A DNA stretch of 32,000 bases from positions 3,240,001 through 3,272,000 of the forward strand of contig NC_009483.1 of the NCBI RefSeq assembly GCF_000016745.1. The letters run 5' to 3'. Origin of the DNA: Geotalea uraniireducens Rf4 (GTDB lineage: Bacteria > Desulfobacterota > Desulfuromonadia > Geobacterales > Geobacteraceae). The notes below the pieces were generated by a model, which saw only the letters and a list, made by a program, of their open reading frames with translations, did no database searches and was not told the DNA's origin. The translations under genes were made by a program, and so were the position numbers. Positions within the stretch are counted from its first letter, which is position 1. Each line of letters starts with the position of its first letter. This document shows positions 1 to 32,000 of this stretch, in pieces.

Positions 1-2
1 AA

Positions 3-197
3 ATTGCCAAAAAGGACAACGATGAGGCCCTCGCTGCCGTCAAGAAATCCGGCCGGTCACAGCTGATCGCCCTGACCCCCCAGGAGCGGGCAGCTTGGAA
101 GAAGTCCATGGACAAGGCCCACAAGGAACATACGGGGCGTATCGGCGCCGACCTGGTGAAAGAGGTTTACGCAGCCACCGGCTACAACCCGAACTAA
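3..197 (+). CDS. dctP: TRAP transporter solute-binding subunit (DctP-type), C-terminal fragment cut by the window edge
   Basis: The open frame from position 3 reads IAKKDNDEALAAVKKSGRSQLIALTPQERAAWKKSMDKAHKEHTGRIGADLVKEVYAATGYNPN and ends at TAA 195-197. It is followed by a terminator, and dctQ/dctM lie downstream once the IS is discounted. Identity rests mainly on this context. Confidence 0.55.
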   Translation: MAKKDNDEALAAVKKSGRSQLIALTPQERAAWKKSMDKAHKEHTGRIGADLVKEVYAATGYNPN

Positions 198-222
198 CGA
201 TCTACTGAGGCTCCATCAGTGC

Positions 223-253
223 AGGCCGCTGCGGCCACCGCAGCGGCCTTTTT
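223..253 (+). terminator. Rho-independent terminator or attenuator hairpin after dctP
   Basis: A 12-bp perfect stem aggccgctgcgg / ccgcagcggcct with a 3-nt loop is followed by TTTTT. Confidence 0.7.
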
Positions 254-267
254 AACGACCTTTTTAG

Positions 268-1784
268 TACTACTCCGACACATAGCTTGATATAATCTGT
301 TTCATGTGATAATCTCTGCGAATGACAACAGAGATCGTTTTCCCCGGCATCGAAGAATATATGGCTCCCTATTATGGCTATTTCCATCGGTCAGAGAGCC
401 GTGAACTGGCAGAATGTTACTTGGCCGGCCTGCTCATGGACGGTGAGCGCAAGTCAGTTGAACCCATGTCAGAGAAGGTAAACGCATCTGAACGAAGTAT
501 GCAGCGCCTCCTTTCGACTGCCAAATGGGACGATCAACTTGTTGCTGAGCAATTCCGCCGTTCCATGCTTGACGTCACTTCCGACCCGCAGGGGATCCTG
601 GTTCTTGATGATACCGGGTTCCCTAAGAAAGGGTACGACAGTGTATGTGTTGCCCGGCAATACTGCGGTGCATCAGGCAAGACTGACAACTGTCAGATTG
701 GCGTAAGCATGACGTATGTCGGCAGAGATGTCGCCTGGCCATATGCCATGGAACTGTTCGTCCCGGAATCCTGGGATCAGCAAAATGATGATTGCACCGC
801 AAAGCGTAAAAAGGCTCACATGCCGGAGTCAGTGCACCATAAGTCAAAATGGCGCATGGCACTTGATTTTGTTGACCTGGCCCGAAAAGACAATGTTCCC
901 CATCGTGCAGTCCTTGCTGACAGCTGGTATGGCAACATTCCGGAGTTTCGCAAGGAGCTTGAGTCCCGCAGTGAAAATTACATCCTGGGAGCTTACTCCA
1001 ACACCCCGGTATTTCTTGAGGAGCCGGTCTTTGAAATTGCGCCAGTCAAAGAGCATAAGCGAGGGCGTCCACGAACTCGCCCTAAGGTAGTCTCCACAAA
1101 CCCCGAACCGGTCAAGCTGTCGGTACTGGGCGAAAGCATTGCCGATGATGCATGGCAACGGCTAGAATTGAGGCTCAATTCCAAGGACAAGCCACTTGTT
1201 GCAGAGGCCGTCTCAATGAGAGTGTGGCCGGCTCACGGATGGCGGCAGGGCAATCATCATGAACAAGTCTGGCTCCTGATAGAGCGCCGCCCCCTGAACC
1301 TGGGTGGATACGAGCTTCGCTATTTCTTCAGCAATATGCCGCAGCATCTGGCAACGATTGACCTTGCCCGCCTCTACCATGAACGTTATTGGATAGAGCA
1401 TGGCTATCAACAGCTAAAGGAAGAGCTTGGCCTTGATCACCATGAAGGGCGCTCATGGAGCGGATGGCATCGACATGTGCTCCTGACGTCCCTGGCATAT
1501 GGCTATCTGACACTGTTGCGTTTGCAGCAAAAAAAACAGAAGAGTGCGACAGCGCGGAGCAACTGGATTCAGAAAAAATCGACACTGGCCAACGACGCTT
1601 TGTTCTGAAAACCAAACACCTGGAAAAGTGGCGCCATCGTTGCTGTTCTCTTCGTTCCTCTGAGCGATGGAGGCGGAGGCAACGACTCAAAGGCATGCCG
1701 TCCTTGCCTGACATCAGGCATCAGATTGCAAAGCTTCTGGTGCGAATATTGAAATGTTAAAGAACTATATGTGTCGGAGTAGTA
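268..1784 (+). mobile_element. IS701-family insertion sequence, complete
   Basis: Perfect 17-bp terminal inverted repeats: tactactccgacacata at 268-284 and tatgtgtcggagtagta at 1768-1784. These are flanked by a direct TTAG at 264-267 and 1785-1788. The element contains a single DDE transposase ORF. Confidence 0.85.
322..1608 (+). CDS. IS701-family DDE transposase
   Basis: 428-aa ORF. DDE-type motifs are LVLDDTGFPKKG, VLADSWYG and YHERYWIEHGYQQLK (the Y-2-R-3-E-6-K signature). The N-terminus, MAPYYGYFHRSESRELAECYLAGLL, is typical of this family. Confidence 0.85.
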   Translation: MTTEIVFPGIEEYMAPYYGYFHRSESRELAECYLAGLLMDGERKSVEPMSEKVNASERSMQRLLSTAKWDDQLVAEQFRRSMLDVTSDPQGILVLDDTGFPKKGYDSVCVARQYCGASGKTDNCQIGVSMTYVGRDVAWPYAMELFVPESWDQQNDDCTAKRKKAHMPESVHHKSKWRMALDFVDLARKDNVPHRAVLADSWYGNIPEFRKELESRSENYILGAYSNTPVFLEEPVFEIAPVKEHKRGRPRTRPKVVSTNPEPVKLSVLGESIADDAWQRLELRLNSKDKPLVAEAVSMRVWPAHGWRQGNHHEQVWLLIERRPLNLGGYELRYFFSNMPQHLATIDLARLYHERYWIEHGYQQLKEELGLDHHEGRSWSGWHRHVLLTSLAYGYLTLLRLQQKKQKSATARSNWIQKKSTLANDALF

Positions 1785-1876
1785 TTAGTAAGTTAGAAGT
1801 TATTTGTTGCGCTTCACCAGCAAAAAATAACTTCGTTAACGCACTTATCCCGTTTATCGGGGCTAGGAGAACCCCC

Positions 1877-2545
1877 ATGAAATACCTCGACCACCTTGAG
1901 GAAATCATCATCACCTTCCTCATCGGCGCTGCGACCTGCATTATTGCTGTCGCCGTAGCGCACCGCTATTTATCGGGCATTCCCATCCCCGGTATGCAGG
2001 ACTGGCTGCTCACCGTCAACATGAGCTGGGCCCAGGAGTTGTGCATCTACATGTTCGTCTGGATGGCCAAATTCGGCGCTGCCTACGGCGTGCGTACCGG
2101 CATCCACGTCGGCGTGGATGTGCTGGTCAACCGGCTGCCCGAAACCTGGCGTCTGAAGTGCGTCCTGCTTGGGATTGCCGGCGGCGCACTCTTCACCGGC
2201 CTGATCGGCACCCTCGGCGCACGCTTCGTATGGGAGAACGGCATGCATTACGCCGTGTTCAGCAAACTTGCAATGGACCTCACGGAGCTGATCGAGGGGC
2301 CGGTCACACCGGACCTCGAGTGGCCCACCTGGATCATCTACTCTGCCGTTCCGCTCGGCTCCTACCTGATGTGTTTCCGCTTCCTGCAGGTCGGCTGGAC
2401 TTTCTTCCGCACCGGCGAGCTGCCCCATCACGATCACACCCATGTGGATGGCCTCGAAGAAGAAGTCGTCGACGAAACCGAAGCGCTTGAGGAGTTTGAA
2501 GTGCATAAATTTGAAAAACAGGAAAAAGATGGAGGTGCCAAATGA
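1877..2545 (+). CDS. dctQ: TRAP transporter small permease subunit DctQ
   Basis: ATG at 1877 is preceded by the RBS aggaga. The product is a 222-aa multi-TM protein (MKYLDHLEEIIITFLIGAATCIIAV...). Its stop overlaps the dctM start (ATGA). Confidence 0.85.
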   Translation: MKYLDHLEEIIITFLIGAATCIIAVAVAHRYLSGIPIPGMQDWLLTVNMSWAQELCIYMFVWMAKFGAAYGVRTGIHVGVDVLVNRLPETWRLKCVLLGIAGGALFTGLIGTLGARFVWENGMHYAVFSKLAMDLTELIEGPVTPDLEWPTWIIYSAVPLGSYLMCFRFLQVGWTFFRTGELPHHDHTHVDGLEEEVVDETEALEEFEVHKFEKQEKDGGAK

Positions 2546-3921
2546 GTTCTGCTGTAGCTGGCTGGGAGCAGTTTTCCAAGAAAAAGGCGGCTACCTGGCT
2601 GATCGGCATTGCCGCCGCACTCGGGGCCATCGCTCTGCTCGGCAGCACCGGAATCGTCTTTGCGCTGTTGCTGGCACTGATGCTGACCGGCATGCCGATT
2701 TCCATCGCCCTCGGTCTCACCGTTCTTTCGTTCCTGTTCTTCTTTGCCGATGTGCCGACTGAAGCGGTGGCGATGAAACTCTTCACCGGCATTGAGAAGT
2801 TCGAGATCATGGCGATCCCCTTCTTTATCCTGGCGGGGAATTTCCTGACCCACGGCGGTGTTGCCAAACGGATGATCAATTTCGCCACCTCCATAGTGGG
2901 GCACTGGCACGGCGGCCTGGCCCTGGCCGGCGTCGTGGCATGCGCACTGTTTGCTGCGGTGTCCGGTTCCAGCCCGGCCACGGTCGTGGCCATCGGCTCC
3001 ATCATGATGCCGGCGATGGTGAAGGCAGGTTTCCCAAAACGTTTCGGAGCCGGTGTCATCACCACCTCCGGATCGCTGGGCATCCTGATTCCACCATCGA
3101 TCCCGATGGTGATCTATTGCGTGGCCACCAACTCGTCGGTGGGTGCCCTCTTCATGGGGGGCGTTATTCCCGGCCTGATGCTGGCCACCCTGCTGGGCCT
3201 GGTTGCCTGGTATCTTGCCCGGAAGAACAACTACCCGCGGATGCCCAAGGCCACGACGGCTCAACGCATCAAGGCCTTCCGGGAGAGCGTCTGGGGGCTG
3301 CTGCTAATCGTGATCGTCCTGGGCGGCATCTACAGCGGCATGTTCACCCCCACCGAAGCAGCTGCCATGAGTGCGGTATATGCTTTTATCATCGCCGTGT
3401 TCGTCTACCGCGACGTCCCGTTCAAGAAGATCCCCAAGGTGCTGCTAGACTCGGCCAGCATGTCGGCCATGCTGCTCTATATCATTACCAACGCGGTGCT
3501 ATTCTCCTTCCTGATGACCCACGAGAACATCCCCCAGATCATGGCCGACTGGATCCTCGGCCATAACCTCGGCGTGGTCTCCTTCCTGCTGGTCACCAAC
3601 GTGCTGCTCCTCCTGGCCGGCAACGTGATGGAGCCCTCCTCCATCATCCTGATCCTGGCGCCGATCCTGTTCCCGGTGGCAATGCAGCTCGGTATCGATC
3701 CGATCCACTTCGGCGTCCTGATCACGGTGAACATGGAAGTCGGCATGTGTCATCCGCCGGTAGGTTTGAACCTGTACGTGGCCAGCGGCATCACCAAGAT
3801 GGGGATATCGGAGCTGACGCTGGCGGTCATGCCGTGGCTTCTCGCCATGGTGGGATTCATGCTGCTGGTAACCTATGTGCCGGCGATATCGTTGTGGCTG
3901 CCGCGAATGCTGGGATACTGA
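2542..3921 (+). CDS. dctM: TRAP transporter large permease subunit DctM
   Basis: 459-aa polytopic membrane protein with typical DctM blocks (MAIPFFILAGNFL, SGSSPATVVAIGSIMMPAM, GVLITVNMEVGMCHPPVGLNLYV). It is coupled to dctQ. Confidence 0.9.
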   Translation: MSSAVAGWEQFSKKKAATWLIGIAAALGAIALLGSTGIVFALLLALMLTGMPISIALGLTVLSFLFFFADVPTEAVAMKLFTGIEKFEIMAIPFFILAGNFLTHGGVAKRMINFATSIVGHWHGGLALAGVVACALFAAVSGSSPATVVAIGSIMMPAMVKAGFPKRFGAGVITTSGSLGILIPPSIPMVIYCVATNSSVGALFMGGVIPGLMLATLLGLVAWYLARKNNYPRMPKATTAQRIKAFRESVWGLLLIVIVLGGIYSGMFTPTEAAAMSAVYAFIIAVFVYRDVPFKKIPKVLLDSASMSAMLLYIITNAVLFSFLMTHENIPQIMADWILGHNLGVVSFLLVTNVLLLLAGNVMEPSSIILILAPILFPVAMQLGIDPIHFGVLITVNMEVGMCHPPVGLNLYVASGITKMGISELTLAVMPWLLAMVGFMLLVTYVPAISLWLPRMLGY

Positions 3922-4024
3922 TCACTTCTGTGACGCAGCTTCAACCAGCTTGGTGTTCCAAAGAGAGTAACCGTATAAGTGTTCAGGAATTTCAGATGAA
4001 CGCAATGAAAGGAAAGGGAAGGAA

Positions 4025-4231
4025 ATGAAATGGATCGCTGCGAAGGATGGTCTGCCGAATGCGTCTGAACGCGTTCTCCTTTTCACTCCGTATCAGATTT
4101 TCGGAGATGATCACGCGTGCGTAGGAAACAAGGAGAGCATCACGACCTGTACTGCCAGAATAAACGGGAAGCTGGTACCCATATTTACCCACTGGATGCC
4201 GCTGCCGCCAAAACCGGAGCAGCACTCCTGA
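4025..4231 (+). CDS. Small DUF551-like protein (a phage-associated family)
   Basis: 68-aa ORF with a strong RBS (gaaagggaaggaaATG). WIAAKDGLPNASERVLLF ... THWMPLPPKPE matches my memory of the DUF551 pattern (WISVxDxLPE ... WMPLPxPP). Confidence 0.55.
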   Translation: MKWIAAKDGLPNASERVLLFTPYQIFGDDHACVGNKESITTCTARINGKLVPIFTHWMPLPPKPEQHS

Positions 4232-4313
4232 TGCCGGGCTTCGCAGTGCGGCACAATCATCAATGTAACTGATGCTGGAAGAGCACATACTGCCATGTGT
4301 GCTCCTTTCGAGG

Positions 4314-4340
4314 CCGGGGGAGCAATCCCCCGGTTTTTTT
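4314..4340 (+). terminator. Rho-independent terminator
   Basis: ccggggg-agcaa-tcccccgg followed by TTTTTTT. Confidence 0.7.
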
Positions 4341-4389
4341 ATCCGGCGGCCGACCAATTATCGACTATTGACAACAGAGGAATATCGTC

Positions 4390-5676
4390 GTGTTAACCGC
4401 ACTCATTGTTATCTTCATCATCGCCTATACCGCCATTGCCCTGGAGCATCCGATCAAAATCAACAAGTCCGCATCAGCCTTGATAGCCGCCGGACTTTTG
4501 TGGACCATATATGCCCTGTCGACAGGCGATCACAATCTGGTCGGCAAGCAGCTTGAGGAATCGTTGACGGGCACAGCCCAGATCGTCTTCTTCCTGATGG
4601 GGGCCATGACCATTGTCGAGGTGGTGGACGCCCACAACGGCTTCAATGTGATCACCTCACGCATCAGGACCACCAGTCTCACCTCGCTCCTCTGGCTGAT
4701 AGGCATCGTCACCTTTTTCCTCAGTTCCGTGCTGGACAACCTGACCACCACCATCGTCATGATCTCGCTGCTGAAGAAACTGCTGGACAGGCACGAGGAC
4801 CGGCTCTTCTTCGCCGGCATCATCGTCATCGCCGCCAATGCCGGCGGCGCCTGGTCCCCCATCGGCGACGTCACCACCACCATGCTCTGGATCGGTGGAC
4901 AGATCACCACCCTGGCCATCATGAAGGGGGTGTTTCTCGCATCGTTCCTCAACATGGTCGTGCCTCTGGCTGTCACCAGCTATTTTCTGAGAGGGAGGCA
5001 GGTAATCAGCCCATCCAAAAACGAGGAGCATGGCCACCGCACCAGAACCTCACCGTTCGAGCAGAATCTGATGTTTGCCATGGGGATCGGCATACTGGTC
5101 TGCGTGCCGATCTTCAAGACCGTAACCCACCTGCCGCCATTTATGAGTATTCTGTTCGGCCTGGGTATCCTCTGGCTCGTGGGGGAAGTGGTGCACAGCA
5201 AGAAAGACGAAGAAGCAAAGGAGCACCTCACGCTGGTACGTGCTCTCAAGCAGATCGACATGAGTTCCATCGTCTTCTTTATCGGTATCCTGCTGGCTGT
5301 GGCAACTCTCGAGCATAGCCACATCCTGACCAATCTCGCCAGGTTGCTCGACCAGACCGTGGGGCGTCAGGATGTCATCGTCACGATAATCGGCATGATC
5401 AGTGCCATAGTGGATAACGTGCCGCTGGTTGCCGCTTCAATGGGAATGTACAGCCTGGCCCAGTTCCCGACCGACAGCTTCCTCTGGGAGTTCATAGCCT
5501 ACTGCGCCGGCACAGGGGGGTCAATATTGATCATCGGTTCGGCAGCAGGGGTAGCAGCCATGGGGTTGGAAAAAATACATTTTTTCTGGTACGTGAAGAA
5601 AATCAGTGGATTGGCACTGGTTGGCTACTTTGCAGGAATTGCCACATATATAGTTCAGTACAGACTCTTTCACTGA
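4390..5676 (+). CDS. nhaD: NhaD-family Na+/H+ antiporter
   Basis: 428-aa polytopic protein with a GTG start after the RBS agagga. AANAGGAWSPIGDVTTTMLWIGG and the C-terminal GSAAGVAAMG blocks are characteristic of NhaD/ArsB-superfamily antiporters. Confidence 0.8.
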   Translation: MLTALIVIFIIAYTAIALEHPIKINKSASALIAAGLLWTIYALSTGDHNLVGKQLEESLTGTAQIVFFLMGAMTIVEVVDAHNGFNVITSRIRTTSLTSLLWLIGIVTFFLSSVLDNLTTTIVMISLLKKLLDRHEDRLFFAGIIVIAANAGGAWSPIGDVTTTMLWIGGQITTLAIMKGVFLASFLNMVVPLAVTSYFLRGRQVISPSKNEEHGHRTRTSPFEQNLMFAMGIGILVCVPIFKTVTHLPPFMSILFGLGILWLVGEVVHSKKDEEAKEHLTLVRALKQIDMSSIVFFIGILLAVATLEHSHILTNLARLLDQTVGRQDVIVTIIGMISAIVDNVPLVAASMGMYSLAQFPTDSFLWEFIAYCAGTGGSILIIGSAAGVAAMGLEKIHFFWYVKKISGLALVGYFAGIATYIVQYRLFH

Positions 5677-5677
5677 A

Positions 5678-5869
5678 CCTAAAACCGGCAGTTGGAAGCG
5701 CCCGAAGAGAGTGACTTTGGACTATTTCGTTGCTGCTCTTGGCGAAATGAAGCGTTAACAGTCGATATTGTCTGAACCCAAAGGGTGAGTTTATCGGCTG
5801 TAGCGTAATGAGCAGCAGAAATAGGACATTCGGAGCGAAAGTAGGGGGCTTTCAACTGCCGAATCCAGG
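5678..5869. repeat. Long imperfect palindromic intergenic element, copy A
   Basis: Termini cctaaaaccggcagttggaagc (5678-) and gctttcaactgccgaatccagg (-5869) are inverted repeats. Inner arms ggactatttcgttgctgctc / gagcagcagaaataggac also pair. The termini resemble those of the elements at 8888-9052 and 21146-21313. Confidence 0.5.
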
Positions 5870-5890
5870 CTGAAACGCCCCTGGACGCAC

Positions 5891-5922
5891 GGCGCCCCAC
5901 CAGAATTTCCTGGTGGGGCGCC
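5891..5922. terminator. 13-bp GC-rich hairpin between convergent nhaD and the dehydrogenase gene
   Basis: ggcgccccaccag-aatttc-ctggtggggcgcc. There is no clean U-tract on either strand, so the terminator role is only likely. Confidence 0.5.
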
Positions 5923-5967
5923 GTATGGTTTTATTGCCGGCGCTGGCCGGCAGATGCAACGACTGGA

Positions 5968-6960
5968 TCAGCTTGCCGGAGCCAGATATTGACCATTCAC
6001 CACATTTATCGGGGAACCGCCCAGAAAGGAAGCCACATTTGCGGCCACGATATCCATCAGCCGCCGACGGGCGGCCAGAGAAGCCCAGGCGATATGCGGG
6101 GTAAAGATACAATTGGGTGCGGACAAGAGCGGATTTTCCGCCAGCATCGGTTCATGGGCAACCACATCCAGAGCGGCACCGGCAATCTGTCCGGAGCGTA
6201 ATGCATGGGCAAGATCGGCCTCGTTCACCAACCCTCCCCGCGCCACATTGATCAGGAAGGCCCCGGGCTTCATGCACCCCAGCAGGCGGGAGTTGACGAA
6301 ACCGGTGTTTTCCGGGGTCTGGGGACAGTTGAGCGTCACCACATCGGCGATGGCGAACAACTCCTCCAGCGGGACGAAACTGACCGGGACCGGGCCGGCG
6401 TCCTGCGGAATACGTGGCGCATAAGCAATCACCCGCATGCCGAAGGCGGCAGCGATACGAGCCACGGCCTTGCCGATCACGCCGTACCCGACGATCCCGA
6501 TCGTCAACCCGTTCAGCTCGACGATCGGCGCCTTCCAGAAGGAATGGTCCGGGCAGCGGATCCACTCACCGGCTTTTACGGCGGCATCGTGTACACCGAC
6601 GTTCACAGCCAACTCCAGCAGCAGTGCAAAGGTTGTCTGGGCCACCGATTCGGTGGAATAGGCCGGGACATTGGAGACCGGAATACCGAGTGCGCCGGCA
6701 GCAGCCACATCGACATTGTTGTAGCCCGTGGCCAATAGCGAGATATACCTGAGTTTCGGCAGGGCTTTCAGGGTGTCGGCATCCAGCTTGACCTTGCTGA
6801 GCAGGATGATCTCCGCGTCCCTGGCGCGCTCCAGCTTGAGCTCAGGCGGGGTGCGATCGTAAATTGTGCAGTCGCCCAGGGACTCCAGCGGAGTCCACGG
6901 GTTGTCGCCGGGGTTAATGGTATAACCGTCCAGAATTGCGATTTTTGCATTATTCGTCAT
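5968..6960 (-). CDS. D-isomer-specific 2-hydroxyacid dehydrogenase (glycerate dehydrogenase / hydroxypyruvate reductase-like)
   Basis: 330 aa, RBS aaggag. Rossmann motif GIVGYGVIGKAV. The family blocks NVARGGLVNEADL and the catalytic-region TPHIAW are present. Confidence 0.85.
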   Translation of the reverse strand: MTNNAKIAILDGYTINPGDNPWTPLESLGDCTIYDRTPPELKLERARDAEIILLSKVKLDADTLKALPKLRYISLLATGYNNVDVAAAGALGIPVSNVPAYSTESVAQTTFALLLELAVNVGVHDAAVKAGEWIRCPDHSFWKAPIVELNGLTIGIVGYGVIGKAVARIAAAFGMRVIAYAPRIPQDAGPVPVSFVPLEELFAIADVVTLNCPQTPENTGFVNSRLLGCMKPGAFLINVARGGLVNEADLAHALRSGQIAGAALDVVAHEPMLAENPLLSAPNCIFTPHIAWASLAARRRLMDIVAANVASFLGGSPINVVNGQYLAPAS

Positions 6961-7006
6961 GCTCGTGTGCTCCTTTATTGAGTTGCCTGCAACAGCATCA
7001 TAACCT

Positions 7007-8854
7007 TCACTCCTGCACCGGCAACGGAAACAACACTTCCTTCCGTTCTTCGGTCAGCGCCAGCACCTGATCGCCATGGCTGTCGGCAACCGTTTTATTG
7101 ATCTGCATCAGTGCATACCAGCGCCGGAAGGCCTCGGCAAAGACGATGGTCATCAGCACCATCAGGATTACTGACATGCCGGCCAGGAGATACAGCCCCT
7201 TGGGGAGGAAGTTTTTGGTGATGTTTAGGTAGCCCGCCCACATGCAGATCGGCATCATGAACAGGCCGGGACCGGCGGTCACCCAGGCGTACTTCGCCTT
7301 GCCGAGCCTGATCAGCATGGTGGTGCCGACAATCAGGGCACAGGTGGCCAGGAGCTGGTTGCTCATGCCGAACAGCGGCCAGATGGTGGAGATGTCGCCG
7401 GTGTAGACCAGGTAGCCCCAGGCCGAGGTGAACAAGGCGCTGGTGACGATGATGCCGGGCTTCCATCCGTTGTCGGCAAATGGCGCGTAGATCTTGCCGA
7501 GCATCTCCTGGAGCAGGTAGCGTCCCACGCGGGTGCCGGCGTCCACGGCGGTCAGGATGAAGACCGCCTCGAACATGATGGCGAAGTGATACCAGTAGGC
7601 CATCATCCCCTTCATGAACGGTACGGCGGAGAAGATGTAGGCCATGCCGACCGCCAGGGAAACGGCGCCGCCGGGGCGCCCCTGGACCTGTTCGCCCACC
7701 TGGGCGGCCAGTACCGGCAGGTTGACCGGCGTCATGTTGAGGGTCGCAAAAACCTTGGGCGCGGCGTTGATGGCAAAATAATCGGCCGGCACCAGCACGC
7801 AGGCGGCGATCAGGGCCATGATGGCGACAAAACCCTCCACCAGCATGGCGCCGTAACCGACAAACAGGATGTCGCGTTCGTTGGCAATCATCTTCGGGGT
7901 GGTGCCGGAGCCGATTATAGCATGGAATCCGGACAGGGCGCCACAGGCAATGGTGATGAAGATGAAGGGAAAGGCAGCGCCGGGGATGATCGGACCGCCG
8001 CCGAAGAAGTAGGAGGAAATGGCCGGCATGTGCAGGTCGGGATGAACGAAGACGATCCCCATGGCCAAAAGGCCGATGGTGCCGATCTTGAGATAGGTGG
8101 AGAGGTAGTCGCGGGGCACCAGCAGGAACCAGACCGGCAGCACCGAGGCGGCAAAGCCGTAGGCCGGGATGATCAGGGCCAGCTGCTTCTTGGAGAAGGT
8201 GAACATGGCTGCCAGGGCCGGGTCGGCGGCAACATAGGGGCCGACGAGGATCGACAGCGCCAGCAGGATCACGCCGATGATGCTCCCCCCCTTGATGTCG
8301 CCGGGGCGGATCTTCTGCATGTAGACGCCCATGATCATGGCGATCGGGATGGTGGCGAAGACGGTGAAGGTCCCCCAAGGGCTGTTGAACATGGCGTTGA
8401 CCACCGCGATGGAGAGTCCGGCCAGGGTCAGGATCAGGATGAAGAGGATCGCGAAGGAGGCCACCTTGCCGGCGACCTTGCCGATCTCGGCCTCGGCGAT
8501 GACCGAGAGACTCTTGCCCTTGTGGCGCACCGATGCAAACAGCACGACGGCATCGTGCACGCCGCCCGCCAGCACCGCCCCGATCAGAATCCAGAGCGCG
8601 CCGGGCAGGAAGCCGAACTGGGCCGCCAGCACCGGTCCGAGCAGCGGTCCGGCAGCTGCGATGGCGGCGAAATGATGACCGAACAGGACATACTTGTTGG
8701 TCTTCATGTAGTCATGGCCATCCTCGTAGGTCACGGCCGGTGTGGCCCGTTCCGGCCGCAGGTTCAAGACCCTGTTGGCCAGGAACAGGCCGTAGAACCG
8801 ATAGCCGATTGCGAAGACACATGCTGCGGCAAAAATGAGTGTTAACGAATTCAT
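7007..8854 (-). CDS. cstA: Carbon starvation protein CstA family transporter (BtsT/CstA-type pyruvate/peptide transporter)
   Basis: 615-aa polytopic protein. The N-terminus AIGYRFYGLFLANRVLNL...HHFAAIAAAGPLLGPVLAAQFG is characteristic of CstA. RBS aaggggga. Confidence 0.9.
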   Translation of the reverse strand: MNSLTLIFAAACVFAIGYRFYGLFLANRVLNLRPERATPAVTYEDGHDYMKTNKYVLFGHHFAAIAAAGPLLGPVLAAQFGFLPGALWILIGAVLAGGVHDAVVLFASVRHKGKSLSVIAEAEIGKVAGKVASFAILFILILTLAGLSIAVVNAMFNSPWGTFTVFATIPIAMIMGVYMQKIRPGDIKGGSIIGVILLALSILVGPYVAADPALAAMFTFSKKQLALIIPAYGFAASVLPVWFLLVPRDYLSTYLKIGTIGLLAMGIVFVHPDLHMPAISSYFFGGGPIIPGAAFPFIFITIACGALSGFHAIIGSGTTPKMIANERDILFVGYGAMLVEGFVAIMALIAACVLVPADYFAINAAPKVFATLNMTPVNLPVLAAQVGEQVQGRPGGAVSLAVGMAYIFSAVPFMKGMMAYWYHFAIMFEAVFILTAVDAGTRVGRYLLQEMLGKIYAPFADNGWKPGIIVTSALFTSAWGYLVYTGDISTIWPLFGMSNQLLATCALIVGTTMLIRLGKAKYAWVTAGPGLFMMPICMWAGYLNITKNFLPKGLYLLAGMSVILMVLMTIVFAEAFRRWYALMQINKTVADSHGDQVLALTEERKEVLFPLPVQE

Positions 8855-8887
8855 CTGAATCCCCCTTTCTTGGTAGACGACATTTAT

Positions 8888-9052
8888 CCTAAAAACGGCA
8901 TTTGAACCGCAAAGACGCCAAGAACGCGAAGAAAATCAATACATTTGATACAGAAAACCTTCTTACCCAAAAGGTGATCACAGGCTGTTTATTAACTCTT
9001 TGATTTCTTCGCGAACTTTGCGGCTTTGCGGTAATGAACTGCTTTTTCTAGG
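8888..9052. repeat. Long imperfect palindromic intergenic element, copy B
   Basis: The left arm cctaaaaacggcatttgaaccgcaaagacgccaagaacgcgaagaaaatcaa pairs with the right arm ttgatttcttcgcgaactttgcggctttgcggtaatgaactgctttttctagg. The arms are built from short CGCnAAG-like repeats. Confidence 0.6.
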
Positions 9053-9140
9053 TTTATTCCCCTAAGCGATACGGCAGGTAATGAGATGCGCCCCGAACAG
9101 GACTAGTACACTGTAATATCTGAATCTACCCCCCCTCAGT

Positions 9141-9193
9141 CCCCCCTTACCTAAGGGGGGAAGCCTTGAAGTCTCCCCTTAGATAAGGGGAGA
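9141..9193. repeat. Two adjacent CCCCTTA/TAAGGGG hairpins
   Basis: cccccctta-cc-taagggggg at 9141-9160 and tctcccctt-agat-aaggggaga at 9172-9193. Confidence 0.4.
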
Positions 9194-9291
9194 TTTAGAG
9201 GGGTTATCCGCAAAAATAAGTGTTACATGGTACTATTCCGTTGTTATGTTCAGGATAGTGAGGTTGTTACGGAAGATAAAGGGGTAGTCTG

Positions 9292-9354
9292 TGAATGGTC
9301 GCAATCGGGGGATGAATGGCAGATTATCGGGGATGAACAGCAGATTATAAATCA
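9292..9354. promoter_or_regulatory. Three tandem 21-bp imperfect direct repeats, a candidate LytTR-regulator binding array
   Basis: The units are tgaatggtcgcaatcggggga, tgaatggcagattatcgggga and tgaacagcagattataaatca, with an exact 21-bp period. The array lies upstream of cstA and overlaps the stop codon of the LytTR regulator gene. Confidence 0.4.
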
Positions 9355-10097
9355 AAATGCCTTTTTAAATCCTTCACATTGTAACGGCTGACCGGCACCT
9401 CGCTCCGTTCGCGGTCGTCCATGATCAGCTTGTAGCTGCCGTTGAACCAGGGGATCACTTCGCGGACATGATTGATGTTGACGAGGAAGCTGCGGTGGGT
9501 CCTGACAAATCCGGCTGCAGCGAGCTTCTGCTCCAGTTCGTTGAGGGCGCAGCGGGTCCGGTACCTGCCGTCAACGGCGTGGACAAGCACCTCCCCCTCT
9601 TCGGCACGGGCAAAAATGATCCGCTCCGCTGCGGTCGGGACGATGGTCTCCCCCCGGTAGAGGATGATTTTGCGGCAGGCTTCGAGGGGCTGCCGCGCTT
9701 CCGGTACCGGTGGAGCGACTGTCGGGGAAAGGGCTTTGGCGGCCTTGGCAACCGCCTTGGCAACCCGCTCCAGGGTGAAGGGTTTGCACAGGTAATCGAT
9801 GGCGTCGACCTCAAAGGCCTGCAGTGCGTATTCGTCAAAAGCGGTTGCAAACACAAGTAGTGGGCGCTCCGGCAACTCGCACAGGAACTGGGCCAGTTCC
9901 AGGCCGCTCAGCCCGGGCATCTGGATATCGAGAAAGACCAGGTTCGGCTTGGTTTCGCGGAGCCCCTTCAGCGCAGTGCTGCCGTTGGCGGCCTCGCCAA
10001 CCACCTCCACCGTTGCGATCTGCTCCAGGAGATAGCGCAGTTCCCTCCTGGCCGGGGCCTCGTCATCGATGATGAAGGTGCGCAGTGCCGTACTCAT
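9345..10097 (-). CDS. LytR/AlgR-family response regulator (receiver + LytTR DNA-binding domain)
   Basis: 250 aa. Receiver motifs are FIIDDE and LVFLDIQMPGLSGLEL. The C-terminal LytTR-type block is FVRTHRSFLVNINHVREV. Its start overlaps the kinase stop by 4 nt. Confidence 0.9.
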   Translation of the reverse strand: MSTALRTFIIDDEAPARRELRYLLEQIATVEVVGEAANGSTALKGLRETKPNLVFLDIQMPGLSGLELAQFLCELPERPLLVFATAFDEYALQAFEVDAIDYLCKPFTLERVAKAVAKAAKALSPTVAPPVPEARQPLEACRKIILYRGETIVPTAAERIIFARAEEGEVLVHAVDGRYRTRCALNELEQKLAAAGFVRTHRSFLVNINHVREVIPWFNGSYKLIMDDRERSEVPVSRYNVKDLKRHFDL

Positions 10098-11788
10098 GGC
10101 TGCGGCACCGTGAACGAAACGGTCGTGCCCTGACCGGGCTCGCTCTCGATCTGTAAAGCGTGCTCAGCCCCGTAGAGCGCCGAAAGCCTGGCATTGACGT
10201 TCTTCAGGGCAATCCCGGCCCCTTCCTGGGGCGACGGGCGGTCTGTGTCAATAAACAGCGCCGCCAACCGGGCAGCCGACATCCCGACCCCGTTGTCCCT
10301 GACCTCGATCCGTACCAGCCCGTTGTCCCGGTGCGCCGCGATGTTTACCTCGCCCCCTTCCTCGCGGAGCAGGATGCCGTGCTTGAGAGCGTTCTCCACC
10401 AGCGGCTGGAGGATCAGCTGCGGGAGCAGACAGCCGAGCGCCGTTTCGTCCAGGTCGTAGGACACCCTGATTCGCTCCTCGAAGCGGGCCGACTCGATGG
10501 CGATATAGGCCCGGCAGTGTTCCAGTTCGGTCGCCAGGGATACATTCCCCACTCCCGGATTGATGTTGGTGCGGAAAAAGTCGGCCAGCTTCACCAGCAG
10601 CCCCGAGGCGGTCTCCGGGCTGGTGCGGGTGTAGCTGATGATGGTGTTGATGGCGTTGAAGAGGAAGTGGGGGTTGATCTGGGCCTGGAGCGCCTTGATC
10701 TCGGCATCCTTGACCAGCTTTTTTTGCTCGTCCAGGGCCGATATCTCCAGCTGGTTGGAAAAGAGGTGGGCCAGACCGTTGGCCAGTTCCCTGTCCAGGG
10801 GGGTGATGCCGTTCTCCTTCAAGCGGAACAGCTGCAGGGTACCGATGGTCCTGTCCTGCTTGACGAGCGGCACGATAATGGCGGAGCCCAGGCGACAGTC
10901 GGCATGGGTGCAGCTGATCTCCTCACGGGTGAGCGGCGCCGCAATGCGGCCGCTGGTGAGCACTGTTCGGGTGGAAGCATGCAATAACGATGTACCGGGA
11001 CGGTGATGGGCGTTTTCCGCCCCGGCATATGCCAGAATCTGCGATTCGTCGGAAATGGCCACCGCATCCAGATCGGCCATTTCCAGGATGATACGGGCGG
11101 TTTCGGATGCGGATGCGCCGGTGAGACCACTACGCAGGAACGGCAGGGTGCGCAAGGCGATATCCAGGGCGGTCTGGGCCTGGGAGGCAGCGAAACGCTC
11201 CTTTTCCTTGTACACGGAAGCCACCAGTTCCACAAACAGCGCCAGCCCGAGGGAGTTGACCAGGATCATCGGAAGACCGATGATGCTAACCAGGTTGAGC
11301 GCCGCCGAAAAGGGCTTCGGAATGATGAGCAGTATAGCCATCTGGAGGCTTTCGACGATCACCCCGGTGATGAAGGCCACAGCCGGATCGAACGGTCGCC
11401 GCTTCAGGCGGTGGTAGATCAGGCCGCCGGCCACGCCCTCGATGACGGTCGCCACCCCGCAGGCCGTGGCGGTAAAACCGCCGATGTCGATCAGGTAGCG
11501 ATGCCCGCCGGCAATAACACCCGCCGCAAAACCGACCAGCGGGCCGCCGAGAATCCCCCCCAGCGCGACCCCCACAACCCTTGAATTGGCAATGGCATTC
11601 TGGATGGGAACACCCATGTAGGTTCCGGCGATTCCGAAAAGACCGAAGAGAACCGACAGGGAAAGCTTTTCGTAGCGATTGGCTTTCCCCGTCAAAAGCC
11701 TCTTGAAGATGTCGAAACGCATGATCAGGATGAATGCAATGGCAAAAATCCCGAGCCGTTCCAGCAAATTTATGAGAAGATTGTGCAT
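10094..11788 (-). CDS. LytS/YehU(BtsS)-type sensor histidine kinase
   Basis: 564 aa. It has an N-terminal multi-TM 5TMR-LYT-like domain, a central GAF-like region, the His-kinase block QINPHFLFNAINTI and HATPase blocks (NALKHG, DNGVGM, GAGIALKNV). Confidence 0.9.
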   Translation of the reverse strand: MHNLLINLLERLGIFAIAFILIMRFDIFKRLLTGKANRYEKLSLSVLFGLFGIAGTYMGVPIQNAIANSRVVGVALGGILGGPLVGFAAGVIAGGHRYLIDIGGFTATACGVATVIEGVAGGLIYHRLKRRPFDPAVAFITGVIVESLQMAILLIIPKPFSAALNLVSIIGLPMILVNSLGLALFVELVASVYKEKERFAASQAQTALDIALRTLPFLRSGLTGASASETARIILEMADLDAVAISDESQILAYAGAENAHHRPGTSLLHASTRTVLTSGRIAAPLTREEISCTHADCRLGSAIIVPLVKQDRTIGTLQLFRLKENGITPLDRELANGLAHLFSNQLEISALDEQKKLVKDAEIKALQAQINPHFLFNAINTIISYTRTSPETASGLLVKLADFFRTNINPGVGNVSLATELEHCRAYIAIESARFEERIRVSYDLDETALGCLLPQLILQPLVENALKHGILLREEGGEVNIAAHRDNGLVRIEVRDNGVGMSAARLAALFIDTDRPSPQEGAGIALKNVNARLSALYGAEHALQIESEPGQGTTVSFTVPQP

Positions 11789-11953
11789 AGTCGATAACCC
11801 GTCAATGTGCCTGAGTTATGAAGTTACTCTTATCGCTCCATTTGTGTCAATCATCATTTACCTATACGAAGGAGCGGCGCTTTTGGAGGAAGCGAAGGCT
11901 GCAAAACGGCGGGGATGGGGGTCTTGGTGGGAAACCATGGTACATATACACTG

Positions 11954-11987
11954 AAAAAGGAGTCAACCGAATCGGCTAACCCCTTGA
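11954..11987 (-). terminator. Degenerate copy of the tRNA-fMet terminator. Proposed distal islet boundary and terminator of the ATPase cassette
   Basis: aaaaaggagtcaaccgaatcggctaaccccttga matches 16390-16423 at 30 of 34 positions. On the minus-strand RNA all 11 stem pairs are retained through G-U wobbles, followed by UUUUU. Confidence 0.5.
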
Positions 11988-12016
11988 CAATAGAACATAC
12001 ACAAAGCTTGATTTTT

Positions 12017-12220
12017 TCAGACTTGAATCTCTTCCGGCTTGAGCCAGATCATTTTACCGTCGCGCCAGACGACAACAGGATTACCGGTCTGTTTGTGCTT
12101 CTTGAGAGCTTCCTGGACACCGGTTGCCAATGAGTCGGTTATCTTTTCCTGGTCGGCAAGCGCTTCTTCTATTTTATCCCTGTACTGTGCTCCCACCGTA
12201 GGCCTCCGCAATTCAGACAT
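12017..12220 (-). CDS. 67-aa hypothetical protein, third gene of the ATPase/DUF4276 cassette
   Basis: MSELRRPTVGAQYRDKIEEALADQEKITDSLATGVQEALKKHKQTGNPVVVWRDGKMIWLKPEEIQV. Its ATG overlaps the DUF4276 stop by 8 nt (ATGTCTGA). The upstream in-frame Met of the 75-aa ORF is less likely. Confidence 0.6.
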   Translation of the reverse strand: MSELRRPTVGAQYRDKIEEALADQEKITDSLATGVQEALKKHKQTGNPVVVWRDGKMIWLKPEEIQV

Positions 12221-12914
12221 TAACTCGCATCTGAAGACATTCAAGTCTTGTCAGCCAGTTATTAAAGTGGGTGCATTGTTTTCGTATAGTTGTAATGCCG
12301 ATAGCCTCGGAAATCGTCTTGCCATTGGCGACCTTGCGGTATCCATTTTTTAATGCTTCAAGCCGCTTAGATGGTGCTTTCGCAGGATCATCGTTTATTT
12401 CTTCCGGGCTGTTATATTTCCCAATAATTTCCTGAATCTTGGACACATCTATGTCAGTCTTTTCTGCTAGGACGTCTGCATCACTGAAAAGTAACGCTTC
12501 AAATTCGTGCATTTCGATATATGGGATAAATCTGCTTTCTGCGTTATAGCCAGTGAACTCTTTCACGATCTCAGAATTAGTGGCTGCCTCAAGAATATCG
12601 GCCTTCTGGATAGCTGTAAGAGAACTTCCATTTCGTATTTGCCTGCTAACTTCAGCTCTTCCTGGCCATTCAGAATCTATCCTAAAGTAATCAAACATCG
12701 TTGACACATAAGTCTCAGGACGCTGTTTGAGAAAATTGCCAATGTCTGTCTTAGCCCTGTCAAATTGAATGTCTCCGCCTTTTTGACCAGGTTTACCAAT
12801 TAAAGCTGGAAGCAGATATATTCCCTTATGTGCCATCTGCGGGGCCAGCACATCACGCACGAAGGTCTGTTCTGTCTGCCCTTCCACAACGATGTAGATT
12901 TCAATACTACTCAT
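12213..12914 (-). CDS. DUF4276-family protein (Toprim-like)
   Basis: 233 aa, counting from the ATG that overlaps the ATPase stop (ATGAGTAG). The N-terminal IYIVVEGQTEQTFV and later HEFEALLFSDADV are consistent with a Toprim Glu ... DxD arrangement. The DUF4276 assignment is from memory. Confidence 0.75.
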   Translation of the reverse strand: MSSIEIYIVVEGQTEQTFVRDVLAPQMAHKGIYLLPALIGKPGQKGGDIQFDRAKTDIGNFLKQRPETYVSTMFDYFRIDSEWPGRAEVSRQIRNGSSLTAIQKADILEAATNSEIVKEFTGYNAESRFIPYIEMHEFEALLFSDADVLAEKTDIDVSKIQEIIGKYNSPEEINDDPAKAPSKRLEALKNGYRKVANGKTISEAIGITTIRKQCTHFNNWLTRLECLQMRVNV

Positions 12915-14043
12915 AAGCAGGCCCTCCGGTGACAACGTTCTTACGCCAGAGGTCGCCCAACGAATAATCTTTAAGCCATGAAGAAAGTTCGCGCTTATTC
13001 AACCGTTCAAAGACTGATGCGCCCTGTTTTCGATTCACGACAATAATGTCTTCCGGTTCAAAATAATCGACGAGAGCAGGGGACTGAGTTGACACGATGA
13101 GCTGTGTATTTTTGGATGTAGCCTTAATCAGCTCGGCCAAAATTTCGATAGCATATGGATGCAAGCCCAGTTCCGGCTCATCAATAATGATGGTTGAGGG
13201 CGGGTCAGGTTGCAGAAGCGCCGTCGTCAAACAGATAAATCGGAGAGTACCATCGGACAGATGATGAGGTTTAAGTGGATAGTCGGAACCCTTCTGTCTC
13301 CAACGCAGCCTCACCCTTTCATTTTTGTCCGGCTTAAGGATAAAATCGTCGAAGAAGGGGGTAACCAAACGAATTGTATCAATGATTTGTTCATAAACTT
13401 TTTGTTTGCTAACTCGTCTGTTATTTTTTAAATCATATAAAAAGGAGGCGATGTTAGCCGCGTCAAACCGTAAATATTCGCTATCGTCAATCGTCCCATA
13501 GCGGCGCATCTGAGCTAATTTGCTGGTGTCGTGGAAATGATAGATTTTCCATGATGAAATCGCATTATAGATATGGGAGGCAACGCTGCGACCACCAGCA
13601 ACGCCCCTTTTATCCTTTTCTTTAAGCAATTCCGGCGAAGTTTGTCCGCTTCCCAGTTCCCACCAGCCGACAGTGCTGCCTTCATAGTAGCTCGCCTCAT
13701 CATTTATGATAAAGTTCTCGTCTGCGGTGGGGGCAAGTTTAAAACGATAACCGTTTTGGCCGAATCTTGTTACAACTTCGATCTGATCTGTGACCTTTGG
13801 ACCATTAAACAGGAAATCGTCACTACCGCCACCATCGGCAATATAGGTTTTCAAGCTAGCACTGGCAAGGCCCGGCAATGGCAATTCCAACATGGCACGC
13901 AGCAGACGAAAAAAATCGATAAAGTTGCTTTTTCCGGCGCCGTTGCCACCTATGAGGACATTCAAGTTGGATAGCTCAAAATCTTCAAGGGACCGGATTG
14001 ATTTAAAGCCCTTAATTGTTAATTTATCTAATGGCTGCGCCAT
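12907..14043 (-). CDS. ABC-type / AAA_21-like ATPase (OLD/AriA/PtuA-like ATPase class)
   Basis: 378 aa, RBS ggaggga. Motifs: Walker A GGNGAGKSN (K38), ABC signature-like LSDGTLRF, Walker B IIIDEPELGLHP and H-loop region VSTQSP. Confidence 0.85.
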   Translation of the reverse strand: MAQPLDKLTIKGFKSIRSLEDFELSNLNVLIGGNGAGKSNFIDFFRLLRAMLELPLPGLASASLKTYIADGGGSDDFLFNGPKVTDQIEVVTRFGQNGYRFKLAPTADENFIINDEASYYEGSTVGWWELGSGQTSPELLKEKDKRGVAGGRSVASHIYNAISSWKIYHFHDTSKLAQMRRYGTIDDSEYLRFDAANIASFLYDLKNNRRVSKQKVYEQIIDTIRLVTPFFDDFILKPDKNERVRLRWRQKGSDYPLKPHHLSDGTLRFICLTTALLQPDPPSTIIIDEPELGLHPYAIEILAELIKATSKNTQLIVSTQSPALVDYFEPEDIIVVNRKQGASVFERLNKRELSSWLKDYSLGDLWRKNVVTGGPAYE

Positions 14044-14157
14044 ACTAATGCTCCCTCCACGTTCCTTGCAGCAGATCCTGGCTCTCTTTGTCTTTCCGGC
14101 TCCATTAGGAGCGGCAATTATTTGAGATGGGGCTTTTTAATAAATGGCTCTTATCCA

Positions 14158-14463
14158 TTATCGGGGCCTACCCCTAGAGCAGCACAGTTGCCTAGAATTG
14201 CTTTTTCGCATGACTTCCGTATTTACTGCCGATCTGTGGGCTCTCAAGAAAATAGTCGTCGGTCGAGTTGGCTGGTATACCTTCCGAGGAAGAGAAAGCG
14301 TACTCTTGCCATAGGTCTTGAACGGAACCTCATGGTAATGCTTGACGACCTTCACACCTATCCAGTGCAGTGTGGGCATCCAGAGTCTCGTATCACGGAA
14401 TAACTTGACTGTATAATATACATCATCAGCACCAGATATCCTAATAATTTCTAAGAGATACAC
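14158..14463 (-). CDS. Unassigned ORF upstream of the ATPase cassette. It may be non-coding or a gene remnant
   Basis: 101-aa ORF with a GTG start 13 nt after a terminator hairpin. An internal Met at about 14379 is an alternative start. There is no recognisable motif and no convincing RBS. Confidence 0.2.
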   Translation of the reverse strand: MYLLEIIRISGADDVYYTVKLFRDTRLWMPTLHWIGVKVVKHYHEVPFKTYGKSTLSLPRKVYQPTRPTTIFLRAHRSAVNTEVMRKSNSRQLCCSRGRPR

Positions 14464-14475
14464 CTATCATATAGT

Positions 14476-14502
14476 AAAAAGGCCAAGTCATGCGACTTGG
14501 CC
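14476..14502 (-). terminator. Rho-independent terminator (minus strand)
   Basis: ggccaagtc-atgc-gacttggcc, with AAAAA on the plus strand giving a U-tract on the minus-strand RNA. Confidence 0.55.
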
Positions 14503-14750
14503 CTTAAGGCTACTATTGATATTTTACCGATCCTCTTCAGGATCGACTCTTGCTTGCATAAACATTAAAAACCACCCATCCCAAGAAGTTGATTCATCAT
14601 TATCGAGTAAATGGTTGGTAACATGCCTCTATCTGGTCCAGGAACGATGTCTACTTTTTGCATTCAAAGGCTAAGGAGGGCTATTCTTTCATTATAAGTC
14701 TATATGGCCATGGTATTTGGTAACCAGTGGTACATGATGGGTTAACTACC

Positions 14751-14785
14751 AATCATCTGAAGGGGTCTGAATCATCTGAAGGGGT
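14751..14785. repeat. Tandem 16-bp duplication abutting the group II intron 3' end
   Basis: aatcatctgaaggggt occurs at 14751-14766 and 14770-14785, separated by ctg. Confidence 0.7.
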
Positions 14786-15148
14786 GTCGCGGTAGGAATG
14801 CCGGTTACCCGGCACCCCCCGCACAGATCCCAGCGAGCAGATTTCCCGCACTGGGCTCCTGCCTCAGGTAGTGACGCGCAAGCGAGCTTCAGGATAAGGG
14901 TGATATATGCGCGGCGGGGGAAGCCAGCGTGTTGCTATCAGGCTCATGCGCTCCCAGGTTGTTCGCTGCCGTTGACTCCGGCGACGAAGCGTCCACTTCC
15001 AGTAGCAGAGCAGATGATACCTAAATGCGCTGAGTCTGCGACTGTTGCGCGGCACCCCATAGTATCGGTAATGCCCCAACAATACGGATCGCAGCCATTT
15101 TCCCACTTCCGTGATGGGAGTGTGCATGCGCTTGCGTAGCTCCTGCTT
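14786..15148 (-). mobile_element. 5'-truncated group II intron: maturase C-terminus plus domains V and VI
   Basis: The minus-strand ORF end reads ...EVGKWLRSVLLGHYRYYGVPRNSRRLSAFRYHLLCYWKWTLRRRSQRQRTTWERM...RIYHPYPEARL, a maturase X-domain pattern. Downstream is GAGCCCAGUGCGGGAAAUCUGCUCGCUGGGAUC, a domain V-like fold with the AGC triad and a 2-nt bulge. Next comes a domain VI hairpin (UGCCGG-GUAA-CCGGCA) with a bulged A, ending ...CGAC at 14786. No RT finger/palm domains or domains I-III are present. Confidence 0.75.
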
Positions 15149-15150
15149 GG

Positions 15151-15186
15151 GTGAGAAAAATGGGGTCAGTGAGAAAAATGGGGTCA
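15151..15186. repeat. Perfect 18-bp tandem duplication at the intron truncation point
   Basis: gtgagaaaaatggggtca occurs twice (15151-15168 and 15169-15186), followed by the small hairpin gtcag-ccc-ctgac. Confidence 0.75.
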
Positions 15187-15246
15187 GCCCCTGACATGAG
15201 ACAAACTCACTCTTTTCAACCTCATATTCCCAACACGAAATACTTC

Positions 15247-15790
15247 TACGCCCCATACCTCACCATCCTCTCCTTCACCACCATCTCCCGCTCCCGCTCA
15301 ATCTCGGCCCGCAACTCCTCCTCGCTCGGCAGATACAGCCGGTACCTGGACGCAAAGAGCTGCCGGCTCTCGTTCAGCACCGAGTACTGCACCACCGTGT
15401 GGTCTTTCTCCGTGCAGAGGGTGATACCAACGGTCGGATTGTCCCCCTCACCCTTGACCCTGTCCTCGTACAGTCCGCAGATATTCCACGCGGTGCGTGG
15501 AATATTGGAAAAGACAGGTAGAACTGCCTGAAGTAAGAGAGATTCGAGACGCCGAACCCTGAGCCAAATTCCGATGTCAGCCTCTCAGACAGATCGCGAA
15601 TCAACGCCTTACCATATCCCGCGCGTTCCATCCCCTGCTGCTCTTCCTCGACGATCATCCGTCCTACGTTCCAGTAGGCTTCGATCATATGAAGTTGACA
15701 GCACGATAGCTGTTGGAGCGGGCATTACGAAGGAGATCAGCCACCGCCTGGCAGAATTCGGCAGGTACGACATCGCTCCCTGGCCGAACT
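15247..15790 (-). pseudogene. Decayed DUF1016 / YhcG-like PD-(D/E)XK nuclease gene
   Basis: The N-terminal part spans two frames: ...EFCQAVADLLRNARSNSYRAVNFI, a frameshift, then MIEAYWNVGRMIVEEEQQGMERAGYGKALIRDLSERLTSEFGSGFGVSNLSYFRQFYLSF. The C-terminal part, in a third frame, reads NPTVGITLCTEKDHTVVQYSVLNESRQLFASRYRLYLPSEEELRAEIERE. The central roughly 200 aa of the family are missing. Confidence 0.65.
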
Positions 15791-15904
15791 GCAGTTCCAC
15801 CCTCGCGGCCCTTACTCCGCTTTGTTGTTTTACGTTGCGTCAACGCACACTCCCAAAGCCGTTGTCACCCCACCCTCTGCCACAACAATCGGCATCTCAA
15901 ACAT

Positions 15905-15944
15905 GAAAAAGCCGCCAATCAGCATATCACTGACCCGGCGGCTT
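15905..15944 (-). terminator. Terminator-like hairpin (minus strand)
   Basis: aagccgcc ... ggcggctt (8-bp stem, 20-nt loop with an inner 4-bp stem), followed on the minus strand by UUUUU. Confidence 0.4.
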
Positions 15945-16024
15945 ATATCTACACGCAGTGCATCCATTCCACTTTCTATCGCCCATCCCCAAAAACTCCG
16001 CATAACGCAATAAAATGAGCCTCC

Positions 16025-16054
16025 TATTTACACCCTGGATGCGCTCGGTGTCAA
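16025..16054 (-). promoter_or_regulatory. Sigma70-like promoter candidate (TTGACA-18 nt-TAAATA)
   Basis: The minus strand reads TTGACA (16054-16049) and TAAATA (16030-25), separated by an 18-nt spacer. The site lies about 110 nt upstream of the 15905-15944 hairpin. Confidence 0.35.
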
Positions 16055-16064
16055 CCTTTAGCTA

Positions 16065-16240
16065 GTTTCCATCCGGAAACGGTTCTTTTCCGCCCTGGCG
16101 GTGTCAATCTTCAGGCTTGCTTGTGCGGCGTACCGATGTACGCCTCCGCGCAATCCCTCGATTTCCTTGCCAGGACGAAAAATCCCTCGTTTCCGAATTG
16201 GAAACCAATAGTGTCACATCCGGAGTTTCCGGATGGACAC
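16065..16240. repeat. Cluster of GTTTCC-N4-5-GGAAAC palindromes
   Basis: gtttccatccggaaac (16065-16080), gtttccgaattggaaac (16189-16205) and gtttccggatggacac (16225-16240). The flanks tagctagtttccatccggaaac and gtttccggatggacactagcta form a 20 of 22 inverted repeat. Confidence 0.45.
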
Positions 16241-16384
16241 TAGCTAGGGATTTTCTAACTTGTTTCTCATCAGGAGTTTCCATTGAGCTGATTTTGGAGT
16301 TGCGGATTTCTAGACTGGGGAAGACGGGACCAAACAGTTGTCTCAGATTGGAGATGATCTTACTGTACAAAATACTCTACTGCC

Positions 16385-16423
16385 ATCAAAAAAAGGGGTC
16401 AGCCGTATCGGCTGACCCCTTGA
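16385..16423 (-). terminator. Rho-independent terminator of tRNA-fMet, and the proximal islet boundary repeat
   Basis: aaggggtcagccg-tat-cggctgacccctt is a perfect 13-bp stem. The A-run on the plus strand gives UUUUUUU on the minus-strand RNA. It starts 8 nt after the tRNA CCA end. Confidence 0.75.
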
Positions 16424-16430
16424 ATTTGTT

Positions 16431-16507
<77 letters not shown>

Positions 16508-16518
16508 TTAACTTTTTG

Positions 16519-16548
16519 TTTGTACCACAGACGTAACTTTTATGTCAA
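16519..16548 (-). promoter_or_regulatory. Sigma70-like promoter for tRNA-fMet
   Basis: The minus strand reads TTGACA (16548-16543), an 18-nt spacer, then TACAAA (16524-16519). An A/T-rich upstream tract is present. The predicted start lies a few nt before the tRNA 5' end. Confidence 0.45.
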
Positions 16549-16575
16549 TAAAAAGTTTCAGTCGAATGGATATAT

Positions 16576-17304
16576 TTAACTTTTACTTCTTTGCCGCACC
16601 ACTTCAAACAACAGTATACCGCCGGCAACTGAGGCATTGAGGGAATTTACCCCTCCCCGCAGTGGAATCGACACCAGAAAATCGCATTTCTTTTTTACTA
16701 GCGGTCTGATTCCTTCCCCTTCGCTGCCGATAACCAGAACCACTGCTCCTGTCAATTTCTGGTCGAATATGGACAGCGGTGACTCGCCGTCCGCACCGTA
16801 AATCCAGAACCCCGCATTTTTCAACTCTTCAAGCGTATGGGCAACGTTCGTCACTTCAGCAACCGGAATGGTCTCAATTGCGCCTGCCGAAGCCTTCTCA
16901 ACCGTCGCCGTCACTCCCACCGCCCGGTCCCTGGGGATGATGACCCCCTGCGCTCCGGCACAGGCGGCACTGCGGATCAGTGCGCCGAGGTTGTGGGGAT
17001 CCTGAACGCCATCCAGAACAAGCAATAGTCCATCTGTGCCGGGCACGAGGATGTCGGACAATTGGGCGTAGGCAAAGGGCTCCGCTCTGAGAGCCACCCC
17101 TTGATGATGTTCGGTGCCGCAGAGGCGGGCTATATCACGTTTGTCCCGCTGCCGAACAGGCACTCCCTTTTCAGCTGCAAGAGCAAGGAGCTTTTCCAGA
17201 CGCCTGTCACTGCCGCCGGGAGCCACAAAAAGCTCGAAGGCCCTCCGTTTACCGCGGAGGGCCTCCATAACAGAGTTCAGCCCGTATATGATCTCATCTT
17301 TCAT
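16576..17304 (-). CDS. rlmB: 23S rRNA (guanosine-2'-O)-methyltransferase RlmB (SpoU/TrmH family)
   Basis: 242 aa. It has an N-terminal substrate-binding domain (IYGLNSVMEAL) and SpoU motifs (LDGVQDPHNLGALIRSA, VLVIGSEGEGI, IPLRGGVNSLNASVA). Confidence 0.85.
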   Translation of the reverse strand: MKDEIIYGLNSVMEALRGKRRAFELFVAPGGSDRRLEKLLALAAEKGVPVRQRDKRDIARLCGTEHHQGVALRAEPFAYAQLSDILVPGTDGLLLVLDGVQDPHNLGALIRSAACAGAQGVIIPRDRAVGVTATVEKASAGAIETIPVAEVTNVAHTLEELKNAGFWIYGADGESPLSIFDQKLTGAVVLVIGSEGEGIRPLVKKKCDFLVSIPLRGGVNSLNASVAGGILLFEVVRQRSKS

Positions 17305-17372
17305 TATATATTCCTTTGCCCATCATCAGACATGGAGAACTGTGCCCAGCGGCTCCACGACAAATTCCCCTG

Positions 17373-18098
17373 TCAGCCTTCCACCGCCATGATCTCGTCT
17401 ATAATAGCCTCGGCAGCCTCCACCGGCTTTGGCGCCGCGGCAATGGGACGGCCGATCACCAGATAATCGGCCCCGGTTCTGACTGCTTCGGCCGGCGTCA
17501 TGATCCGTTTCTGGTCATCGCTTGAGGCGAATGCAGGGCGAACACCCGGAGTAACGATGAGGAAATCCTTGCCGCACGCTTTGCGAATGAGGGGAACCTC
17601 CTGCGGTGAGGCCACAACTCCGTCAATGCCCGCCTTCCTGGCCAACAGCGCCAATTTAACGACCATCTCGGGAACAGGAATATTTATACCCACATCCTGC
17701 AACGTCTGTTCGTTCGATGAAGTCAGGATAGTGACCGCCAACACTTTGCCGCGCTCTCCCCCCTTAAACTCTTTGTCCAGGGTCTCAACGGTTTTGGCCA
17801 TCATTTCATAACCGCCGAGTGCATGAAGGTTGAAGAGCTTCACCCCCATCCGGGCTGCCTCAAGGGAAGCCATGGCCACCGTATTGGGAATGTCGTGGTA
17901 TTTCAGATCGAGGAAAACTTCGCCGCCGCATTTCTGGATCATCCTCACTGCCGCAGGACCGCAAGAGGTAAAGAGCTGCTTACCCACCTTGAACATCCCC
18001 ACGTGGGGAGCCAGCATATCGGCCCATTGCTCCACGTCGCTGAACTCATGCACATCAAGGGCAAATATTACCTTTGCCCGTGCTTCATCTCTGGTCAT
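17373..18098 (-). CDS. pyrF: Orotidine 5'-phosphate decarboxylase
   Basis: 241 aa. Motifs include VIFALDV, MFKVGKQLF, FLDLKYHDIPNTV and VIGRPI. Confidence 0.92.
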   Translation of the reverse strand: MTRDEARAKVIFALDVHEFSDVEQWADMLAPHVGMFKVGKQLFTSCGPAAVRMIQKCGGEVFLDLKYHDIPNTVAMASLEAARMGVKLFNLHALGGYEMMAKTVETLDKEFKGGERGKVLAVTILTSSNEQTLQDVGINIPVPEMVVKLALLARKAGIDGVVASPQEVPLIRKACGKDFLIVTPGVRPAFASSDDQKRIMTPAEAVRTGADYLVIGRPIAAAPKPVEAAEAIIDEIMAVEG

Positions 18099-18116
18099 AA
18101 CAATCCTCTAAAAGGC

Positions 18117-18219
18117 GGGAACTGGGAACTGGGAACTGGGAACTGGGAACTAGTGGATTAGAGTTTATACCGATCCCCGATCCCAAGTCCCTAATCCCCG
18201 ATCCCCGATCCCCGATCAC
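18117..18219. repeat. Heptad-repeat palindromic element: (GGGAACT)x5 ... (nnnTCCC)x7
   Basis: Five perfect GGGAACT units lie at 18117-18151 and seven heptads ending in TCCC (mostly CGATCCC) at 18171-18219. The arms can pair at 5 of 7 positions per heptad. The left flank cctctaaaaggcgg resembles the termini of copies A-C. Confidence 0.8.
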
Positions 18220-18222
18220 GAT

Positions 18223-19938
18223 TTACTGTTTTAATGCTTCACCAACCGCTGCCTTAACCTTCTCCACAGCATCGGCAATGGACAACAACTCAACATCGCC
18301 GGTTTTGCGGTTCTTCAGTTCAACCTTGCCGTCTGCCAGGTTCTTGCTCCCCACCACGATGCGAAGGGGAATGCCGATAAGATCGGCATCCTTGAATTTG
18401 AAGCCGGGGCGCTCGTCCCGGTCGTCCAAGAGCACTTCGACCCCGGCAGCGGCGAGTTGCGCATAGATCGCCTCGGAACTATCCCTGACCGGCTCTTCCT
18501 TCATGTTCAGGGCGGATATGATGCAGTGAAACGGGGCAATGGGGAGCGGGAAGATGATGCCGTTATCGTCATGATTCTGCTCGATGCAGGCGGCGACGGT
18601 GCGGCCGATGCCGATGCCGTAACACCCCATGAAGATGATCTGCTCCTTGCCGTCAGCATCCAGGTAGGTTGCCTTCATCGCCTTGGAATACTTGGTGCCG
18701 AGCTTGAAAACATGGCCGACCTCGATGCCGCGCCACATTTCCAGCGTGCCGCTGTCGCAGCGCGGGCAAGGGTCGCCGAGGACGACATTGCGAATGTCGG
18801 CGAACGAGCTTACCGTAAAATCCCGCTCAAGATTGACGTTCTTCAGGTGCAGGTCCTTGGCGTTTGCGCCGGTAACAAAGTTCTTCATTCCCTGCACTGC
18901 CAGGTCGGCAATGATCTTGACGCCAAGACCGACCGGCCCGGCAAAGCCCGTCGGAGCGCCGGTCACCTTCATCACCACATCGTCTCCGGCCATCTCGAGC
19001 AGATCGCAGCCGAGCAGATTTTTCAGCTTGATTTCATTCAGCTCGTGGTCGCCCCGCAGCAGGGCCACTACCGGCTCATTATCCGCCAGCAGCACCAGGG
19101 TCTTCACCAGTGACGATGCGTGGACATCGAGGAAACCCGCGACCTCTTCGATACTCTTTTTGTCCGGCGTCGCAACCTTTTCCAGCGTACGCGGTTCGGC
19201 ATGGTCCGCAGCCCCCGACTGCCTGGCCTCGGCCTTTTCCACGTTGGCCGCATAATCGCAGGCGGTGCAGGAAACTATGGCGTCCTCGCCCGACTCGGCA
19301 AGGACCATGAATTCGTGGGAATAGGAGCCGCCGATGCTGCCGGTATCCGCCTCCACCGCACGGAACCGGAGGCCGCAGCGCTCGAATATGCGGCGGTAGG
19401 CCTGGTACATCTTATCGTAGGAGATATCCGCTGCCTTTTCATTCACGTCGAAAGAATAGGCGTCTTTCATGATGAATTCCCGGCCGCGCATGAGGCCGAA
19501 GCGGGGGCGGATCTCATCACGAAACTTCCCCTGGATCTGGTAGAGGTTTATCGGCAACTGGCGGTAGCTCTTCACCTCGCGGCGCACAAGGTCCGTGATG
19601 ACCTCTTCATGGGTCGGTCCCATGCAAAATTCGGTATCCTTGCGATCCTTGAAGCGGAGCAGTTCCTTGCCGTACTGCTCCCAACGACCGGACTCCTGCC
19701 AGAGTTCGGCAGGCTGCACGGTCGGCATCAGCAACTCGATGGCGCCGGCACGGTTCATCTCCTCGCGGACGATGTTCTCCACCTTGCGGATGGAGCGAAG
19801 CCCGAGCGGCAGATAGTTATAAACGCCCGCCGCCAGCTTGCGAATCATCCCCGCCCGCAGCATCAGCTGGTGCGATATAACCTCCGCATCGGAGGGGGTT
19901 TCCTTGACTGTTGGTATAAAATATTGAGAATAACGCAT
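18223..19938 (-). CDS. proS: Proline--tRNA ligase
   Basis: 571 aa from [35 protein letters not shown] (RBS aaggaa). Class II aaRS motifs and the bacterial-type editing insertion are present. Confidence 0.93.
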
Positions 19939-19991
19939 GATCGATTCCTTTTTTCGTATTAAAACAGGGGCGCATACCATGCGCCCCTACC

Positions 19992-21050
19992 TCATTCACC
20001 CTTCACTGCCTCTAAAACCTCAGCCACCAGGGCGTCGGCCAGTTCATTCTCCGGCACCTTGCGGACGATCTCACCATGACGGAAGAGTAACCCCTCCCCC
20101 TTGCCGCCGGCAATTCCCACATCAGCCTCGCGGGCCTCGCCGGGGCCGTTGACCACGCACCCCATTACCGCCACGGTGAGCGGTTTGTCGATGCCCCTCA
20201 ATCTCTTTTCCACCTCTTCGGCCACATGAATGAGGTTGATCTGACAGCGGCCACAGGTAGGGCAGGAAACGAAGTTGATCCCACGCTGCCTTATCCCGAG
20301 CGCCTTCAATATCTCGAAACCGACCCGCACCTCATCCACCGGATCGCCGGTCAGGGAGACGCGCATGGTGTCGCCGATCCCGTCTGCCAGGAGGATGCCG
20401 AGTCCCACCGAAGACTTGATGGTCCCTGAAAAGATCGTCCCGGCCTCGGTAATGCCGATATGGAGGGGATAATCAACCGCGTCGGAAAGAAGCCGGTAAG
20501 CCGACACCGTCTTCATCACGTCGGAAGCCTTGAGCGATATTTTAATCTGGTCGTAGCCAAGCTCCTCAAGGATGCGCACATGACCCAGCGCAGATTCCAC
20601 CATCGCCTCGGCCGTGGGATGGCCGTACTTCTGCAAGAGCTCCTTCTCCAGAGAGCCGGCATTGACACCGATGCGGATCGGCACCCGCCGTTCGGCAGCA
20701 GCCTGTACCACCTCGGCCACCTTCCAACGCTCGCCGATGTTGCCCGGGTTGAGCCTGAGACCGTCGATGCCCCCTGACAGCACCTTGAGTGCCAGCTTAT
20801 AGTCGAAATGGATATCGGCAATAACCGGCATCGGGCTTTGCGCCTTGATCTTGCCGAGCGCTTCGGCCGCATCCATATCCAGTACAGCGCAACGGACCAA
20901 CTCGCAGCCCGCTTCGGCAAGTCTCCCGATCTGCGCCAGGGTTGCGGACACGTCACGGGTATCGGTGCTGCACATGGATTGCACGGAGCAGGGCGCCCCG
21001 CCGCCTATCTTTACATTACCTATCTGGATCTGTCTGGTTGCTTTTTTCAT
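19992..21050 (-). CDS. ispG: 4-hydroxy-3-methylbut-2-en-1-yl diphosphate synthase
   Basis: 352 aa from MKKATRQIQIGNVKIGGGAPCSVQSM. The C-terminal Fe-S ligand region is FVSCPTCGRC ... VMGCVVNGPGE. Confidence 0.92.
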   Translation of the reverse strand: MKKATRQIQIGNVKIGGGAPCSVQSMCSTDTRDVSATLAQIGRLAEAGCELVRCAVLDMDAAEALGKIKAQSPMPVIADIHFDYKLALKVLSGGIDGLRLNPGNIGERWKVAEVVQAAAERRVPIRIGVNAGSLEKELLQKYGHPTAEAMVESALGHVRILEELGYDQIKISLKASDVMKTVSAYRLLSDAVDYPLHIGITEAGTIFSGTIKSSVGLGILLADGIGDTMRVSLTGDPVDEVRVGFEILKALGIRQRGINFVSCPTCGRCQINLIHVAEEVEKRLRGIDKPLTVAVMGCVVNGPGEAREADVGIAGGKGEGLLFRHGEIVRKVPENELADALVAEVLEAVKGE

Positions 21051-21120
21051 AACGGCGCATCTTAGCGGAAATATGCAGGAAAAGTCAAGGAAGGTTTGGC
21101 CTGAGAATTCAAACAAACAA

Positions 21121-21137
21121 GCCCGGCATAACCGGGC
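21121..21137 (-). terminator. Small GC hairpin, a possible gdhA terminator
   Basis: gcccgg-cataa-ccgggc with T-rich sequence following on the minus strand (cttgtttgtttg). Confidence 0.4.
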
Positions 21138-21145
21138 CTGTTTAT

Positions 21146-21313
21146 CCTATAAAAAGCATTTTAACCACGAATTTTCACGAATGTGCACGAATATACATGC
21201 TCTTGTGCTAGAAGACACTCAACAGACCGATGACTACTCAAAGACTTAACAAGAAGTTAAAAACATTCGTGTTTATTCGTGTCATTCGTGGCTAACTGCC
21301 GTTTTTGGGTTAG
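21146..21313. repeat. Long imperfect palindromic intergenic element, copy C (CACGAAT-repeat arms)
   Basis: The left arm ccacgaattttcacgaatgtgcacgaatat pairs with the right arm acattcgtgtttattcgtgtcattcgtgg. CACGAAT recurs with a period of about 10 bp. The right terminus ctaactgccgtttttgggttag matches the terminus family of copies A and B. Confidence 0.6.
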
Positions 21314-21337
21314 TTGTTTAGTTACAAAGAATGCCGA

Positions 21338-22714
<1,377 letters not shown>

Positions 22715-22779
22715 TCATGAGCAGCCCCATAAGCCAGAGGGCAACACATGTTGGCCCTTCAAAAACCGATTAAATAATA

Positions 22780-22795
22780 TGCACATAGTGCACCA
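22780..22795 (-). promoter_or_regulatory. Sigma54-type -24/-12 promoter candidate for gdhA, overlapping a TGCAC-N3-GTGCA palindrome
   Basis: The minus strand reads TGGTGCACTATGTGCA, with GG and GC at the canonical spacing (TGGCAC-N5-TTGCA). It lies about 90 nt upstream of the gdhA ATG. Confidence 0.4.
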
Positions 22796-22999
22796 TAAAT
22801 AGGCACATATCACTATATTTGTGATCATATTTTAATTCAGCTTAAATATTAAGCACTTAACGTGCACATATTTTCAGCTTTTGCGTATTATTTAGTCACG
22901 GTCTTGATTTTTTGATTACTTTTTCTACACTACCCATTACAATTACTACTCAGAATTCCAGCATTGACAGAAGATGTTTTTTCCTATTTATTATCAATC

Positions 23000-24412
23000 A
23001 TGAAAAATAAATCCGAAAAACCGAAAACGTTAAAATCCGAAAGCGACAAGCTGAAAATCGGCCAGTTGCTCGATCTCACCATCAACTCTCTCAATGAAGA
23101 CGGATTCGGCGCTGCCTCCTACGAAGGAACCCCGATTCTGGTCGCCGGGTCGCTTCCGGGAGAAATCATTCGGGCAAAAGTAACCTACGTCGGCCGCCGG
23201 GAAACGTTTGCCAGGATGATCAAACTCGTGCAACGCTCTCCTGACCGTTTGCCAACCGCCCCCTGCGCTAAAGGATTATCGTGCGACGGCTGTCCACTCA
23301 TCCAGATGAATTATCCCGCTCAACTGACCTGGAAAAAACAGCTGGTTGGAAAATTTGTCCGACGCTACAAAACGCTGGAGAAAGCGGTACTGCATGATGT
23401 CATCGAATCGCCGCAGCAACTTAATTATCGCAATTCGGCAAAGTTGGTGATAACGGGCAAATTTGCCGAACCCATCATCGGCATCTATCGCAGGAATTCC
23501 CACGATGTGCTCGATATCGGCGACTGCCCCCTCCATCACCCGCTGATCAACAAGATCATTACGGCTGTCAAGGCTGGCATAAAAAAGGGGAAGGTTCCCA
23601 TTTACAACCCCAAAAGCGAAATGGGGCTGTTGCGATACCTGGTGATCCGTGTTTCCGAAACCGCAAATCGAGCGATGGTCGTATTCGTAACCTCAGAGCG
23701 CAGCTACAACGAAATCCATCACCTGGCAAAACATCTCCAGGCCGCAGTACCCGAAGTTACCGTCATTGATCAGAACATCAACGGTTCATCGGGCAATGTC
23801 ATATTCGGCCAGAAAGACCACTTTGTCACAAAGGAGCATGTCCTGCCGGCCGCAATTGGCGGGACGCGGTTCCACATCTCTCCCCGCTCATTTTTCCAGG
23901 TGAACAGCGGCGCTGCGCGAATCATTTATGAAAAGGTGCGTGAATGGGGGGCTTTGACCGGCAAGGAACGGGTACTGGACCTCTACTGCGGCATCGGCGG
24001 CATATCCCTCTTCCTTGCAGGAAAGGCACGGGAGGTGCTGGGAATCGAAGTGGTGGAAGCAGCAGTGGCCGACGCGGAGATGAACGCCCAGTTGAACAAC
24101 ATCCGCAACTGTCGCTTTAAAGCAGGGGATGTGGCGAGACTTCTGGGAGAATTGCGTGAGGAAGGCGAAAAAGTCGATCTTGTCATTTTGAACCCGCCGC
24201 GCAAGGGGTGTGACGAACAGGTGCTGCGTGAAACCGCTGCAATCGGTCCGCAAAAGATCATCTATGTATCCTGTTCCCCGCAGACCCTGAGCCACGATCT
24301 CGATATCCTCGCCGCCCTCGGTTACCGGACTACGGAGATCCAGCCGGTGGACATGTTTCCCCAGACGCCGCACGTGGAGGATGTGGCTTTGCTGGTGAAA
24401 ATGAAGTCGTAA
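23000..24412 (+). CDS. RumA/RlmD-family 23S rRNA (uracil-C5)-methyltransferase (TRAM + Fe-S + SAM MTase)
   Basis: It has a TRAM-like N-terminus, a Cys cluster (CAKGLSCDGCPLIQM ... C) and SAM motifs (VLDLYCGIGGISL, ILNPPRKG, YVSCSPQTL). The start is uncertain: ATG at 23000 or TTG at 22964. Confidence 0.8.
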   Translation: MKNKSEKPKTLKSESDKLKIGQLLDLTINSLNEDGFGAASYEGTPILVAGSLPGEIIRAKVTYVGRRETFARMIKLVQRSPDRLPTAPCAKGLSCDGCPLIQMNYPAQLTWKKQLVGKFVRRYKTLEKAVLHDVIESPQQLNYRNSAKLVITGKFAEPIIGIYRRNSHDVLDIGDCPLHHPLINKIITAVKAGIKKGKVPIYNPKSEMGLLRYLVIRVSETANRAMVVFVTSERSYNEIHHLAKHLQAAVPEVTVIDQNINGSSGNVIFGQKDHFVTKEHVLPAAIGGTRFHISPRSFFQVNSGAARIIYEKVREWGALTGKERVLDLYCGIGGISLFLAGKAREVLGIEVVEAAVADAEMNAQLNNIRNCRFKAGDVARLLGELREEGEKVDLVILNPPRKGCDEQVLRETAAIGPQKIIYVSCSPQTLSHDLDILAALGYRTTEIQPVDMFPQTPHVEDVALLVKMKS

Positions 24413-24432
24413 ACCTGGAATTGCGAGACAAC

Positions 24433-25107
24433 CTATCGCGTCAGAGGTCTGCTCTCGGCTTTATCCAAAGACCTTGGTTGGTTGCCCCCCTTGCTGACAA
24501 CGGTATCCAGATTCTGAAGCGAACGCATTTGAATCGTCGCAGTTTCAATTGCCTTTCGCGCCTCCTTGTGACCGGCATTAAAAGCGATAATTCCCTTCCA
24601 CGTCCTGATGGCGCTTTCCAGGTTTCCATGGCGGTATTCCCGAAGCCCTTGATCCATCAACCTGTTCGAACAGGTTTCCATGCACGTTTTTGCTTTTTTT
24701 GGGTTCCACCGTATCTTTCTCCGTAGCGAAGGCTCAGCAGGATATGCATCAAGCACCCACTTGAAAGCATGTCCGGCAACCGCATAATCACCACGGTTGA
24801 GAGCTACCTCCCCTGCATCAAGCAGCCCGTTGACTGCAAGGATATACTCCTTTTCCATCCCGGCAACAGGGCGGTTTAACTGATTTCTATCGCCCATGAG
24901 CTCAATGGCGCGCCTGTAATTTCTTTTTTCCAGAAGAGATGCAACCTTTTTTCGCAGTGGGGATGCCTGTTGGTAATTATTTCTCGAAGGGGGTGTTTGC
25001 TGAAGTTTTTCATCTGCGGAATCCACGAGGACTTTATCCTGGCTGGAACACGAAACCATCCCCGTGAGTGCCAGCAGGAGGATAATCGGCCCGCACGTCC
25101 CTCTCAT
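24433..25107 (-). CDS. Lipoprotein with TPR-like helical repeats
   Basis: 224 aa. The signal peptide and lipobox read ILLLALTGMVSC. Its start overlaps the upstream HD-GYP gene stop by 4 nt. Confidence 0.65.
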   Translation of the reverse strand: MRGTCGPIILLLALTGMVSCSSQDKVLVDSADEKLQQTPPSRNNYQQASPLRKKVASLLEKRNYRRAIELMGDRNQLNRPVAGMEKEYILAVNGLLDAGEVALNRGDYAVAGHAFKWVLDAYPAEPSLRRKIRWNPKKAKTCMETCSNRLMDQGLREYRHGNLESAIRTWKGIIAFNAGHKEARKAIETATIQMRSLQNLDTVVSKGGNQPRSLDKAESRPLTR

Positions 25108-26450
25108 ACCGGCACCTCAAGAACCAGGTGCGGCAATGCGTTATCCCATCTTCCCAGAGATGCGACAAAAAGATCGGCAAGGTGGGGATCGAACTGTGAA
25201 CCTCGATGCCGGCTAATTTCCCGGATTGCCGTTTCTGCAGGAAGACCCTTACGGTAAGGCCGAGATGTGGTCATGGCATCGTAGGCATCGGCAATGGAGA
25301 TGATCGAAGCAAAGAGCGGGATATGCTCTCCGCTTAGTCCCTCGGGGTATCCCTGACCGTTGTACCATTCGTGATGGTAAAGGACAGCTGGAATGAATCT
25401 GTGCAGTGCCCGGGAGTGACTGAGGATGTCTGCTCCGTCCCGGGAGTGCTGCTTGACTAATTGAAACTCACACTCATCCAACGGTCCGGCCTTCTTCAGA
25501 ATATGATCGGGTATGCGGATTTTTCCCAGATCATGCACCAGGGCAGCCACTTCGAGATCACGCAGTTCTTCTATGCCGAGCCCCATTTCCTCGCCGAGCA
25601 TGAGTGACAGGGCTGCAACCCGGGTCGAATGTTGCAGGGTATAATCGTCTCGTGCATCGATGGAAGTCGCCAGAATTTTTACCGTAGCCATATATGATTC
25701 CTCCAGTCCACGTGCATACTCTTCAAGTTTTTCCTGCTGGCACAGAATAACCTGCGCCATGTCGTTGAAGTTACTGGTAAGTTCACCAAGTTCGTCACGC
25801 TGATTAACCCTGATCGCCCCATGATAACTACCGGATTTCAAACGTGAAACTCCCTCGGTCAGCTGCTTGATCGGCGTAGTGAAGAAGCGGGCAATGAAAA
25901 AGGCTCCCACCACCGCCAGGAACAAAATCACTGCGGAAGCGGACGCCACTTTACGTCGCGCATCAAGTTGGGCTCTGGTCAGAGCCGCAGCGTCGATACC
26001 AAGGTAAAAATGGCCGATTTCATTGCCTGCGAACTTGATGGGGGTGCTGAATTCGTAGGAAACTCTCCCATCCCTGTTTACCCTGGAAACCAGGGAACCA
26101 TCGGCGTCACTGTGGAGCACTACTCCTACCTGAGGTGCATATCTTGTCCCGCTTTTCACCAGTTCGCTATGCGCCGTGACCATACCGTTGCGGCCAACAA
26201 CAGCCACATGGATGATGTCAACCTGGCGCTCTTTGATTTTGGCGACCAGATTGTCAACGGAAAGACGGTCGCGGGCAAGTATGCTGTAGCCGGCGGCATT
26301 GGCGGCCCATCTCGACAAGGACAAGCCGCGCTTGACAAGTTCTCCCAGTAGAAAAGTATCCATGATGCTCATGACGATAACCGATGATACGAGGATAACG
26401 ATGGTCACGAGCAGAAAGGTTATGAGAGACAGCTTGAGCCTGATCCCCAC
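25104..26450 (-). CDS. Membrane-bound HD-GYP domain protein (periplasmic sensor loop + HAMP + HD-GYP), a probable c-di-GMP phosphodiesterase
   Basis: 448 aa with a GTG start after the RBS aaggaggg. It has two TM segments flanking a roughly 150-aa loop and a HAMP-like linker. HD-GYP motifs are HDLGKIRIP and HHEWYNGQGYPEGL. Confidence 0.88.
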   Translation of the reverse strand: MGIRLKLSLITFLLVTIVILVSSVIVMSIMDTFLLGELVKRGLSLSRWAANAAGYSILARDRLSVDNLVAKIKERQVDIIHVAVVGRNGMVTAHSELVKSGTRYAPQVGVVLHSDADGSLVSRVNRDGRVSYEFSTPIKFAGNEIGHFYLGIDAAALTRAQLDARRKVASASAVILFLAVVGAFFIARFFTTPIKQLTEGVSRLKSGSYHGAIRVNQRDELGELTSNFNDMAQVILCQQEKLEEYARGLEESYMATVKILATSIDARDDYTLQHSTRVAALSLMLGEEMGLGIEELRDLEVAALVHDLGKIRIPDHILKKAGPLDECEFQLVKQHSRDGADILSHSRALHRFIPAVLYHHEWYNGQGYPEGLSGEHIPLFASIISIADAYDAMTTSRPYRKGLPAETAIREISRHRGSQFDPHLADLFVASLGRWDNALPHLVLEVPV

Positions 26451-26569
26451 GAACAGAAAGTGTCCCTCCTTATCCAGCTAAATCAAGCTCTAACCCCGAT
26501 GAACGGGATAAGTCCCTTCACGAAAAATTCTTCGCAAAAAACATGCAAATAATTTTTCTAAGGGACTAA

Positions 26570-26599
26570 CAAAAAAGCCTACCGGCGAAAAGGTAGGCT
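26570..26599 (-). terminator. Rho-independent terminator or attenuator in the leader of the HD-GYP operon
   Basis: agcctacc-ggcgaaaa-ggtaggct. The A6 run on the plus strand gives U6 on the minus-strand RNA. It lies about 120 nt upstream of the HD-GYP start. Confidence 0.65.
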
Positions 26600-26708
26600 T
26601 CATTCCTTCTGCCACTTGGACAGCCCTCTAACCAGATTCACCGGATAGCAGCTTTGCTCCGCACGGTTACCCATGCGTTTTCCTTTCAGCGACATGAAAC
26701 GTTTTTAG

Positions 26709-28280
26709 TTAATTAACTCAACTTTCGCAGCTGGTAAATATATGTAACATATTGTAATTATTAATAGTATAGCGTCGCAATCTGGGTTAAAATGGCTTTG
26801 TTCCCCAACAAATCCACTAGCACAGAGAGACGACGCTATGCAGCAGATTGTAGCAGGATTTGCATCCGTAGAAAACCGGATTCATTCGTTCTTTCACAAT
26901 CAGAACCTCGGCCAGTTACTTCGGCAAAGCAATGTCAGGAAGGAAAAGGGCGTTAGCCTCGACACCTTGTTCCAGCTTTTGCTTTCCCTTGCCTTTACCG
27001 GAAAAAATCTGTTCCGTCTCCTGGAGAGTCCAGATTCACCGGATGGTATCGGTAAAGACACTGCGTATCGGCTGTTGAACTCGGTCAATGCCAACTGGCG
27101 CCGTTTTCTGTTGCTGCTCAGCACGCGGGTCATTGTCCAAAGGCTTCTCCCGCTGACCGATGAGACGACCACCAAGGTGCTGATCGCTGACGACACTCTG
27201 TATCGTCGCGACCGCAGCAAGCGGGTCGAACTGCTGGCACGGGTGCATGACCACAACACCGGTCGTTACGTGCGTGGCTTCAGGATGCTCACCCTGGGGT
27301 GGTCCGATGGGAACAGCTTTGTACCCATGATGCTGTCGATGCTCAGCTCTGCCAAGGATAAGAACCGCCTTGCCCCAATGCGTGAGGGCATCGATAAGCG
27401 CACCAACGGATATCAGCGCCGCCGGGAGAGCATGAGGAAATCCACCGACGTACTGGTGGACATGGTTGCCTTGGCAATGAAGGCAGGAACCACTGCCCGG
27501 CACCTGCTCTTTGACAGCTGGTTTGCTTTCCCCGCCACCATCAGGCGGATCCGCGCCCTGGGGATGCATACCATCTGCATGCTCAAGGATACGGGTAAGG
27601 TCACCTACGAGGTGCAGGGGTGGCCGTTCACCCTGAAAGAACTATTCAAAGAGGTCCGCAAGCGACCCGGTCGAGCCAAAGTGTTGGCAGAGGTGCTGGT
27701 GACCATAGGTCAAGACATTCACGGTAAACCGGTGGCAGCAAAGATCGTGTTCGTCCGCGACCGCAGTTCGAAGAAATGGCTGGCGCTCCTTTCCACCGAT
27801 ACGACCTTGACCGCCGAGGAGATCATCACGCTCTACGGCCGTCGCTGGGACATCGAGGTGTTCTTCAAAATGGCCAAGTCGTTTCTGAATCTGGCAAAGG
27901 AGTTCCAGAGTCGTTCCTTCGATGCTCTGGTCGCCCACGCCACACTGGTCTGCTGCCGCTACATTCTGCTTGAGCTGGTGAAACGGGAAAATGCTGATCC
28001 TCGAACTCTTGGCAGCCTGTTTCACGCTCTATGCGATGAAATAAGACGAATTGGCTTCACAGAAGCAATGGCACTGTTGCTCACATTTCTGGAAGAATCA
28101 CTCAACAGCATTATTGGATTGTGCAAAGAGCAGGTGCAACAACTGATACAACGCTTTATAGAAACACTACCAAGAGCTTTCAGGGAGCGAATGCTACTTT
28201 TGGCCCCGGTATGCAGCTAAACCATATATCTGTCAACTAGTTACGGCCAATCTCGCTAGTGCGAAAGTTGAGTTAATTAA
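26709..28280 (+). mobile_element. IS4-family insertion sequence, complete
   Basis: Terminal inverted repeats are ttaattaactcaactttcgca (26709-26729) and tgcgaaagttgagttaattaa (28260-28280). The element carries a single DDE transposase ORF. Confidence 0.85.
26838..28220 (+). CDS. IS4-family DDE transposase
   Basis: 460 aa. DDE-type motifs are LIADDTLYRRDRSK, LLFDSWFAF and YGRRWDIEVFFKMAK (the Y-2-R-3-E-6-K signature). Confidence 0.88.
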   Translation: MQQIVAGFASVENRIHSFFHNQNLGQLLRQSNVRKEKGVSLDTLFQLLLSLAFTGKNLFRLLESPDSPDGIGKDTAYRLLNSVNANWRRFLLLLSTRVIVQRLLPLTDETTTKVLIADDTLYRRDRSKRVELLARVHDHNTGRYVRGFRMLTLGWSDGNSFVPMMLSMLSSAKDKNRLAPMREGIDKRTNGYQRRRESMRKSTDVLVDMVALAMKAGTTARHLLFDSWFAFPATIRRIRALGMHTICMLKDTGKVTYEVQGWPFTLKELFKEVRKRPGRAKVLAEVLVTIGQDIHGKPVAAKIVFVRDRSSKKWLALLSTDTTLTAEEIITLYGRRWDIEVFFKMAKSFLNLAKEFQSRSFDALVAHATLVCCRYILLELVKRENADPRTLGSLFHALCDEIRRIGFTEAMALLLTFLEESLNSIIGLCKEQVQQLIQRFIETLPRAFRERMLLLAPVCS

Positions 28281-28301
28281 TTTATCAAATTTATAGCAGC
28301 T

Positions 28302-28332
28302 TTAACACAACTTGTCCATTAATTTGTGTTAA
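28302..28332. promoter_or_regulatory. Perfect 9-bp inverted repeat TTAACACAA-N13-TTGTGTTAA (operator-like)
   Basis: Read directly from the sequence, 22 bp outside the right end of the IS4 element. Confidence 0.35.
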
Positions 28333-28389
28333 CTGTTGAGTGGTTTAACATTTTTTCTAACCTTCTGCAATGCGATAAATCCTACAAAA

Positions 28390-28419
28390 ATAGGGCGTCC
28401 CTTGTAAGGAACGCCCTAT
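28390..28419. terminator. Bidirectional rho-independent terminator
   Basis: atagggcgtcc-cttgtaa-ggaacgccctat, flanked by AAAAA and TTTT. It lies 31 nt downstream of the dehydrogenase stop. Confidence 0.7.
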
Positions 28420-28450
28420 TTTCATGCAACGATTGAAACGCAACTGATGA

Positions 28451-29317
28451 CTACTTGCGGAGCACCTTCACCACTGCCGAGTAATCCTCTTCGCCGCGGC
28501 CGTCCTTGACCGCCTGCTCATACAACTTGCACGCCACCTCCACACCGGGAAGGTCCAGATTGACCTTTTTCGCGGCATCCATCACCAGCAGCAGTTGCTC
28601 GTGAACATACTTGAGGGCCAGATTGCGGGAGAAATCCCCCCTGGCGATACTGCGCCCCTTGGAATGGAAAAGCGGTGAAGCGACACCGCCGGAATCGAGA
28701 ACCTCGAGTATCTTATCTGCGTTAAAACCAAGTTTTTCACCGAAAACGATTCCTTCAGCCAGGGACTGCATCAGTTCAGCCTGAACCAGATTGACGATGA
28801 ACTTCATTTTGGTTGCGTCGCCGATTTTGCCGATATGGATGATATTGAGGCCGAAATATGAGAAAGCCTCCCGGCAACGCCCAAGCAGGGAAGGATCTCC
28901 GCCGGCAAGAATCGTCACGAGGCCGTTGGCGGCATGCTCTTTTGTTCCCCATACCGGCGCTTCCAGAAACATTACCCGGCGCTTGATCGCCTCGTCAGCC
29001 AGTTTTAAAGTCGTTTCCAGCGAATGGGTTCCCATATCCACCAGGATGGTACCGGGATCAAGCCCTTCCAGAACACCGTCCTTACCGAAAACGAAGGTTT
29101 CAAGCCCATGGCTTTCAGGAAGGATGACAATAACCATATCCTTCCCTTTGGCAGCCTCGCTGGGTGTTGCGGCCGCTTTGGCACCAAGCTTTACCAGGTC
29201 GTTTAACGGTTCCGCATCGTCGTCATAAACTGTTAGATCATAATCTGACTTGGTCAGATTGGCAGCCATGTGTCTGCCGACAGTACCCAAACCTATAAAA
29301 CCGATCTTTCTCAACAT
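28451..29317 (-). CDS. NAD(P)-dependent 3-hydroxyisobutyrate / tartronate-semialdehyde reductase family oxidoreductase
   Basis: 288 aa. The N-terminal Rossmann motif is IGFIGLGTVGRHMA. The FLEAPVWG block and the C-terminal 6PGDH-like helical domain are present. Confidence 0.85.
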   Translation of the reverse strand: MLRKIGFIGLGTVGRHMAANLTKSDYDLTVYDDDAEPLNDLVKLGAKAAATPSEAAKGKDMVIVILPESHGLETFVFGKDGVLEGLDPGTILVDMGTHSLETTLKLADEAIKRRVMFLEAPVWGTKEHAANGLVTILAGGDPSLLGRCREAFSYFGLNIIHIGKIGDATKMKFIVNLVQAELMQSLAEGIVFGEKLGFNADKILEVLDSGGVASPLFHSKGRSIARGDFSRNLALKYVHEQLLLVMDAAKKVNLDLPGVEVACKLYEQAVKDGRGEEDYSAVVKVLRK

Positions 29318-29429
29318 AACTGGCCTCCCGCAACTAAAATAAATGCATCATGTCATGAATTATAAGTGTACAACCTCTCTTGCACAGAAACAACTTTATA
29401 ATGATAAAAAATCCGCTCCAGACCGGTAA

Positions 29430-30086
29430 TCAGCGTGATTTTTTTACTCCGACCCGGTCGCACATTTTAGCGAGCGGACAAGTCGAGCAGAGTGGTGAAA
29501 CGGGTAAGCACTGGTTCTGGCCGAATGTCACAAGCAGATCGTTAATAACGAGCCAATAGTCACGGGGCAGTTTGCCGCGCAGGGCAAATTCCGTCTGCTC
29601 GGGAGTCTTTGTCTGCACGTACCCCCAGCGATTGCAGATACGATGCACATGGGTATCGACGCAGATGCCGGGCTTGCCGTAACCGAGGGTGACCACAAGA
29701 TTGGCGGTCTTTCTCCCCACCCCTTTGAAGGTCAGCAGCTCATCGATTTCATCCGGAACCCTCCCCGCGTATTTCTCCTGGATAAGCCTGCTTATATCCT
29801 TAATCTGCGCAGCCTTGACGCGATAGAATCCGACCGGGTATATGGCCTTTTCGATGGTTTCAGTCGGCAGTGTGCCAAGGTCGGACGGGGTGCCGGCCAG
29901 GGCGAAAAGACGCTCGGAGGCCGCAGCCGTGGTCTTATCCTGGGTACGCAAAGAGAGGATGCAGGATACCAATACCTTGAAGGGGTCCCCCTCCCGTTGA
30001 GAAACGATGGTCACGGCCGGTGTGCGCCATTTTTTTACCGCTTCTGCCAGAATCGCCATGGCATCGCGGATTTCACCATCTTTCAC
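29430..30086 (-). CDS. nth: Endonuclease III family DNA glycosylase
   Basis: 218 aa with a GTG start. The HhH-GPD motif is LLTFKGVGRKTANLVV. The C-terminal 4Fe-4S cluster loop is CLPVSPLCSTCPLAKMC. Confidence 0.85.
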   Translation of the reverse strand: MKDGEIRDAMAILAEAVKKWRTPAVTIVSQREGDPFKVLVSCILSLRTQDKTTAAASERLFALAGTPSDLGTLPTETIEKAIYPVGFYRVKAAQIKDISRLIQEKYAGRVPDEIDELLTFKGVGRKTANLVVTLGYGKPGICVDTHVHRICNRWGYVQTKTPEQTEFALRGKLPRDYWLVINDLLVTFGQNQCLPVSPLCSTCPLAKMCDRVGVKKSR

Positions 30087-30313
30087 GCCATGCCTCTGTT
30101 CCTGAATATCCGCATTAAGAGCACTCCGAGAATCGACAACGAAAGGCCGACGCAGAGAAAAAGGTAACCGATGCTCCGTCCCTCACCCCAACCCCAGAGA
30201 TCGCGGCCACGCATGAATGCTATCAGGCCGAGGCCGCCAAAGGCGGCAATCCCTCCGAAGATATAGGTCCCGAACGCCACAACCGCCAGCGCAATCCCCT
30301 GCTTCTTTGCCAT
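30083..30313 (-). CDS. Small hydrophobic membrane protein (76 aa)
   Basis: It has two to three predicted TM stretches (IALAVVAFGTYIFGGIAAFGGLGLIAF and YLFLCVGLSLSILGVLLM). Its stop overlaps the nth start (GTGA). Confidence 0.5.
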   Translation of the reverse strand: MAKKQGIALAVVAFGTYIFGGIAAFGGLGLIAFMRGRDLWGWGEGRSIGYLFLCVGLSLSILGVLLMRIFRNRGMA

Positions 30314-30532
30314 GCATTGCTCCTTTATTGGTTAACCATGCCCGGCCGGCAATTTCACTACCCTGCTTGCCCGGCAATTTGGCTGATATTCTACTTGATG
30401 CCCTACGCCAAGGCAACAGCAAACTCTCGCCTGACCAGGCAAATTAATGCCATATATACTGTTGCCTTTAGCGGGCGAACGGTTTATACCTTTGGATAAA
30501 GAATTCAATTTTTCAGAAAGCAGGTCAACGTT

Positions 30533-31399
30533 ATGAAGCAATTTGTGGATCTCCACATGCACTCTTCCTACTCCGACGGTATTCACAAGCCGGAAATACT
30601 GGTGGCAATGGCCGCAGAAAAAAATCTGAAGGCAATTGCCCTGGCAGACCATGATGCTGTCGAAGGAATTGATGAGGCGCTGGAAGCTGGTGAACGCCTC
30701 GGGGTTGAGGTTATTCCGGCAGTCGAATTATCAGTGGAATTCAAAAAGCACCATGACGTACACCTGTTGGGATATTACATCGACTATAATGATGCGGTTT
30801 TTCTGGAGAAATTGGCTGATTTTCGTGAAAGCCGCGATCACCGCGGTCAGGCCATTATTGCAAACATCAACGCCAAGCTGGAACGGGAAAAGAAAGGAAG
30901 CATGTCCTATGAGGAGGCTGACGCCCTTGCCGAAGGTGCATTCGGTCGCCCGCATATCGCTCGTGTTCTGGTAGATAAGGGGTTTGCCCACGACTTGCAG
31001 GATGCTTTCGAGCGCTACCTGGTGCCGTGCAATGTGCCGAAACGCTATTTCCCCATGGAGGAGGCACTGGCTGAAATAAGGCGGTTACGCGGCATTTCCG
31101 TGCTTGCCCACCCTACGAGCATCACTGAAGACAGGAACACGTTGAAAGCCATCATTAAAGAGCTGGCTGCAATGGGGCTTGAAGGCATTGAAGTCTACAA
31201 CAATATGTGCAATGACGACGACATGAGTTTCCTTGAACGGCAGGCGATCGATCACGGGTTGGTTATGACCGGCGGTTCCGATTTTCACGGCATTGAAGCC
31301 GGCATAGAGATGGGCGTTGGCCGAGGCCACTTGGCGGTTCCTTATAGCTCGGCAGAGGCGCTGAAACGGCTACACGAAGAAAAAAGGTCAGGAGCATGA
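30533..31399 (+). CDS. PHP-domain phosphoesterase (TrpH/YciV-like)
   Basis: 288 aa. The N-terminal block is FVDLHMHSSYSDG, with later LADHD, LAHP and GGSDFHG metal-binding blocks. Confidence 0.85.
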   Translation: MKQFVDLHMHSSYSDGIHKPEILVAMAAEKNLKAIALADHDAVEGIDEALEAGERLGVEVIPAVELSVEFKKHHDVHLLGYYIDYNDAVFLEKLADFRESRDHRGQAIIANINAKLEREKKGSMSYEEADALAEGAFGRPHIARVLVDKGFAHDLQDAFERYLVPCNVPKRYFPMEEALAEIRRLRGISVLAHPTSITEDRNTLKAIIKELAAMGLEGIEVYNNMCNDDDMSFLERQAIDHGLVMTGGSDFHGIEAGIEMGVGRGHLAVPYSSAEALKRLHEEKRSGA

Positions 31400-31420
31400 C
31401 CTCACATCGGTGAGGACACA

Positions 31421-31446
31421 AAAAAAAGGCCCTGACGGGCCTTTTT
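31421..31446. terminator. Bidirectional rho-independent terminator
   Basis: aaaaaaa-ggccc-tgac-gggcc-ttttt, between convergent genes. Confidence 0.75.
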
Positions 31447-31468
31447 CATTTAAAGAGCGCTGTGCTGC

Positions 31469-32000
31469 CTACTCTTTGTGAGGTTTATAGTTGACCACCT
31501 GGAGATCATCCTCAACAAGGCTGACGCCCTTTACCTTGGCGGCAATTTTTACGGCTTGTTCCCGCTCTTGCTCGGTGTGCACATGGCCACTCAGGCATAT
31601 CTCTCCATCCAGTGACTCAATTTTAAAGTGGAGGCTCTCGATCTTCCCTGACTTGAGAAGTTCGGCCTCTACCCGCTTGCGAAGAATGATATCATCCAGC
31701 AGCGCCGTCGCTTCAGCCTCGGCATCCTTAAGCTTCTGGTCTTTTGCCGCCGCAACAATGCTGTCCACCATGGCGCTTTTGGATAAATGGGAGGTGTTGA
31801 AAACCAGATCATACTCCAACGGGTTCTGCCAGTCCTTGTCAAAATAGAAATGAATGAAGCCGCCGCGCTGGTGGTCGCTCTTACGGATGAGCTCACGGGC
31901 AAGGTCCGGATCGATCCACTCCCGCTCGGCAAAATTTTCGACCCGTTCGTCGAACGGGGCTATAAAACGGACGCGCAGGACATTACGCATACCCTCAAGG
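31469..32000 (-). CDS. Cytidylate-kinase-like family protein with a C-terminal BON domain (N-terminus beyond the window)
   Basis: The ORF is open to the window edge. The C-terminal LHFKIESLDGEICLSGHVHTEQEREQAVKIAAKVKGVSLVEDDLQV fits a BON domain. The upstream part (FYFDKDWQNPLEYDLVFNTS) fits the cytidylate kinase-like family. Confidence 0.65.
   Translation of the reverse strand, partial: LEGMRNVLRVRFIAPFDERVENFAEREWIDPDLARELIRKSDHQRGGFIHFYFDKDWQNPLEYDLVFNTSHLSKSAMVDSIVAAAKDQKLKDAEAEATALLDDIILRKRVEAELLKSGKIESLHFKIESLDGEICLSGHVHTEQEREQAVKIAAKVKGVSLVEDDLQVVNYKPHKE

Follow-up and report, generated by a model that had tools for sequence, protein, structure and literature searches.

The 32,000-nucleotide stretch of Geotalea uraniireducens Rf4 DNA analyzed here (hereafter the window) carries three minus-strand ORFs, g1, g2 and a third ORF (g3) with its end at 12017, all found at the coordinates given in the original prediction. 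They lie in a 4.4-kb AT-rich islet that adjoins a tRNA-Met gene and is bounded by 34-nt direct repeats, and the neighboring genes are lytS/lytT, tRNA-Met, spoU, pyrF, and proS. The features of the locus are as follows.

11954-11987, minus strand: terminator-like hairpin with a U-run, left copy of the 34-nt repeat (repeat search, RNA fold)
12017-12196, minus strand: g3, 59-aa small protein, most likely starting at GTG
12197-12213, minus strand: 3' relic of a Zeta-toxin-family (zeta) gene with the g3 Shine-Dalgarno sequence, right junction (DNA homology to zeta+g3 loci)
12213-12220, minus strand: 8-nt string ATGTCTGA at the g2/g3 boundary, present in the sequence
12213-12914, minus strand: g2, HEC-01B-type DUF4276 protein, possibly Toprim-like, 233 aa counted from the ATG (matches a Geotalea uraniireducens protein at 100% identity)
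12907-12914, minus strand: 8-nt overlap of g1 stop and g2 start, ATGAGTAG, read directly from the sequence and conserved in the family
12907-14043, minus strand: g1, HEC-01A-type ABC ATPase, AAA_21, 378 aa
14060-14144, minus strand: 5' zeta relic, left junction (tblastn, DNA alignment, nhmmer)
14145-16389, no strand: rest of the 4.4-kb islet, gene fragments only (Pfam; GC 0.51)
16390-16423, minus strand: right copy of the 34-nt repeat, terminator hairpin 8 nt after tRNA-Met (repeat search, RNA fold)
16431-16507, minus strand: tRNA-Met (CAT), islet border (ARAGORN; Rfam 65.6 bits)

Read along the minus strand, the order is tRNA-Met, 34-nt repeat, gene debris, 5' zeta relic, g1, g2, 3' zeta relic with the Shine-Dalgarno sequence, g3, and the second 34-nt repeat, which is a terminator hairpin. 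As had been predicted, the cassette is AT-richer than its flanks, with a GC of 0.427 to 0.506 for g1 to g3 (g1, GC 0.456 and GC3 0.475; g2, 0.427 and 0.402; g3, 0.506 and 0.567) against 0.611 for lytS (GC3 0.784) and 0.58 for proS (GC3 0.744). The two repeat copies are 88% identical and are the only two in the whole window. The left one, 30 nt past g3, folds at -20.2 kcal/mol (z = -3.2) and the right one at -26.7 kcal/mol (z = -6.1), and the two could be similar terminators rather than attachment sites. Upstream of g1, a promoter scan revealed no sigma-70-like site; the same scan passed over the hairpin after g3, which emerged from separate folding. The Rfam scan of the window returned the tRNA alone. 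Within the debris, Pfam recognized a DUF1016_N fragment (15374-15688, 1.8e-19), while the other ORFs of 14145-16389 had no Pfam match and no intact gene was recognized there. A by-eye reading of 14864-15256 as a group II intron maturase fragment was dropped, as Pfam gave no match.

Profile searches identified g1 and g2 as a member of HEC-01, a candidate system already catalogued in PADLOC. The g1 protein matched Pfam AAA_21 (2.4e-40) and, nearly end to end, the HEC-01A model PDLC04175 (9.3e-143; residues 3-375, profile positions 4-362 of 363), and g2 matched Pfam DUF4276 (2.5e-59) and the HEC-01B model PDLC04188 (3.2e-74; residues 4-228, profile positions 13-227 of 230). The Pfam outcome, including a g3 without a match above threshold, was as anticipated from the sequence. 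The A and B genes are adjacent on one strand and overlap by 8 nt at 12907-12914. HEC-01 stands for "Hma-embedded candidate 01" and the family was discovered through its embedding in Hma systems (Payne et al., 2024, 10.1101/2024.01.29.577857). One tested member was not protective in E. coli (10.1101/2024.01.29.577857), and a second one protected E. coli B from one or more of the phages T7, T5, and T4 (10.1101/2024.09.26.614923). The description of the cassette as uncharacterised thus had to be abandoned for g1 and g2, which PADLOC assigns to a system that has been tested experimentally twice.

We compared 80 metagenomic loci with relatives 59-83% identical to g2, both genes being visible in 76. 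A g1 relative preceded g2 in nearly all of the loci whose contig extends far enough, and the 8-nt g1/g2 overlap (ATGAnTAG/TAA/TGA) was kept in 69 of the 76, so it exceeds chance. The g1-g2 pair is translationally coupled and foreign-looking. No gene was conserved after g2 in any of the 80 loci. Plasmid relatives were likewise two-gene pairs, and on plasmid pE31A a g2 relative (46.5% identical) and its partner have a DNA methyltransferase on one side and a DEAD/DEAH helicase on the other. Some HEC-01 relatives adjoin HmaB-like, type IIG restriction-modification, Lamassu or Septu genes, and no relative of the pair was found in the phage genomes searched.

The motifs that had been read in g1 (Walker A, ABC signature, Walker B, and STQSP) are present and conserved in its relatives. 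In an alignment of 49 distinct relatives' sequences, LSDGT(L/I)RFI, DEPELGLHP, and STQSP occurred in all 49 or nearly so, and the Walker A lysine (K38) was found in all 42 relatives covering that position. The H-loop position is always Q and never H.

For g2, the Toprim reading stood in part. The IVVEGQTE motif is present and its glutamates E11 and E15 are invariant, together with E137 and E139, among 129 diverse relatives. The LFSDAD motif had been taken as the DxD of Toprim domains and was dropped, given that its second Asp varies among relatives. Judging from this alignment, the conserved acidic residues of the family are E11, E15, D75 (kept in at least 90% of the 129 relatives), E137, and E139, not LFSDAD. 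An AF2 model of g2 (pLDDT 76) has a beta1-alpha1-beta2-alpha2-beta3 core in which E11 ends predicted beta1 (residues 4-10), the place of the Toprim Glu, while D75, the sole conserved Asp there, lies just past predicted beta3 (residues 68-73), with the invariant E137-x-E139 further on. The only recurrent second Pfam family was OLD-like_TOPRIM (PF20469), matched below threshold by 21 of the 129 relatives (best E 0.003), and g2 itself had no match to it even at E ≤ 10. The sole hhalign match between g2 and P2 Old fell in the TOPRIM domain with VEGxTE in register, at a probability of only 1.5%; across g2 alignments the probability was 0.5-2.7%, with domain and register correct. Foldseek searches of the g2 model against PDB and BFVD gave nothing significant (best E 0.057 and 0.077), and PDB sequences searched with profiles from g2 alignments yielded no match. 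An attempted OLD-TOPRIM profile stopped at four proteins, all that the Old C-terminus retrieved as homologues, and tblastn found none on plasmids. A Toprim-like nature of DUF4276 is asserted in two studies (10.1101/2024.01.29.577857; PMC12065111). Together, these data weakly suggest that g2 is Toprim-like, and they partly support the view of g1 and g2 as a split ABC-ATPase/Toprim-like pair of the OLD/PARIS/Gabija architectural type.

The third gene required a new gene model. The original prediction had a 67-aa protein starting at an ATG within ATGTCTGA. Almost all of 104 g3 homologues are 57-63 aa long, mostly 59 aa, and start at the position of GTG 12196. A GGAGG sequence (12203-12207) located 6 nt ahead of this GTG is conserved in the aligned loci. 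HEC-01 relatives without the downstream gene have ...AATGGCGAA... at the position of the ATG, which makes this ATG part of the g2 3' end. The 67-aa start was thus dropped, the homologues and the Shine-Dalgarno sequence favoring GTG, and g3 most likely corresponds, by these alignments, to 12017-12196, a 59-aa protein starting 16 nt past the g2 stop. With such a start, the ATGTCTGA overlap looks fortuitous. The same 8-nt start/stop arrangement had been read at both junctions as a sign of co-translation: the strings exist at both, the coupling held for g1/g2, and at g2/g3 there is probably no real start. The g3 family has a nearly invariant C-terminal motif (HKQAGNPVVVWRDGKxVWLKPEEI), and the g3 of the window is intact and retains every invariant family residue. 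Its predicted model (pLDDT 85) consists of two helices and a beta-hairpin and had no Foldseek match, and the protein matched no Pfam (above threshold), PADLOC or NCBIfam model. A description of the g3 family was not found in the literature on COG4185 and on zeta toxins with a downstream antitoxin.

The genomic company of g3 differs from that of g1 and g2. Neither did g3 occur in any of the 80 loci with g2 relatives, nor HEC-01 in any of 50 genome loci gathered via g3. About two-thirds of the g3 loci had, directly upstream of g3, a Zeta_toxin/AAA_33 gene of ~200 aa or what is left of one: the gene was intact and overlapped the g3 start in 21 of the 50, and was fragmented in 7, fused to g3 in 3, and cut by the contig end in 1. 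Among loci without a zeta ORF, a 3' zeta relic was kept in 6 of 12 surveyed, plus locus L136, a pattern of decaying toxin and persisting partner that is biased by the use of g3 to gather the loci. The zeta pairing was retained in the nearest relatives of g3 (92 and 85% identical). One Zeta-like kinase gene with its own g3 is that of Citrifermentans bremense (AP023213, 924588-925187). In other genomes, the g3 partner scored 52.9 bits against Pfam Zeta_toxin PF06414 (cut-off 22.3). Four g3 relatives (L022, L027, L037, and L041) sit right behind large genes of another kind, where a zeta relic could not be detected, and g3 may be a more general accessory gene.

Remains of such a kinase gene flank the g1-g2 pair in the window. 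Upstream of g1, tblastn uncovered an 85-nt 5' zeta relic, supported by DNA alignment, in which the start codon is now ATT and 1 nt is deleted, with the Walker A motif (...APNGAGKT...) still legible. Searched by nhmmer with a profile built from 23 zeta 5' ends, the 32-kb window gave a single match, at 14060-14144 (E = 3.7e-8), and no zeta gene was found elsewhere in it. On the left, the relic gives way to the HEC-01 upstream block at a GGAAC microhomology some 20 nt ahead of the g1 ATG. On the right, homology to zeta+g3 loci starts at ...GAaTTgCGGAGGCcTACGGTG, exactly at the g2 TGA, leaving a 3' zeta relic of about 17 nt ahead of g3. The suggestion of a split OLD-like pair with a small third component therefore survives for the pair only: the third component is absent from the 80 related cassettes, its family pairs with Zeta_toxin/AAA_33 genes, and zeta relics flank the pair. 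From these sequence comparisons, g3 is most likely a partner gene orphaned by the loss of a Zeta-toxin-family gene and not a component of HEC-01.

The best explanation for the whole is a chimeric locus in which the HEC-01 pair sits inside a destroyed Zeta-toxin-family gene with g3 left over, to which we give a probability of roughly 0.78. A two-gene HEC-01-type cassette, bringing only ~20 nt of its own leader, would have taken the place of the middle of the P-loop kinase gene. The 5' end of this gene would now be a dead pseudogene, and the small downstream partner gene g3 would have survived intact. The 4.4-kb islet itself was presumably acquired beside tRNA-Met. The three genes are probably co-transcribed, on a single transcript whose promoter would be whatever drove the old zeta module. 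The g3 product would once have served the lost kinase as an antitoxin-like or regulatory partner, and would be harmless alone. By analogy with PARIS, OLD, and Gabija, the ATPase g1 could serve as sensor and scaffold, holding or activating a Toprim-like metal-dependent nuclease with E11, E15, D75, E137, and E139 as its probable metal ligands; upon infection, this nuclease would cleave nucleic acid and abort phage growth.

A true three-component system, with the small protein as an obligate stoichiometric third subunit of an ATPase/Toprim machine, would agree with three contiguous same-strand ORFs, which no terminator separates and which end in a terminator-like hairpin past g3, and with an intact g3 that has every invariant family residue. 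However, neither g3 nor any conserved third gene occurred in the 80 related cassettes, HEC-01 was missing from all 50 g3 loci, the plasmid relatives are two-gene pairs, the zeta relics on both sides indicate a secondary juxtaposition, and it is the g2 3' end that supplied the overlapping ATG. The comparative sequence data thus appear to have largely refuted this model, which we consider highly improbable. Quite unlikely too is a lineage-specific co-option in Geotalea uraniireducens, where g3 would have gained a role alongside HEC-01 after the insertion, either as a nuclease damper or, co-expressed with the pair, as an anti-addiction orphan antitoxin against Zeta-like toxins of incoming elements. 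Such a role would fit a gene that has escaped the decay seen at both zeta ends, that starts 16 nt past the g2 stop with its own Shine-Dalgarno sequence and most likely now depends on read-through from g1-g2 alone for its expression, and whose relatives in the four loci behind large genes have neighbors that look defense-like by eye. Yet the arrangement was found in a single species, and chance alone can keep a 180-nt gene intact.

The chimeric reading leaves the function of g1-g2 itself to be weighed. Instead of acting against phages, the pair could be a selfish or addiction-type module, or a mobile housekeeping or repair pair for nucleic acids. One tested HEC-01 was unprotective (10.1101/2024.01.29.577857), many relatives are single insertions amid housekeeping genes with a flanking family recurring in at most 3 of 137 ORFs, and relatives were not found in phage genomes. 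Nevertheless, a second representative was protective (10.1101/2024.09.26.614923), the family came to light as an insert of Hma systems, restriction-modification, Hma-like, Lamassu, Septu or Zorya-like genes flank or enclose some of the relatives, and the architecture fits PARIS, OLD, and Gabija. A role outside phage defense is rather unlikely.

The g3 family is a small, highly conserved protein family linked to Zeta-like kinases. Kinase and g3 occur together in Geobacterales, Nitrospirota, Planctomycetota, cyanobacteria, and Burkholderiales, often immediately behind type IIG restriction-modification genes. Short AAA_33 "zeta" toxins have proved toxic in experiments (PMC5728571), and g3 is a putative antitoxin. 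Tentatively, and with some doubt, the two genes could form a widespread, undescribed toxin-antitoxin-like or defense-accessory module, maybe a landing pad where defense cassettes replace the toxin. If so, the surviving g3, co-expressed with HEC-01, could neutralize incoming Zeta-like toxins or act as a brake on HEC-01. The locus is also a clean, junction-resolved case of a candidate defense cassette embedded in another conflict module; such embedding led to the discovery of HEC-01, and here the host module is a destroyed toxin gene. Secondary insertion can create tight spacing and even start/stop overlaps, as the corrected three-gene reading illustrates, and any proposal of a new multi-component system therefore calls for comparative checks beforehand. 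For mutagenesis of HEC-01, the targets would be K38 of g1 and E11, E15, D75, E137, and E139 of g2, not LFSDAD.

Among the known systems, PARIS likewise splits an AAA_15/21-type ATPase and a Toprim-type effector into two proteins, the ABC ATPase AriA and the Toprim nuclease AriB (PMC11464382), and is the likely mechanistic analogue, with a scaffold/sensor that releases or activates a nuclease. DUF4276 pairs have been placed within the AAA15/21 tree of the PARIS paper (PMC11464382). The PARIS effector is a DUF4435 protein, whereas g2 is DUF4276 and a DUF4435 match was not found. The AriA match of g1 (PDLC02980) coincides with that of Pfam AAA_21 in both residues and profile length and so looks generic. 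We rejected membership in PARIS, since g2 matches DUF4276 and HEC-01B only. OLD-family proteins (P2 Old, class 1) and GajA also combine an ABC ATPase with a Toprim domain, and VEGKTE of the P2 Old TOPRIM domain aligns in register with VEGQTE of g2. In those proteins, however, the two parts are fused, whereas the window has two separate proteins with no match reaching threshold, and in place of DxD g2 has a single conserved Asp (D75) and an invariant ExE (E137, E139). OLD class 1 was rejected because ATPase and TOPRIM-like part are not united in one polypeptide here and g2 lacks a PF20469 match, and Gabija because the islet has no GajB-like helicase and the GajA match is weak (5.7e-15). For MADS, g1 matches the mad3 models (PADLOC, 1.2e-30; NCBIfam MAD3, 2.1e-31) and Mad4 has been reported as a DUF4276 homologue (PMC12065111). 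The MAD3 score of 109.5 bits is far under the cut-off of 420 and the neighborhood has no methyltransferase or other mad genes, and MADS was rejected on these grounds.

On the side of g3, the usual partner is a Zeta_toxin/AAA_33 P-loop kinase of ~200 aa, as in epsilon/zeta and PezAT. In those systems the antitoxin gene (epsilon, PezA or ParD-like) lies upstream, whereas g3 follows the kinase gene, overlapping its 3' end, and is sometimes fused to it; no conserved upstream small gene of the epsilon/PezA type was found beside the g3-linked kinases. The g3-family module thus has a reversed gene order, along with an almost invariant C-terminal beta-hairpin (NPVVVWRDGKxVWLKPEEI). The closest known relative of g1-g2 remains HEC-01, with the same adjacent two-gene layout of ABC ATPase and Toprim-like DUF4276 protein and full-length model matches, the Q at the H-loop position distinguishing the clade of the window. 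The founding members lie in Hma systems, whereas the pair of the window lies in a decayed Zeta-toxin module with a helicase/methylase not nearby; like those founders, it is embedded inside another module.

Three contiguous minus-strand ORFs, g1, g2 and the small g3, were confirmed where the original prediction had placed them, and both of its overlap strings exist in the window, ATGAGTAG joining the g1 stop to the g2 start and ATGTCTGA joining the g2 stop to an ATG in frame with the small ORF. They lie beside tRNA-Met in a segment bounded by two copies of a 34-nt direct repeat.

Features of the repeat-bounded segment and its border
11954-11987: direct repeat, copy 1, a hairpin with U-run 30 nt after g3 (-20.2 kcal/mol, z = -3.2)
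End at 12017, minus strand: small ORF (g3), contiguous with g1 and g2
12213-12914, minus strand: g2, 233 aa (GC 0.427, GC3 0.402)
12907-14043, minus strand: g1, 378 aa (GC 0.456, GC3 0.475)
16390-16423: direct repeat, copy 2, a terminator hairpin lying 8 nt beyond tRNA-Met (-26.7 kcal/mol, z = -6.1)
16431-16507: tRNA-Met

The repeat copies are 88% identical, and the window holds only these two. Between them are g3, g2, g1, a relic of a Zeta-like gene (a Zeta_toxin/AAA_33 P-loop kinase gene, hereafter zeta) and 2.2 kb of debris with a DUF1016_N fragment, and the genes outside are housekeeping ones (lytS/lytT beyond one repeat; spoU, pyrF, proS, ispG and gdh beyond the other). The g1-g2 locus is foreign in composition and, as predicted, AT-richer than its flanks, since the neighbours lytS and proS have GC contents of 0.611 and 0.58 (GC3 0.784 and 0.744). 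The repeat-bounded segment is probably an acquired islet of 4.4 kb. The region 5' of g1 showed no recognisable promoter, so that a single g1-g2-g3 transcript can only be presumed. In the debris zone (14145-16389), the DUF1016_N fragment is truncated (15374-15688, minus strand). The zone also has repeats: a tandem duplication of 18 nt with identical copies (15151-15186), one 16-nt repeat at 14751-14785, and 22-nt inverted copies at 16059-16080 and 16225-16246. The ORF at 14864-15256, read by eye as the C-terminus of a group II intron maturase, had no Pfam match and this reading was dropped. Two DDE_5-type IS transposase genes (322-1608 and 26838-28220) are found in the window amid housekeeping genes (TRAP transporter, cstA, lytS/lytT, proS, ispG, gdh and an HD-domain protein with a HAMP domain).

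The g1-g2 pair belongs to HEC-01, a PADLOC candidate defence pair. In Pfam, g1 is an AAA_21 protein (2.4e-40) and g2 a DUF4276 protein (2.5e-59), as had been expected, and both gave full-length matches in PADLOC-DB, to the ABC ATPase HEC-01A (9.3e-143) and the Toprim-like HEC-01B (3.2e-74). NCBIfam offered no equivalog for either gene, and its MAD3 model scored g1 at 109.5 bits, below the model's cut-off of 420. To survey the pair more widely, we used 80 metagenomic loci with g2 relatives (59-83% identical), in nearly all of which g2 is directly preceded by g1 where the contig extends that far. The 8-nt ATGAnTAG/TAA/TGA overlap is retained in 69 of the 76 loci with both genes visible, and g1 and g2 are translationally coupled. 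Plasmid-borne relatives (13 records, 34-47% identical) are plain pairs too, and no relative was found in the phage genomes searched. The Walker A, signature (LSDGTxRFI) and Walker B (DEPELGLHP) motifs of g1, all noted previously, are kept across relatives. The STQSP stretch proposed as the H-loop region (residues 316-320, window 13084-13098) is likewise conserved, but Gln replaces the His of the ABC H-loop in 49/49 distinct aligned sequences, which may affect ATP hydrolysis.

Whether g2 is a Toprim protein was approached through 129 diverse relatives. Both glutamates of VEGQTE, E11 and E15, are invariant, in keeping with the original reading of this motif, as are E137 and E139; D75 is retained in at least 90%. 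The further proposal that LFSDAD is the DxD motif is not supported, because the second Asp of this stretch is variable, even in close relatives. The AF2 model of g2 (pLDDT 76) has a beta1-alpha1-beta2-alpha2-beta3 core with E11 at the end of beta1 and D75 directly past beta3. When the 129 relatives were scanned singly against Pfam (E <= 10), OLD-like_TOPRIM (PF20469) was the sole recurring family besides DUF4276 (21 relatives, best E 0.003), the next family reaching only three. With hhalign, the sole match between the g2 family profile and whole P2 Old (586 aa) put g2 residues 2-57 on Old 391-443, within the Pfam TOPRIM domain of Old (389-455) and with VEGqTE on VEGKTE, at a probability of 1.5%. 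Foldseek searches of the g2 model against PDB and BFVD gave no significant match, and g2 sequence profiles matched no PDB chain. These results hint at the Toprim assignment, which is asserted in the literature (10.1101/2024.01.29.577857; PMC12065111).

The small gene has another history. As a third component of the cassette, g3 would be expected beside HEC-01, yet its homologues occur in 0/80 of the g2-relative loci, and HEC-01 in 0/50 of the genome loci with g3 relatives; the trio was seen in G. uraniireducens only. The sequence 3' of g2 varies among the 80 loci, with sometimes no gene at all and otherwise genes that we take by eye to be yggS, ruvA, rsmB, tsaE and others. Nor is the second 8-nt overlap the likely start of g3, as its ATG falls in sequence shared with HEC-01 relatives that have no downstream gene (...AATGGCGAA...). 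The g3 family (104 clusters in the protein database) consists nearly entirely of proteins of 57-63 aa, most commonly 59 aa, with a near-invariant C-terminus, HKQAGNPVVVWRDGKxVWLKPEEI. The 59-aa form begins at the position of GTG 12196, with GGAGG 6 nt before it in all aligned loci, indicating that g3 begins 16 nt past the g2 stop. Two helices and a beta-hairpin make up its AF2 model (pLDDT 85), for which no structural match was found, and the protein had no above-threshold match in Pfam and none in PADLOC or NCBIfam.

The junctions show that the locus is chimeric in origin, with g1-g2 lying inside a zeta gene. Upstream of g1 (14144-14060) are the first ~27 codons of zeta, with the start codon now ATT, a frameshifting 1-nt deletion and a still legible Walker A (...IIAAPNGAGKT...). 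A DNA profile of 23 zeta 5' ends had a single match in the 32-kb window, exactly at this relic (E = 3.7e-8). Zeta homology stops at GGAAC (14065-14061), where homology to the upstream block shared by HEC-01 relatives (TGTGGAACATGGAGrG...ATG) also starts. On the right, homology to HEC-01 relatives extends to the final g2 codons and zeta+g3 homology runs from GAaTTgCGGAGGC, right at the g2 stop; both breakpoints are at short microhomologies. The cassette, with only ~20 nt of its own leader, has thus taken the place of ~500 nt of the toxin gene, by a route of exchange that we can only infer.

Elsewhere, in Citrifermentans bremense, a Thermodesulfovibrionales genome and metagenomic contigs, g3 lies directly 3' of a ~200-aa gene that it overlaps by ~17-23 nt and that exceeds the Pfam Zeta_toxin cut-off (52.9 vs 22.3 bits). 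Among the 50 genome loci, all gathered through g3, zeta is intact in 21, fragmented in 7, fused to g3 in 3 and cut by the contig end in 1. No zeta ORF was seen in 12 loci with at least 700 nt of upstream sequence, six of which (L006, L013, L020, L024, L038, L054) retain a 3' zeta relic, or in 6 with upstream sequence too short to judge. A 3' relic is also retained in L136, found separately. As many loci hold g3 with a decayed kinase, g3 appears to be tolerated alone, a pattern biased by collection through g3; it may have served the lost kinase as an antitoxin-like or regulatory partner.

Zeta with an overlapping 59-aa g3-family gene was observed in L002:5424-6180, L005:5415-6186, L137:4415-5180 and ~30 further loci (L007-L050), from Geobacterales, Nitrospirota/Thermodesulfovibrionales, Planctomycetota, cyanobacteria and others, and no description of this pair was found in the literature searched. 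Single kinase-g3 ORFs occur in L028:362-1150, L039:4015-4776 and L040:3-743 (Competibacteraceae and two Burkholderiales assemblies). The pair is often directly 3' of, and sometimes abuts, a homologous gene of ~950-1220 aa (L005/L029, L015, L033, L034, L036), which in L005 carries Eco57I/N6_Mtase domains (type IIG restriction-modification); the setting suggests a defence island. A few g3 relatives, in which no zeta relic could be detected, directly follow other large ORFs (L037:2277-4973, L041:2277-4973, L022:304-2997, L027:2100-4991), presumably, by eye, a type III restriction Res-like helicase in L022, L037 and L041 and a PHP-domain ATPase in L027. New leads here come solely from the small gene and the Zeta-like module that was destroyed; the original observation was largely real and its reading of the pair right, that of the third gene wrong.

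Around the relatives of g1-g2, contexts are variable. No flanking family recurs among 137 ORFs of 27 non-redundant loci (maximum 3/137), and housekeeping genes are mixed with defence genes, namely type IIG restriction-modification, Hhe, Lamassu, Septu PtuA, ZorD-like and HEC-05 genes, as well as an HmaB-like methylase directly upstream in L058. The cassette is therefore mobile, bound to no conserved housekeeping neighbourhood, and in some cases embedded in other defence systems. On the Aeromonas media plasmid pE31A (L142:5872-7666), an AAA ATPase + DUF4276 pair has a site-specific DNA methyltransferase on one side and a DEAD/DEAH helicase on the other and adjoins SNF2 and DUF4391 genes, a nesting that exemplifies the "embedded" arrangement behind the name HEC-01.

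[quoted passage not shown] The ABC ATPase/Toprim-like pairing proposed originally stands, but as a further member of a candidate system that was known and catalogued and had been tested before, not an uncharacterised one. DUF4276 has been described as a Toprim-superfamily member and Mad4 homologue (PMC12065111) and is among the families placed in the AAA15/21 tree that accompanies the PARIS work (PMC11464382). On the model of PARIS, OLD and Gabija, g1 would act as a phage-cue sensor or scaffold controlling the putative metal-dependent Toprim-like nuclease g2, whose cutting would abort infection.
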